Assembly: GCA_963718585.1 (NCBI GenBank) | Contig: OY970357.1 | Span: 90,001 to 122,000, forward strand | DNA from: Candidatus Saccharimonadota bacterium | GTDB taxonomy: Bacteria > Patescibacteriota > Patescibacteriia > 2-12-FULL-60-25 | DNA length: 32,000 bases | Reading direction: 5' to 3' | Shown here: positions 1 through 32,000 of the stretch, piece after piece | How the letters are laid out: the number at the start of each line of letters is the position of its first letter | Numbering within the stretch: position 1 is the first letter of the stretch | Program-made: the position numbers and the translations under genes | The notes under the pieces: model-generated | Seen by the model: only the letters and a program-made list of their open reading frames with translations | Databases searched by the model: none | What the model was told of the DNA's origin: nothing

Positions 1-20
1 AGCCCATTGAAGAATGATAC

Positions 21-52
21 AAAACACCCCGCCGGAGCGGGGTGTTTTTTTT
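21..52. terminator. Bidirectional intrinsic terminator hairpin
   Basis: Stem CACCCCGC / loop CGGA / stem GCGGGGTG (25-44). An A-run precedes it and a T-run (45-52) follows. It lies just downstream of the minus-strand RNase J stop at 90. Confidence 0.6.
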
Positions 53-89
53 GGATGCGGATCCTGAAACGAGTTCAGGATGGCACGTG

Positions 90-2237
90 TTACGCCTCGA
101 CAAGGATCGGGAGGATCATCGGGCGGCGCTGGGTCTTGTGGTAGAGGAACTCGCCGAGTTCCTCGCGGATCTTATCCTTGAGGTACATCGCGTTTGCGCT
201 GGAGCGCGGGTCGTCGTCCTTGAGGACCTGTGCGACCTTTTTGCGTGCCGCGTCGATGAGTTCCGTGTGTTCCTTCATGTAGATGAAGCCGCGGGAGATC
301 AGGTCCGGCATCTGCAGGAGCTTACCCGTCTTGTCCGAGACGACTGCGAGCACGATCACGACGCCATCGCCGGCGAGTTCTTGCCGGTCGCGGAGGATGA
401 CGTGGTTCGTGTCACCGACACCGAGTCCATCCACGAAGACATATGATGTGTCGACCTTCTTGTTCGTCAGCTGGCCGTTGCCTTTACCGTCGAATTCCAT
501 GATCTGACCATTGTCCGCGATCATTGCGCGTTCGCGCGGGAAGCCTGCAGCCACGGCCGCGTTCACGTGTTCACAAAGGAAGGCGTAATGTCCCTCGATC
601 GGGATGAGGTATTTCGGTTTCACCATCTTGTGCATCTCGACGAGGTCCTCCTGCTTGGCGTGACCGCCGGCATGGACGTCCATCATCTTGTAATGGATGA
701 CCTTTGCACCTTCGCGGTACAGCGTGTCTTTGACGCGTTGGACCGACCGCTCGTTGCCAGGGATGACGGACGAGGAGAATACGACGGTGTCACCCGGTTC
801 GATCTCGAGGAACGGATGTTCCCGGTTGGCGATGCGCATGAGGACAGCGCGCTCTTCTCCCTGCGCGCCCGTGCAGACGATCGCGACTTTCTCTGGAGGG
901 AGTTTGACCGCCTCGCGGGTGTCGATGAGCGTGCCTTTTTGGATCTTCATGTATCCCAGTTCCTGGGAGATGGCGACGTTCGAGCGCATGGAAAAGCCCT
1001 CGACCGCGACCTTTCGGCCGGCGCGTTCGCACGCGATGATGATCTGCTGGATACGCGCGATCATGGACGCGAACGTCCCGATGATGATCTTGCCTTTGGC
1101 ATTCGCGATGATCTCGTCGATGTTCGTCTGGATCTCATGTTCCGGCAACTGGCGGCCCGCTTGGGTCGCGTTCGTCGAGTCGATCATGAGGGCGAGCACA
1201 TTGCGATCACCAAGCTTTTTGATCTTTTCTGTCTCCTGCACGGATTGTGCACCTGGTTCCGGATCAAGCTTGAAGTCGCCCGTATGCACGATGATCCCGC
1301 ACGGCGTGGTCACGATGACGCCCATCGAGGACGGTACGGAGTGTGCAACGCCGAAGAATTCGATCTCGAATTTTCCGAGGCGGAGGACGTCATCCGATTT
1401 GACGACGTGCATATTGAGCGGCGGTTTGTCGCGATGATCTTCCTGGCGCTTTTTGATGATCCCGCAGGTCAGATCCGTCGAGAACAACGGGGGATTGCCG
1501 AGTTTCGGCATGAGATGCGGAATGCCGCCGATGTGGTCGTAGTGTGCGTGCGTGATGATGACACCGCGAACGTTCTTCTCCTTCCCTTTGAGACAGGAGA
1601 TATTCGGGATGATGTAGTCCACGCCCGGCATGTCCTCGTCCGGGAATTGGAGACCCATGTCGATGAGGATGATGTCGTCGCCGTATTCCATCATGGTCAT
1701 GTTCCGGCCGACTTCCTCATTGCCGCCAAGGACCGCGATCTTGAGTCGTTCTTTCGCATCGCCCAAGAGGAGATCTTTGTCTGATCCGGTCTTGAGGTAT
1801 GGATTGTTCTTGAATGTCTGCATCCGCGGTTCGCGCTGGAAGGCACCGCCTCCACGGCCCATACGCTTGCCACCACGGCCGCGTTTGCCGCCGTGTTTCG
1901 GTCCCTCTTCCCGTGAAAAGCCTTGTTTGAGGGACATGCGTTTGATGTCCTTCGGGTGTGCGGGTTTGGCGTCCCTTTCGGACGAGTTGGGTCGCTTCCC
2001 GTTCTTCGCGATCGCTTTTTGGATCAGCGAGGACATGGGAGATGATGGAGCACCGCTGACTTCCAGGGCGCGTTTTGCCGCTTTTGCGAATGCGTCAGAA
2101 CCACCGGAACCTTCCGGTTTGGATGGTTTGCTCGGACGCGGAAAATGACGGCCGCGGGGGAATGGCTTGTGTCCACCGCCGGATGCGCCGGTGCCGGACG
2201 AAGACCCTTTGGACGGAGAAAAACCGATGGGGTTCAT
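90..2237 (-). CDS. rnj: RNase J family beta-CASP metallo-beta-lactamase ribonuclease with a basic low-complexity N-terminal extension
   Basis: The 732-aa ORF (90..2288) contains HAHYDHIGG (the HxHxDH motif), and the LKIAVLGGNEEVGRNM core begins about aa 181. I placed the start at the MNPIGF ATG (2237) because a CA-rich unstructured tract precedes it. A start at 2288 is also possible, and neither has a Shine-Dalgarno (SD) sequence. Confidence 0.85.
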   Translation of the reverse strand: MNPIGFSPSKGSSSGTGASGGGHKPFPRGRHFPRPSKPSKPEGSGGSDAFAKAAKRALEVSGAPSSPMSSLIQKAIAKNGKRPNSSERDAKPAHPKDIKRMSLKQGFSREEGPKHGGKRGRGGKRMGRGGGAFQREPRMQTFKNNPYLKTGSDKDLLLGDAKERLKIAVLGGNEEVGRNMTMMEYGDDIILIDMGLQFPDEDMPGVDYIIPNISCLKGKEKNVRGVIITHAHYDHIGGIPHLMPKLGNPPLFSTDLTCGIIKKRQEDHRDKPPLNMHVVKSDDVLRLGKFEIEFFGVAHSVPSSMGVIVTTPCGIIVHTGDFKLDPEPGAQSVQETEKIKKLGDRNVLALMIDSTNATQAGRQLPEHEIQTNIDEIIANAKGKIIIGTFASMIARIQQIIIACERAGRKVAVEGFSMRSNVAISQELGYMKIQKGTLIDTREAVKLPPEKVAIVCTGAQGEERAVLMRIANREHPFLEIEPGDTVVFSSSVIPGNERSVQRVKDTLYREGAKVIHYKMMDVHAGGHAKQEDLVEMHKMVKPKYLIPIEGHYAFLCEHVNAAVAAGFPRERAMIADNGQIMEFDGKGNGQLTNKKVDTSYVFVDGLGVGDTNHVILRDRQELAGDGVVIVLAVVSDKTGKLLQMPDLISRGFIYMKEHTELIDAARKKVAQVLKDDDPRSSANAMYLKDKIREELGEFLYHKTQRRPMILPILVEA

Positions 2238-2635
2238 AGTGTTGTTGTGTGTGCTGGTCTTCCGGAAACGGATTGTCCGCACCAGCATTCGCGATCAGGA
2301 TCCAAAAAAGGTTCAGGATCCCCAAAGACGAGAATGTGGTTCTGGTTCAATTGTCTCGGAAAGAACTAAGATTTTCGTTGGACGAAAATGGGTAAAAACG
2401 TGATTGAATGATGTATGAAATGGTGGGTGTACCTAAGGGCACAATCCCAGCCGCAAATGACGAGAATCTATTTCCAATACAGGATAATGTTGATGTTTAT
2501 TCTTCAAATGTCTGACTGGGACTGTGGGAAGGAGGATCTTCCGATCTTCCTTCATTTAGGCCTTACGGCCCGAATTCACGACCGTCGGAATTAGCTCAGT
2601 GATGGGCGAATCTGCGACGGGTGTGAATTGAGGAT
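2238..2635 (-). promoter_or_regulatory. Long (~400 nt) AT-richer structured 5' leader or candidate ncRNA upstream of rnj
   Basis: Lies between a consensus promoter and the rnj start. On the minus strand it has a 15-bp imperfect helix (AATTCACACCCGTCG...CGACGGTCGTGAATT) and two GNRA-capped hairpins (GGCC-GTAA-GGCC and GAAGGAAGATC-GGAA-GATCCTCCTTC). A GCTGGT...ACCAGC stem sits just before the start codon. Confidence 0.45.
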
Positions 2636-2641
2636 GCTCCT

Positions 2642-2670
2642 ATAATACCCTATATGAGGGATTTTGTCAA
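2642..2670 (-). promoter_or_regulatory. Sigma70-type promoter TTGACA-N17-TATTAT
   Basis: The minus strand reads TTGACAaaatccctcatatagggTATTAT. The -35 box is rc of 2665-2670, the -10 box is rc of 2642-2647, and the spacer is exactly 17 nt. Confidence 0.6.
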
Positions 2671-2704
2671 TGCCTGGTCGTCTTCGGTGTTGTGGATGAT
2701 CCGG

Positions 2705-2731
2705 TGAAAAAAACCCCGACCAAGTCGGGGG
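2705..2731 (-). terminator. Intrinsic terminator of the 2OG oxygenase gene
   Basis: Minus strand CCCCGAC-TTGG-GTCGGGG followed by TTTTTTT, 12 nt after the stop at 2743. Confidence 0.7.
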
Positions 2732-2742
2732 AGATGTGCGGA

Positions 2743-3498
2743 TCAGTGATCCGTATTGCGGATATGGGCGAAGAAGATGACGGCCCAGCGATCCTCCGCG
2801 GTCCCGTTCGTGGGGTCCACGACGTCGTGGACCAGGGCGGGAATGAGTCCGCGCGTGAGACGCTCCAGTTTTTGCCCTGCGAAGAGCAATGCTTCGTCCG
2901 GGACGGAACGGAATGATTCACGTGTGTCGCCGAGGCGGAGCGCCGGACGGCTTTCCGCGATCTGGAGGGTCAGACACGCACGGTCCGTATGGGCGCGCGC
3001 GATGTGAATTCCACGGTCGTAGCGTAGGATCCGGAGGACGTGGAGATCACCGGCGTCGCGGATACGTCGGACGAGGTCATGGCCGGGGAGCGCACCATCG
3101 AAGGCGTCGGCGAACGTGAGCGCCTGCTCAAGGCAGATCGCGTGGAGACGCGTGCAGACGGTGAGCAGATCCTCATGGGCCGAGGTGTGGACACTGTAGT
3201 CGGCAAGATGCGAGCGCAGGCTTGATCGATAGTGGAAGAGCCACTTGTCGTCTTTGTCTTCTCCTCCGCTACTGGTCTTGCGGATCAAGCCATCGTCCGG
3301 CTCATCATCCGGTTCGCCATCGCGGCTGATCTCGAGAGTCCATCGATCACGATCGGGATCCTCGATGAGTCGGCGAATGCCGGTGACGGCTTCGCGCGCA
3401 AGGCTCGAACTGACAAGCGGGACGTTGGTGCGCCCGCGGCGGATGAACTCGGCCGCTTGGGGGCCGAGATCGCCTTCTTCTGACGGGATGCAGAACAT
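2743..3498 (-). CDS. 2OG-Fe(II) oxygenase superfamily protein (isopenicillin-N-synthase-like)
   Basis: HxD...H facial triad candidates (AHTDRACLTLQ and ALVHDVV) with an RWAVIFFAH C-terminal strand. I chose the MFCIPSEEG ATG (3498) as the start because GGAGG lies 7 nt upstream. Confidence 0.6.
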   Translation of the reverse strand: MFCIPSEEGDLGPQAAEFIRRGRTNVPLVSSSLAREAVTGIRRLIEDPDRDRWTLEISRDGEPDDEPDDGLIRKTSSGGEDKDDKWLFHYRSSLRSHLADYSVHTSAHEDLLTVCTRLHAICLEQALTFADAFDGALPGHDLVRRIRDAGDLHVLRILRYDRGIHIARAHTDRACLTLQIAESRPALRLGDTRESFRSVPDEALLFAGQKLERLTRGLIPALVHDVVDPTNGTAEDRWAVIFFAHIRNTDH

Positions 3499-3637
3499 CT
3501 CTGACCTCCAGGGTGAAAGGGCTCCCAGTAGTATGGGAGCCCTGCACGCGATGGGCAAATGGTGACGAGGTGCGTCTTGACCGACATCCGAAAATAGCGC
3601 ATCATCACGGGGCGATTGACCCTCCTAACAGGAGGGT

Positions 3638-3738
3638 TCGAGCGAAACGAGGTTGCGGAGCGTAGCGGAGCAAAACGCAGGCGTCGCGCAGACCCAAGTG
3701 AAGCCGCATCAGCGGATGAACGGGTGGTCAACGCGACC
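3638..3738 (+). repeat. tRNA-leader element, copy A (upstream of tRNA-Leu)
   Basis: Shares the exact blocks GTCGCGCAGACCCAAGTGA and GAACGGGTGGTCAACGCGAC with copy B (28462-28562). An internal hairpin is present, and the element ends 11 nt before the tRNA 5' end. Confidence 0.8.
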
Positions 3739-3748
3739 AGCCGAGTAC

Positions 3749-3817
<69 letters not shown>

Positions 3818-3835
<18 letters not shown>

Positions 3836-3914
3836 CATCAAAAAACCCCGACAGGGGTTTTTTGATGTGGAGAGACGAGAACGGGAAAGGGTGAAAACGG
3901 AAGTTTTCACATGC
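3818..3914 (+). repeat. 97-nt direct repeat, copy 1 (last 18 nt of tRNA-Leu + terminator + start of trailer core)
   Basis: Aligns ungapped with 3979-4075 with 4 mismatched positions. The period is 161 nt. Confidence 0.9.
3836..3867. terminator. Terminator hairpin directly abutting the tRNA-Leu CCA
   Basis: Perfect 14-bp stem CATCAAAAAACCCC-GACA-GGGGTTTTTTGATG. A/T runs inside the stem would let it work in both orientations. Confidence 0.7.
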
Positions 3915-3978
3915 GGAGGAAGGTCTGCGGAAACCCGAAGGTTTCCGCAAAGGCGCGCGAATGCGCGTCCGGTGAGAT

Positions 3979-4075
3979 GTCTCTCCCCGCCCACCACATC
4001 AAAAAACCCCGACAGGGGTTTTTGATTGTGGAGAGACGGGAACGGGAAAGGGTGAAAACGGAAGTTTTCACATGC
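3979..4075 (+). repeat. 97-nt direct repeat, copy 2 (orphan tRNA-Leu 3' fragment + terminator + trailer core)
   Basis: GTCTCTCCCCGCCCACCA (3979-3996) is identical to the tRNA-Leu 3' end. A near-identical terminator and the GGAGAGACGGGAACGGGAAAGGGTGAAAACGGAAGTTTTCAC segment follow. Confidence 0.9.
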
Positions 4076-4081
4076 CAAAAT

Positions 4082-4528
4082 TTACACGACCAACGTCGCC
4101 ACGAAAGCGATGATGAGATAGGTGAACAGGTTGTAGAAGCTGTCAGAGAAGAATTTCTTCCAAGCGAGCCCTCTTTCATAGTTGCCCCAGAGGATATTCT
4201 GACCGATCATCGGGACCGTAAAAGCGATCCAGATGGAGAGAACATAGAAATAGACCGCGTTGGCCGGTCCGCCGCTTTGAATGGTATAGCTTGTGACAAA
4301 CCCGATGAAAAGGGATGTAAGAAGTGAGAACAGCAGCTGAGCTGAATAGCTTTTCCACATCTTCGGTTTCATTTCCGCCATCCGTTTCTTCCTCTCTTCA
4401 TTTGAAAGTTTATCAAAACCAACAGATCGTATGTGCCATTTTCCCATGGGAGTAGATCCGGAATACCAAAGCGTTCCGGTCACGGCACTGATGAGCGCGC
4501 CTAAGATGCCAACGAGAATGATCAACAT
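4082..4528 (-). CDS. DUF1761-family small membrane protein
   Basis: 148 aa with four hydrophobic segments. The N-terminal pattern (GxLWYS...GKW) is typical of DUF1761. The gene is visibly lower in GC than its neighbours. Confidence 0.55.
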   Translation of the reverse strand: MLIILVGILGALISAVTGTLWYSGSTPMGKWHIRSVGFDKLSNEERKKRMAEMKPKMWKSYSAQLLFSLLTSLFIGFVTSYTIQSGGPANAVYFYVLSIWIAFTVPMIGQNILWGNYERGLAWKKFFSDSFYNLFTYLIIAFVATLVV

Positions 4529-4601
4529 GGGAGAGAGATATTAGCGAAAGAATGCTTTACGGCCATTGCATCAGGCAACAGGATGACCCGTCTTCAGCGG
4601 A

Positions 4602-6464
4602 TCATTTCCATCGCCAGCCGGAATTCGTATACCAGCTCATGAGGCCGCCGAGGCGATCCGCCGGAGAGCTGATCAAAAGATGGTCTTGTACGCCTTTGAT
4701 GCCGGTCGCGACGATCTCATGGTGCATGGGTCGGAGGAGGAAGACGGCTGGAACGTCGTTCAGGATCGCGGCGCTCGCAGTTTGGCGGGCTTCTATGATG
4801 GCGTCGGTCGTTGTCGCGTCGCGGGAGGCTTCAAGAGCATCGTCGACGGTACGGTCTACGAGCGACGAGAAGTTATATCCGCGGTCAATGGCCTGCCCGC
4901 TCCACCAGAAGGGGAAGAGGTCCTGTGTCGGGCCAAGATAGACATTCAATAGGATGATCTGACCGTCACGATCTCTCGTTGCCTTACGGAGGAGGTCCTC
5001 GGTCGACAGGGTCTCGATGTCGACCTTCGCGCCGATGAGCGACCATTGACGTTTCAGCCGATCCGCGACGGTCAGGAGATCCGGTTCGTCCGCGACCGAG
5101 ATCGTCAGGCTCAATTCCGTCGAACTGGCTGTCGCGATCGGCGCTGTGCTCGAAGATGAGGTGTCCTTCGCTCCGCTCTTCGCGATCCGGATGTTCCCAT
5201 TCTGCGGAAGGACCCATCCATCATTTTCCAAGAGCGTGCGCGCACGGTCGACGTCCATGCCGGTCGTCGTCGTGTCGAGGAATGGGTACGGCCCCATCAC
5301 CGGTGTCGCGCCGCCGCCAAGGGCGTCGACGAGGTCTGGGCGATCTACAGCAAGGGAAAGGGCCGTTCGGACGTCCTTGTCTTTGAGCGTGCCGTCTTTG
5401 AGATCGAAGAACGCGACCGTCTCTTCCGGCAGTTCGAGCTTGAGGTCATGTGCGCGCGATGCAGATTCGGCCTTTTGTGCATCTGCCGTCGGAACGAAGG
5501 CGGCGCCTTCGACGAGGTCGGCCTTGGCTGCGTCGACGGCGGATTGGCGATCCGGATAGAACTGGAAGACCACGGTCTTGAGATAGGGGGCGAATCCGTA
5601 ATACCGATCGAATCGTTCCAAGGTATAGGAATGGATGTTGCCGTTATTGTCACGCAGAAAGGATTTGACGTGATACGGCCCCGAACCGATGGGTTTGAGA
5701 TTGAGGTCAGAGACACGCGCGTTCGCGGCAGAGACATCCTCCCAGAGGTGCGCCGGCAGGATACCGAAGGTCAGGGAGGAGAGGATCTGCGCATCTGGTC
5801 GGTCCAGCGTGAAGATGACGGTGTCATCACCTTGTGTCGAGACGGTCACGCCATGGAATTCCGCGGCGAGCGGACTCTTCCGCGCAGGATCCATCAGGCT
5901 GTCGAACGTGAATCGGACATCATCGGCCGTCAGGAGCTGTCCGTCATGGAAATAGACGTCGGGTCGCAGGTGGATCGTCAGCGTCTTCCGGTCATCAGAC
6001 CACTCATACGATTGGGCGATGTCCGGGATCGGGTTCAGTCCATCCATCCGGAAGAGTCCGGAGTAGACCAGGCGGACCAGGTCGGCGTCCACGTCATTTG
6101 CCGGTGCGTCGAGCGGATTGATGAACTTCGGTTGTCCGATCAACGCTTCGCTATAGGCGCCTCCGACGACCGGAACGTTCACGATGTGCCCTTTGGCGAA
6201 GACGAACCCTGCGGTTCCGAGAGCGATGACCGCGATCAGACAGGCGATGACGAGAAGTCTTCGCTCTGATGGATCGAAGACGCGTAGGGCGTAGCGGAAT
6301 TGTCGATAGCGGGGGAGACGTTGTGGCTCCGTGACCGCGATGACGAGCGCGTGGTCATGCCCGACCTCCGGTGGGTGTTCCTCGTTCACCTCAGACGATG
6401 GCAGCCAAAAGAACACCCGTTGGAGCGTGCGTCGGATCCGGCTGATGAGAGTAGAGGGATTCAT
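4602..6464 (-). CDS. ABC-transporter family-5 (peptide/nickel type) substrate-binding protein, N-terminally membrane anchored
   Basis: 620 aa with one TM helix (LLVIACLIAVIALGTAGFVFA) followed by an SBP_bac_5-like body. No permease or ATPase genes are adjacent. Confidence 0.7.
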   Translation of the reverse strand: MNPSTLISRIRRTLQRVFFWLPSSEVNEEHPPEVGHDHALVIAVTEPQRLPRYRQFRYALRVFDPSERRLLVIACLIAVIALGTAGFVFAKGHIVNVPVVGGAYSEALIGQPKFINPLDAPANDVDADLVRLVYSGLFRMDGLNPIPDIAQSYEWSDDRKTLTIHLRPDVYFHDGQLLTADDVRFTFDSLMDPARKSPLAAEFHGVTVSTQGDDTVIFTLDRPDAQILSSLTFGILPAHLWEDVSAANARVSDLNLKPIGSGPYHVKSFLRDNNGNIHSYTLERFDRYYGFAPYLKTVVFQFYPDRQSAVDAAKADLVEGAAFVPTADAQKAESASRAHDLKLELPEETVAFFDLKDGTLKDKDVRTALSLAVDRPDLVDALGGGATPVMGPYPFLDTTTTGMDVDRARTLLENDGWVLPQNGNIRIAKSGAKDTSSSSTAPIATASSTELSLTISVADEPDLLTVADRLKRQWSLIGAKVDIETLSTEDLLRKATRDRDGQIILLNVYLGPTQDLFPFWWSGQAIDRGYNFSSLVDRTVDDALEASRDATTTDAIIEARQTASAAILNDVPAVFLLRPMHHEIVATGIKGVQDHLLISSPADRLGGLMSWYTNSGWRWK

Positions 6465-6526
6465 GGTCGCTGACCGTCCCGCATACGACCGGGGTCACCC
6501 GGCTCGCGATGCGGAGGAAACATCGG

Positions 6527-6748
6527 TCACGCCAGGAGCGCGTTCAGGAGTGCGGTCACGAAGAAGAGGACCGACAGACCGATGCTTGCGTAGTAGAGGC
6601 CTTTTTCGATGCCGCGCTTCGTCCGGAAGACGTCACTCGCGCCGCCAAAGGCCGCGCCAAGTCCGGAGCCGCGCTGCTGGAGCAGGATCGTGGTGATCAG
6701 GAGGATCGACACCAGGATCTGGATGCCGGCGAGCAAAAGGGTTCGCAT
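6527..6748 (-). CDS. secG: Preprotein translocase subunit SecG
   Basis: The 73-aa C-terminal part of ORF 6527..7141 starts at MRTLLLAGIQ. It has two TM helices flanking the LLQQRGSGLGAAFGG motif. The upstream part of the ORF is Arg-rich shadow sequence. Confidence 0.8.
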   Translation of the reverse strand: MRTLLLAGIQILVSILLITTILLQQRGSGLGAAFGGASDVFRTKRGIEKGLYYASIGLSVLFFVTALLNALLA

Positions 6749-6826
6749 AGAAGTGTGGCTTGCACGGTACCGCCGGACCCGCTGTCGGTCAAGTCGGTGT
6801 CGGCGACGAGCTGAGCCGTCCTTTTG

Positions 6827-6835
6827 TGCTACACT
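6827..6835 (+). promoter_or_regulatory. Extended -10 promoter (TGcTACACT) placed for leaderless transcription of the DsbA-like gene
   Basis: TGC+TACACT ends 7 nt before the ATG at 6843. There is no SD and no strong -35. Confidence 0.4.
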
Positions 6836-6842
6836 CAGCCAT

Positions 6843-7613
6843 ATGCCGGAGCAAAAACCCGCATCCCCGGTCACGAAGCGCCACCGACCCTGGCGCGTGG
6901 TCTGGATCGTGGTGGCCGGATTGACCCTCCTTTTGCTCATCGCCTTCGTCATCGGGGTGATCCAGCGGATCGCGGACATCAAGGCGGGTCGCGTGGACCC
7001 GAACCAGACGCCAGAGCAAGCTGTGTTCCAAGCAAGCCTCTCTAAGAAGTTCGCGGATATGCCATCGACTGCGGACGCGTCACGCGTGGAACCGAAAGAG
7101 GTGCGTCCCACGCTCGGGGATCCGAACGCGAAATTGCGCATCGTCGAATTCCTCGATTACCAATGTCCCTACTGTCGGGAGACCGCACCGGCCGTCCGAT
7201 CGTTCATGGCACGGCACGCGACCGACACGTTGTTGATCGTCCGCGATTTTCCGTTGACGGACATTCATCCGCTCGCGGAAGGGGCGGCGATGGCCGCAGA
7301 CTGCGTGTTCCGCGCGACACCCTCGGTCTATTGGACGTATCACGATCGCCTCTTTGCGAGTCAGAGCGCGGCACAGCCGTCGGATCTTCGATCGTATGCA
7401 AAACAACTTGGCGTCGATATGGCCAAATATGATGTGTGCATCTCATCCAAAGCGCCAGCGCAAGGGATCCAGACATCACTCGATGATGGGCTTGCTGCCG
7501 GGGTCCGCGGGACGCCCACCTTTTTCTTCAATGGCGTGATGATCCAGGGAGCACGTACGCTGTCCGAGCTTGAGGCGATCGCCGCAGAAGCGCGCAAACA
7601 CCTTACAGAATAG
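6843..7613 (+). CDS. DsbA-like thioredoxin-fold thiol:disulfide oxidoreductase, membrane anchored
   Basis: CPYC active-site motif, an N-terminal TM helix (VVWIVVAGLTLLLLIAFVIGV) and a GTPTFFFNG C-terminal motif. The start was trimmed from ORF 6609..7613. Confidence 0.75.
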   Translation: MPEQKPASPVTKRHRPWRVVWIVVAGLTLLLLIAFVIGVIQRIADIKAGRVDPNQTPEQAVFQASLSKKFADMPSTADASRVEPKEVRPTLGDPNAKLRIVEFLDYQCPYCRETAPAVRSFMARHATDTLLIVRDFPLTDIHPLAEGAAMAADCVFRATPSVYWTYHDRLFASQSAAQPSDLRSYAKQLGVDMAKYDVCISSKAPAQGIQTSLDDGLAAGVRGTPTFFFNGVMIQGARTLSELEAIAAEARKHLTE

Positions 7614-7684
7614 TCGCCGTCGCTTTTCACGAGCGGGTCTTGCTCTTGCCACATCCCAAAAGACATGGTAGCCTCGGCGGCAAC

Positions 7685-10570
7685 ATGTCTGCATCCAACG
7701 TCATTTCCATCAAAGGGGCGCGGGCCCATAACTTGAAGAACGTTTCGATCGACCTGCCGAAGGACAAGATGATCGTCGTCACAGGTCTTTCCGGGTCGGG
7801 AAAGTCGTCGCTCGCCTTCGATACGATCCATGCCGAAGGGCAGCGTCGGTACATGGAGAGCCTTTCCTCGTACGCCCGACAGTTCCTCGAGCTGCAGGAC
7901 AAGCCGGATGTCGACGAGATCCTCGGTCTGTCACCGACGATCGCCATCGACCAGAAGTCGTCCTCGCACAATCCGCGATCGACCGTGGGGACGGTGACGG
8001 AGGTGTACGACTTCCTCCGCGTCCTGTATTCGCGCGCCGGTCGCGCACACTGCCCATCATGCGGGAAGCCGGTGAGCGAGCAGACATCGCGGGAGATCGC
8101 GGAGAAGCTCTTGGCATTGGCACAGAAGGCGGATCTGATCCTGCTTGCGCCCATGGTCCGTGAGCAAAAAGGAGAGCACAAGGTCGTACTCCAGGGTGCA
8201 CAGCGTGCTGGATACCGCGAAGTGCGATTCGATGGGATGCTTGTGGATCTCGATGAGATCCTGCGTGTGAAAGTGGACAAGACCCAACCGCATACGGTGG
8301 AGGTCGTCGTGACCAAGATCGAAAAGAAATCGAGCATGGTCCTTGAGAGCCTGCTCGAGATCTTGAAGCAAGCGCTCGACCTCGGGAACGGTCTCGTGCT
8401 CGCGGTCAACGAGGATACGGCAGATGAGACCCTGTTCTCGCAGTCATTGTTTTGCCCGGAGTGCGACATTTCGCTTCCGTCGCTCGAACCGCGCCTGTTC
8501 TCGTTCAACTCACCGCACGGTGCGTGTCCGTCCTGCACCGGTCTCGGGACCAAGCTCGTGCTCGATCCCGAACTCGTCATCCCGAACAAACGGCTGACCA
8601 TCGCGCAGGGGGCGATCAAACCTTGGACGCGCATCGCGGGGAATCAGAATTCGCACATCAAACTGCTCGAAGCCGTCGGCGCAAAGCATGGATTTTCAAT
8701 CAATGAAGAAGTCGGCAAGCTCACGAAAGCGGCGATCACGACCGTCATGGACGGGACCGGCGATGAGGTCTATGACATTGACGGGAAGAAGCTGACCTTC
8801 GGGGGGATCCTCGCCATGCTTGAGGAGAAGTATCGGCAGACGGACTCCGAATACGTGCAAAAGGAGATCGAGACATACATGCGCGTTTTGACCTGTCCGG
8901 AATGCGGCGGCCGGCGTCTGCGGAAGGAGGCCCTGCTCGTCACGATCCTGGACACCGGGATCGCGGATCTCGTCTCCTTGCCGCTTGATGAGTGTTTCAC
9001 CTTTTTCGACAAGCTCGGCAAAGGGCCGAATAGAGTGAAGCCATCCAAGATCGTGAAGACCAAAGCGAATGCAAAGCCGGATCCCATGGGGTTCACGGAA
9101 CGGGAGCGGCTCGTGGTCGATCAGGTCTCGCACGAGATCAAGCGTCGTCTGTCCAACCTTCTCGATGTCGGTCTCGGATACCTCACGCTCGATCGCAGTG
9201 CGATGTCGCTCTCCGGCGGAGAAAGTCAGCGCGTCCGGCTCGCGGTCCAGCTCGGGTCCGAGCTCTCCGGAGTGATCTACATCCTGGACGAGCCGTCGAT
9301 CGGTCTCCATCAGCGCGACAATGACAAATTGATCCTGACCATGAAGCGTTTGCGTGACCTCGGGAACACCGTGGTCGTCGTCGAGCATGACCAAGCCGTG
9401 ATGGAAGCAGCGGATTATGTCGTGGACGTTGGTCCGGGTGCGGGTGAATATGGCGGGGAGATCGTGGCCGAAGGCACGCTCGCAGAAGTGAAGCGCAACA
9501 AAGAATCGCTCACCGGGCAGTATCTCCTCGGCAAGAAGAGTATCGAGACGCCCAAGACGCGTCGCAAGGGCAATGGGAAGAACGTGACGGTGAAGGGCGC
9601 GACTGAATTCAATCTCAAGAACGTGGATTTCAAGGTCCCGCTCGGGAAATTCGTGTGCGTGACCGGCGTTTCCGGATCCGGAAAATCGACGGTCGTGTTG
9701 GATATCCTCGGGCGGTCGCTCTCCGCGCATTTCTACGGCGCCAAAGACCTGCCTGGCGCGCACAAGAGCATCGATGGGATCGACAGCCTCGACAAGGTGG
9801 TGTCCGTGGACCAGTCACCGATCGGCCGGACGCCGCGCTCCAATCCCGCGACGTACACCGGCGTATTCACGGCGATCCGCGATCTCTTCACCGAGATCCC
9901 GGAGGCGAAGATGCGCGGGTATGATGCCGGCAAGTTTTCGTTCAACGTGAAAGGCGGCGGTCGTTGTGAGACCTGCGGCGGGGATGGATATGTCCAGATC
10001 CAGATGCAGTTTCTCCCGGATGTGTATGTCGAGTGCACGGAGTGCCAGGGCAAGCGGTACAACAAAGAGGCGCTTGAGATCCATTATCGCAGCAAGACGA
10101 TCGCCGACATCCTCGACATGACGGTCGAAGAAGCGCGACGTTTCTTCGTCGATCAGCCGTTGATCTATGAAAAGTTGTCCGTTCTGCACGAGGTCGGGCT
10201 TGGATATGTGCGCCTCGGTCAACCGGCGACGACGCTCTCTGGTGGTGAGGCCCAGCGGGTGAAGCTTGCGACCGAGCTCTCACGCCGTGCGACCGGCAAG
10301 ACGCTCTACATCCTGGATGAACCGACGACGGGTCTGCATTTCGACGATATCAAACGATTGCTCCAGGTGTTGCAGGCGCTCGTGGACAAGGGGAACACCG
10401 TCCTCGTGATCGAACACAATCTCGATGTCGTGAAGTCCGCGGATTGGGTGATCGACATGGGCCCCGAGGGGGGTATTCGCGGAGGCGAGATCGTCGCGTT
10501 CGGCACGCCTGAAGAGGTCGCGAAGAGCAAGAAGTCCCTCACGGCGAAATACCTCAAAGCCGTGCTTTGA
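7685..10570 (+). CDS. uvrA: Excinuclease ABC subunit A
   Basis: Two ABC ATPase modules ([14 protein letters not shown] and GVSGSGKST), LSGGE signature motifs and zinc-finger Cys clusters. The start is the [15 protein letters not shown]. Confidence 0.95.
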
Positions 10571-10588
10571 CCCTGAGACTCTGGTACG

Positions 10589-11455
10589 ATGGCGCGCATG
10601 AAGCGCGCCATCTTGGTTCTCCTCGCCCTTGGTCTACCGTTCGCCGCTCTAGCCGCGGCACCGGATGCTTTTCAGAGTCACCTGTCCGCTGATAAGACCG
10701 ACGTAAAGGCGGATGGGATCGATATGGCGCGGATCACGGTCACGGTCCGGGATCAAAATCTCATTCCGCTAGTCGGGGCGAAGGTGGTGATCACGTCATC
10801 GCGTGGGAGCGCGGATGCGATCGTCGCGGAGACGAACGACACCGACCTCCTGGGAAAGGAGTATTTCGACGTCCGTTCGCTGAAGAACGGCACCGCGGAT
10901 CTCACAGCGACCGCGGATGGAGTCCCGTTGCAGAAGACCGTCACGATCTCGTTCGGCGGCGGACTCACGTTTGATCTCAAGGACGGCGACCTCATCAAGA
11001 TCCCGGATGACGGCGACGTCGCGACCTTGAATGATACGGCCGTCTACTTTTACGCCGCGGATGGCAAGAGGTATGTCTTCCCGAATGAGAAGGTCTACTT
11101 CACGTGGTTTCCCGATTTTTCCAAAGTGCGTACCATTCCGATCGATCAGATGTCGCTGATCCCCATCGGAGGGAATGTGACATATAAAGCCGGTTCGAAA
11201 CTCGTGAAGTTCCAAACCGATCCCAAGACGTACCTTCCCACCAAAGGAGGAGTGCTCCGGTGGGTCCAGAGCGAGCAGGCCGCCCGTGATCTCTTCGGCG
11301 CAGATTGGAATGCGCAGGTGGATGACATCACGGAAGCTTTTTATGTGAACTATACCTTCGGTTCTCCGATCGCGAGCGCTCTTGATGCACCGCTCGATAT
11401 CATCCGGACCGGCGGGGGTACCATCGACACGGACAAAGGGCTCCAGGTGTACTGA
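10589..11455 (+). CDS. Secreted protein with bacterial Ig-like (Big_1/invasin-like) domain
   Basis: Signal peptide MKRAILVLLALGLPFAALAA. An Ig-like segment (KADGIDMARITVTVRDQNLIPLVGAKVVITSS...DLTATADG) follows. The start may instead be 10598. Confidence 0.55.
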   Translation: MARMKRAILVLLALGLPFAALAAAPDAFQSHLSADKTDVKADGIDMARITVTVRDQNLIPLVGAKVVITSSRGSADAIVAETNDTDLLGKEYFDVRSLKNGTADLTATADGVPLQKTVTISFGGGLTFDLKDGDLIKIPDDGDVATLNDTAVYFYAADGKRYVFPNEKVYFTWFPDFSKVRTIPIDQMSLIPIGGNVTYKAGSKLVKFQTDPKTYLPTKGGVLRWVQSEQAARDLFGADWNAQVDDITEAFYVNYTFGSPIASALDAPLDIIRTGGGTIDTDKGLQVY

Positions 11456-11488
11456 ATCGCCGTTCGTTCCCTGGCGTCATATCGAGAA

Positions 11489-11511
11489 CCCCGCCTTTCC
11501 GAAGGGCGGGG
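11489..11511. terminator. Hairpin between convergent genes (possible bidirectional terminator)
   Basis: CCCCGCC...GGCGGGG 7-bp GC stem. The U-tracts are weak on both strands. Confidence 0.35.
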
Positions 11512-11538
11512 TCAGACCGAACGCGCGTGTGCGTCCGT

Positions 11539-12480
11539 TTATTTTTTTGACTTCTGAGAGACGACGGAGGTGACCGTCACTGTTTGGGACGCGATGGTGA
11601 TGTCCGGCATCATCTGGAGCTCTTCCAGGATGTTTTGAGCGAGATCATTGTGGATGATCCGACGTTCGCGCACATCAACGACATATCGGATGTGAAGCAT
11701 GATCCAGTTGTCGGTTGGAGTCACGAAGATCTTGGGTTCGATATTGCGTTTTGACAGGTAGTACTTCTCCTCGAGGTGCGATATCTCCCGTTCTGCTTGC
11801 TTGGTCCTTACGGCCGTCTTTGTTTTTACGATGGCCTGGATGAGGTCGATCGCTTTTTTCCAGTCGCTCGCATACGTGACGGGGATCGCCATCTCATCCC
11901 AGATGAATTTATGGTCTTTGGTGTAGTTGTACACGGGCGATGAGAGAACCCGTCCATTCGGCAACTGGGTGATCCGACCGGTCGTTTGGTCACCGTCGAC
12001 CCATCCGCGCAGTTCCAGCAACCGGGTATAGAACAGGCCGATATCGATGACATCGCCGAACGTGGAATCGACTTCGATCCGGTCTCCGACGCGGTATGTG
12101 GCATTCAGGAAAATGGCGAGTGCGCCGGCGAAGTTCTTGAAGACGTCCTGAAGGGCTATGGCAACGCCGGCTGCGACCAGACCGTAGGCGACGAGGAGCG
12201 CCTGGGGATTGATGATCCAGATCCGGAGGATGATGATGGATGAGAGAACGATGAACAGGAGCTGTGTGGTCTTTCGGAACGTATACCGCGTCTTGGAATC
12301 ATGGATCCGTTGGCTGACAAAGCCCTCGAGGACAAGCTTCAGGAAAAAATACGAAATGGCGATGGCAATGAGGCTGTACGTCACCTTGGTCAGGTCCGTA
12401 TTCTGATATTGGAGATCGATGAACCAAGCGAGCCCTGCAAGGCCACACAAGATGAGGAAATTGATCAGTTTATTGAGCAT
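11539..12480 (-). CDS. Small-conductance mechanosensitive channel (MscS family)
   Basis: 313 aa starting at MLNKLINFLIL, with TM helices followed by the MscS beta-domain signature (VGDRIEVDSTFGDVIDIGLFYTRL). The rest of ORF 11539..13005 is a read-through artefact. GC is lower than in the neighbours. Confidence 0.8.
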   Translation of the reverse strand: MLNKLINFLILCGLAGLAWFIDLQYQNTDLTKVTYSLIAIAISYFFLKLVLEGFVSQRIHDSKTRYTFRKTTQLLFIVLSSIIILRIWIINPQALLVAYGLVAAGVAIALQDVFKNFAGALAIFLNATYRVGDRIEVDSTFGDVIDIGLFYTRLLELRGWVDGDQTTGRITQLPNGRVLSSPVYNYTKDHKFIWDEMAIPVTYASDWKKAIDLIQAIVKTKTAVRTKQAEREISHLEEKYYLSKRNIEPKIFVTPTDNWIMLHIRYVVDVRERRIIHNDLAQNILEELQMMPDITIASQTVTVTSVVSQKSKK

Positions 12481-12585
12481 GGACTCTGCATGTGGACTGA
12501 CGTGATCATGTGCAGGATACCATGAATGGGTTCGACGTGGATCCTGATCCGTTAGCTGGTGGATCTCAGGATGACGGATCCAGGA

Positions 12586-12613
12586 TACGAAAACCCCCGG
12601 GGGACCGGGGGTT
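12586..12613 (-). terminator. Intrinsic terminator after rplS
   Basis: Minus strand ACCCCCGG-TCCC-CCGGGGGT followed by TTTTCG. Confidence 0.65.
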
Positions 12614-12617
12614 TGAT

Positions 12618-12959
12618 TTACGCCTTGTGGATCTCTTTGAGCTTCTTCTTGCTCGTGCGGATGTAGCCGATGTGCTTGCGCCGCGTCTTGAACTGGCGGA
12701 CGAGCTCGATCTTCGCGATGATCGGGGAAGCGGTCGGATAGATGCGCTCCACGCCGATCCCTTCGGAGATCTTGCGGACGGTCATCGTGCGGTGGATGCC
12801 TGCGCCGCGCACGTTCAACACGGTCCCTTCGAAGACCTGGATGCGTTCCTTCTCTTCGCCCTTGGTGTTGATCTCCTTGAGCTTCTGATGGACGCGGATG
12901 AGCATGCCCGTGCGGACGTCTTCCGGCTTGAGGATGTCGTGTTTGGCGGTTTGTGCCAT
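12618..12959 (-). CDS. rplS: 50S ribosomal protein L19
   Basis: [10 protein letters not shown]...GDRIQVFEG-like core ([27 protein letters not shown]), 113 aa. Confidence 0.9.
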
Positions 12960-13001
12960 ATCGTTGATGTGGCGCAAGAATACGGGAAAACGCGGATCCC
13001 G

Positions 13002-13574
13002 TCAAGCCGCGCCGTGAGGTGCGTTTCCAAGCGCATCGAGGATGCGGGCGGCCGTCTCTTCCGGGCCCTTCATGTCCGTCGTGTCCAGGATGAGGTCGTA
13101 ATGTGCCTGTTCGAGATGGCTGACCCCGTAATATTTGGTATATCGCCGGACGTCGGAATCGGTCCGGGCTGTAATGGCATCAATCGCGGCTTCCGGCGTC
13201 GCATATTCCGGCTCATCGGAACGGCCTTCGTGCGCAAGCTTCCGCGCCTCGCAGATCCGTCGAGCCGCCTCGTCCACGCGGCAATCCAGGAAGACCTTGA
13301 ACGAGTGGGGGATGAAGTGCCAGGAGAGTCGCCCTTCGATCACGAAGTCCTTCTCTCTTTCTCCCAGCTCCCGTTGGTAGTCGTCCACGATCTTGTCCGT
13401 GAATGCCTCTTTTTCGCCGAGGGCATTCAGTTCATCGAGCGTCATGCCGCGTTCGATCGCCATCTTGCCGCGCAGGCCTCCCATGGAATAGAACGGGACG
13501 CCGAGTTTCTTTGCGAGGATCTTCGCGACAGAGGTCTTGCCCGATCCGGGAACACCGGAGATGGAGATGATCAT
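13002..13574 (-). CDS. cmk: Archaeal-type cytidylate kinase-like P-loop kinase
   Basis: MIISISGVPGSGKTS Walker A motif. The ~190-aa length and layout fit the Cytidylate_kin2 family. Confidence 0.6.
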   Translation of the reverse strand: MIISISGVPGSGKTSVAKILAKKLGVPFYSMGGLRGKMAIERGMTLDELNALGEKEAFTDKIVDDYQRELGEREKDFVIEGRLSWHFIPHSFKVFLDCRVDEAARRICEARKLAHEGRSDEPEYATPEAAIDAITARTDSDVRRYTKYYGVSHLEQAHYDLILDTTDMKGPEETAARILDALGNAPHGAA

Positions 13575-13578
13575 GGGA

Positions 13579-14508
13579 TCACAGGGTCTTCATGACGTCT
13601 TCGAACGATGGATCCGGCGCAATGTCATATGTACGCAATTCGCCGGTCACGGGATCATTGAATCCGATGTGCACGCTTTGAAGGAGGAGCCGCGGTGCTT
13701 TGATGTTCCGGTCTTCGGCGCGGCGTTTATACAGCGGATCGCCGATCACCGGATGTCCGAAGGCGAGGAAGTGTGCACGGATCTGGTGCGTGCGACCGGA
13801 CAGGATCGTGCACTCGACGAGCGTCGCCCCGCGGAATCGCTTCAAGACCGTGTAATGCGTCCAGGCGGCCTTTCCACCTTCTTCCGATTCGGGTCGGGCG
13901 GCCATCCGATTCCGTGTTTTTGATCGCGCGATCCGGAATTTGAGTTCGCCTTCATCCTCCGGGATCTCGCCATACACGAGTGCGAGATACCGCTTGTCGA
14001 TCGTATGTTGGGAGAACTGTTTTTTGAGATGTTCGAACGCGTCCTGCGTGCGTGCGACGAGCATGAGTCCGCTGACATCGCGGTCCAATCGGTGGATGAT
14101 CCCGGGGCGTTGGGGGTCCTCACCGATCTTCGCGATCGACGGATCGCGGGCAAGGATCGCTTCCACAAGCGTCCCGCTGTGTAGCTTCGTATTCGGATGG
14201 ACAAGGACGCCGACAGGTTTGTCGATCACGTAGTAGGCCGGGGTCTCATCGATGATGTGGATCTCCGGCGGAGGGAGGTCCATTTCCGGCGTTGAGCCTA
14301 CGGGAGCGTCATCAAAGATGACCGTATCCCCTGGATTGAGGAAGCGATGGACCGTCGCCGGTCGGCCATTTACGGTCCCGGCACCGCTCTTGAGGAGCTT
14401 GGCTGCCCGGCTGCGTGTGAGCTCCGGGATCGCGTCCGCCAAAAAGACGTCGAGCCGTTCACCCGCGTTTTCCTGGGAAATCGTCCATGTCCGTTTCATC
14501 GGCCGCAT
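13579..14508 (-). CDS. rluD: RluA-family pseudouridine synthase (RluD-like) with N-terminal S4 domain
   Basis: HRLDRDVSGLMLVART catalytic motif, with ERLDVFL...SRSRAAKLL as the S4-like N-terminus. The start may instead be 14499. Confidence 0.85.
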   Translation of the reverse strand: MRPMKRTWTISQENAGERLDVFLADAIPELTRSRAAKLLKSGAGTVNGRPATVHRFLNPGDTVIFDDAPVGSTPEMDLPPPEIHIIDETPAYYVIDKPVGVLVHPNTKLHSGTLVEAILARDPSIAKIGEDPQRPGIIHRLDRDVSGLMLVARTQDAFEHLKKQFSQHTIDKRYLALVYGEIPEDEGELKFRIARSKTRNRMAARPESEEGGKAAWTHYTVLKRFRGATLVECTILSGRTHQIRAHFLAFGHPVIGDPLYKRRAEDRNIKAPRLLLQSVHIGFNDPVTGELRTYDIAPDPSFEDVMKTL

Positions 14509-14532
14509 GATAGCATAGGATTGATTTTCGTC

Positions 14533-16392
14533 ATGCCCCGTTCACGCACCGTCTCTGGGATCGTCTTTTCGTTCATGCCCGTGTTCGCGGTCATCGGATT
14601 TGCCGTTGCCGGTGTCGTTGCGTTGGTGGTCGGGCCAGCAACAGGCTCTATCGTGCTCGCGGTGGTGCTTGTCGTCGGGACGTTTCCGTATGCGTGGCGG
14701 ATCCTTTCGGACATGTTCCGCGGTCATTTGGGTGTGGATGTCATCGCGCTCCTCGCGATCGCTGGCGCGCTTGCATTTGACCAATGGATCGCCGGAGCCG
14801 TGATCCTTTTCATGCTTTCCGGTGGCGAGGCGCTTGAGGAATACGCCCTTCGTCGCGCCCGACGTCAGCTGACGCTCCTCCTATCGAACGCGCCTTCCAT
14901 TGCGCATGTTTCGCTGAAAGGAAAGTTGAAGGATGTCTCGGTCATGGAGGTGAAAGTCGGCGACGTGCTCGTCGTGAAGGCAGGAGAGACCGTTCCTGTC
15001 GACGCGATCATCGTCAAAGGGGTATCCGCGCTCGATGAGTCCCGTCTCACCGGCGAACCCCTCCCGGTCGAAAAAGGACCACACAGTCTCGTGATGAGCG
15101 GGAGTGTGAACATGGAGGCAGTGCTGACCGTGCAGGCCGTGCGGACCGCGGAACAAAGTCGATACGGGCAGATCATCCAGCTGGTCCGCGAGGCGGAAGA
15201 GAGTCGGGCGCCGATCATCCGCATCGCGGATCGCTACAGCGTCGGTTTTACCGCCGTGACCCTCGCGATCGCCGGTGGAGCGTGGTGGCTGTCCGGCGAT
15301 CCGATCCGCGCGTTGTCCGTCCTGGTGGTCGCCACGCCATGTCCGTTGATCGTCGCCACACCGGTCGCGATCATGTCCGGGATCAGTCGCGCGGCAAAAC
15401 GCGGGATCGTGGTCAAAGACGGCGGTGCGCTTGAGGTCTTGGGACGTGCGAAAGCATTCGTCCTCGATAAGACAGGGACGATCACGCTTGGAACGCCGAA
15501 GGTGGCCGGCGTGCTGCATGGTGAGGTGCCGGAAGGTGAGGTGTTGCGGATCGCCGCGTCCTTGGATCAACTTTCCAACCACGTTTTGGCGCGGTCCCTT
15601 GTGATGTACGCAAAGGAGCAGGGCGCGCATCTGGAGATCCCGTCGGATTTTCATGAAGAGATCGCATCGGGCGTGAGCGGGACGCTCGACGGGACGCCGT
15701 ATGCATTCGGCAAGCTCGCGTTCCTTGAAGCGCGCGGTGTGGTGATCCCGTCCGAAGTCAGGCGGACGCATGAAGAAGGTCGGAATGCCGGGACCAAATC
15801 CGTCTACCTCGCTACAGGAACGACATACGTCGGCGGCGTAAGCTTTTCGGACACGGTCCGTCCGCACATCAAGAGCATGTTCCACGAGATGGCGCGTCAT
15901 GGGGTCACGGAGGTGCTCATGCTGACGGGGGATAAGACGTCCGTGGCCATGGAGATCGCGCAAAAAGTCGGGATCAAGCAGTTCCGCGGAGATTGTCTGC
16001 CGGAGGATAAAGTGGCAGAGGTCAAGAAGTTGCAAAAGAGGGTATCTCCCGTCGCCATGGTGGGTGACGGGGTGAATGATGCACCGGCGCTGGCGGTCGC
16101 GGATGTCGGGATCGCGATGGGGGCGAACGGAGCGACCGCTGCATCGGAGACCGCAGACATCGTCATCACCGTAGATCAGTTCGAGCGCGTGGGCGAGGCG
16201 TATCACATCGCCCGGCGGATGCTCGCCATCGCGTTGGAGAGCATCTGGATCGGGATCGGCGTGAGCGTCCTTTTGATGGTCGTCGCGGCCTTTGGAGGGA
16301 TCCTGCCGATCCAGGGCGCGATCACGCAGGAGGTGCTCGACGTCGCCGTCATTTTGAATGCATTACGCGTCCACGGGACGCGGCTTGAGTGA
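14533..16392 (+). CDS. P1B-type heavy-metal-translocating ATPase lacking an N-terminal metal-binding domain
   Basis: DKTGTIT phosphorylation motif, GDGVNDAPAL hinge and transmembrane TPCPLIVATP (a PCP motif rather than CPC). The start was trimmed to the MPRSRTV ATG. Confidence 0.85.
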   Translation: MPRSRTVSGIVFSFMPVFAVIGFAVAGVVALVVGPATGSIVLAVVLVVGTFPYAWRILSDMFRGHLGVDVIALLAIAGALAFDQWIAGAVILFMLSGGEALEEYALRRARRQLTLLLSNAPSIAHVSLKGKLKDVSVMEVKVGDVLVVKAGETVPVDAIIVKGVSALDESRLTGEPLPVEKGPHSLVMSGSVNMEAVLTVQAVRTAEQSRYGQIIQLVREAEESRAPIIRIADRYSVGFTAVTLAIAGGAWWLSGDPIRALSVLVVATPCPLIVATPVAIMSGISRAAKRGIVVKDGGALEVLGRAKAFVLDKTGTITLGTPKVAGVLHGEVPEGEVLRIAASLDQLSNHVLARSLVMYAKEQGAHLEIPSDFHEEIASGVSGTLDGTPYAFGKLAFLEARGVVIPSEVRRTHEEGRNAGTKSVYLATGTTYVGGVSFSDTVRPHIKSMFHEMARHGVTEVLMLTGDKTSVAMEIAQKVGIKQFRGDCLPEDKVAEVKKLQKRVSPVAMVGDGVNDAPALAVADVGIAMGANGATAASETADIVITVDQFERVGEAYHIARRMLAIALESIWIGIGVSVLLMVVAAFGGILPIQGAITQEVLDVAVILNALRVHGTRLE

Positions 16393-16423
16393 ACCGTCGG
16401 GTCGTCAGGAACCCTTTCATACC

Positions 16424-16452
16424 TTGACGAAAGCGAAAATCCCTGATATACA
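16424..16452 (+). promoter_or_regulatory. Promoter TTGACG-N17-TATACA
   Basis: Exact 17-nt spacer. It implies a transcription start (TSS) near 16459 and therefore favours the TTG start at 16479, which is preceded by AAGGAGG (16467-16473). Confidence 0.5.
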
Positions 16453-16454
16453 GG

Positions 16455-16952
16455 ATGGACTTGATCAAGGAGGTTGAGTTGGCTCAGGTCATCGTTCTTT
16501 CCAGGTCCGTGTGGTCCGGCGGTCGCCGGTTTCATGACATGTGCGCGGCCCTTGAAGGGCTGGCCATGCGAGAGATCCCGCCGGCGCATCCGGCGTTCCA
16601 GCACATCCGTCGGCAGGTCCGAAGGATGCTCCGGCACAAGGATCTTCCGGAGATGGATCTCACCCGCGAAGAGGTCGAACAGCTCGGCGAGCTGATCGAT
16701 GTCTCGCCGAGCGTCCGCGCTCGCGATGAGATCTTCCTCGTCTCGCTCGTCCGGCTCAAGAAGGAGTCGGGGTTCGATCCCATGGAGATGCCGGGTTCCC
16801 GGCTCCCCGAGGAGTTGATCGACGCCTATCTGAACCAGCGAAACGCCTTCGGCGTCGTCGCGCTTGCGTGGCAACACTACACGCATGCAGACGACATGCA
16901 TCTCAAAAAAGAGGATGTCCTTCGCGCCAACGGTGTGCGACAGGACGCCTGA
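16455..16952 (+). CDS. Hypothetical protein
   Basis: Balanced composition, unlike the Arg-rich antisense ORF 16203..16973. The likely true start is TTG 16479 with an AAGGAGG SD 5 nt upstream. A terminator-like hairpin follows. Confidence 0.5.
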   Translation: MDLIKEVELAQVIVLSRSVWSGGRRFHDMCAALEGLAMREIPPAHPAFQHIRRQVRRMLRHKDLPEMDLTREEVEQLGELIDVSPSVRARDEIFLVSLVRLKKESGFDPMEMPGSRLPEELIDAYLNQRNAFGVVALAWQHYTHADDMHLKKEDVLRANGVRQDA

Positions 16953-16980
16953 TCGTCCCCGCGCTCCGCGCATCTAAACA

Positions 16981-17010
16981 AGCCCTCGTTGATCGGGGGC
17001 TTTTTCTTTT
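16981..17010. terminator. Weak hairpin + T-run between convergent genes
   Basis: AGCCC...GGGCT 5-bp stem followed by TTTTTCTTTT. Confidence 0.35.
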
Positions 17011-17018
17011 CGTTCAGC

Positions 17019-17351
17019 TCACGCGGCCTTTCTGTCTTGTGAGATTTTGAATCGATCCACGATGCGGTCAAACGCTTCGCCGATCTTCAGATAGGCTTGT
17101 GCCGGATCCTTGGTCTCCGCGAAGATCTTTTGGAGTTCCGGGCGGAGATAGTCGATGAGCTTGTCTGCTTCCGGGAGATCCTTGGGGATGTTCCGCGCAT
17201 GTTTTACGAACTCGTTCCGCGCGTTTTCCACGATACGCATGAGGGATCTCGCCGCACCTGGATCACCGATGGCACGGAGGGTTTGATATTCATGTACGAG
17301 ACGTTCGCCGACAGACGGAGCGCGTTCGGCGGATTCAAGGGAGTGTGGCAT
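17019..17351 (-). CDS. Hypothetical small helical protein
   Basis: 110-aa ORF with balanced composition. I recognise no motif. Confidence 0.45.
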   Translation of the reverse strand: MPHSLESAERAPSVGERLVHEYQTLRAIGDPGAARSLMRIVENARNEFVKHARNIPKDLPEADKLIDYLRPELQKIFAETKDPAQAYLKIGEAFDRIVDRFKISQDRKAA

Positions 17352-17390
17352 ATGGGAGGAGGATAGCTGAAGCGATGTGTTCGTCCAACC

Positions 17391-17993
17391 TTACTGTTTG
17401 ACCGTCACGGCGATCTGCTTGCCCTGCGCGACATACCCAAGGAGGCGTTCGACCTCTGCGGTCGCGTTTTCGTTCGCACGGGCAATGAGATCGGGCTGGG
17501 TCGCGGCCGTCTCGGCCTGTTTGGAAAGCTCGGCGAGCGCCTCATTGTATCCGTCGTCGTTCTGGAGGACGCGTTTGAGGATGCCTTGATCATTCTTGAC
17601 CTCGATCGGTCCCACAAGGCGGTCGTTGAAGAGCGATGCGGAAGGGAGTATGACCGAGATCGTATCGCCATTGACCGAGATGTCGTCTGCGGTGACCTTG
17701 GCGAGATCGATGCCGAGATTCACCTCCATGACCCCGCGTGCCGTTATCGTCTGACCGAAGAAGAAGTCCTTGAATGCACTGCCCGTGGACTTGGTGATCG
17801 TGACGGGCTCGTCGAACATGTAGGTCTGCGTGACGAGGAATCCACGGTCCTTGAGCGCGGTAAGGATGATCTGCGCGTTGACCTCGGGTTTCTGTACCGG
17901 TGCTGGTTTTCCGATGCGGTACCCCGCATACCCAGCCCCGCCGGCGATCACAAGCGCAAGAACGATCCCAAGGATCCATTTCCAGTTTTTCAT
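17391..17993 (-). CDS. DUF4230-family membrane-anchored protein
   Basis: Start at MKNWKWILGIVLALVIAGG (TM anchor). The body matches the DUF4230 pattern (LVTQTYMFDEPV...ARGVMEVNLGIDLAKV...ILPSASLF). Confidence 0.6.
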   Translation of the reverse strand: MKNWKWILGIVLALVIAGGAGYAGYRIGKPAPVQKPEVNAQIILTALKDRGFLVTQTYMFDEPVTITKSTGSAFKDFFFGQTITARGVMEVNLGIDLAKVTADDISVNGDTISVILPSASLFNDRLVGPIEVKNDQGILKRVLQNDDGYNEALAELSKQAETAATQPDLIARANENATAEVERLLGYVAQGKQIAVTVKQ

Positions 17994-18016
17994 AGCCCAA
18001 GCGTAGGGGGTTTTAT

Positions 18017-18052
18017 GGGAAAAGACAAACACGCCGGTTTGGCGTGTTTGTC
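18017..18052 (-). terminator. Intrinsic terminator after tRNA-Ile(UAU)
   Basis: Minus strand GACAAACACGCC-loop-GGCGTGTTTGTC (12 bp) followed by TTTTCCC, directly abutting the CCA. Confidence 0.7.
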
Positions 18053-18053
18053 T

Positions 18054-18128
18054 TGGTAGGCCCGGCTGGGATCGAACCAGCGACCGGGTGTGTATAAGAC
18101 ACCTGCTCTACCACTGAGCTACGGGCCT
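18054..18128 (-). tRNA. tRNA-Ile with UAU anticodon (AUA decoder), CCA encoded
   Basis: AGGCCCG/TA/GCTC-AGTGGTA-GAGC/A/GGTGT-CTTATAC-ACACC/CGGTC/GCTGG-TTCGATC-CCAGC/CGGGCCT-A-CCA. All stems are Watson-Crick, and loop positions 34-36 read TAT. Confidence 0.85.
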
Positions 18129-18235
18129 ATGACGCCCTTTTTGGGCACAGAACTTTGTCACTCGCTCCGTTCGCTCGTTTCGCGTTCTGCATCCCAAAAC
18201 GGCATCATGCGAACTCCGAGAACGAATGTTTCGTG

Positions 18236-18264
18236 AATATACGTTCGAACGGGGCAAAGAACAA
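18236..18264 (-). promoter_or_regulatory. Candidate promoter TTGTTC-N17-TATATT for tRNA-Ile(UAU)
   Basis: Exact 17-nt spacer on the minus strand. It would give a ~100-nt leader containing GCGAAACGAGCGAACGGAGCGAGTGAC, which is related to the 5' part of the tRNA-leader element. Confidence 0.35.
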
Positions 18265-18300
18265 GCCCGCCGATCAGAGAATGAACGGCGGGCGAGGGAG

Positions 18301-19206
18301 TCAGGGCGCGATGCGATCCGCGCTCCATGGACCGAGATCCGTGTCCGTGTAGACATCGGTCGCGGATCCGCTCATGTGCTGACGGTCCGGAGAGATGACG
18401 CCATCGTAATGACGCGTGTCGTCGCGGATCTCGACGTGATCGCCGATGATGATGCCGCGGACGGTCGAAAGGTTCGGCACGACGATGAAGCGACCGCCTT
18501 GGAGAACCTTCGCGGTTTGCGGGAGGTTGTACCCGGTCCAACTCCATTCGCCGGAAATATCGACGATGCCGACGACGAGAGCGCTGACGCAGACGGTCTG
18601 CGGGCAGTTCGTCGCACTCTGCGGACAGTCATTCGTATCGCAGGCCGTCACGGTCGCGCTCGGTTCGGTCGGACACTTTTCCGTGTCCAGACAGTCCACG
18701 TCAAAGGTCGGCGAGGTCGTGAGGCCGGTCGGCCCGTCGAGCATCTGCAGATCGACCTCAGTATCAGAGGCAGACCAGTCGATGTCCGCACCGACCTCGA
18801 AGACGTCGTTCCCGTCGTCTTCATACGGCGTGACATGGATCGCTTCCTCGAGATCCGGCGCATCGCGATGACTACGGACCGTGAGTGTGGTCCCGTCTTC
18901 GGATCCTCCGAAAGAAAGGAGAAGATCCGTGACATAGGTCTGATACGGATCCGGGTCTGGGGGAGATGCTTCAGGCGTGGCATCGGCAGTACCGGCATCC
19001 AGGGATCGGACGATCCCACCGCTCGGTGGCAGGATCGTTCCGTGGCGGGGGATCTGCTCCATGCGCGATCCGGGGACCGGCAGGGATATATGTGACGATG
19101 GTCGGTCTTCCGTCGAAGGCGGGGGAGCATCCATCGGTCCGGGTCCGGATCCACACGCGGCCAATCCAAAACCCATCACGAGCAAGATCGCGTTTCGTGT
19201 CTTCAT
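18301..19206 (-). CDS. Lipoprotein of unknown function
   Basis: MKTRNAILLVMGFGLAAC has a canonical lipobox (L-A-A-C), and GGAGA lies 8 nt upstream of the ATG at 19206. A Pro/Asp-rich linker, a Cys-rich segment and a beta-rich C-terminus follow. Confidence 0.65.
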   Translation of the reverse strand: MKTRNAILLVMGFGLAACGSGPGPMDAPPPSTEDRPSSHISLPVPGSRMEQIPRHGTILPPSGGIVRSLDAGTADATPEASPPDPDPYQTYVTDLLLSFGGSEDGTTLTVRSHRDAPDLEEAIHVTPYEDDGNDVFEVGADIDWSASDTEVDLQMLDGPTGLTTSPTFDVDCLDTEKCPTEPSATVTACDTNDCPQSATNCPQTVCVSALVVGIVDISGEWSWTGYNLPQTAKVLQGGRFIVVPNLSTVRGIIIGDHVEIRDDTRHYDGVISPDRQHMSGSATDVYTDTDLGPWSADRIAP

Positions 19207-19393
19207 CTGTCTTCTCCGTTGTTGGGGCATGATGCCCGCACCTCTTTCTACCGCTGCCGTTTTTCGTGCGCGTTGTCAAGAGCGGTCAGGTGCGGAATGT
19301 TCATTTACCTTTGAAGGTCCAGCCATCGACGGCTGCGCTGATCATCGCGAGGAAGGTGATGATGAGCATGTAGAAGTACGATCGTATTCGCGA

Positions 19394-19423
19394 AAATGAA
19401 AAAGCAGACCCCGAAGGGTCTGC
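19394..19423 (-). terminator. Intrinsic terminator of the 322-aa gene
   Basis: Minus strand GCAGACCC-TTCG-GGGTCTGC followed by TTTTTCATTTT. Confidence 0.7.
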
Positions 19424-19448
19424 GTAGGGAGGTTTTGGATCAAAGTGA

Positions 19449-20417
19449 TCACGCTTTGGGCGGAGGTCGTTCGGTGCCGCCCCAGCCGCTCGCGTAGGGA
19501 GCGGTATTCGGCGGACGCTCTTCGGTCTCTGACGCCGCTTCGGCGTTCGTGCTGGTCATGTCTGCTTCGACCGGGACCGGCGCATCATCGGCATCGTCCA
19601 TCGGAGAGGATCCTGCGCCCTGCACCATCTCCGCGTTCTCGTCAGGCTCTGGCGCGGCATCCTCATCGGCGGTTCCGACAGGGGACGTCTCTTCCGCCTC
19701 TTCGGACTTCCAGCCGGCGTTTGCGGCGAGGCGTTCGAGGGCGGGAAAGAGATCGGAGAGGACGACGAGGTCCACGAGCGCTTCGATCTCCATGAAGGGT
19801 TCGAAATCTGCATAGGAGAAGGGTACGCCGTCCGTGCCTTTTTCCAGGACGTCCGCAAGGATCCCCTCCAAAAGGGCCTGGTTCGATCGGACGAGGTTCC
19901 GCACGAGGGCGCGAGGTCCAACGGCTTCGAACAGATCCGCCATGCTAACGACTTTGAGATCGACGGCCTCCTGGAAGAGGATCTTGAGGAAGTCGCGATG
20001 CTTCTGCGTGGCATCGCCGGTCCCGTCGGTGTGGATCCAATCCGTGGTCAGGAGGAACCGGTAGAGCGCATTCCAGTCGAGGAAACGCACGCGGTCTTTG
20101 AGATCGAACGACAGATGGATCGTGGCCGCATCCGCATCTGACGCCCTTAGCGCGGTCGAGAGCAGGAGACTGCAGGTCTCCGCATCGAGCTCGACGGCCG
20201 TCGCCTGGGGGATGTTGATGCATTGAGCGAGGATCTTCGCGCGCAAGAGCGCGCTCTCCCGTAGGGCGGTCATGATGACCGTGGGCGGGAATTGGACTGC
20301 GAATTGTTCGGGCGTCTGCCAGGGCAGGAGATCGAATCCGTATTCGAGCGCCTTGGCGAGGAGCTGGCCTCCCGACGTTCTTGCAGGGTCTTTTCTGGGT
20401 TCCGACGTATCGTTCAT
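19449..20417 (-). CDS. Hypothetical protein with acidic disordered C-terminal tail
   Basis: 322 aa with GGAGG 8 nt upstream of the ATG. A helical body of about 240 aa is followed by an E/D/A/P-rich tail. I recognise no domain. Confidence 0.6.
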   Translation of the reverse strand: MNDTSEPRKDPARTSGGQLLAKALEYGFDLLPWQTPEQFAVQFPPTVIMTALRESALLRAKILAQCINIPQATAVELDAETCSLLLSTALRASDADAATIHLSFDLKDRVRFLDWNALYRFLLTTDWIHTDGTGDATQKHRDFLKILFQEAVDLKVVSMADLFEAVGPRALVRNLVRSNQALLEGILADVLEKGTDGVPFSYADFEPFMEIEALVDLVVLSDLFPALERLAANAGWKSEEAEETSPVGTADEDAAPEPDENAEMVQGAGSSPMDDADDAPVPVEADMTSTNAEAASETEERPPNTAPYASGWGGTERPPPKA

Positions 20418-20530
20418 CTCAAAACCTCCGTTTGGGAAAGAGCTGCTGACAAACTGTGGCTTGGGAACGGAAAAGTCAAGATTAACGTTTATCTAAGGAG
20501 GCGGTATTCTTATGAAAATATATCTTTCAT

Positions 20531-20848
20531 ATGCACAAAATGACGAAAAACATCCGAGTCATCGCCTTTGTCGGCTCAGTCATCGCACCGCTCGCGCTCT
20601 TTGGTGCGGGATGTACGAACACTCAGCCAGCCTCACGTCCAACGCCTCAGCCCCTCCCCGTAACAACCCCGCAAGCCGGCGGTACAGAACAAAGTGCCGC
20701 GAACGCCCCATCCGTCACAAGTGGAACGACGAATGCGGATCTTGAAAATGATCTTAATACTTTCGACAGCCAGATGAAGTCGCTGAATAGTGATTCCGCG
20801 AACATCGATCAAGGCTTGAACGACCAGCCTGTCCCGCAGGCCGAATAA
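20531..20848 (+). CDS. Small lipoprotein-like secreted protein
   Basis: Signal sequence IRVIAFVGSVIAPLALFGAGC, then a low-complexity T/P/Q/N-rich mature part. The start is 20531 or 20540. Confidence 0.55.
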   Translation: MHKMTKNIRVIAFVGSVIAPLALFGAGCTNTQPASRPTPQPLPVTTPQAGGTEQSAANAPSVTSGTTNADLENDLNTFDSQMKSLNSDSANIDQGLNDQPVPQAE

Positions 20849-20862
20849 CCCCTTCAAAAAAT

Positions 20863-21741
20863 ATGTCACTCAAACGAATATCTTTCGTATTGGTCTCAGT
20901 CATCGCCGTTGGGTCCATGACCGCCGTGCCGGTCTTTGCGGAGACGGTCTCTGCAGCGCCGACAAACCTCCCGCTTCGGACGAATGCCGGAACGCAGGAT
21001 CAACGCATGACACGGATCAAGGATCGTGCGGATCAGGAGATCGACCGTCGGATCAAGAATCTCGGGCGCCTCATGGATCGCGCACATGTGATGTCGAAGC
21101 TCTCAGACACGACCAAGTCGACGCTAGAGAACACGGTCCAGAGCGAAACGGATGCGCTGACAGCGCTCAAGGCGAAGATCGACGCGGATACGGATATCAC
21201 GACGCTTCGCACAGATGTACAGTCCATCACGAAGTCGTATCGGATCTATGCGCTCGTCATCCCACAGGGTGCGGTCCTCGCTGCGGCTGATCGATTGACC
21301 ACGGTCGCGGACACGATGTCTGGCATCGGCGATAAGCTCCAGTCGCGGATCGCTGAAGCGCAGGCTGCTGGGAAGGATGTGAGCGCAATGCAGTCGTCCT
21401 ACGATGATCTCGTCGCCAAGCTCGCGGACGCGAAGACGCAGGCGGCGGATGCGATCTCTGCGACACAGGCGTTGAAACCGGATAATGGGGATCAGGCGAT
21501 CGGCCAGGCGAATCTGCAGGCTCTCAAGGACGCGCGGAGCAAGATCCACACAGGGATCCAGGACCTCGTCGCGGCCCGCAAAGACGCGGCAACGGTCATC
21601 GCTGGTTTCCGGTCGTCTCATTTGGACGCGAAGACGTCGGACAGTGCCTCGGGATCCATGGATCAGAATGGCGACCATGCCACCGGTTCGGATGAGATGG
21701 AGAACCACGCATCCGACACGGGATCAACCGGATCTGAATAG
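20863..21741 (+). CDS. Secreted alpha-helical protein of unknown function
   Basis: Signal peptide MSLKRISFVLVSVIAVGSMTAVPVFA, long amphipathic helical repeats, and a D/S/G-rich acidic tail. Confidence 0.6.
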   Translation: MSLKRISFVLVSVIAVGSMTAVPVFAETVSAAPTNLPLRTNAGTQDQRMTRIKDRADQEIDRRIKNLGRLMDRAHVMSKLSDTTKSTLENTVQSETDALTALKAKIDADTDITTLRTDVQSITKSYRIYALVIPQGAVLAAADRLTTVADTMSGIGDKLQSRIAEAQAAGKDVSAMQSSYDDLVAKLADAKTQAADAISATQALKPDNGDQAIGQANLQALKDARSKIHTGIQDLVAARKDAATVIAGFRSSHLDAKTSDSASGSMDQNGDHATGSDEMENHASDTGSTGSE

Positions 21742-21758
21742 GATCTCATACGTAAAAG

Positions 21759-21781
21759 CAGGCCCTTCGGGGCCTGTTTTT
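21759..21781 (+). terminator. Intrinsic terminator
   Basis: CAGGCCC-TTCG-GGGCCTG followed by TTTTT. Confidence 0.75.
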
Positions 21782-21831
21782 CGATTTGCGCGAAACCAGG
21801 TTCTATCGTAAGACACGGATAGGAGGTCACC

Positions 21832-22182
21832 GTGGTCACGTATTATCACACGAAGAGCTACATCTACGCCGTCGCTAACGGCTACTGCTCCAAGGTCCTG
21901 TCCGCAGACGGTCGGGTAGACGAGCATGCGCCGCTTGAAACCTGTCCGCTTGTCGCCGGCGTCCGCGGCATGCCTGGCGTCGAGGTTCCGGTCTCGGAGA
22001 TCGCGGAGGGCATGTCCCTTCGATTCCAGATCAAGGGGTCATTCGTCACGACCCAGCCGGTCGAGAAGATCGAGTTGTCGGTCCCGTCCCTTTCGATCCC
22101 GCCCGTTCCGATGTCAGGGCGGTCCGTAAGCATCATTCCCCCGGATCCGCAGTCCGGCCGTATCACGATCCCGGATAAATGA
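21832..22182 (+). CDS. Hypothetical protein (GTG start)
   Basis: AGGAGG (21821-21826) lies 5 nt upstream of the GTG at 21832. 116 aa, with no recognisable motif. Confidence 0.5.
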   Translation: MVTYYHTKSYIYAVANGYCSKVLSADGRVDEHAPLETCPLVAGVRGMPGVEVPVSEIAEGMSLRFQIKGSFVTTQPVEKIELSVPSLSIPPVPMSGRSVSIIPPDPQSGRITIPDK

Positions 22183-22196
22183 GTCCTTTGTCTATA

Positions 22197-22218
22197 CCTG
22201 CCGATCGGCGGGTTTTTT
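22197..22218 (+). terminator. Intrinsic terminator (overlaps the rnhB stop)
   Basis: CCTGCC-GATC-GGCGGG followed by TTTTTT. Confidence 0.6.
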
Positions 22219-22858
22219 ATATGTGCAGGTCCTGGGCCGTCTTCCAGCTCCAACGGACGTATGCCGCGTTCTTGGGGCACGTTCGCACGAATGAGCGCGT
22301 GACCTCGTCGTGCGCATAGCCGCAACCGAAATCCATGTCGAGTTCTTTTTTCAATTCGGTGATCAAACGTTCACGTTCGCTCTTCGCAAGGATCGAGGCG
22401 GCCGCGACCGTTCGATCCGTGCGATCAGCTTCATGTTTCGCCCGGAGGCGCTTCATGTCCGGCCACTGGCTCGCGATATAGAGCTCTTCAAGAAAACCTT
22501 GGGCATTGATACTCGGCGCATCGACGAGGGCGATCGCCTCGCGTTCCGGGTGTATTTCGATGAAGGTGTGAAGCAGATCGGCCATCATCTCTGTTTCCAG
22601 ACCGTTCAGCGTGCGCGATCGGTCGCGGACGGCATCGTCGATCTCGGGCGGATAGACGACCGCAAGCTGGAACCAGCACCGTTCCTTGATCCGTGCCGCG
22701 AGATCATCGCGCTGTGGTCCGGGAACGATCTTGGAGTCGCGGACGTTGTTCGCCCAAAACCATTTGCGGTCCGCCGCATCCGCCGCAACACACGCGACCA
22801 CGAGCGGACCGATCACGCATCCGCGTCCCGCCTCATCGATGCCGACACTCAATCGCAT
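22217..22858 (-). CDS. rnhB: Ribonuclease HII
   Basis: MRLSVGIDEAGRGCVIGPLVVA N-terminal catalytic motif, with DSKIV and SAASILAK motifs further in. The start was trimmed from ORF 22217..22942. Confidence 0.9.
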   Translation of the reverse strand: MRLSVGIDEAGRGCVIGPLVVACVAADAADRKWFWANNVRDSKIVPGPQRDDLAARIKERCWFQLAVVYPPEIDDAVRDRSRTLNGLETEMMADLLHTFIEIHPEREAIALVDAPSINAQGFLEELYIASQWPDMKRLRAKHEADRTDRTVAAASILAKSERERLITELKKELDMDFGCGYAHDEVTRSFVRTCPKNAAYVRWSWKTAQDLHI

Positions 22859-22950
22859 GATCCAAGCATACCCTAAGGTCCGACGTCTGCAATGGATGCT
22901 GTTTCGTGCCTGCTTGCCAAAAGGCCCTATTTTTGGCATCATTCGGACAT

Positions 22951-23139
22951 ATGAAAGTCATCTATTGCCGCGATTTCGGGTTTGATTGTAATGCCCGGAT
23001 GCGGGGTCGCTCGGTCGATGAGGCGGTTGATGCCACCATCAAACACGGGGTGAGTATGCATCATTTGGACCTCAAGGAGCTCCAGACCCCGGAAAAACGG
23101 GCGGAGATCGCGACAAAGGCGCAAGACCTCGAAGATTGA
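22951..23139 (+). CDS. DUF1059-family small protein
   Basis: [19 protein letters not shown]...HLDLKE is the typical DUF1059 opening (C-x-x-x-G-x-D-C). 62 aa. Confidence 0.6.
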
Positions 23140-23210
23140 GCTTCGGGGAGTCCAGACGCGGGACCGTTGACCGGTTCCGCGTTTTTCGTTACGCTTCCCG
23201 CATAAAATCT

Positions 23211-25205
23211 ATGCCCCAAGCACTCCAATTCGCCCTCGTGTCCGCGATCGTCGCGCTCGCGTGGGGCGCCTATCTCGTTCGGTGGGTCCTGCGACAGCCA
23301 GCTGGTGAAGGAAAGATGATCGAGATCGCCAAGGCGATCCAGGTCGGCGCCGAGGCGTATCTCTCGCGTCAGTATAAGACGATCGGGGCCATTGGCCTCG
23401 TGATCTTCCTCATCCTGTGGAAGGCGCTCGGCTGGCACACGGCCGCCGGATTCGCGATCGGCGCGATCCTGTCCGCACTCGCGGGATTCGTCGGCATGTT
23501 CGTGTCCGTGCGCGCCAATGTGCGCACGACAGAGGCGGCGAAGAAGGGGATGAAGCACGCGCTCGACGTGGCCGTGAAAGGCGGTACCGTGACCGGCCTC
23601 TTCGTCGTGGGCTTCGGCCTGCTCGGCGTCGCAGGTTTCTACGCCTGGACGCATGATCTGAAAGCGCTCGTCGGTCTCGGCTTCGGCGGCTCGCTCATCT
23701 CCGTGTTCGCGCGGTTGGGCGGCGGTATCTTCACCAAAGCCGCGGACGTTGGCGCTGACCTCGTCGGCAAGGTGGAAGCCGGGATCCCGGAAGATGATCC
23801 GCGCAATCCGGCCGTCATCGCGGACAATGTGGGCGACAATGTGGGCGACTGCGCCGGCATGGCGGCCGATCTGTTTGAGACCTATGCGATCACCGCGCTT
23901 GCGGCCATGATCCTCGGCGGCCTCGCGTATCCGGGCAATGAGAACGTCGTGCTCTTCCCGCTCGTGCTCGGCGGCATCTCGATCTTCGCGTCCATCATCG
24001 GTACGTTCTTCATCCGCCTCGGCGAGAGCAAGAACATCATGGGTGCGCTGTATAAGGGCTTGATCGCGGCCGGTGTGCTCGCAGCCGTCGCGTTTTGGTA
24101 CGCTGCGACGCAGTACTTCCCGGCGACCGGAGCCATCACGGCAATGGCCATCACCAAAGCGTCGCTCATCGGCCTTGCCGTGACCGGACTCATGGTCGTC
24201 ATCACCGAATACTACACCTCGACCAAATACGCGCCGGTCCAACGGATCGCAAAGGCATCCGAGACGGGACACGGCACGAACGTCATTGCGGGTCTTGCTA
24301 TGGGCATGAAGTCCACGGCGCTTCCGGTGATCGTCATTGTGGTCGCCATCCTCCTCTCATATGACGCGGCAGGTCTCTACGGCATCGCGATCGCGGCCAT
24401 GAGCATGCTGTCGCTCTCGGGCATCATCGTCGCGATCGACGCGTACGGTCCGATCACGGACAACGCGGGTGGTATCGCGGAAATGGCAGAGCTGGGCGAT
24501 GCGGTGCGCGACGTGACCGATCCGCTCGACGCAGTCGGCAACACGACCAAGGCCGTGACCAAGGGCTACGCGATCGCGTCTGCCGGACTGGCCTCGCTCG
24601 TGCTCTTCGCCTCGTATACGCAGGAATTCGTTGAACGCGGAAAGGCGTTGTCCTTCTCACTCGAAGATCCGAAGCTCATTGCCGGACTCTTCCTCGGCGG
24701 CCTGCTCCCGTATCTCTTCGCGGCGTTCGCCATGGAGGCGGTCGGCACCACGGCCGGCGCGGTCGTGGAAGAAGTGCGCCGTCAGTTCCGCGAGATCCGC
24801 GGGATCATGGAAGGCACGGCCAAGCCGGATTACGCGACGACCGTGGACATTGTGACGCGCGCGGCGATCAAGCAGATGATCGTTCCGGCGCTTCTGCCGG
24901 TCCTGACCCCGATCGTCATTGCGTATCTGCTCGGGCCCGTCGCGCTCGGCGGCGTGCTCATCGGTTCCATCGTGACAGGCGTCTTTGTGGCCATCTCGAT
25001 GACCTCGGGCGGCGGCGCGTGGGACAATGCGAAGAAGTACATCGAGTCCGGTCACTTCGGCGGAAAGAACTCCTTTGCCCATCAGGCGGCGGTCACCGGC
25101 GACACGGTCGGCGACCCGTACAAGGACACGGCCGGCCCGGCGATCAACCCGATGATCAAGATCTTGAACATCGTGGCGTTGCTGCTGGTAGCCATCCTCG
25201 TCTGA
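23211..25205 (+). CDS. hppA: Membrane-bound proton-translocating pyrophosphatase, K+-independent type
   Basis: Multi-pass membrane protein with [21 protein letters not shown] and [12 protein letters not shown] motifs. The GNTTKA variant (Lys, not Ala) is the established marker of K+-independent enzymes. Confidence 0.9.
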
Positions 25206-25224
25206 ACAACGTATAAGTCGTTCG

Positions 25225-25248
25225 AACGGCGGCCTTCGGGCCGCCGTT
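25225..25248 (+). terminator. Hairpin terminator after hppA
   Basis: AACGGCGGCC-TTCG-GGCCGCCGTT, a 10-bp stem with a weak U-tract. Confidence 0.55.
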
Positions 25249-25269
25249 ATGTTATCCTCGCCCCATCCT

Positions 25270-25674
25270 ATGGCCGACATCATCGACCCGCGACATGAAC
25301 AGCTCGTGGAGCACCTCTTTATCCGGGTATGTCTGGTGCTCGAGATGCCTGGATATCAGATCCGCGCTTTGCGTCGGCGTCTCCGCGGAAAGGGGAAATT
25401 CCGTTCGCTCACGTACGGATATACCAAGATCGGAGAAAAGCTCGTGACCATCGATCTCTACACGCCCAAGACCATGAAGCCGCGGAAGATGGATGCGATC
25501 TTGCGCGTGATCTGCCACGAGCTCGCCCATCATCAAAAACCGCCGAAGTTGTATCGTAAAGGATTTCGGCTCGTCGAGATTACGCATCATCCGCCGTTTT
25601 GGACCCAATATAAGAAGAATGTGAAGCGGATCCAGGAGGATGAGCTGCTCGGCGTGTACTTCGCGAGCGTATAG
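25270..25674 (+). CDS. DUF45/SprT-like zinc metallopeptidase-fold protein
   Basis: HELAHH (HExxH) followed by HHPPFW, resembling the YgjP/DUF45 HELxH...H..FW pattern. The start is at MADIIDP. Confidence 0.5.
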   Translation: MADIIDPRHEQLVEHLFIRVCLVLEMPGYQIRALRRRLRGKGKFRSLTYGYTKIGEKLVTIDLYTPKTMKPRKMDAILRVICHELAHHQKPPKLYRKGFRLVEITHHPPFWTQYKKNVKRIQEDELLGVYFASV

Positions 25675-25713
25675 TTTGCACTCACCGCGGACGCGCGCTA
25701 TGTTTGTCCCGCT

Positions 25714-25980
25714 ATGAAGATCGAAGTGGATCAGGACGCCTGCATCGGCGCCGCATCATGCGTCGCGTTGGCCGGGTTGACCTTCGCGCTGAACGGGGAG
25801 GGGAAGGTCTATATCCTCAACGAAGCGCCGGAGGCGAAGAAGAACGACGAGGGAGAGGCGATCGCGTCCGATTCCACGGAAACGATGGATGTGCGCGACA
25901 TGATCGTCGAGGCCGCGCGGTCGTGTCCGGTCCAAGCGATCAAGCTCTTCGAAGACGACGGAACCGAGATCGTGCTGTGA
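25714..25980 (+). CDS. Single-cluster ferredoxin (CxxAxxC...CP, 3Fe-4S-type ligand pattern)
   Basis: MKIEVDQDACIGAASCV...ARSCPVQAI. The middle Cys of CxxCxxC is replaced by Ala. Confidence 0.75.
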   Translation: MKIEVDQDACIGAASCVALAGLTFALNGEGKVYILNEAPEAKKNDEGEAIASDSTETMDVRDMIVEAARSCPVQAIKLFEDDGTEIVL

Positions 25981-25993
25981 CCGTACAAAATAT

Positions 25994-26060
25994 GTCATTC
26001 CCGCGGAGGCGGGAATCCGGTCCGGCCGTCGAGCCGGATCCCCGTTTTCACGGGAAAGAC
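25994..26060. repeat. Small palindromic (REP/MITE-like) element between ferredoxin and reductase genes
   Basis: Three consecutive hairpins: ATTCCCGC-GGAG-GCGGGAAT, TCCGGC-CGTCGA-GCCGGA and CCCG-TTTTCA-CGGG. It translates as SFPRRRESG...PRFHGKDG in the spurious ORF 25704..26084. Confidence 0.6.
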
Positions 26061-26090
26061 GGAGAGGCGATGACGGAAAGATGAATATCT

Positions 26091-26819
26091 ATGAACCCCA
26101 TTCTTGAAAAGCGTCTCTTCCGCGTGACGCGAAACCGCACGCTGACGCCCGATGCGTTCGAGCTTACGCTTGAACCTGCGGACGACAAACCCATGTTCCC
26201 GTTCAAGGCGGGGCAGTGGGTCTATCTCTATCTGTTGAATGACGATGGAAGTGAATGGGCACGTGCCGCATTCTCGATCGCGTCCGCGCCAACAGATTCT
26301 GCGTCGCGTTTTGATCTCGCGGTCAAAGTCTACGGTGACTACACGAAGCGTGCGCAGACGTTGAAGGAGGGGGATACGGTCCGCATCCAGGGTCCGTTCG
26401 GCCTTTTCGTCCCTAAAGAGGAAGAGGCGCCGCTCGTGATGTATGCGGCCGGGATCGGCGTCACCCCGTTCATGAGCATGATCCGCGAAGAGTTGGCGCA
26501 CGGGTGTCGGCGCGAGATGGTCTTGTTCTATACGAATAAGACCACGTCGGACATCTCATACGAAAAAGAATTACGGGAGCTTGCGGGGATGTGCCCGATC
26601 TTTAAAGTCGTTTTTGCCGTCACACGGGAGAGTCCGGACGGTTGGGATGGGGAGGTGCGACGCATCGATGCGGATATCATCCGTGCGAATGTTGACGACC
26701 CGGAATACGCTGAACATCTGATGTGTGGAACGAACGAATTCATGGATGCGGTCGCCGCAATGTTGACCGATCTGGGGGTAGATATTAAAGCGCGTTTGCG
26801 GAAAGAACGGTTTTCATGA
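26091..26819 (+). CDS. Ferredoxin-NADP(+) reductase-like FAD/NAD(P)-binding oxidoreductase
   Basis: RAAFSIAS (the RxYS-type FAD motif), GPFG, and AAGIGVTPFMS (NAD(P)-binding GxGxxP). 242 aa. Confidence 0.75.
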   Translation: MNPILEKRLFRVTRNRTLTPDAFELTLEPADDKPMFPFKAGQWVYLYLLNDDGSEWARAAFSIASAPTDSASRFDLAVKVYGDYTKRAQTLKEGDTVRIQGPFGLFVPKEEEAPLVMYAAGIGVTPFMSMIREELAHGCRREMVLFYTNKTTSDISYEKELRELAGMCPIFKVVFAVTRESPDGWDGEVRRIDADIIRANVDDPEYAEHLMCGTNEFMDAVAAMLTDLGVDIKARLRKERFS

Positions 26820-26841
26820 CATCATATCGCCAACAAATCAT

Positions 26842-27390
26842 ATGAAACGTATCCTTTCTCTCATTGCAGGGTTGAGCACCATCGCGCTCATGGGTCTCGG
26901 GTGTAACCCCGTCCAACAGGTACAGCAAAAGGTCGGTGAAGCCGTGACCGAACAAGCGGTCAAACAGGCAACAGGCGGTCAGGTGAAGGCGGATATCAAT
27001 GGCGGGCAGTACACGTTCACGGATAATAAGACCGGTTCGACCTATGTCGCGGGCGACAACGTCAAACTTCCGGATGGTCTCCCGCAGGATGTGATGATCT
27101 ATCCGGGGTCGAAGGCGATGTCCGCGATCGTTTCTAAAGCAGACAACGGGGCATCGGTGACCCTGTCGACGGGCGATGACCAGCAGAAGACCGTCAAGTG
27201 GTATGAGGATCAGATGAAGGGTGCCGGCTTTGATGAGGCAGCGAGCTACACTGCGGGAGATACGGAGATGCGTTCCTACCATAAGGACACCGTCGACGTT
27301 CTCGTCACCGTCGCGGCGGATTCTGACACGGGAGGCAGTACGATCTCCGTCGTGCGGACCGAGACCTCAAGCACAGATTCGAACCAGTAA
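26842..27390 (+). CDS. Lipoprotein-like secreted protein of unknown function
   Basis: Signal sequence MKRILSLIAGLSTIALMGLGC. The mature part has no recognisable motif. Confidence 0.55.
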   Translation: MKRILSLIAGLSTIALMGLGCNPVQQVQQKVGEAVTEQAVKQATGGQVKADINGGQYTFTDNKTGSTYVAGDNVKLPDGLPQDVMIYPGSKAMSAIVSKADNGASVTLSTGDDQQKTVKWYEDQMKGAGFDEAASYTAGDTEMRSYHKDTVDVLVTVAADSDTGGSTISVVRTETSSTDSNQ

Positions 27391-27424
27391 GAAGAAAAGA
27401 TCCCCTCACGGGGATCTTTTCTTC
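27391..27424. terminator. Strong bidirectional terminator hairpin
   Basis: Perfect 15-bp stem GAAGAAAAGATCCCC-TCAC-GGGGATCTTTTCTTC, starting at the nucleotide after the stop codon. Confidence 0.8.
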
Positions 27425-27437
27425 TGGCGGGCGTGCC
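27425..27437 (-). repeat. Orphan tRNA-Ile(GAU) 3'-end-like fragment
   Basis: Minus strand GGCACGCCCGCCA versus the tRNA 3' end GGCACGCCCACCA (12/13 identical). It sits immediately before the terminator hairpin. Confidence 0.55.
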
Positions 27438-27444
27438 CCGCACG

Positions 27445-27511
27445 GCGTATTGCGCTGACCACCCATTCTCTGCCTGCGGCGGATCACTTGGGTCTGTGCG
27501 ACGCCTGCGCT
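27445..27511 (-). repeat. tRNA-leader element, copy D (orphan, not followed by an intact tRNA)
   Basis: The minus strand shares the 25-nt block CAGACCCAAGTGATCCGCCGCAGGC with copy B, plus GAATGGGTGGTC. Confidence 0.8.
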
Positions 27512-27566
27512 CAGTTTGCCGTACAAACTGGTAAACGAGCCGGAGGAAACCGTTCAGCTCATATGC

Positions 27567-27578
27567 GTTCGAGTCCAG
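27567..27578 (-). repeat. Inverted copy of the tRNA-Ile(GAU) T-loop/T-stem
   Basis: Plus strand GTTCGAGTCCAG is identical to the tRNA sense sequence although the tRNA is on the minus strand. It is therefore an inverted repeat, located just past the tRNA terminator. Confidence 0.7.
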
Positions 27579-27590
27579 ACACATATGAAA

Positions 27591-27614
27591 ATCACCCCGT
27601 TGTATCGGGATGAT
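27591..27614 (-). terminator. Terminator hairpin after tRNA-Ile(GAU)
   Basis: Minus strand ATCATCCCG-ATACAA-CGGGGTGAT (one G:U pair) followed by TTTC. Confidence 0.6.
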
Positions 27615-27619
27615 TTACA

Positions 27620-27696
27620 TGGTGGGCGTGCCTGGACTCGAACCAGGGACCTTCACATTATCAGTGTGACGCTCTAACCACCTGAGCTACACGCCC
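27620..27696 (-). tRNA. tRNA-Ile (anticodon GAU), CCA encoded
   Basis: GGGCGTG/TA/GCTC-AGGTGGTTA-GAGC/G/TCACA-CTGATAA-TGTGA/AGGTC/CCTGG-TTCGAGT-CCAGG/CACGCCC-A-CCA. Confidence 0.92.
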
Positions 27697-27704
27697 TTAC
27701 TCGC

Positions 27705-27808
27705 CTAGACGAGCTTCGCTCCATTCTCCGCCAGAGGCGGATCACTTCGCCTACGCTCGTCGGCTCCGTTTTGCTCGCCTGCGGCTCGTAAGCTCACTTC
27801 GTTCGCAG
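27705..27808 (-). repeat. tRNA-leader element, copy C (upstream of tRNA-Ile GAU)
   Basis: The minus strand has GAGCAAAACGGAG, AAGTGATCCGCC-TCT-GGCGGAGAA, and an outer stem GACGAGC...GCTCGTC that replaces the GTCGCG...CGCGAC stem of copies A and B. Confidence 0.7.
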
Positions 27809-27850
27809 AAGCACGGAATATCGAGGCGGAACGATCGAAATCGTGCCGAT

Positions 27851-27879
27851 AGGATAGAGGAATCGGCCAGAATAGGCAA
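27851..27879 (-). promoter_or_regulatory. Candidate promoter TTGCCT-N17-TATCCT for the leader + tRNA-Ile(GAU) transcript
   Basis: Exact 17-nt spacer on the minus strand. It would give a leader of about 148 nt. Confidence 0.3.
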
Positions 27880-27934
27880 GGGGTCGGATACCTTGCCAAC
27901 CGGAGTCGAAATCGGTATGATTGTCCGCGTTCCT

Positions 27935-28420
27935 ATGACTTTCACCATCCAAGACGTGGCAACGCGTCTCGTCGTGGCAACGATCCTCACCGGGATCATC
28001 GGGATCGAGCGGGAGATCCGGCAAAAGCCGGCTGGCGTTCGAACCAATGCTCTGATCGGGCTCGGATCAGCGATCATGGCCCTGACCGGGCTGACGCTCG
28101 CGACCACATGGTCCGGGGTCGCCGGTGGCGCTTCGCCCGATCGGATCGCGTCTATCGTGGTCCAGGGTGTCGGCTTTCTCGGCGCAGGGGTGATCATCCA
28201 GTCCATGGGAGCGGTTCGTGGGCTAACGACGGCAGCGACCATGTGGGTCGTCGCTGGTATCGGAATTGCTTGCGGCTTTGGCCTCTATCCCATCGCATTG
28301 GTCGCCACAGCGATCGTCCTCGTTCTCCTCGCGATCTTCGGTCCACTTGATGCGCGGCTGATGGGGACGGAAAGCGACGGACAGAAGCACAGCGGGTGGT
28401 TCGGAAAGAAAAAGGAATGA
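27935..28420 (+). CDS. mgtC: MgtC/SapB family membrane protein
   Basis: LTGIIGIEREIRQKPAGVRTNALIGLGSA and GVGFLGAGVI motifs. Alternative starts are ATG 27917 and TTG 27893. Confidence 0.8.
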   Translation: MTFTIQDVATRLVVATILTGIIGIEREIRQKPAGVRTNALIGLGSAIMALTGLTLATTWSGVAGGASPDRIASIVVQGVGFLGAGVIIQSMGAVRGLTTAATMWVVAGIGIACGFGLYPIALVATAIVLVLLAIFGPLDARLMGTESDGQKHSGWFGKKKE

Positions 28421-28461
28421 TCCATCCCCGTTCGTCAGTAGGCGAACATGTCCGCTGTTCT

Positions 28462-28562
28462 CTGCGAGCGTAGCGAGCTTGCGTAGCGAAGCGGAGCAAA
28501 GCGCAGATGTCGCGCAGACCCAAGTGATCCGCCGCAGGCGGAGAACGGGTGGTCAACGCGAC
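28462..28562 (+). repeat. tRNA-leader element, copy B (upstream of tRNA-Phe)
   Basis: See copy A. It has the internal hairpin TCCGCC-GCA-GGCGGA and the outer stem GTCGCG...CGCGAC, and it ends 11 nt before the tRNA 5' end. Confidence 0.8.
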
Positions 28563-28573
28563 AGATCAAGCAT

Positions 28574-28648
28574 GCCGAGGTAGCTCAGTGGTAGAGCGAA
28601 GGACTGAAAATCCTTGCGTCGCCAGTTCGATCCTGGCCCTCGGCACCA
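28574..28648 (+). tRNA. tRNA-Phe (anticodon GAA), CCA encoded
   Basis: GCCGAGG/TA/GCTC-AGTGGTA-GAGC/G/AAGGA-CTGAAAA-TCCTT/GCGTC/GCCAG-TTCGATC-CTGGC/CCTCGGC-A-CCA. Confidence 0.92.
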
Positions 28649-28654
28649 TGGGAA

Positions 28655-28684
28655 ATACGATGACCTTCGGGTCATCGTATTTTC
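28655..28684 (+). terminator. Intrinsic terminator after tRNA-Phe
   Basis: ATACGATGACC-TTCG-GGTCATCGTAT followed by TTTC. Confidence 0.75.
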
Positions 28685-28696
28685 AATTCTATAAAA

Positions 28697-28709
28697 GCCA
28701 GGATCGAAC
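28697..28709 (+). repeat. Inverted copy of the tRNA-Phe T-loop/T-stem
   Basis: GCCAGGATCGAAC is the exact reverse complement of the tRNA-Phe segment GTTCGATCCTGGC. It lies 12 nt past the terminator. Confidence 0.7.
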
Positions 28710-28751
28710 GGAGCCTCTCTTCTCTCCCTAGACATTGTCCTCATTTTCTGC

Positions 28752-29237
28752 TTGAATCGCTCCGTGAACATTCGAACCTTTACCTCGATCTTGTTCTGCC
28801 TCATTCCGGCGTGCGGGTCACCTCCGCCGACCCATCCACCGATCGTCGTGACGATCCCATCTGCACCGATCAGCGCGACACCGACGGGTGATCCGCCGCC
28901 ATCATTCCACGATCCCGTCGTGGCAACGTCTGAGACCTATTACTGTTTCACGACGATCACCTTCGATCATGCCGCGACGTGCGGAAACTCCAAACAGATA
29001 TGCGACATGCTTCGGCTCATCCGCATGCGGACATTTGGCACGTCTGGGGTCGGCATCGCCGTGCTCCCATGTGAACGACAGGTGTCCGTGTACTGCTTCC
29101 AGTTCGTTTCGATGAGCGGTGAACCGGCCGCAGCATGCTATCCCACGCTGACGTCCTGCACGCTTGGTGCCGCCGAGATCGACCCGAGGAACACGAAGCA
29201 GTGCGAACGCTTCGAGACGGCTGGAAAGGATCTCTGA
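28752..29237 (+). CDS. Cys-rich secreted/lipoprotein-like hypothetical protein
   Basis: Non-ATG start (TTG 28752 or GTG 28764). Hydrophobic leader FTSILFCLIPAC, a Pro-rich linker, and 9 further Cys residues in the mature part. Confidence 0.45.
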   Translation: MNRSVNIRTFTSILFCLIPACGSPPPTHPPIVVTIPSAPISATPTGDPPPSFHDPVVATSETYYCFTTITFDHAATCGNSKQICDMLRLIRMRTFGTSGVGIAVLPCERQVSVYCFQFVSMSGEPAAACYPTLTSCTLGAAEIDPRNTKQCERFETAGKDL

Positions 29238-29267
29238 TTCCTGACCTGTCGTTCATGGACGACCTCC

Positions 29268-29290
29268 GCCCCGGTATCCCGGGGCTTTTT
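29268..29290 (+). terminator. Intrinsic terminator
   Basis: GCCCCGG-TATC-CCGGGGC followed by TTTTT. Confidence 0.7.
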
Positions 29291-29295
29291 CATAC

Positions 29296-29671
29296 GAAAA
29301 AGCACCGCGAGGGTGCTCTTTCACTTGGAGCGGGTAGCGGGAGATCTCCGTCGTCGCTTAGCTCCTCCCACGAAAACCTTCGGGTTTTCGTGTGCTTTCC
29401 TCAGAATGTGAAACCTTCCGGTTTCACCCTTCCCCGGTTCGACTCCCGCATCTGTCTGTTCAAATGAAAAAGCACCGCGAGGGTGCTCTTTCACTTGGAG
29501 CGGGTAGCGGGAGATCTCCCGCGGCCTTCGGCCTTCTGGGAACCCATCGGTTCCCAGCTCACTCCGTTCGCTCCCTCCGCCATGGGGAACTCCCGTTCCC
29601 CAACGCCCTTCCCGTTCGACTCATCCACCATCAGTCCAAAAACAAATAGACCCGTTGGGTCCACTTGTTTT
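29296..29671 (-). repeat. tRNA-Gly trailer array: two ~170-nt structured units, each ending in an orphan tRNA-Gly 3' fragment plus terminator
   Basis: Perfect 54-nt repeat at 29296-29349 and 29466-29519. The 19-nt TTGGAGCGGGTAGCGGGAG occurs three times (29325, 29495, 29671), the third being the real tRNA 3' end. Inverted T-arm copies lie at 29436-29449 (14/14) and 29613-29626 (partial). Confidence 0.9.
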
Positions 29672-29746
29672 TGGAGCGGGTAGCGGGAGTCGAACCCGCC
29701 TCTCAACCTTGGAAGGGTCGCATAATAGCCGCTATACGATACCCGC
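29672..29746 (-). tRNA. tRNA-Gly (anticodon UCC), CCA encoded
   Basis: GCGGGTA/TC/GTAT-AGCGGCTA-TTAT.../anticodon loop CTTCCAA/T-arm GCGGG-TTCGACT-CCCGC/TACCCGC-T-CCA. It closely resembles the E. coli tRNA-Gly(UCC) layout. Confidence 0.9.
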
Positions 29747-29760
29747 GAAAATGTGGCCGC

Positions 29761-29789
29761 ATCGTAGCGGAATCGGGTTCAGCTGACAA
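29761..29789 (-). promoter_or_regulatory. Promoter TTGTCA-N17-TACGAT for tRNA-Gly
   Basis: Exact 17-nt spacer on the minus strand. The -10 box ends 14 nt before the mature 5' end. Confidence 0.55.
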
Positions 29790-29798
29790 TCCTCCGTC

Positions 29799-29827
29799 TC
29801 GACAAGCGAAGAATCCTTCCTTATGAT
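29799..29827 (+). promoter_or_regulatory. Promoter TCGACA-N17-TATGAT for tRNA-Pro
   Basis: Exact 17-nt spacer. The -10 box ends 14 nt before the mature 5' end. It is divergent from the tRNA-Gly promoter. Confidence 0.55.
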
Positions 29828-29841
29828 GCGTGCGCTGCCCT

Positions 29842-29918
29842 CGGGCTGTAGCGCAGTTGGCTAGCGCACCTGCTTTGGGAGCAGGGGGTCGTGGGTTCGA
29901 GTCCCACCAGCCCGACCA
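29842..29918 (+). tRNA. tRNA-Pro (anticodon UGG), CCA encoded
   Basis: CGGGCTG/TA/GCGC-AGTTGGCTA-GCGC/A/CCTGC-TTTGGGA-GCAGG/GGGTC/GTGGG-TTCGAGT-CCCAC/CAGCCCG-A-CCA. Confidence 0.92.
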
Positions 29919-29923
29919 CGAGA

Positions 29924-29950
29924 ACATCCGCTGAAAAGCGGGTGTTTTTT
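29924..29950 (+). terminator. Intrinsic terminator after tRNA-Pro
   Basis: ACATCCGC-TGAAAA-GCGGGTGT followed by TTTTT. Confidence 0.7.
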
Positions 29951-29957
29951 AATGAAA

Positions 29958-29991
29958 CGCCCCCGGTTCCGCCAGTTGGCGGACGGGGGCG
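29958..29991 (-). terminator. Long hairpin terminator of the 152-aa gene
   Basis: CGCCCCCGGTTCCGCC-AGTT-GGCGGA(C)CGGGGGCG with one bulge. On the minus strand it is followed by TTTCATT. Confidence 0.6.
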
Positions 29992-30005
29992 GAGTGCCAC
30001 TGGGA

Positions 30006-30464
30006 TCAGTGGAGAAAGTACCGTTCGGCGCTCGCTGCGCGTCCCGGTACCGACAGGATGATCGCGGCGATGCGCACGTCCTTGTTGAGAAGGGCCTTCA
30101 CGGCCATTTGCTGCTCGAGCTTATCGGGAAGCGGGAAGACGAACAGCTCCCGCGTTTCCTGGATCAATCCCGATAGGCGAGCGAACCAGATGCACCTTCC
30201 GCGGGTCTCGATCCGCACCTTGAGCCATCTGCCCCACCAGATCTGTGGTTCCGGTGCATCCGCATAGGAGATGCGGATGATCGGGAGAGGGTGGGGTATG
30301 GGCTGGACCATGTCTGCGCGGAGGATCGTCATCTGTTCCAGCGCATCGATGAGCTCTTCGCGTTCCGCGCTTTCGGATCTCGATCGCACTGTCGCAAGTT
30401 TTTCGCGCACCGGGACCGAGACCAGGCGCGTGTCCTGGTCATCGTCATCATCGTCCTTTTTCAT
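30006..30464 (-). CDS. Hypothetical protein with poly-Asp N-terminus
   Basis: Start at MKKDDDDDDQD (ATG 30464) with GGAGG 4 nt upstream. 152 aa, no recognisable motif. The upstream part of ORF 30006..30674 overlaps the divergent GT4 gene and was discarded. Confidence 0.5.
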   Translation of the reverse strand: MKKDDDDDDQDTRLVSVPVREKLATVRSRSESAEREELIDALEQMTILRADMVQPIPHPLPIIRISYADAPEPQIWWGRWLKVRIETRGRCIWFARLSGLIQETRELFVFPLPDKLEQQMAVKALLNKDVRIAAIILSVPGRAASAERYFLH

Positions 30465-30514
30465 CGCACCTCCCATGTAAAGAACGCCTTCCAAGATAGC
30501 TGATTTTGCACGTC

Positions 30515-30543
30515 TTGTCAATCCATCGGCCTCCCCGTACTGT
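30515..30543 (+). promoter_or_regulatory. Promoter TTGTCA-N17-TACTGT placed for leaderless transcription of the GT4 gene
   Basis: Exact 17-nt spacer. The -10 box ends 6 nt before the ATG at 30550, and there is no SD. Confidence 0.45.
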
Positions 30544-30549
30544 TGCGTT

Positions 30550-31713
30550 ATGAAGATCGCGATCGACGCCCGGATGATGGGTCCCGACGCCACGCGGGGC
30601 ATTGGGAGGTATGTGGAGGAACTCGTCGGTGCGATGCTCGCGATCGCTCCCGAACATCGATATGTACTTGTCACGCGGACGTTGACGCATCGGTTCGTGG
30701 ATCATCCATCCGTCGAGACCATTGTCGCGAATGTTCCATGGTATGGCGTCGCCGAGCAAGTGCGCATGCCGAAGGTGTTCGCAGCGATCCAGGCGGATCT
30801 CGTCCACGTGCCTCATTGGAACGTTCCGGTCCGATATCACGGACCCCTCATCGTCACGATCCACGATCTGATACTCCGTCATACGCCGGACAGCGCCAAG
30901 ATCTCGACGCGATCCGCCCCCGCGCGCTGGATCAAGCGGCTCGGATATCGGTTCGTGCTTGGGCGGGCGATCAGTCACGCGTCCAAGATCCTCGTTCCCA
31001 CACAATATGTCGCTAAGGACGTCGGCCGGTTCTATCCCGCATCGAGAACAAAGCTCTGTGTGACGGGAGAGGGGATGCCGGGTCTCGAAATTCGAAGCGT
31101 GAAACCCGAAGATCAGGAAGGATCAGATCACGAGCTACGAGCTACGAGCTTTGCGGGTAACGCGCCCTATCTGCTCTACGTTGGTTCCGCGTATCCGCAC
31201 AAAGGCCTCGAGGATCTTCTGAGCGCGTGGCAGGAGATCGCGTCGGCGTATCCGGACCTCCATCTCAAGATCGCCGGAGAGCGTGATGGTTTCATGCAAA
31301 AGATCGAGACGAGCGTGACCTCCCAGCAGCTCCCTCGGATCACATTCCTCGGACGTGTTTCGGACACGGATCTGAAAGGCTTGTATGAACAGGCCGCAGG
31401 GTTTGTCTTTCCCAGTCATGATGAGGGTTTTGGGCTGCCACCGCTCGAGGCATTGGCGCACGGGTGTCCGGTCCTTTCCTCGGACGCGGGACCCTTGCCG
31501 GAGGTCCTTGGTCCGGATGGGGCGATCTTCTTCCGCGTCGGCCAGCCGAATGCTATACTTGCGGCGGTTCACACGCTGATGAGCGACCAGGAAACGGCGC
31601 GACGTAAAGCCGTTTCCGCCGCACGGTCACTCGCTCTGCGTCACTCGTGGACACACGCGGCGCGCGCGACGCTGGATGCGTATGCGGACGCGTGTCATTT
31701 CCGTTCCGCATGA
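30550..31713 (+). CDS. Family-4 (GT-B, Glycos_transf_1) glycosyltransferase
   Basis: MKIAIDARMMG...GIGRYV N-terminus and FVFPSHDEGFGLPPLEALAHGCPVLSS (the EX7E motif). Confidence 0.85.
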   Translation: MKIAIDARMMGPDATRGIGRYVEELVGAMLAIAPEHRYVLVTRTLTHRFVDHPSVETIVANVPWYGVAEQVRMPKVFAAIQADLVHVPHWNVPVRYHGPLIVTIHDLILRHTPDSAKISTRSAPARWIKRLGYRFVLGRAISHASKILVPTQYVAKDVGRFYPASRTKLCVTGEGMPGLEIRSVKPEDQEGSDHELRATSFAGNAPYLLYVGSAYPHKGLEDLLSAWQEIASAYPDLHLKIAGERDGFMQKIETSVTSQQLPRITFLGRVSDTDLKGLYEQAAGFVFPSHDEGFGLPPLEALAHGCPVLSSDAGPLPEVLGPDGAIFFRVGQPNAILAAVHTLMSDQETARRKAVSAARSLALRHSWTHAARATLDAYADACHFRSA

Positions 31714-32000
31714 CTTTGCCCCGGTCCCTCTCTTCATCAAAGCGCAAGCGCCCTCAGGGTGCGGCTTCGGCACTCGAATCTCAGCTCGCGTCCGTCATCG
31801 AACAGGACGGCGTGGTGCTTTTGAGTGCGCGCGGACAGAAGATGCGACCCAAGCGCGACGCGACGGATCCGACTTTCCTCTCATCTCCCAAACCGATCAG
31901 TAGCGGTTCCGTGACGGACGAGGTCGCGGAACTGGACGCACAGGTCGTGGGGCTCGCGGTCCAGACGTACGGCGGTCGACAGATCGCCGTCGATGTCCGC
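31710..32000 (+). CDS. Hypothetical protein, 5' partial in window (runs off the end)
   Basis: Its ATG at 31710 overlaps the GT4 stop (ATGA), suggesting translational coupling. The frame stays open for 97 codons to the window end. It is absent from the ORF track because it has no stop. Confidence 0.45.
   Translation, partial: MTLPRSLSSSKRKRPQGAASALESQLASVIEQDGVVLLSARGQKMRPKRDATDPTFLSSPKPISSGSVTDEVAELDAQVVGLAVQTYGGRQIAVDVR

Follow-up and report, generated by a model that had tools for sequence, protein, structure and literature searches.

A structured module directly upstream of several tRNA genes in a Candidatus Uhrbacteria genome: leader RNA or structured interspersed repeat

Three of the six tRNA genes in the analysed stretch of 32,000 nucleotides (hereafter called the window) are preceded by copies of one sequence of about 95 nt, the long hairpin of which ends 2-3 nt before the tRNA. 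The element, which matches no described RNA family, is a new structured module of pre-tRNA leaders with a narrow distribution, best classed as a leader RNA or a structured interspersed repeat. We have moderate confidence in the more specific reading that the copies belong to a lineage-restricted family of structured RNA modules located in the transcribed 5' leaders of pre-tRNAs of a Candidatus Uhrbacteria (Patescibacteria/CPR) genome. The family exists with the fold described below, which is kept by compensatory changes, and the element sits between a conserved promoter and the tRNA at loci whose orthologs in relatives are free of it. The window also carries housekeeping genes (coding for RNase J, UvrA, H+-pyrophosphatase, P-type ATPase and MgtC), and the closest relatives of its MgtC were found in Candidatus Uhrbacteria/Patescibacteria MAGs (59-74% identity).

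The three tRNA genes concerned are those for tRNA-Leu(CAG) (3749-3835, + strand), tRNA-Phe(GAA) (28574-28648, + strand) and tRNA-Ile(GAU) (27620-27696, - strand), which confirmed both the copies and the tRNA positions reported in the first-pass annotation of this DNA. A fourth copy, which had been called D there, is designated E here. It is indeed a member of the family, although it is not placed upstream of a tRNA. The copies are as follows:

3653..3748, + strand: copy A, with the hairpin P0 at 3653-3673, a linker and the rod at 3675-3746, followed by AC and the tRNA-Leu(CAG) +1 at 3749
28479..28573, + strand: copy B, with P0 at 28479-28499 and the rod at 28501-28571, followed by AU and the tRNA-Phe(GAA) +1 at 28574
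27697..27791, - strand: copy C, with P0 at 27791-27771 and the rod at 27769-27699, followed by AA and the tRNA-Ile(GAU) +1 at 27696
27437..27527, - strand: copy E, with a variant of P0 and the rod at 27510-27440, without an intact tRNA afterwards

The mutual similarity of A, B and C is far above chance. When compared in a small database consisting of the window plus the collected loci, A and B were 86% identical over 100 nt (E = 2e-22), B and C 73% over 88 nt (E = 2e-10), A and C 67% over 111 nt (E = 1e-5), and E and B 90% over 60 nt. The exact blocks GTCGCGCAGACCCAAGTGA and GAACGGGTGGTCAACGCGAC, described previously as common to A and B, were both found in these two copies (repeat families D6 and D18). 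Repeat finding over the whole window placed all repeat families longer than about 40 nt in tRNA flanks only, and neither similarity search nor repeat finding nor the covariance model detected a copy of the element away from tRNA flanks in the window; scattered copies unrelated to tRNAs, named earlier as a finding that would contradict a tRNA-linked element, are lacking there. Copy A was seen again in an independent Logan assembly (L095).

Two further members were found outside the window, one on a metagenome contig (L060), directly upstream of tRNA-Met(CAU), and a diverged one in a MAG (L002), at the orthologous tRNA-Ile locus, which gives six members in total. Five of them, from three genomes, abut the +1 of a tRNA in the orientation of this tRNA (Leu-CAG, Phe-GAA, Ile-GAU twice and Met-CAU), and all six copies have the same orientation as the adjacent tRNA. 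The covariance model scored A at 71 bits, B at 66.7, C at 63.4 and E lowest, at 53.3.

All six members share one architecture, i.e. the small hairpin P0, a CGSAG linker (A-R-CGSAG) and an irregular rod of 66-72 nt. From base to tip, the rod is composed of P1b (2 bp), P1a (3 bp), a 2-nt bulge on the 3' side, P1 (6-7 bp), an internal loop, P2 (2-5 bp), an AA/GG loop, P3 (2 bp), a tandem G.A/A.G, P4 (5-6 bp) and an apical loop of 3-4 nt. The copies had been thought to end 8-11 nt before the tRNA; their adjacency to it holds, but the basal helices P1a and P1b bring the base of the rod to 2-3 nt from +1. P0 has the form UUGC-loop-GCAA (UUUG/CAAA in E, and lengthened to 9 bp in L002), P1b is R-C/G-Y, P1a is GGC/GCC (GAU/AUC in B and GCC/GGC in C), and the variants of P3 covary (GU/AC, GU/AU, GG/CC). 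The tandem GA is present in all six copies. The sequences of the hairpin variants and of the enclosing stems read exactly as first described, whereas two motif assignments had to be corrected: GA(A/G)AA, attributed to all copies, does not apply to A (its 3' motif is GAUGAAC), and GCGAAGC, placed in the 5' halves of B and C, lies in the 3' arm of the hairpin in C.

In a hand-made structural alignment of the six sequences, 96.9% of 159 cells form standard pairs and 19 of the 28 pairs are changed on both sides. These counts come from only six sequences, three of which (A, B and E) are close to each other, and they are inflated by the fitting of the alignment to the structure. The hairpin and stem pairings proposed earlier hold in this alignment. 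None of 500 shuffles reached any of the five pairing measures, and when the partners were slid by 1-3 columns, only 27-36% of cells paired. Folded singly, the sequences of A, B, C, L060 and L002 all took up the rod in their minimum free energy (MFE) structure, four of them together with P1a, with z-scores from -2.6 to -4.5 (A, -3.0 with the rod including P1a; B, -4.5; C, -2.6). The inner hairpins of the copies each gave the same fold, with z-scores of -3.0 to -4.2 relative to shuffles. Copy C and its counterpart at the same locus in L002 differ by one compensated change in P1 (GACGAGC/GCTCGTC vs. GACGAAC/GTTCGT) and by GU/AU vs. GG/CC in P3. The stems covary around unpaired motifs that are conserved, and the loops are non-palindromic as well as asymmetric. 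Counts of G.U vs. A.C did not discriminate between the two strands.

The 5' 'heptamer' half of the copies has no conserved fold and its P0 is only 4 bp long; moreover, in L060 the 5' strand of P0 overlaps the inferred -10 box, so that P0 may not be transcribed there. The rod is therefore considered to be the core of the family. When the complete spacer carrying B was folded together with its tRNA, the rod and the cloverleaf formed independently, side by side.

Copy E differs from the others in its context. It is located about 110 nt downstream of tRNA-Ile(GAU), behind a terminator hairpin and an inverted fragment of the T-arm, and it is followed by GTGCGGGGCACGCCCGCCA, a degenerate version of the 18-nt 3' end of tRNA-Ile, with a bidirectional terminator next. 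No recognisable promoter precedes it. Its MFE structure departs from the family fold (z = -1.0, a stability reached by 33 of 200 shuffles), and it holds three of the five unpaired cells of the alignment, all of them uncompensated transitions relative to B. The fold is thus kept where an intact tRNA follows and lost in E, which is the best available argument for selection at the RNA level in the pre-tRNA context.

Copy E also bears on the explanation that the element is a gene for a trans-acting sRNA, the downstream tRNA serving as a signal for 3'-end maturation so that the RNase P cut at +1 would free the sRNA; E would then be a free-standing version ending at its own terminator. RNAs matured via a linked tRNA are known, e.g. 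plant tRNA-snoRNA dicistrons, the tRNA-miRNA units of MHV68, and E. coli 3'ETS-leuZ and the tyrT-derived rttR. The element resembles them as a structured non-tRNA RNA within a tRNA transcript that would be freed by tRNA-processing nucleases. In favour of this explanation, the rod would protect the 3' end left by RNase P, sequence conservation extends to the single-stranded linker and loops (CGSAG, AAGUGA, GAAYGG), and a terminator does come after E. Unlike those RNAs, the element stands 5' of the tRNA and before several different tRNAs, and its product and target are putative. The lost fold of E and the missing recognisable promoter before it, the lack of target complementarity to the cognate tRNAs, the very narrow distribution and the presence of several paralogs per genome with different stems, which would be unusual for one trans-acting RNA, make this explanation improbable in our view.

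The position of the element relative to promoters was examined at the following sites:

3577..3605, + strand: promoter-like site TTGACC-17-CATCAT upstream of A, with an inferred transcription start near 3612
27851..27879, - strand: tRNA-Ile(GAU) promoter TTGCCT-17-TATCCT, followed by atcGGCAC, upstream of C and assigned by orthology
18129..18229, - strand: tRNA-Ile(UAU) leader of about 100 nt, with the promoter TTGTTC-17-TATATT at 18264-18236

The site upstream of A was the only promoter-like site within 3400-3950, 0.0 being expected from shuffles. The leader downstream of it may open with a decayed 5' part of tRNA-Leu (3609-3642; GGGCGATTG ... GGAGGGTTCGAG), a weak and tentative similarity starting 4 nt from the -10 box. 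The promoter upstream of C scored below the threshold of the consensus scan and was assigned by comparison with 13 orthologous loci: the motif TTGCCA/TTGTCA-17-TAnnnT followed by ..GCAC is conserved in about 13 Uhrbacteria loci. The leader between this promoter and tRNA-Ile(GAU) is about 148 nt long in the window vs. 5-25 nt in relatives (L005, L006, L010, L012, L015 and L094). Since the orthologous promoter sits upstream of C, C is an insertion inside this leader. The arrangement tRNA-Ile(GAU) <- MgtC -> tRNA-Phe is conserved in about 13 relatives. Copy B is located in the MgtC-tRNA-Phe spacer, past the MgtC stop codon (28420). This spacer is 0-23 nt long in six relatives, which indicates that tRNA-Phe is co-transcribed with MgtC there.

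The conserved promoter upstream and the 5-25-nt leaders of the relatives together argue for a lineage-specific insertion within the leader and not for a promoter cassette. We infer from this arrangement that the element is transcribed with the tRNA as its leader. Of the two earlier suggestions, the mobile promoter cassette was not borne out, because the element does not include the promoters, which have orthologs in relatives free of it. The dedicated pre-tRNA leader structure stood, on sequence grounds, in so far as the element is conserved, structured, oriented as the tRNA and placed inside the leader between promoter and tRNA. The same data bear on the explanation that the element acts as a DNA-level regulatory site of tRNA genes, i.e. 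an operator, an upstream activating region or a mobile promoter cassette. Its closeness to tRNA genes would suit such a role, and its inverted-repeat character could bind a dimeric protein. We nevertheless consider this explanation extremely unlikely: the promoters are found upstream of the element, promoter scans revealed no -35/-10 pair inside the rod, compensatory changes over five helices together with conserved asymmetric loops are unexpected for an operator, and B follows a gene that directly adjoins tRNA-Phe in other species.

The remaining tRNA genes of the window show related features in part. The tRNA-Pro and tRNA-Gly genes do have the near-consensus promoters ascribed to them earlier (TTGACA-17-TATGAT and TTGTCA-17-TACGAT, 14 nt before +1). 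The leader of tRNA-Ile(UAU), for which a related heptamer tract had been proposed, contains only the 5' 'heptamer' module, with GCGAAACGAG in common with A. The rest of the element, including the rod, is absent and the covariance model found no match in it. The ortholog of this tRNA in L094 has a short leader (13 nt between TATATT and +1). As also proposed, the heptamer tract recurs near tRNA-Gly: the tRNA-Ile(UAU) leader has its 5' module in common with the first unit downstream of tRNA-Gly (23 nt at 83%).

The family is narrowly distributed. Scanning metagenomes with GCAAARCGSAG..AAGTGA..GAAYGG, i.e. with the motifs conserved in A, B and C, gave 34 matches, only one of which (L060) was real. 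The other 33 came from unrelated contigs (27-64% G+C) and for the most part represented two low-G+C sequences that recur in human-gut and other metagenomes. Viral scans for members gave nothing or chance matches, and the latter were reused as decoys for the covariance model. This model, built from the six copies, was run on the window together with 150 kb of Uhrbacteria loci and gave no further copies; no match to decoy loci containing the loose motif (0.7 Mb) had an E-value under 0.4. No new variants were obtained via homologs of MgtC, of the ORF neighbouring the L060 tRNA-Met or of the 2OG oxygenase by tRNA-Leu; the contigs retrieved in these three look-ups contained identical L060 copies and element-free relatives only.

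Close relatives are without the element. L094, the MgtC of which is 74% identical, has a short tRNA-Ile leader and a different tRNA-Phe leader. The relatives of the L060 clade (79-91% identity of the neighbouring ORF) are element-free at the orthologous tRNA-Met, the leader of which is short in L219 and about 50 nt long and rod-free in L217/L218; L220 and L224/L225 have no tRNA-Met at that position. The absence from the nearest relatives means that the element is dispensable. In the L002 genome, tRNA-Leu(CAG) is preceded by a GIY-YIG gene, a promoter and a 10-nt leader, CGCCGAGCAA, in place of the element. This leader equals the tail of the element, which reads GCCGAG(Y)A in A, L060 and L002 and GGCGAGUA in C. 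The tail may thus be the native leader of tRNA-Leu(CAG), carried along as the module spread. Independent short-read assemblies break at these repeats.

The element is one module of a broader mosaic of repeats and partial tRNA copies in tRNA flanks. After tRNA-Leu, downstream units follow with a period of 161 nt (3818-3914 and 3979-4075 are 96% identical) and after tRNA-Gly with periods of 170/176 nt. The complete units, which were found after these two tRNAs, contain a terminator, an inverted T-arm piece from the tRNA in question, hairpins, GAGAT and the last 18 nt of that tRNA, copied exactly. Copy E lies inside a downstream unit of this kind (that of tRNA-Ile). The same organism has a further unit after tRNA-Arg(TCG), on a Logan contig that ends after the first part of it. 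In the relatives L007, L009, L013 and L015, partial 5' copies of tRNAs are present upstream of tRNA genes and break in the T-loop or the anticodon loop, and a 'pseudo-tRNA-Phe' leader is conserved in five species. GIY-YIG ORFs fill this upstream position in relatives too, where they abut or overlap the tRNA +1. Integration events are the usual explanation for partial tRNA genes (PMC9897764).

This mosaic bears on the main rival of the leader reading, according to which the element is a selfish non-autonomous DNA repeat of the MITE/REP/BOX/Correia kind; the patchy distribution fits such a repeat equally well. Its imperfect palindrome would be needed as DNA by a trans-acting recombinase or transposase, or gene conversion would spread the repeat. 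It would accumulate where insertions in tRNA flanks are tolerated or targeted, and the RNA fold would be a by-product. Repeats such as ERIC/IRU, pneumococcal BOX, Neisseria Correia and REP/BIME are transcribed structured interspersed repeats. Like the element, they are multi-copy, non-coding imperfect palindromes in transcribed intergenic DNA with a patchy distribution and a preserved fold, and BOX elements share its modular build. High turnover, with absence from the closest relatives at the same loci, speaks for such a repeat, as do the 86-96% identity of A, B and E over blocks despite their different loci and the breaking of assemblies at the copies. The modular, mosaic build points the same way, the 5' module recurring in the tRNA-Ile(UAU) leader and the first tRNA-Gly unit and the rod in the tRNA-Ile downstream unit, and so do the T-loop-broken partial tRNA copies in the same flanks and the GIY-YIG genes that fill the upstream slot in relatives.

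Several observations do not agree with a selfish repeat, however. Unpaired motifs are kept while the stems covary, and the loops are asymmetric and not palindromic. All six copies are co-oriented with transcription, and the sole copy outside a leader (E) is the decaying one. Pfam detected no transposase, integrase or reverse transcriptase in the ten largest ORFs of the window, the rest of which is syntenic with L094. The borders of the copies have neither terminal inverted repeats nor target-site duplications, and the element shows no similarity to the GIY-YIG cassettes. It also differs from the known interspersed repeats in that its copies have so far been found only in tRNA flanks, in a single orientation and with the 3' end 2-3 nt from +1, and in that it has no terminal inverted repeats, target-site duplication or associated transposase. 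We consider a selfish repeat possible, though rather unlikely.

Other identities were checked as well. The statement that the element belongs to no known RNA family held, since the gathering thresholds of Rfam 15 were passed by the six tRNAs alone and a relaxed search (E <= 10) left the rods of A, B, C and E without a match. A kink-turn, in which a 3-nt bulge adjoins tandem sheared G.A/A.G pairs and a canonical stem starts right after the GA of the non-bulged strand, was rejected, as the tandem GA of the rod is flanked on both sides by Watson-Crick pairs (P3 and P4), without a 3-nt bulge. A hammerhead would be recognised by the core CUGANGA ... GAAA, a three-way junction or an Rfam match; the element has AAGUGA ... 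GAAY in an unbranched rod and no ribozyme match at E <= 10, and this ribozyme and other small self-cleaving ones were rejected. An intrinsic terminator or attenuator was rejected too, because the rod is followed not by a U tract but by RAG(Y)A(N) and the tRNA, and the scans report no terminator there. REP/BIME sequences are palindromes of 20-40 nt with a 5' GTAG, many extragenic copies in both orientations and a REP-flanked RAYT gene; within the 32-kb window, the rod of 66-72 nt, its one orientation and its tRNA-only location do not fit them. The attL/attR scars of tRNA-integrating elements are direct repeats of part of a tRNA around DNA with a present or former integrase gene. Compared with them, there are exact 18-nt copies of the tRNA 3' end after tRNA-Leu and tRNA-Gly with about 145-160 nt of intervening DNA, but no integrase is present and the rods of A-C are not flanked by tRNA repeats. 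The longest complement of the leaders to their own tRNA or its trailer was 5-7 nt, as in shuffles, and an antisense role was rejected; leader-tRNA duplex energies equalled the shuffle mean for A and C and were weaker than those of shuffles for B only. Derivation from the GIY-YIG cassettes was likewise rejected, as BLAST found no similarity.

In the preferred reading, that of a structured leader RNA module, the element would be transcribed with the tRNA, and RNase P cleavage at +1 would release a leader RNA of about 100-150 nt with a rod-capped 3' end. For B, the released product would be the rod-capped 3' end of the MgtC mRNA. The rod may keep the long leader folded on itself and thus out of tRNA folding, and it may shield this leader from exonucleases after its release. 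A likely, though putative, platform for protein binding is the invariant tandem-G.A loop. The module may have spread between tRNA loci by recombination placing its 3' end at the tRNA +1. With its end only 2-3 nt from +1, the helix should, if it has any effect, hinder or slow RNase P and not help it; the weak basal P1b and P1a, separated by a loop and a bulge, probably open before the cleavage. Where transcription starts, that RNase P cleaves at +1 and how stable the freed leader is are predictions from the sequences. Ordinary bacterial pre-tRNA 5' leaders are like the element in lying between the promoter and +1 in the tRNA orientation, with few unpaired nucleotides before the cleavage site, but they are typically short and unstructured (5-25 nt in the relatives), whereas the leaders described here are 100-150 nt long and contain a shared, covarying rod of 66-72 nt.

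The closest known analogue of the downstream units of the window, though not of the leader rod, is found in E. coli K-12 tyrT/tyrV, where the 178-bp repeats (spacing 178, 178) reach 19 nt into tyrV and give rise to rttR, which is annotated there, and tpr. Both systems have tandem units of 161-178 bp after a tRNA, each with the last 18-19 nt of this tRNA. Unlike the E. coli repeats, the units of the window add an inverted piece of the T-arm, occur at tRNA-Leu, -Gly, -Arg and -Ile, carry E in one case and have no sequence similarity to rttR.

A more far-reaching idea, which we regard as very doubtful, is that the leader rods and the downstream units are two products of a single tRNA-specific recombination or mobility system in CPR bacteria. 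It would set structured modules down at sites defined by the mature tRNA, the rods being joined at +1 (the RNase P site) and the downstream copies starting at position 59 (the last 18 nt including CCA). The boundary at m1A58 is the point where retroviral reverse transcriptases stop copying the tRNA primer. The start at position 59 matches this stop, and the whole scheme would imply an RNA-templated route via ligation and reverse transcription or, alternatively, a recombinase reading the T-loop. In that case, the rod would serve as an RNA handle under selection and would have a protein partner of its own.

A practical consequence for genomes of this group is that independent short-read assemblies break at these repeats. 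CPR genomes comprise about 1 Mb and have little spare DNA, yet 100-150 nt with a covarying structure are maintained before several tRNAs. If the element is selfish, modular repeats, GIY-YIG genes and partial tRNA copies would have their niche in the immediate flanks of the tRNA genes of Uhrbacteria. If it is functional, no structured RNA class dedicated to the pre-tRNA leaders of bacteria would have been described before it, and it would give access to the study of RNA stability and tRNA maturation in a phylum that is uncultivated.

Leader A, upstream of tRNA-Leu, opens with a tRNA-Leu-like stretch that starts just 4 nt past the −10 box.

Window 3609-3642, + strand: start of leader A, tRNA-Leu-like stretch

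Its first nucleotides, GGGCGATTG, match tRNA-Leu positions 1-9 at eight of nine sites, and they are followed by CCTCC-TAACA-GGAGG and then by GTTCGAG, which resembles the T-arm GAGAGTTCGAG. Judged from its sequence, the stretch may be what is left of an upstream tRNA-Leu fragment that has decayed and has its break in the T-loop, although it starts so close to the −10 box. At four loci of relatives, the leader starts with an incomplete 5′ copy of the tRNA that follows it: tRNA-Ile(GAU) in L007 and L009, tRNA-Pro in L013 and L015.

L007 2754-2830, − strand: tRNA-Ile(GAU) directly downstream of such a leader
L009 2737-2813, − strand: tRNA-Ile(GAU), likewise
L013 2789-2863, + strand: tRNA-Pro, likewise
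L015 6074-6150, − strand: tRNA-Pro, likewise

The tRNA-Ile copy reaches the T-loop in L007, where the anticodon arm is replaced, and the anticodon loop in L009; the L013 and L015 leaders carry tRNA-Pro fragments. Another conserved tRNA-Phe leader, unlike that of the window, was found in five Uhrbacteria.

L002 3516-3580: conserved tRNA-Phe leader
L007 3526-3594: the same leader
L010 3508-3578: the same leader
L011 3486-3559: the same leader
L094 10499-10559: the same leader

It consists of GCCGAGGTAGCTC, corresponding to tRNA-Phe positions 1-13, a G+C-rich hairpin that varies, the conserved CAGGCAGTGGNACCACTTCGC and a spacer rich in A+T. By its sequence, this leader has the appearance of an upstream copy of tRNA-Phe that has decayed and breaks off in the T-loop. 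Of this leader, the window retains the end alone (CCCCGTTCGTCA, 28426-28437).

The leader of tRNA-Ile(UAU) is about 100 nt long and is preceded by the promoter TTGTTC-17-TATATT.

Window 18129-18264, − strand: tRNA-Ile(UAU) leader and promoter

A hairpin, GCAGAAC...GTTCTG(T)GC, encloses its GCGAAACGAGCGAACGGAGCGAG tract. In the L094 ortholog, TATATT is separated from +1 by 13 nt only. The slot directly upstream of tRNAs is also filled by GIY-YIG nuclease ORFs.

L226 9437-10000, − strand: GIY-YIG ORF
L013 3616-3864, + strand: GIY-YIG ORF
L009 ~3480-3815, + strand: GIY-YIG ORF

The first has inverted repeats of ~45 nt at its flanks and is followed by a promoter and tRNA-Leu; the L013 ORF overlaps tRNA-Phe +1 by 10 nt, and the L009 copy, which is frameshifted, stops precisely at +1. 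For the organism of L060, a metagenome contig with the element before tRNA-Met, four independent assemblies all start within 3 nt of one position, which suggests a repeat boundary there.

Position 1 of L060, L221, L222 and L223: shared assembly start, ~65 nt upstream of the element
L220 3942-4015, + strand: tRNA-like gene reported by ARAGORN, anticodon of four bases (ggtg)

The latter gene, from a relative of the L060 organism, adjoins tRNA-Gly.

Repeats also follow the tRNA genes.

Window 3818-4075, + strand: tRNA-Leu 3′ end and downstream repeat
Window 29289-29695, − strand: two tRNA-Gly downstream units
L096 6525-6609 (window's organism, Logan ERR11571143): tRNA-Arg(TCG) 3′ flank

The last 18 nt of tRNA-Leu (GTCTCTCCCCGCCCACCA), the terminator and GGAGAGACGAGAACGGGAAAGGGTGAAAACGGAAGTTTTCACATGC recur 161 nt downstream (96% identity, 97 nt), and within the unit the gene's own T-arm is present in inverted form. 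The two tRNA-Gly units, with spacings of 170 and 176 nt, each open with an inverted T-arm piece and close with GAGAT and 18 nt that repeat the tRNA-Gly 3′ end exactly (CTCCCGCTACCCGCTCCA), resembling the 178-bp repeats of E. coli tyrT; unit 2 is 80% identical to the tRNA-Leu unit over 84 nt. In L096, a terminator and GGAGTCGAACGGGAAAGGGTGAAAACGGGAGTTTTCACAT, the same downstream-unit module, come after tRNA-Arg(TCG), and the contig stops at that point. Since L095, from the same organism, likewise ends within the tRNA-Leu repeat, assemblies break at downstream units.

Window 27425-27619, − strand: tRNA-Ile(GAU) downstream unit
Window ~27395-27425: bidirectional terminator closing this unit

This unit comprises, in order, a terminator hairpin, a piece of the T-arm in inverted form (GGACTCGAAC), copy E of the rod (the irregular hairpin of the leader elements), GTGCGGGGCACGCCCGCCA, in which the final 18 nt of tRNA-Ile recur in degenerate form, and the bidirectional terminator. 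The position of copy E inside it links the leader-rod family with the downstream-unit family.

Follow-up and report, generated by a model that had tools for sequence, protein, structure and literature searches.

Does the orphan 3' end of a tRNA gene mark a place where a mobile element once integrated, or does it belong to a unit of another kind? The question is raised by the window analysed here, a stretch of DNA of 32,000 nt from a contig of ~1.08 Mb, in which the end of a tRNA-Leu gene, the hairpin that follows it and part of the sequence beyond are present a second time a short distance downstream. Orphan tRNA 3' ends are routinely called attachment-site (att) scars, and the answer depends on what lies between the two copies, on whether the arrangement recurs, and on how it compares with tRNA-linked elements known from other bacteria.

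The repeat behind tRNA-Leu

A repeat search of the window returned a direct repeat of 97 nt (3818-3914 and 3979-4075), with a period of 161 nt and an ungapped identity of 96%. It starts at the GT of the T-loop, position 59 of tRNA-Leu, carries 18 nt of the tRNA through its CCA, and extends 79 nt past the tRNA end, including 44 nt beyond the hairpin. Displacement of a single base in the hairpin's T-run (TTTTTTGATG against TTTTTGATTG) accounts for three of the four mismatched positions, and the other is an A/G difference, so that the mismatches amount to three events and not to four substitutions of separate origin. The window contains a 46-nt segment of the block two times, a duplication seen in none of 100 shuffles. 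The features of the locus are:

2743-3498, minus strand: gene for a 2OG-Fe(II) oxygenase, the other flanking gene (Pfam)
3749-3835, plus strand: tRNA-Leu(CAG) with encoded CCA, host tRNA of the array (ARAGORN; Rfam tRNA, 51 bits)
3818-3914, plus strand: repeat copy 1, made up of the 18 nt of tRNA positions 59-76, then hairpin 1, then the opening 46 nt of the module Leu_m1 described below (repeat search)
3833-3870, both strands: hairpin 1, whose 17 bp form a perfect palindrome (A-run, CCCC GACA GGGG, T-run); a presumed intrinsic terminator acting in both directions (fold)
3979-4075, plus strand: repeat copy 2, in which the orphan 18-mer and hairpin 2 lead into a second, truncated module (repeat search)
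3994-4031, both strands: hairpin 2, which is hairpin 1 in degraded form, interrupted by two bulges; candidate DUF1761 terminator (fold)
4082-4528, minus strand: convergent DUF1761 gene bounding the array (Pfam PF08570; homologues span 99% of the ORF)

Hairpin 1 has a fold energy of -29.7 kcal/mol on either strand, and hairpin 2 is weaker, with -21.4 kcal/mol on the plus strand and -21.1 on the minus strand.

The repeat might in principle have arisen in assembly, through collapse, expansion or the joining in tandem of two strain variants, given that the source is a metagenome assembly and that the copies differ at a homopolymer, a typical site of error. This explanation is exceedingly improbable in view of an independent k-mer assembly of the reads. 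The exact flanking proteins are recorded only in Logan contigs of run ERR11571143, where the left contig (L084) stops at window position 3847 (...GTCTCTCCCCGCCCACCACATCAAAAAACC), 30 nt into copy 1, and the right contig (L001) starts at 4046 with GAAAGGGTGAAAACGGAAGTTTTCACATGC, the final 30 nt of copy 2; this length equals k-1 at k = 31, a 31-mer graph being assumed for the Logan assembler. Contigs that break 30 nt inside both outer repeat edges imply that the block has two left and two right contexts in the reads, and the branching of an independent assembly exactly at both outer boundaries therefore disfavours a single-copy locus, which would not branch there. Furthermore, the sequence of the spacer is unique and structured, and the same organisation is seen twice more at tRNA-Gly. 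The Leu repeat is not an assembly artefact.

A structured module at two tRNA genes

The 97-nt block is composed of the tRNA 18-mer, the hairpin and the first 46 nt of a longer structured module (its closing 5' strand through its first internal hairpin, then ATGC), so that the 64-nt spacer, with two further hairpins (3926-3949 and 3952-3969), is the remainder of that module. The whole-window repeat search also found a second array, behind tRNA-Gly(TCC), and what lies between the hairpins there can be aligned to the segment that separates the two Leu hairpins. The modules and the features that accompany the second array are:

3869-3996, plus strand: Leu_m1, complete RtT-like module of 128 nt (RNA fold; pair counts; covariance model R1, 116 bits)
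4030-4075, plus strand: Leu_m2, truncated module with closing 5' strand, GGGAAC and internal hairpin hp1 at 4052-4071 (nhmmer; partial R1 match, 32 bits)
29672-29746, minus strand: tRNA-Gly(TCC), host of the second array (ARAGORN)
29496-29627, minus strand: Gly_m1, ending in the tRNA-Gly 18-mer CTCCCGCTACCCGCTCCA (29496-29513), closing 5' strand degenerate (R1, 113 bits; pair counts)
29326-29450, minus strand: Gly_m2, ending in the tRNA-Gly 18-mer (29326-29343) (R1, 105 bits; pair counts)
29289-29349 and 29459-29519, minus strand: two 61-nt copies of 18-mer plus hairpin AGCACC..GGTGCT (repeat search)

Leu_m1 begins 34 nt past tRNA-Leu with a closing strand complementary to the tRNA T-stem (GGAGAGAC, 3869-3876) and GAGAAC (3877-3882), followed by hp1 (3891-3910), a GGAGG linker (3911-3925), hp2 (3926-3949) and hp3 (3952-3969), then by GAGAT (3974-3978) and the tRNA-Leu 18-mer (3979-3996). 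In the predicted fold, the first 8 nt of this 18-mer pair with 3869-3876 and its tail, CCGCCCACCA, is single-stranded. Leu_m2 stops 6 nt short of the DUF1761 stop codon. The same order of T-arm complement, hp1, linker with (G/T)GAGG, hp2, a variable hp3, GAGAT and host 18-mer characterises the modules, within a length of ~125-130 nt, and their predicted fold is a closing helix that encloses three hairpins and leaves the CCA end in an unpaired tail. This helix counts 8 bp in Leu_m1 and 7 bp in Gly_m2, whereas Gly_m1 forms only 4 of 7; Gly_m2 is without hp3.

Each module carries the end of its own host: the 18-mers of Leu_m1, Gly_m1 and Gly_m2 are identical to the end of the adjacent tRNA at 18 of 18 nt, and tRNA-Gly positions 52-65 are matched exactly, in reverse complement, by the 5' sequence of Gly_m2 (GCGGGAGTCGAACC). 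The copy boundary at tRNA-Gly is position 59, as at tRNA-Leu. The two 61-nt Gly copies are 97% identical (100% over 54 nt), and the copies there are spaced by 170 and 176 nt, counting from the tRNA's own end. The Logan assembly of ERR11571143 is not informative on this second array, as one contig at the Gly/Pro locus breaks within tRNA-Pro.

The internal hairpins of the modules covary. The three variants of hp1 are GTGAAAAC-GGAA-GTTTTCAC, GTGAAACC-GGAA-GGTTTCAC and TGGGGAAC-GGGA-GTTCCCCA, and those of hp2 are TGCGGAAACC-CGAA-GGTTTCCGCA, CACGAAAACC-CGAA-GGTTTTCGTG and CTGGGAACC-GATG-GGTTCCCAG; compensatory changes affect 5 of 8 pairs in hp1 and 5 of 10 in hp2, with none broken in either. Across the hand-registered alignment of the three full modules that exist, 26 pairs were counted, of which 13 differ on both sides, and 96% of cells are paired; none of 500 shuffles reached these values, and controls with slid registers were 29-53% paired.

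These results recast the description in the earlier note. The two 97-nt copies with four mismatched positions were recovered by the repeat search at the same 96% ungapped identity, the ARAGORN placement of the tRNA at 3749-3835 upheld the statement that the block holds the last 18 nt of tRNA-Leu from the T-loop, and both hairpins announced for the 64-nt spacer were found; the terminator hairpin, given as 14 bp, is the 17-bp palindrome in copy 1. The unit of tRNA end, terminator and trailer remains an accurate description, and the better cut is terminator, module and tRNA 18-mer, present 1.6 times.

Other interpretations of the same sequences were rejected. An ORF at 3911-4327 and a 31-codon frame in Gly_m1 were considered as coding, but the ATG is replaced by ATT in Gly_m2, and the substitutions among modules are compensating pairs across hairpin arms. 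Nor is the module a degenerate second tRNA: none was detected by ARAGORN or Rfam, and the core is common to the Leu and Gly loci. Elsewhere, inverted copies of the host T-arm, without the full module, lie just beyond the terminators of tRNA-Phe and tRNA-Ile(GAT).

Comparison with E. coli RtT elements and with related loci

The modules share their design with the RtT elements of E. coli. The tyrT locus of E. coli has a 178-bp unit present in 3.14 repeats, each starting with the end of tRNA-Tyr; the RtT repeats at tyrT were described in 1978 and the rtT RNA in 1991. Elements of this type are known from E. coli and Pasteurellaceae (RF00391; rttR at tyrT-tyrV and in the lysT operon spacers). In MG1655, tyrT-tyrV gave four RF00391 matches of 133-137 bits with a repeat period of 178 nt, and the units end in GAGTA followed by ATCCTTCCCCCACCACCA, the end of tRNA-Tyr (ATCC..CCA, 19 nt). 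The 5' strand of the RF00391 consensus (GGGGAAGGAU) pairs with AUCCUUCCCC and leaves the tail CACCACCA unpaired. In the lysT operon, an RtT copy follows each tRNA-Lys and ends in GAGTC and ATCCTGCACGACCCACCA, tRNA-Lys positions 59-76. At lysQ the tRNA is followed by a terminator, by an RtT that opens with GATTCGAACCTGC (an inverted T-arm), by the 18-mer and by the same terminator once more, and the duplication of tRNA end plus terminator covers 54 nt at 100% identity and a period of 156; with tRNA end and terminator duplicated round one element, lysQ is the E. coli counterpart of the tRNA-Leu locus.

The resemblance covers position, ends, fold and spacing. As in E. coli, Leu_m1, Gly_m1 and Gly_m2 lie directly behind a tRNA gene of the same strand, and they terminate in a host-specific copy of the last 18-19 nt of the adjacent tRNA (58/59-76, with CCA), of Tyr or Lys there and of Leu or Gly here, immediately preceded by GAG(A/U)N. 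In both, the T-stem portion of this copy is held by a complementary 5' strand in a closing helix round a multi-hairpin interior, with a single-stranded NCCA tail, the length is ~125-130 nt, and the arrays, with tandem periods of 156-178 nt in E. coli and 161-176 here, end in a partial unit. However, the internal hairpins of RtT are unlike those of the window modules, most E. coli copies are without a terminator between tRNA and RtT whereas strong hairpins bracket every unit here, and the hosts are Gammaproteobacteria there and Patescibacteria (Uhrbacteria-like) here.

The covariance model RF00391 (gathering threshold 45 bits) gave no match to the window modules at E <= 1 or E <= 10, even with a module as the sole search space. 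Searches with nhmmer and R1 found no module at the E. coli RtT loci or in 80 related loci, and over 1.35 Mb that included the E. coli loci R1 matched only the three and a half modules of the window itself. The modules are therefore RtT-like in design and not members of RF00391, and their likeness to RtT may be convergent rather than homologous. By eye alone, GAGAA after the closing strand is common to the Tyr RtT and Leu_m1, GAG(A/U)N before the 18-mer is shared, and so is CCCGAAGG in a hairpin.

Among relatives, the module was found in the window alone. The 80 related loci were retrieved from species-representative genomes with the RNase J gene of the window (90-2288) as query; the best was 80% identical, and most are labelled Candidatus Uhrbacteria or Patescibacteria. 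A tRNA-Leu lies near RNase J in ~40 of these relatives, all distant, and in nearly all of them a single A-run, hairpin and T-run follows the CCA; no second copy of the tRNA-Leu end was found in these ~40 species. More broadly, 0 of 79 tRNAs in the 80 loci repeat even a 12-mer of their last 20 nt within 1.5 kb, and the absence of the element from these 79 tRNA loci leaves it without phylogenetic depth. The nearest matches to the flanking proteins are at most 78% identical for DUF1761 and at most 50% for the 2OG oxygenase, and neither the protein collection nor a JGI metagenome scan contained a closer relative. Two metagenome matches to the junction of tRNA end and terminator (L082 and L083) were discarded as a chance 25-mer in an unrelated coding region with no tRNA.

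A probable tRNA-linked array and its rivals

From this anatomy and its counterpart in E. coli, we consider it probable that behind tRNA-Leu an RtT-type structured element linked to the tRNA gene is repeated in tandem, with a period of 161 nt and over 1.6 units. Each of the rival readings fails on at least one tested point, and the assembly artefact alone is excluded outright.

The 18-mer repeats might instead be the attL and attR of a site-specific integration at the tRNA-Leu T-loop, by an element that has since decayed or by a miniature one moved in trans. Like the att repeats of islands and prophages, the orphan is a tRNA 3' fragment that runs from the T-loop to the CCA and forms a direct repeat with the intact gene; the succession of three att-like copies at tRNA-Gly is reminiscent of tandem accretion, and the closing 5' strand with the 18-mer forms an inverted repeat round a hairpin that could be a recombinase core site. 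We nevertheless regard integration as quite unlikely. Only 64 nt, with nothing foreign, separate the repeats, which run 79 nt past the tRNA, and there is no island. A Pfam scan of the 26 larger ORFs of the window revealed no integrase or other recombinase, no transposase and no reverse transcriptase; the families present include RNase J, UvrA, a solute-binding protein, a DsbA-like protein, pseudouridine synthase, RNase HII, H+-pyrophosphatase, MgtC, a glycosyltransferase and a few others, and 9 of the 26 ORFs had no match. Searches of IMG/VR with the trailer hairpin, the junction and the spacer hairpin, and of GenBank phages by blastn, returned nothing besides tRNA-Leu genes, so that block and spacer are missing from both collections. 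Above all, the structured core is common to two tRNA loci, each with its own 18-mer, which would demand two decays to the same remnant, and the E. coli tRNA operons with the same design are not linked to islands. The att-scar reading raised by the earlier note is not supported, in view of the lack of a recombinase among the scanned ORFs, the recurrence of the core behind tRNA-Gly and the RtT architecture, and the note's own doubt that a 64-nt 'island' would fit such a scar was well placed, the spacer being the conserved core of a structured element.

A recent and neutral local duplication of the tRNA 3' flank, by slippage or unequal crossing-over, would reduce the hairpins to old terminators and trailer structure. 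Such an event would fit the 96% identity of the Leu copies and the truncation of the second unit, and the E. coli arrays likewise end in partial units. It is distinctly unlikely, since it leaves unexplained a homologous core with compensatory hairpin changes behind tRNA-Gly, cores that open with a complement and close with a copy of their own tRNA's T-stem and acceptor end, and a 58/59 boundary in four tRNAs of two phyla.

Alternatively, the modules could be palindromic elements at the DNA level, akin to MITE or REP sequences, which lie beside tRNA terminators, have no RNA function and keep their hairpins through a mobilising DNA transaction or through template-switch correction of quasi-palindromes. 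The pairs of hp1 and hp2 are all Watson-Crick, with no G-U pair to tell the strand, and by folding the hairpins are equally good on both strands; perfect module hairpins could also be maintained by palindrome correction in DNA, and the inverted T-arm copies behind tRNA-Phe and tRNA-Ile(GAT) occur without a full module. Yet one pair does distinguish the strands, a G-T in hp3 of Leu_m1 that is workable on the sense strand only. Nor do copies occur outside tRNA 3' flanks, either in the window or across 1.3 Mb from relatives; the ends vary with the host tRNA and are not fixed terminal repeats, and no transposase was found in the scanned ORFs of the window. We judge this origin very unlikely.

A retroviral primer-binding site is 18 nt long, and the 18-nt orphan could be read as primer-binding-site-like, a lead to a retro-element against which stand the lack of a reverse transcriptase in the window and the match of each orphan to the adjacent tRNA, which indicates a local origin.

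In an RtT-type array, the unit would be made of the hairpin/terminator and a core of ~110 nt that opens with a complement of the T-stem 3' strand, continues through two or three hairpins and GAGAT, and closes with the host 18-mer. In a simple promoter scan, the vicinity of the Leu locus had a single sigma-70-like site, placed before the tRNA leader, and the Gly/Pro locus had just two, both between the tRNAs; the scan gave no promoter-like site of its own for any module. With a 17-bp hairpin and its T-run between tRNA and module, co-transcription requires read-through. GGGG is followed by T6 in copy 1 or T5 in copy 2, the T-run of hairpin 1 lies paired with the A-run inside the 17-bp stem, and neither hairpin was called by a simple terminator scan. 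Read-through past hairpin 1 would carry the module on the tRNA precursor, by analogy with the E. coli rtT RNA, and by the same analogy the closing helix with its ...NCCA tail would mimic the T-stem and acceptor end of a tRNA. The enzymes that trim tRNA 3' ends may likewise set the 3' end of the module at the orphan CCA, freeing a small stable RNA.

The 3'ETS-leuZ type RNAs of E. coli are small RNAs derived from trailers ahead of the terminator; they are not known to carry a tRNA 3'-end copy or tandem repeats, and act as base-pairing sponges. As small RNAs, the window modules would likewise come from tRNA-precursor trailer sequence upstream of a terminator. RtT RNAs are described as freed from tRNA operon transcripts in processing, and an effect on the stringent response has been reported (PMC4986893; bioRxiv 10.1101/2024.07.17.603846).

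Exchange among the 18-mer/terminator repeats, through gene conversion or unequal recombination, may make the array longer or shorter and keep it homogeneous, which would account for the 96-100% identity of these repeats beside far more diverged cores. The last hairpin copy would also double as the terminator of the convergent DUF1761-SBP genes: on the minus strand, hairpin 2 is followed by six T and lies ~50 nt past the DUF1761 stop codon, which makes it a plausible candidate for that function.

If the array is of the RtT type, the window extends the design of a forty-year-old element to a distant phylum, at two or more tRNAs within 32 kb; it does not introduce a new principle. The blueprint of a host-matched closing strand, GAG(A/U)N, a copied tRNA end of 18 nt and a period of ~160-180 nt recurs in unrelated sequence in minimal-genome Patescibacteria, which argues that it is selected or mechanistically generated, and comparison between Patescibacteria and E. 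coli separates shared from incidental features. A broader and rather unlikely proposition is that RtT-type elements constitute a phylum-spanning class of structured modules attached to tRNAs and always ending in positions 59-76, and not a peculiarity of enterobacteria. If so, the 58/59 boundary in Tyr, Lys, Leu and Gly tRNAs of two distant phyla, together with the host-matched 5' complement, would reflect a specific mechanism: the host 18-mer would be gained when a new tRNA gene is colonised, through T-loop-specific recombination or copying blocked at A58, or would alternatively reflect an obligatory mimicry of the tRNA end for processing or for binding a factor that recognises tRNA ends, and the window would be the first non-proteobacterial example from which to define the invariant features. 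For genome analysis, RtT-type arrays are false positives in island calling and break short-read assemblies beside tRNA genes.

Inverted T-arms and an orphan tRNA end

Just beyond the terminators of tRNA-Ile(GAT) and tRNA-Phe, 40-48 nt past the CCA, lies an inverted copy of the host T-arm (the reverse complement of positions 53-65), and neither gene carries a full module. With tRNA-Leu and tRNA-Gly included, inverted T-arms stand behind four of the six tRNAs in the window, versus one weak case among the 79 tRNAs of the relatives' loci.

27567-27579, - strand: inverted T-arm of tRNA-Ile(GAT), 11/13 match
28697-28709, + strand: inverted T-arm of tRNA-Phe, 13/13 match
27425-27443, - strand: diverged orphan of the tRNA-Ile(GAT) 3' end, GTGCGGGGCACGCCCGCCA vs GTCCAGGCACGCCCACCA

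A leader-like element precedes the orphan end, and a strong hairpin (27390-27425) comes after it; together with these surroundings the orphan looks like a third tRNA-linked module, older and of a different type.

Several copies of this leader-like element, about 100 nt long and 82-91% identical to each other, occur at tRNA genes in the window.

3639-3737, + strand: copy directly upstream of tRNA-Leu
28465-28562, + strand: copy directly upstream of tRNA-Phe
27721-27747, - strand: partial copy upstream of tRNA-Ile(GAT)
27456-27511, - strand: further copy downstream of tRNA-Ile(GAT)

Its sequence includes a hairpin, TCCGCC-GCA-GGCGGA, as well as GCGA/GCGG repeats rich in G+C. The tRNA genes may share it as a leader or as a promoter region, or it may be a further kind of tRNA-linked repeat.

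Partial tRNA duplications elsewhere

The 3' flank of E. coli K-12 lysQ (L086 2136-2345) served as a control. Here the tRNA-Lys end and its terminator are duplicated perfectly over 54 nt with a period of 156 nt, enclosing one RtT element, a tRNA-linked repeat. A partial tRNA duplication of a different kind was observed in one related genome (L017), where 22 nt of the 5' end of tRNA-Leu (9577-9663) are copied exactly at 9678-9699, 15 nt upstream of the gene.

Gene calls, promoters and record titles

An isoleucine tRNA with a UAU anticodon is also predicted in the window, a type uncommon in bacteria, in which AUA is normally read by a lysidine-modified CAU tRNA. The tRNA-Gly and tRNA-Pro genes are divergent, and the 95-nt gap between them holds back-to-back sigma-70-like promoters (29761-29827).

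18054-18128, - strand: tRNA-Ile, anticodon TAT (ARAGORN)
within 29761-29827, - strand: sigma-70-like promoter, TTGTCA-17-TACGAT
within 29761-29827, + strand: sigma-70-like promoter, TCGACA-17-TATGAT

For the convergent DUF1761 gene (4082-4528, - strand), the deposited call (P0116) is just 99 aa long, whereas the open reading frame and its homologues indicate about 148 aa; the call is therefore probably truncated at its start. Many of the RNase J loci, L003, L007 and L011 among them, come from records titled 'uncultured Gammaproteobacteria bacterium'. These titles look like mislabelled taxonomy, and RNase J on the contigs concerned is 65-75% identical to the Uhrbacteria-like protein of the window.

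Follow-up and report, generated by a model that had tools for sequence, protein, structure and literature searches.

Introduction

tRNA genes are classic landing pads for mobile DNA and, to our knowledge, every known element that uses them relies on an integrase, its own or a borrowed one, that is specific for a single tRNA. Islands and phages with tRNA-targeting tyrosine integrases (T-loop sublocation), as well as CIMEs, are flanked by a direct repeat of the tRNA 3′ part from the T-loop, leave the tRNA intact, stack in tandem and carry cargo beside the tRNA; CIMEs also require their enzyme in trans. As a precedent for retargeting, the report on Ms6 (PMC1762012) describes an attP core matched to another tRNA T-loop. 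The same features, with the enzyme in trans as a proposal, are shared by a hairpin module of about 100 bases with three hairpins, which lies just 3′ of many different tRNA genes in ultra-small (CPR) bacteria. It is flanked every time by an inverted (IR_L) and a direct copy (IR_R) of the host tRNA's own 3′ end, and direct repeats of the tRNA 3′ part thus enclose an insert next to an intact tRNA. Unlike the known tRNA-integrating elements, the unit formed by the module and its copies is small (~130 nt; about 130–170 nt in total) and has no integrase nearby, while it contains a conserved three-hairpin core and an inverted target copy starting exactly at G53, and its nearly invariant core serves at least 11 tRNA species.

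In the attP(+) site of CTX-type elements and in integron attC sites, inverted and direct target copies stand about 90–115 nt apart at one end of the insert, and one folded strand gives a target-mimicking duplex that contains mismatches or bulges. Insertion regenerates the target, leading to arrays, and the element needs no excision enzyme of its own. The unit likewise has paired target copies and a single-strand fold and, presumably, re-creates its target. It is an imperfect inverted repeat in which both IR_R and the tRNA 3′ part are pairing partners of IR_L, the folds closing either the unit or the terminator hairpin. However, its target is a tRNA gene and not dif or attI, its folded duplex mimics the T-loop-to-acceptor side only, and its centre is conserved and its arms variable, the opposite of attC. 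Of the attC R″/R′ pattern (RYYYAAC / GTTRRRY in its commonly given form) or dif-like arms, only AAC/GTT triplets were found, the arms being tRNA sequence.

HUH single-strand transposons (IS91 family; IS200/IS605 and PATE/MITE derivatives) resemble the unit in their subterminal hairpins, with a pair near one end and a single hairpin near the opposite one, in their strand polarity and in having no terminal inverted repeats of their own. The IS91 family targets GTTC/CTTG, or GTCC for IS1294b, and its intermediate is a single-stranded circle (PMC13181058). In this family the oriIS end lies directly at the target tetranucleotide. In the units, 5′-GTTC adjoins the complement of the core in most cases, but GTCC is found in locus L019 and TGCG in L009 and L012, and the boundary follows the T-loop position instead of a fixed tetranucleotide. 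The other end lacks a conserved cleavage tetranucleotide, and long target-derived repeats are present on both sides. No gene for an IS91-type Y2 HUH enzyme was found nearby and, as regards ends related to known terIS or oriIS, blastn detected nothing similar to the units in plasmid and phage collections. The unit also differs from MITEs, since its inverted repeats are host tRNA copies that change at every locus, there is no short target-site duplication and all copies are tRNA-linked.

Among RNAs, viral tRNA-like structures and mascRNA-type tRNA mimics share with the unit a helix containing the T-stem/acceptor 3′ strand and a single-stranded end (NCCA in the window); the acceptor-like closing helix of the unit is predicted by folding. 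In contrast to these fixed mimics, the unit copies the neighbouring tRNA, has no D or anticodon mimic, lies behind a terminator and lacks CCA in most copies. Bridge RNA (IS110), TIGR tigRNA and TnpB/IscB omega-RNA carry guides directed at adjacent half-sites or at only one strand, and they stand beside their protein gene. In the unit, each of the two copies is the full complement of the other, and a gene of this kind is absent from the surroundings; on these general descriptions they were set apart. A full-text literature search gave no description of such an element.

The mobile elements of CPR bacteria are, as far as we know, barely known. If the units are mobile, target choice would be written in the nucleic acid of the element and not in a protein. 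Such a principle would be compact and reprogrammable, and genes would have a new route along which to flow in these bacteria. If they act as RNA, they would constitute a new, widespread class of structured RNA mimicking tRNA 3′ halves. Under either reading they account for breaks in CPR genome assemblies and for the duplication of tRNA ends there, and the covariance model is a ready marker for surveying them.

Results

Architecture and Distribution of the Units

The window, the whole stretch of 32,000 nt that was analysed, contains three full units and one truncated unit. Pattern scans and a covariance model (R1, the basis of the bit scores given for unit cores), a search proposed by the sequence-only reading, brought the number of distinct units to 17, the remainder belonging to Candidatus Magasanikbacteria MAGs and metagenome contigs. 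All of them are linked to tRNA genes, and at least 11 tRNA species act as hosts. Most tRNA genes have no unit; of tRNA-Gly(UCC), three genes are present in the data, each with a unit behind it.

Every unit follows the same order: tRNA, bidirectional terminator hairpin, IR_L, core, IR_R, terminator. IR_L, 9–21 nt long, reads as the tRNA in reverse complement, from G53 at the start of the T-loop outward. The core runs from GGGAAAGGG through hairpin 1, CNUGCNGAGGAAAG and hairpin 2 to a small variable hairpin, and IR_R is a direct copy of the T-stem-3′/acceptor-3′ strand. Since this architecture recurs in 17 units from independent assemblies, it is far beyond chance. An assembly artefact was ruled out, as the same architecture is present in NCBI MAGs and in JGI and ENA contigs.

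The Leu Locus

The host tRNA-Leu(CAG) (3749..3835, + strand, as all features of this locus; ARAGORN and Rfam tRNA) has the T-arm GAGAG-TTCGAGT-CTCTC and an encoded CCA. It is followed by a symmetric bidirectional terminator hairpin, CATCAAAAAACCCC-GACA-GGGGTTTTTTGATG (3836..3867), recognised by sequence, fold and inverted repeat. According to the fold, this terminator is the centre of one long palindrome formed by tRNA G53..CCA, the terminator and IR_L. The whole unit spans 3869–3996. Its IR_L, GGAGAGACGAGAAC (3869..3882), is the reverse complement of GTTCGAGTCTCTCC at 12/14 positions; the match to the T-loop is imperfect, with GAGAAC in place of the exact complement TCGAAC, and the terminal GAAC directly abuts the core. 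The conserved core (3883..3978; R1 95.7 bits, with pair counts and folds) comprises GGGAAAGGG, hairpin 1 (3891–3910, GTGAAAAC-GGAA-GTTTTCAC), the linker CATGCGGAGGAAGG, hairpin 2 (3926–3949), the variable hairpin 3 (3954–3967) and GGTGAGAT, with GAGAT between hairpin 3 and IR_R. The latter, GTCTCTCCCCGCCCACCA (3979..3996), repeats the 18 nt at the 3′ end of tRNA-Leu in direct orientation.

A second, partial copy (3997..4075; repeat of 97 nt, 96%; R1 42.6 bits) consists of terminator (3997–4028), IR_L (4030–4043) and a core piece up to the end of hairpin 1 (4044–4075). It breaks off at CATGC, 7 nt before the stop codon of a DUF1761 gene. Its junction recurs in an independent assembly, at the end of contig L001, which rules out the assembly artefact that the sequence-only reading had considered for tandem units.

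The Gly Locus

On the − strand, tRNA-Gly(UCC) (29672..29746; ARAGORN and Rfam tRNA) is followed in the 3′ direction by two units, B and then A. Unit B (29496..29622; R1 49.6 bits, GC 0.65, fold) is a GC-rich divergent member with IR_L GAGTCGAAC (29622–29614) and IR_R at 29513–29496. Its core reads GGGAAGGG, hairpin 1 (TGGGGAAC-GGGA-GTTCCCCA), CGGAGGGAG, hairpin 2 (TGGGAACC-GATG-GGTTCCCA), hairpin 3 (GGCC-GAA-GGCC) and GCGGGAGAT. Parallel A-to-G changes in both unit B hairpins were dropped as evidence for a shared binding protein, since GC pressure explains them equally well.

Unit A (29326..29449; R1 92.4 bits) has IR_L GCGGGAGTCGAACC (29449–29436), a core at 29435–29344 with hairpin 1 (29427–29408), hairpin 2 (29392–29369) and the mini-hairpin GCTAAGC, and IR_R CTCCCGCTACCCGCTCCA (29343–29326). 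It had been located correctly except for its end at 29325, which was off by one; the unit is 29449–29326. The terminator 3′ of unit A (29289..29325, − strand) is 97% identical to the B-to-A terminator (29459–29495) and unlike the tRNA-Gly's own terminator (29636–29671). A repeat search in the window aligned the Leu and Gly A cores over 66 nt, 82% alike. Direct reading of the sequences confirmed the anatomy first described for the Leu and Gly units, including the compensatory differences between them (A:U to C:G in hairpin 1, G:C to A:U in hairpin 2) and the helices that close the units, with 8 bp in Leu and 7 bp in Gly A.

Incomplete and Variant Sites

Behind tRNA-Phe (28574–28648), the tRNA's terminator is followed by an IR_L only, GCCAGGATCGAAC (28697..28709, + strand), the exact reverse complement of T-loop plus T-stem-3′, without core or 3′ fragment. 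The site 3′ of tRNA-Ile(GAU) (27620–27696) extends over 27425..27578 on the − strand, where IR_L CTGGACTCGAAC (27578–27567) and a 3′ fragment GGCACGCCCGCCA (27437–27425) enclose a different filling of about 125 nt, which includes a copy of the repeat found upstream of the tRNA. Five of six truncations (two in L019, the window Ile and Phe sites and L018) lie 0–4 nt from the IR_L|core junction. Tandem stacking was observed at two loci, Gly (B then A) and Leu (1.6 copies). Other DNA stands between tRNA and unit in L019 and L022, in the latter as an unrelated islet integrated at tRNA-Gln; the cargo ORFs of both loci gave no family match.

The orthologous loci L009 and L012 both carry a unit. Their tRNA and promoter are identical, the cores are about 95% identical with compensatory changes in hairpin 3, and the terminator is totally replaced, similarity stopping right after IR_R. 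Taken together, the tandem arrays, truncations at IR_L|core, IR_L-only sites, terminator replacement and cargo inserts point to dynamics at the DNA level. Copies inside one genome are fairly diverged (82% for Leu and Gly A; 97 and 66 bits for the two L017 units), indicating no recent burst; this divergence counts against a mobile cassette. When further strains of the window organism were sought through identical proteins, only short Logan contigs were retrieved, broken at the repeats.

Unit Ends and the Host tRNA

IR_R corresponds to the 3′ 9–18 nt of the tRNA in 14/15 units, and the host tRNAs score as normal tRNAs. In terms of specificity, IR_R was closer to its own tRNA than to every non-cognate tRNA in 14 of the 15 units, and IR_L in 10 of 15. 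The earlier claim that the ends follow the host tRNA holds and, like the anatomy and the covariation, it generalises to about 11 tRNA species in other genomes. CCA was found in IR_R only where the host tRNA gene encodes it, and in the Magasanikbacteria copies neither the tRNA genes nor the 3′ fragments have CCA. Since IR_R lacks CCA wherever the gene does, its template was DNA, and mature tRNA is excluded as the source. A retro-copy was considered because the IR_R complement in the window resembles an 18-nt primer-binding site, and it was rejected since CPR copies lack the CCA complement and their genes lack CCA.

The inverted piece had been regarded as a T-loop/T-stem copy. It includes both but is more, namely the reverse complement of the tRNA 3′ strand from G53. 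The tRNA–terminator–IR_L hairpin starts at G53 in the 15 folded loci, except for T54 in the tRNA-Glu of L009. T-stems with G.U pairs in L015 (tRNA CTTGG, IR_L CCTGG) and L020 (tRNA GCAGG, IR_L ACAGG) indicate that IR_L derives from the 3′ strand and is not a T-stem 5′ copy. The unit as a partial tRNA duplicate carrying a T-loop insertion, with IR_L a direct duplicate of the T-arm 5′ strand, is thus ruled out by these G.U T-stems, as well as by the non-palindromic tRNA-Glu T-loop and by IR_L reaching into the acceptor complement. The L013 IR_L matches IR_R and not the resident tRNA, which misfits the simplest integration scheme for a cassette.

Covariation, Folding and Base Composition

Hairpins 1 and 2 are 98.7% paired, with double compensatory changes in 11/18 pairs, values reached by none of 500 shuffles. 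The stems covary while the GNRA-type loops (GGAA) and purine-rich linkers stay invariant, a pattern equally typical of functional RNA and in this respect a point against a DNA cassette. Non-Watson–Crick cells on the tRNA-sense strand were 4 G.T vs 1 A.C, an excess that is not significant; G.U pairs occur on the tRNA-sense strand only. Predicted RNA folds give a junction closed by IR_L:IR_R with z-scores of −3 to −6, and in L020 one covariation in the imperfect T-loop-complement/GTGAGAT pairing was read directly from the sequences. The GC content is 58.7% for the window, 53–54% for the Leu and Gly A cores and 65% for unit B; the former two cores are nearly identical to copies in loci of 33–51% GC. 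A small ORF was discarded, as its ATG is present in some copies only and the frame is not conserved.

Genomic Surroundings

The units are neighboured by housekeeping genes, with no neighbouring gene shared across the loci examined. No integrase, HUH or other transposase gene was found near any of 14 loci (within 4–10 kb) or in the 32-kb window, in agreement with the sequence-only reading as regards integrases in the latter. Promoter-like sites inside the units were also not detected; bidirectional terminators flank them on both sides, and a strong terminator separates tRNA and unit in every locus. With Rfam 15, the window and 10 loci gave tRNA matches only, no other match reaching the gathering or E-value thresholds and the sub-threshold ones being at chance level. 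Neither viral contigs nor phage and plasmid collections (blastn for plasmid and phage) contained a copy. The five matches of a first viral scan were due to a short pattern match, and a phage, plasmid or viral carrier was discarded; two of them, L003 and L004, are mutually related and have neither the downstream core nor hairpin 2. The missing enzyme gene at the 14 loci and the missing copies in viral contigs, phages and plasmids count against the cassette reading.

Discussion

With a probability of roughly 45%, the unit is not a gene product but acts in cis, as part of a miniature non-autonomous DNA cassette for which the T-loop/T-stem boundary of tRNA genes is the docking site and which is mobilised in trans. 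The observed basis is the anatomy, the tracking of the target, the covariation, the copying at the DNA level, the arrays, truncations and IR_L-only sites, together with the finding that no enzyme gene is linked. From these, we infer mobility, a single-stranded intermediate, the position of strand exchange and an enzyme. The sequence-only reading had offered a mini non-autonomous element at the T-loop and a co-transcribed RNA presenting NCCA, and the former is better supported. It agrees with the arrays, the truncations clustered at the junction, the IR_L-only sites, terminator replacement and cargo, as well as with an AT-rich core that lies in a 58.7% GC window and hardly differs from copies in loci of 33–51% GC, and with bidirectional terminators flanking a unit that has no internal promoter, although the loci examined showed no recombinase gene nearby, no pair of empty and filled orthologous sites and no excised circle. 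The latter is weakened by the Magasanikbacteria genes and fragments without CCA and by the terminator between tRNA and unit.

More broadly, the main rival, a structured non-coding RNA transcribed by read-through or from an unrecognised promoter, is rather unlikely. It would fold into a three-hairpin junction closed by IR_L:IR_R and, with the T-stem/acceptor strand of the tRNA itself as its 3′ strand, mimic an acceptor/T minihelix. It would be processed by RNase P, RNase Z and the CCA-adding enzyme, and would sequester, mislead or regulate enzymes or toxins reading tRNA 3′ halves, in the manner of a sponge or decoy. Covarying stems with invariant GGAA loops and purine-rich linkers would suit such an RNA, as would the low z-scores of the predicted closed junction, the strand-restricted G.U pairs, the L020 covariation and the strong conservation between genomes that differ widely in GC. 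However, the strong terminator before the unit at every locus and the lack of an internal promoter-like site oppose transcription, IR_L-only sites and IR_L+GGGA stumps are senseless as RNA, a generic minihelix function needs no copies of the neighbouring tRNA at its ends, CPR copies encode no NCCA and no Rfam family matches.

That the unit is a DNA structure serving the host, inherited vertically and kept by selection, is quite improbable. It could be a decoy docking site or insulator that makes islands land behind the tRNA and not in it, or a stabiliser of termination or replication at tRNA loci. This idea draws on the L009/L012 similarity ending exactly after IR_R, the unrelated islet at tRNA-Gln in L022, the presence of a unit at 3/3 tRNA-Gly(UCC) genes and the housekeeping-gene context, but it leaves unexplained the near-identical AT-rich cores in surroundings of 58.7% GC, the tandem stacking and truncated copies, and the absence from most tRNA genes. 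Very unlikely are dead remnants, in which a family of phages or plasmids that integrate at tRNA genes would have lost its bodies by deletion and only attL, the att-proximal arm and attR would persist, inactive today. Even though integrations of this type classically leave a direct repeat of the tRNA 3′ end and the unit has about the size of a minimal attP, 17 independent remnants would hardly all be trimmed to the same ~130 nt, and the hairpin 3 compensatory changes between the orthologues L009 and L012 imply continuing constraint. Moreover, the viral, phage and plasmid collections yielded no relative of full length, and one arm across 11 tRNA cores is unlike the legacy of a single integrase lineage.

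For the preferred DNA cassette, the mobile form would comprise the tRNA 3′ part, the terminator (or cargo), IR_L and the three-hairpin core, about 160 nt at Leu. In the tRNA-sense single strand, IR_L would pair with the tRNA 3′ part, and the resulting duplex, copying the target gene from G53 outward beside the conserved hairpins, would have the topology of the folded attP(+) of CTX-type IMEX elements or of integron attC sites. A recombinase or transposase in trans could then join the folded strand to the tRNA gene, which would retain its terminator and an entire 3′ end. IR_R would arise from the tRNA 3′ part that is displaced or duplicated in this step, and would re-create the docking site, making stacking possible.

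It is doubtful, but conceivable, that the units represent a new class of programmable integrative DNA element, in which a ~100-nt hairpin scaffold carries antisense and sense target copies and the folded single strand impersonates a tRNA gene. Its insertion would depend on a recombinase or HUH enzyme that acts in trans and may be encoded by the host, and any tRNA could be targeted by rewriting both copies, for example by hairpin-templated copying with a stop at a nick 5′ of G53. Such elements would be protein-less, homology-addressed cassettes, forming arrays and capturing cargo at CPR tRNA genes.

As regards the order of units at the Gly locus, the older-looking unit B is the tRNA-proximal one, an arrangement that speaks against the cassette reading.

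Units at the Leu and Gly loci

In the window, each unit consists of a core of three hairpins and their linkers, flanked by an inverted (IR_L) and a direct (IR_R) copy of the 3' part of the host tRNA gene. Directly 3' of tRNA-Leu(CAG) (3749-3835, + strand) lies a perfectly symmetric terminator hairpin (3836-3867, +), after which the Leu unit runs on the same strand through IR_L GGAGAGACGAGAAC (3869-3882), the linker GGGAAAGGG, hairpin 1 (3891-3910), the linker CATGCGGAGGAAGG, hairpin 2 (3926-3949), a variable hairpin (3954-3967), GGTGAGAT and IR_R GTCTCTCCCCGCCCACCA (3979-3996), which is the same sequence as the tRNA's final 18 nt. A second copy (3997-4075, +), with terminator and IR_L, is partial: its core extends only through hairpin 1 and ends 7 nt short of a DUF1761 gene's stop codon. 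Since L001, a contig assembled independently from a different data set, has the identical junction and terminates within it, the Leu arrangement is no assembly artefact. On the − strand, tRNA-Gly(UCC) (29672-29746) is followed by the GC-rich, divergent unit B (~29622-29496) and then by unit A (29449-29326).

Re-reading of the window sequence upheld the sequence-only reading in its coordinates, minor corrections aside, in its alignment of the Leu unit with Gly unit A, in the compensatory differences between their hairpins and in the match of the unit ends to the host tRNA. The 1.08-Mb source contig, the 58.7% GC of the window and its gene content suggest a complete CPR genome.

tRNA-Gly(UCC) and tRNA-Pro(UGG) are divergently oriented, and their 95-nt spacer (29747-29841) carries back-to-back promoter-like sites, TTGTCA-17-TACGAT and TCGACA-17-TATGAT. 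Behind this tRNA-Pro stands just a plain terminator, whereas the tRNA-Pro(UGG) of contig L020 carries a unit. A tRNA-Ile with anticodon UAU (18054-18128, −), coexisting with tRNA-Ile(GAU) in the window, has neither a trailer unit nor an inverted T-loop copy.

Distribution of the family

Outside the window, a pattern derived from hairpin 1 retrieved the matching architecture from four Candidatus Magasanikbacteria MAGs and one record titled 'Gammaproteobacteria', and a second, looser pattern added ten further metagenome contigs, all ten matches being genuine copies. The covariance model search proposed with the sequence-only reading was run from 15 units; it recovered all units plus a more divergent one behind another tRNA of contig L017, and the family thus extends beyond the window. 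Pattern scans and model together gave 17 distinct units, hosted by tRNA-Leu, Gly(UCC) (three loci), Val, Glu, Arg, Trp, Gln(CUG), Gln(UUG), Met, Lys and Pro, with the host tRNA of one unit beyond the contig end. The finding is real and reproducible over independent assemblies, and its structure is defined and statistically supported. Rfam gave no family match to the units at gathering or permissive thresholds, nothing resembling them was found in the phage, plasmid and viral-contig collections searched, and full-text literature searches did not find such an element described; the units have no entry in any library searched.

The record titled 'uncultured Gammaproteobacteria' (L009, CAZUFD010000001.1) is almost identical to the Candidatus Magasanikbacteria locus L012 in promoter, tRNA-Glu, unit and upstream gene; the MAG has probably been given the wrong taxonomic label.

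Anatomy of the ends

IR_L, 9-21 nt long across units, is reverse-complementary to the tRNA from G53, at the start of the T-loop, outward; it covers the T-stem 3' strand and reaches to a varying extent into the acceptor strand. It ends in ...GAAC, directly abutting the core, or, with unusual T-loops, in ...GGAC (GTCC loop) or ...GCA (tRNA-Glu). In folds of 15 loci, one long hairpin is made up of the tRNA segment beginning at G53, the terminator and IR_L; it starts at the T-loop start in every case, with G53:C as the outermost pair except for tRNA-Glu of L009 (T54:A). The alternative that IR_L copies the 5' strand of the T-stem was considered and ruled out: in L015 and L020, which have G.U pairs in the T-stem, IR_L matches the 3' strand with full Watson-Crick complementarity, and the non-palindromic T-loop of tRNA-Glu is inverted in IR_L.

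IR_R is a direct copy of the T-stem 3' and acceptor 3' strands. It is preceded either by G(T/G)GAGAT, capable of pairing with the complement of the T-loop via tandem G.A pairs (one supporting covariation, in L020), or by a full T-loop and a 9-nt mini-hairpin (L015, L018, L019 and L022). Only in the window, whose tRNA genes encode CCA, does IR_R include it; in Magasanikbacteria, both the genes and the IR_R copies lack CCA. Therefore, the repeat was copied from the gene and not from mature tRNA. Compared with the other tRNAs of the set, the own tRNA was the best match for IR_R in 14 of 15 units and for IR_L in 10 of 15, ties arising because T-loops are shared. In L013, IR_L agrees with IR_R and not with the resident tRNA.

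Core structure and turnover

Within the core, the purine-rich linkers (GGGAAAGGG and GAGGAAAG) and the loops (GGAA; CGAA or AGAA) are invariant, and the stems covary. Over the 17 units, 98.7% of stem cells are paired and double-sided changes occur in 11 of 18 core stem pairs, values attained by none of 500 shuffles. Hairpin 3 is often a mini-hairpin of the GCGAAGC type, a very stable DNA hairpin motif. Strand asymmetry is weak, with 4 G.T against 1 A.C on the tRNA-sense strand. Between the orthologous L009 and L012, promoter and tRNA are identical and the core is ~95% identical, with two double compensatory changes in hairpin 3, whose apex differs by paired changes. In place of one tRNA terminator hairpin stands a wholly different one, and similarity stops directly after IR_R. 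Hairpin apexes seem to turn over much faster than their flanks.

The Leu and Gly unit A cores are AT-rich and near-identical to copies in loci of 33-51% GC, against 58.7% for the window; unit B, at 65% GC, looks as if it had been resident longer.

Arrays, truncations and inserts

Units are stacked as B then A at Gly and as 1.6 copies at Leu, and L018 and L019 have an extra IR_L beyond the unit terminator. Behind tRNA-Phe, an exact 13-nt inverted copy (28697-28709) stands alone 3' of the terminator. A control search of the sequence 5' of 30 tRNAs gave inverted copies of at most 8 nt. Of six truncation points, five lie 0-4 nt from the junction of IR_L and core, which is therefore a preferred breakpoint.

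At tRNA-Ile(GAU) (27425-27578, −), a 12-nt IR_L is followed by a different filling of ~125 nt and then by the 3' fragment; the site is an alternative filling of the same frame of IR_L and 3' fragment. The filling contains a copy of the repeat that lies upstream of several window tRNAs (27438-27566, −; see below). Next come GGGC+ACGCCCGCCA, resembling a tRNA-Ile that has lost positions ~5-65, and a terminator. In L019 (~2960-3560, −), a GC-rich insert of ~600 nt separates tRNA-Lys from the unit. The insert carries a promoter close to consensus (TTGACA-N18-TAAATAAT) and an arginine-rich ORF of 64 aa preceded by a Shine-Dalgarno sequence (MAGRARSRRIRRHRRNG...), and has no match in Pfam, NCBIfam, PHROG or Rfam. 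Behind tRNA-Gln(UUG) of L022 (the same locus as L008; 4729-5346, −) lies a two-gene cassette with its own promoter, whose 79-aa product has a weak Arc/RHH-like match (E 0.07) and whose 124-aa product has none. An additional 9-nt acceptor-end copy (CTCGGAACA) bounds the cassette, which looks like a toxin-antitoxin-like islet integrated in the acceptor stem and distinct from the hairpin unit.

Possible nature of the units

No gene is common to the loci, the neighbours being housekeeping genes such as those for RecA, DprA, FtsK and EF-G. Neither integrase nor transposase genes were seen in the loci or among the window genes, as the sequence-only reading had stated of integrases in the window. Symmetric terminators stand on both sides of the window units.

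Our tentative reading, with a probability of about 0.45, is that the units are a non-autonomous integrative cassette. The mobile form would comprise the tRNA 3' part, the terminator or cargo, IR_L and core. On the tRNA-sense single strand, IR_L would pair with the 3' part to give a duplex replica of the target beside the conserved hairpins, and an enzyme acting in trans would join the folded cassette to a tRNA gene near the T-loop, with 52/53 (GAAC/GGG) and 60/61 as candidate exchange points. The tRNA would still have a functional 3' end and its terminator, and IR_R, as the second 3' part, would re-create a docking site. Such a cassette would account for the inverted-plus-direct topology, array stacking, the variable segment between tRNA and IR_L, the weak strand asymmetry, the silent, terminator-insulated position and the missing linked gene. 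IR_R could be either the original 3' part, displaced, or the product of a long duplication of the target; duplication would fit the 3' part and terminator being perfectly duplicated around IR_L and core at both window loci. The IR_L/IR_R agreement in L013 and the older-looking, tRNA-proximal unit B are at odds with the simplest integration scheme.

A structured RNA with a minihelix-like end would fit the conservation pattern and the predicted RNA folds, but is unlikely given the terminators upstream of the units, the absence of promoters (no promoter-like site was found within the window units), the IR_L-only stumps and the missing CCA. The compositional mismatch, uniform trimming and continuing structural constraint are less well explained by a host-serving DNA structure or decoy docking site, which we consider very unlikely, and by dead att-arm remnants, which appear highly improbable.

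The closest systems to the units are tRNA-targeting integrative elements and folded single-strand recombination sites, but the units show the full set of defining features of none of these. CTX attP(+) at a prophage end has a like inverted-plus-direct topology. The IS91 family uses a GTTC/GTCC target beside an end with two subterminal palindromes, with a single-stranded circle as intermediate (PMC13181058); the GTTC/GTCC-adjoining end and hairpins of the unit are suggestive parallels, but its boundary tracks the T-loop position even with another tetranucleotide, and membership is therefore not supported. A genuinely new, nucleic-acid-addressed element class seems rather improbable.

Upstream repeat family

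A second repeat family of ~110 nt lies directly 5' of tRNA-Leu (3625-3748, +), tRNA-Phe (28450-28573, +) and tRNA-Ile(GAU) (27697-27815, −), with many GCGNAGC mini-hairpin motifs and a conserved block GCAGACCCAAGTGATCCGCCGCAGGCGGAGAACGGGTGGTCAACGCGAC; a further copy (27438-27566, −) is the one 3' of tRNA-Ile(GAU) described above. Since the predicted tRNA-Leu promoter (3577-3605) is 5' of the repeat, the latter may belong to the transcript as a 5' leader. In its 3' part, the repeat is similar to the 5' part of the trailer unit (GAGAACGGG...).

Follow-up and report, generated by a model that had tools for sequence, protein, structure and literature searches.

An intact tRNA-Gly gene in the window, as we call the whole 32-kb stretch of DNA analysed here, is followed by two further copies of its own 3' end, each of which stands before a terminator. 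What are these orphan ends, and how could they have come to lie behind the gene that they copy? The initial annotation described them as a three-fold iteration of the tRNA-Gly 3' end, which looked like the outcome of repeated, independent acquisition or of divergence under structural constraint rather than of a recent simple duplication. We found that the orphan ends belong to a multi-copy family of three-hairpin modules of about 125 nt in Patescibacteria, which was previously undescribed. The earlier account holds in that the units are structured, have compensatory stems and do not derive from a recent simple duplication. Its restriction to tRNA-Gly does not hold, since modules were also found behind tRNA-Leu and tRNA-Arg.

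Anatomy of the array behind tRNA-Gly

The tRNA-Gly(UCC) gene (29672-29746, minus strand) was detected by ARAGORN and by the Rfam tRNA model with 54.6 bits. It encodes its CCA, carries the T-loop TTCGACT, and reads CTCCCGCTACCCGCTCCA at positions 59-76. The 19-mer TTGGAGCGGGTAGCGGGAG, which had drawn attention to the array, was exact at all three sites (29325, 29495 and 29671) and gave 0 matches in 100 shuffles. The 54-nt repeat said to contain both orphan ends proved to be perfect over 29296-29349 and 29466-29519, and it is the inner part of a wider repeat of 61 nt (29289-29349 and 29459-29519) that is 97% identical. It had further been claimed that the terminator of the orphan ends differs from that of the tRNA. 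The results agreed with this claim: the same hairpin, AGCACC-CTCGC-GGTGCT+TTTTC (T2), follows both orphan ends, and another hairpin (T1) lies behind the real tRNA-Gly at 29635-29675 on the minus strand. T1 was located by inverted-repeat and terminator scans; it is A/T-flanked, resembles a bidirectional terminator, overlaps the last 4 nt of tRNA-Gly and is unlike T2.

All parts of the two units lie on the minus strand, in the direction of the tRNA. Unit B, the nearer one, opens with the 5' motif GATGAGTCGAAC (29614-29625), a degenerate inverted copy of T-loop and T-stem; what had been recorded here as a partial inverted T-arm amounts to GAGTCGAAC and a degenerate stem only. The core of unit B, GGGAAGGG, spans 29519-29613 and was identified by its fold, by pair counts and by nhmmer (E=8e-15). 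It contains hairpin 1 (hp1) at 29584-29601 with the loop GGGA, a purine linker at 29558-29583, hairpin 2 (hp2) at 29536-29557 and hairpin 3 (hp3) at 29523-29533. The pentamer GAGAT (29514-29518) forms the junction to an exact copy of tRNA-Gly 59-76, junction and copy together covering 29496-29518, and the first copy of T2 follows at 29466-29487, as found by the repeat and terminator scans. Unit A begins with GCGGGAGTCGAACC (29436-29449), an exact inverse of tRNA-Gly 52-65. The inverted-repeat search matched it without error to 29683-29696, which reproduced the 14-nt inverted T-arm of the initial annotation, and in the minimum free energy (MFE) fold it pairs with the unit's own tail at 59-65 as a closing stem. 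The core of unit A, GGGGAAGG (29349-29435; fold; nhmmer E=1e-18), contains hp1 at 29408-29427 (loop GGAA), a linker at 29393-29407 that includes GAGGAAAG, hp2 at 29369-29392 (loop CGAA) and a weak hp3. GAGAT (29344-29348) again leads into an exact copy of tRNA-Gly 59-76 (29326-29348 with the junction), and the same scans placed the second copy of T2 at 29296-29317.

As had been noticed before, the two cores have a common hairpin layout, and their sequence identity is only 58%. The ORFs across the array, which had been taken as mere translations of it, gave no family match and no homologue. The DNA between the repeats (150-160 nt) consists of the hairpin module only, with no integrase or cargo. 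Collapse or expansion of the single assembly at this array is unlikely, because a typical read exceeds the longest exact repeat (54 nt) in length and because cores A and B are not the same.

A module family behind tRNA genes

For each tRNA of the window, further copies of its T-arm and of its final 18 nt were sought. The second locus of the family is tRNA-Leu(CAG) (3749-3835, plus strand), which is followed by its own terminator at 3836-3867. Leu unit 1 (3869-3996, plus strand; nhmmer E=3.5e-20) comprises the inverted Leu T-arm GGAGAGACGAGAAC (3869-3882), hp1 (3891-3910), the GGAGGAAGG linker, hp2 (3927-3948), hp3 (3953-3968), and GAGAT joined to an exact copy of tRNA-Leu 59-76, GTCTCTCCCCGCCCACCA (3974-3996 for both). 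On the same strand, the stretch 3997-4075 holds a copy of the Leu terminator (3997-4028) and the incomplete Leu unit 2, with its 5' motif at 4030-4043 and its hp1 at 4052-4071 (nhmmer E=1.4e-4). The Leu locus holds 1.4 module copies, in which the near-identical units 1 and 2 repeat in tandem with a period of 161 nt. Comparison across the two loci gave 73% identity between Gly unit A and Leu unit 1, against 58% between Gly units A and B. Because unit A is nearer to the Leu unit than to unit B, the Gly array cannot be described as a local divergence or a recent simple duplication.

A third locus was found on a k-mer contig of the same species (L001), on which tRNA-Arg(UCG) is followed by its own terminator and then by GAAGGAGTCGAAC GGGAAAGGGTGAAAACGGGAGTTTTCACAT up to the end of the contig. 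The Arg core has 1 difference from the Leu core in the 30 nt available, and it is preceded by an Arg-type 5' motif, whose GAAGGAG fits the complement of U64 and not the sense stem GGGGG. Despite these near-identical cores, the Leu and Arg ends and the intervening terminators are wholly different and locus-specific. The terminators between tRNA and unit lie outside the repeated element, because they are specific to each locus. As near-identical cores are combined with differing cognate ends, it is simplest to suppose that only the core (about 95 nt) is owned by the family.

Partial resemblances were seen at two other tRNA genes. The region downstream of tRNA-Ile(GAU) (27425-27582, minus strand) has an inverted Ile T-arm at 27566-27582 and a degenerate tail, GCACGCCCGCCA, at 27425-27436. 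It was rejected as a member of the family, since its core is different, its structure is not significant (z=-0.09) and only the frame is alike. A solo inverted T-arm stub lies at 28696-28710 (plus strand) behind tRNA-Phe and its terminator.

A profile of the core, run with nhmmer over 287 kb of DNA, recovered 4 full and 2 partial copies: Gly A, Gly B, Leu 1, Leu 2, Arg and a unit behind tRNA-Gly in a second genome (L003, described below). All of them lie 33-50 nt behind the CCA of a tRNA and in the orientation of that tRNA, and within the 287 kb neither the profile nor a hairpin descriptor found copies elsewhere than behind tRNAs. The copies are gene-less, shorter than 300 nt and near-identical at separate loci, about six of them in ~37 kb of the window species and one in L003. 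K-mer contigs of the window species (run ERR11571143) end exactly at units, and the Leu terminator junction, the Ile region and the first part of the Arg unit were recovered in independent k-mer contigs.

Taken together, these loci define the plan of a module. It is about 125 nt long, or 161-176 nt including the terminator, and in the direction of the tRNA its parts follow in the order inverted T-arm motif, core, GAGAT, tail and terminator. The 5' motif is the inverse of positions about 53-65/66 of the adjacent tRNA. The family-specific part is the purine-rich core of about 95 nt, with three hairpins and GAGAT at its end. After the 5' motif, the core opens with GRAAGGG and hp1 (7-8 bp, loop GGAA or GGGA); a purine stretch with GAGGAAG or GGAGGGAG connects hp1 to hp2, and the 3' half consists of hp2 (9-10 bp), the small hp3 and the pentamer GAGAT. 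The tail is identical to positions 59-76 of the adjacent tRNA at 18/18 positions in 4/4 complete units, which represent two tRNA species and two genomes. Identity with the tRNA sets in with the last two bases of the T-loop, and GAGAT stands in place of T-loop positions 54-58 (TTCGA). The junction GAGAT|N59 is constant, and identity with the tRNA always breaks at 58|59. The tails are perfectly kept, and the 5' motifs have mismatches. In Leu and L003, the terminator of the unit is a copy of the adjacent tRNA's own. The inverted repeat of the units (7-8 bp) is derived from the tRNA and varies with it, and there are no element-borne terminal inverted repeats (TIRs); the direct duplication comprises 18 nt plus the terminator and is not a short target-site duplication of fixed length. 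The MFE folds of units A, Leu 1 and L003 are alike, with a closing stem between the 5' motif and tail positions 59-65 and three hairpins. The predicted fold leaves an 11-nt 3' overhang, which corresponds to the acceptor 3' strand plus NCCA.

The window is part of a 1.08-Mb contig from a Patescibacteria chromosome similar to Candidatus Uhrbacteria, and the analysis covered its 32 kb and about 5 kb more of this genome. Beyond the window species, a scan of one genome per species with GATCTCCCGCTACCCGCTCCA gave one true match, in a distant Patescibacteria MAG of 46% GC (L003). In this genome, tRNA-Pro, tRNA-Gly, the unit and tRNA-His follow each other on one strand. The unit consists of GAGTCGGAC, AAAGGGG, hp1, AGAGGAAG, hp2, hp3, GAGAT and an exact tail, and behind it lies a partly deleted copy of its tRNA's own downstream hairpin. 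The GC content of the units tracks that of the host in both genomes (59% and 46% GC), and the architecture and the short single-stranded motifs (GRAAGGG, GAGGAAG and GAGAT) are kept between them. Because the GC content matches the host, the units appear to be long-term residents, which would fit a host RNA gene equally well.

Four closer relatives were picked via H+-PPase homologues of 82-85% identity (L017/L018; L019-L021, GCA_001791275; L023; and L024, GCA_041643075). In all four, the sites behind tRNA-Gly, Leu, Ile, Phe and Arg are empty, with the tRNA and its terminator only. The distribution of the family is patchy, since the units are absent from these closer relatives and present in the 46%-GC L003. 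As a separate observation, tRNA-Ile and tRNA-Gly face each other across a terminator in the relatives (tRNA-Ile -> terminator <- tRNA-Gly). The known carriers are two genomes with about 6-7 copies, as found by a genome scan that was specific to the Gly tail and a metagenome scan that returned chance matches only. In the latter, the gapped pattern AGTCGRAC...GAGATYTCCCGC...CCA hit 10 loci, all of them chance matches in coding genes, and two viral contigs were likewise chance matches only. The exact hp1 pattern had 0 matches among viral contigs, blastn gave no match for the Leu unit in phages or for the Gly units in plasmids, and nothing scored in the protein database searched with concatenated six-frame translations of the units.

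Pairing, sense strand and possible origin of the modules

Each unit of ~170 nt folded below its shuffled counterparts on either strand, with z of about -3.6 to -4.4, which supported the earlier view of the units as structured. Base pairs were then counted for hp1 and hp2 of the four complete units in an in-register, hairpin-only alignment, in which the 3-nt loop of the L003 hp2 was padded with one N to hold the register. Whole-unit MAFFT alignments put the hairpins out of register, and RNAalifold under-reports structure on them. Standard pairs filled 68/68 cells, and all of them were Watson-Crick with no G-U. Both sides had changed in 10 of the 17 pairs and one side only in none; the pairing score was reached by 0/500 shuffles, and no slid register came near it. 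Unit B has GGGAAC in both hairpins at a place that reads GAAAAC or GAAACC in the other units, a pattern suggestive of concerted change inside a unit.

In all four units, purines make up 76-80% of the unpaired segments on the tRNA-sense strand, and the hp1 loops are GNRA. Together with the position of the L003 unit in a tRNA operon, these purine-rich segments and loops suggested that the functional form of the module is single-stranded and of the sense strand. A discrete RNA of ~170 nt ending in CCA is plausible from the sequence, and it is favoured by the tRNA orientation, by the location of the L003 unit inside a tRNA operon and by the purine-rich sense linkers. Promoter-like sites were not found within the units. 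With Rfam 15, only six tRNAs passed and the sub-threshold matches were hairpin noise; ARAGORN did not recognise the units, and neither a T-arm with a T-loop nor a pairing partner for the acceptor 3' strand was found in them.

Several known kinds of sequence were considered and rejected. A small ORF has an open sense frame, but its peptides show no conservation, in contrast to the covarying stems. For a minihelix or an aminoacylatable tRNA-like RNA, the acceptor 3' strand would need a pairing partner, and it has none. The order of core sites is wrong for an integron attC. A group I, group II or BHB intron at 58/59 disagrees with the boundary nucleotides, with the lack of a bulge-helix-bulge and with the size, which is too small. 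A convergent tRNA gene remnant does not fit an inverted motif that is cognate to the upstream tRNA and has neither acceptor nor CCA. Hybrid att sites with GAT/ATC arms fit the Gly units, but not those of Leu or Arg. An LTR-type element with a PBS is contradicted by an inverted copy that spans A58 and by the absence of LTRs and of a reverse transcriptase. On the tail itself it may be recorded that its 18 nt equal a PBS in length and stop at A58.

In the reading that we prefer, with a probability in our estimate of about 0.45, tRNA genes are the target of a duplicative element or small-RNA gene that is miniature and gene-less, takes its flanks from the target and has its breakpoint in the T-loop at 58|59. 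The modules would live only behind tRNA genes, with a core owned by the family and everything else copied from the adjacent tRNA gene. Duplicative insertion would start from a break or nick in the T-loop at 58|59, to which the core would be joined, and the last 18 nt of the tRNA together with the trailer would be duplicated, so that the tRNA stays intact. Such a break, at a site that all tRNA genes share, would explain why the tRNA survives. The left flank would be a short inverted copy of positions 53-65, and the right flank a direct duplication that begins at position 59 and includes the terminator. Repeated events or unequal exchange between tails could then give rise to tandem arrays, recombination between tails could remove a unit cleanly, and the module would be read in the direction of the tRNA. 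Some observations stand against this reading. The 32-kb window contains no gene for a candidate enzyme: its genes include H+-PPase, RNase J, UvrA and RluD, and none was found there for a transposase, integrase, reverse transcriptase, nuclease, recombinase, HUH protein or Cas1, nor for TnpB, IscB, an IS110 recombinase or a RAYT. In the Gly array, T1 is unlike T2, which misfits a simple duplication of tail plus terminator. Empty/filled polymorphism inside one species was not seen. To our knowledge, no known mechanism gives such a combination of direct and inverted target duplication.

The modules could also be genes for tRNA-cognate RNAs, in which a three-hairpin scaffold carries guides rewritten for each target, although we consider this unlikely. 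An antisense segment (53-65) and a sense segment (59-76) would pair with both strands of the RNA's own tRNA gene at the T-loop, and the RNA might direct cutting at 58|59 and copying in, or it might serve as a surrogate 3' part or an external guide for damaged or immature tRNA. Guides rewritten from each target would explain why near-identical cores carry different cognate ends. A host small-RNA family with one member per tRNA, built of a scaffold, a T-arm antisense and the 3' 18-nt identity, is a somewhat unlikely reading as well, yet a serious alternative. Architecture and motifs are kept across the 59%-GC and 46%-GC genomes with host-matched composition, the stems are maintained via compensatory changes, the linkers are purine-rich on the tRNA-sense strand only, hp1 has GNRA loops, a terminator on the sense strand stands behind each unit, the L003 unit sits in a tRNA operon, and the tails are perfect despite mismatches in the 5' motifs. 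Such RNAs could possibly act as a mimic of the tRNA 3' half or 3' end, as a decoy or sponge for 3'-end enzymes, as an external-guide-like partner of the 5' acceptor strand or as a regulator of pre-tRNA folding; selection would keep the ends, and gene conversion would homogenise the cores between loci. However, the units are missing at the same tRNAs in four closer relatives, tandem and incomplete copies (Leu unit 2, Phe stubs) resemble the decay of repeat elements, a complete lack of G-U pairs is unusual for a selected RNA, both strands fold equally well, and the origin of new pairs of cognate ends is left unexplained. The host-RNA and selfish-element readings may be compatible, if a selfish module acts through its RNA.

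Quite improbable, in our judgement, are ordinary integration scars, that is, repeated insertion by a tyrosine integrase at the tRNA-Gly 3' end (tandem accretion) followed by near-total loss. According to the Islander paper (PMC4383910), integrating elements characteristically restore the tRNA and displace a fragment of its 3' end. Direct repeats of 18-19 nt of the tRNA 3' end are indeed present, three at Gly and two at Leu. In addition, the tail of this same tRNA-Gly does serve integrating elements: a viral contig (L016) has, at 12 nt from its PF00589 integrase gene, the fragment GTTCAACTCCCGCTACCCGCTCCA, which is tRNA-Gly 53-76 with one mismatch, and in the relative L023 a tRNA-Gly 53-76 fragment lies displaced next to foreign DNA that is AT-rich. 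Yet both of these att fragments start at G53 and not at 59, come without the module and concern a single target. At the array, neither integrase nor cargo was found, and the DNA between the repeats is a conserved structured module rather than a random remnant. The specificity of one integrase cannot explain why Leu, Arg and Gly all carry this module with its GAGAT|59 junction. The DNA 3' of the intact tRNA should be borne by the element, whereas it is locus-specific here and the cores are near-identical, and an inverted T-arm copy is no feature of att scars. By far the least probable reading is a lineage-specific accident or artefact, in which local tandem duplication and drift, or mis-assembly, produced the array. 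It could draw on the near-identical tandem of the Leu units with its 161-nt period, on the exact 54-nt repeat, which would mark a recent exchange between the Gly units, and on the fact that the Gly array is known from one assembly. This reading is largely excluded by a homologous unit in an unrelated MAG (L003), units at three different tRNAs, compensatory stem substitutions in place of decay, the closer match of unit A to the Leu unit than to B, and the independent k-mer contigs that reproduce the flanks, all exact repeats being shorter than the reads.

Comparison with known systems

Should the family prove real across Patescibacteria, small DNA or RNA modules would be seen to exploit tRNA genes in a new way, with both flanks taken from the target, a fixed breakpoint in the universal T-loop and a tRNA saved by duplication of precisely its last 18 nt. 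The family would then bring a class of repeats into genomes that are thought to be poor in mobile DNA, account for assembly breaks and spurious ORFs beside tRNA genes in CPR MAGs, and point to an enzyme by which the T-arm is recognised as DNA or as RNA. A sense RNA, if produced, would be a natural RNA that presents the single-stranded 3' end of a tRNA on a non-tRNA scaffold, and roles in 3'-end processing, CCA surveillance, RNase P guidance and tRNA repair would become testable.

The target-matching ends recall the omega RNAs and reRNAs of TnpB/IscB and the bridge RNAs of IS110, in which a scaffold carries ends that match the DNA target. By analogy, the modules may be seen as a structured scaffold with target-matching segments; their 18-nt segment adjoins the universal T-loop TTCGA as a guide would adjoin a TAM, and of their two segments, one matches each strand of a single site, in the manner of a bridge-RNA loop. 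They differ in that the window has no gene for TnpB, IscB or a DEDD recombinase and the units no Rfam match, and in that the segments of a module pair with each other and the guide would match the neighbouring gene itself. Another comparison is with tRNA-like RNAs and external guide sequences (EGS) of RNase P, such as tmRNA, YrlA and the three-quarter-tRNA EGS. The modules share a 3' end composed of a T-stem strand, the acceptor 3' strand and NCCA, as well as a predicted fold that is cloverleaf-like. In contrast to these RNAs, they have neither a T-loop nor a 5' acceptor strand, and their loops are tetraloops instead of 7-nt loops.

Miniature non-autonomous repeats of bacteria include MITEs, REP/BIME/REPIN sequences, Correia elements and RPE. 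The modules resemble them in being 100-170 nt long, gene-less, multi-copy, hairpin-rich and extragenic, with near-identical distant copies and with incomplete and tandem copies. Unlike these repeats, they occur only behind tRNA genes and only in tRNA orientation, have no element-borne TIRs, and come with a direct duplication of 50-65 nt (59-76 plus terminator) and an inverted one of 13 nt. Tandem accretion and cis-mobilizable remnants (the CIME concept of the ICESt1 literature) are the known relatives among integrase islands. Like att scars, the modules combine an intact tRNA with direct repeats of its 3' end, a tRNA saved by duplication, arrays, and deletion by recombination. Unlike att scars, they have no integrase or cargo and an insert that is a conserved 95-nt hairpin core, they break at 58|59 after GAGAT at several tRNAs, and they carry an inverted T-arm at the other end. 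Three defining features of att scars are lacking in the modules: an integrase or cargo, element-borne DNA directly 3' of the tRNA, and a target limited to one tRNA or a few related ones. Functionally, the closest known systems are the elements that integrate into tRNA genes and the miniature repeat elements, and the family is a member of neither as these are defined.

The unit family behind tRNA-Leu and tRNA-Arg

The three-hairpin unit found behind tRNA-Gly was also present behind tRNA-Leu(CAG), where it formed the second such array in the window (3836-4075, plus strand). Read 5' to 3', the Leu array consisted of a terminator, a full unit, a copy of the terminator and a truncated second unit, with a period of 161 nt, and the full unit's 3' end reproduced Leu positions 59-76 exactly. 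In L001, a same-species contig reaching about 4.5 kb beyond the right edge of the window, tRNA-Arg(UCG) was followed by its own terminator, after which a unit began whose inverted T-arm was of the Arg type (6448-6609). The core of this Arg unit, in which the contig stops within hairpin 1, was almost identical to the Leu unit core.

The GAGAT/CTCCC junctions of the two Gly units created palindromes, GGGAGATCTCCC in unit B (29507-29518) and GGAGATCTCC in unit A (29339-29348), both of which contained AGATCT. The Leu unit junction, GAGAUGUCUC, was self-complementary only when G-U pairs were allowed.

The tRNA-Gly gene and its surroundings

The window tRNA-Gly (29672-29746) was identical at 74/75 positions to that of L003 (6951-7025), a distant unit-bearing MAG, versus 72/75 and 71/75 for closer relatives (genes compared: L024 14988-15062 and L019 18633-18707). 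C59 and the D-loop AGCGGC were common to the window and L003 genes. The tRNA-Gly gene and its units may have travelled jointly. In the window, tRNA-Gly and tRNA-Pro(UGG) were divergent (29672-29918), while in L003, L019 and L024 they stood in tandem on the same strand; in L024, convergent tRNA-Ile and tRNA-Gly shared one terminator. These differences in tRNA order indicated that the Gly array locus was locally rearranged.

Independent k-mer contigs of the window's species (Logan, run ERR11571143) had ends that coincided with tRNA or unit repeats or lay next to them: L025 started within the Leu terminator, L022 ended within tRNA-Ile, and L001 started within tRNA-Pro and ended within the Arg unit. 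The contigs confirmed the flanks of the loci, but their ends at the repeats imply that short-read assemblies will break up there.

Inverted T-arm stubs and probable conventional integration

Inverted T-arm stubs were located behind tRNA-Ile(GAU) (27425-27582, minus strand) and tRNA-Phe (28696-28710, plus strand), and comparable solo stubs were found behind tRNA-His in L003 and tRNA-Pro(CGG) in the relative L023. The Ile region ended in a degenerate tail, GCACGCCCGCCA; its core was unrelated to the unit family and had no significant structure. Separately, an unusual isoacceptor, tRNA-Ile(UAU), was observed at 18054-18128 (minus strand); its presence in the relatives L023 and L024 makes it a clade feature.

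In L023 (about 14636-14857), an inverted tRNA-Gly 53-76 fragment placed after the tRNA-Phe terminator adjoined AT-rich foreign DNA extending to the contig end, which looks like a conventional element inserted in the tRNA-Gly of a relative. The viral contig L016 (IMG/VR UViG_3300048920_000234) carried an ordinary attP-type module (11461-12863), in which 12 nt separated tRNA-Gly 53-76, with one mismatch, from the end of the tyrosine integrase gene (455 aa, PF00589).
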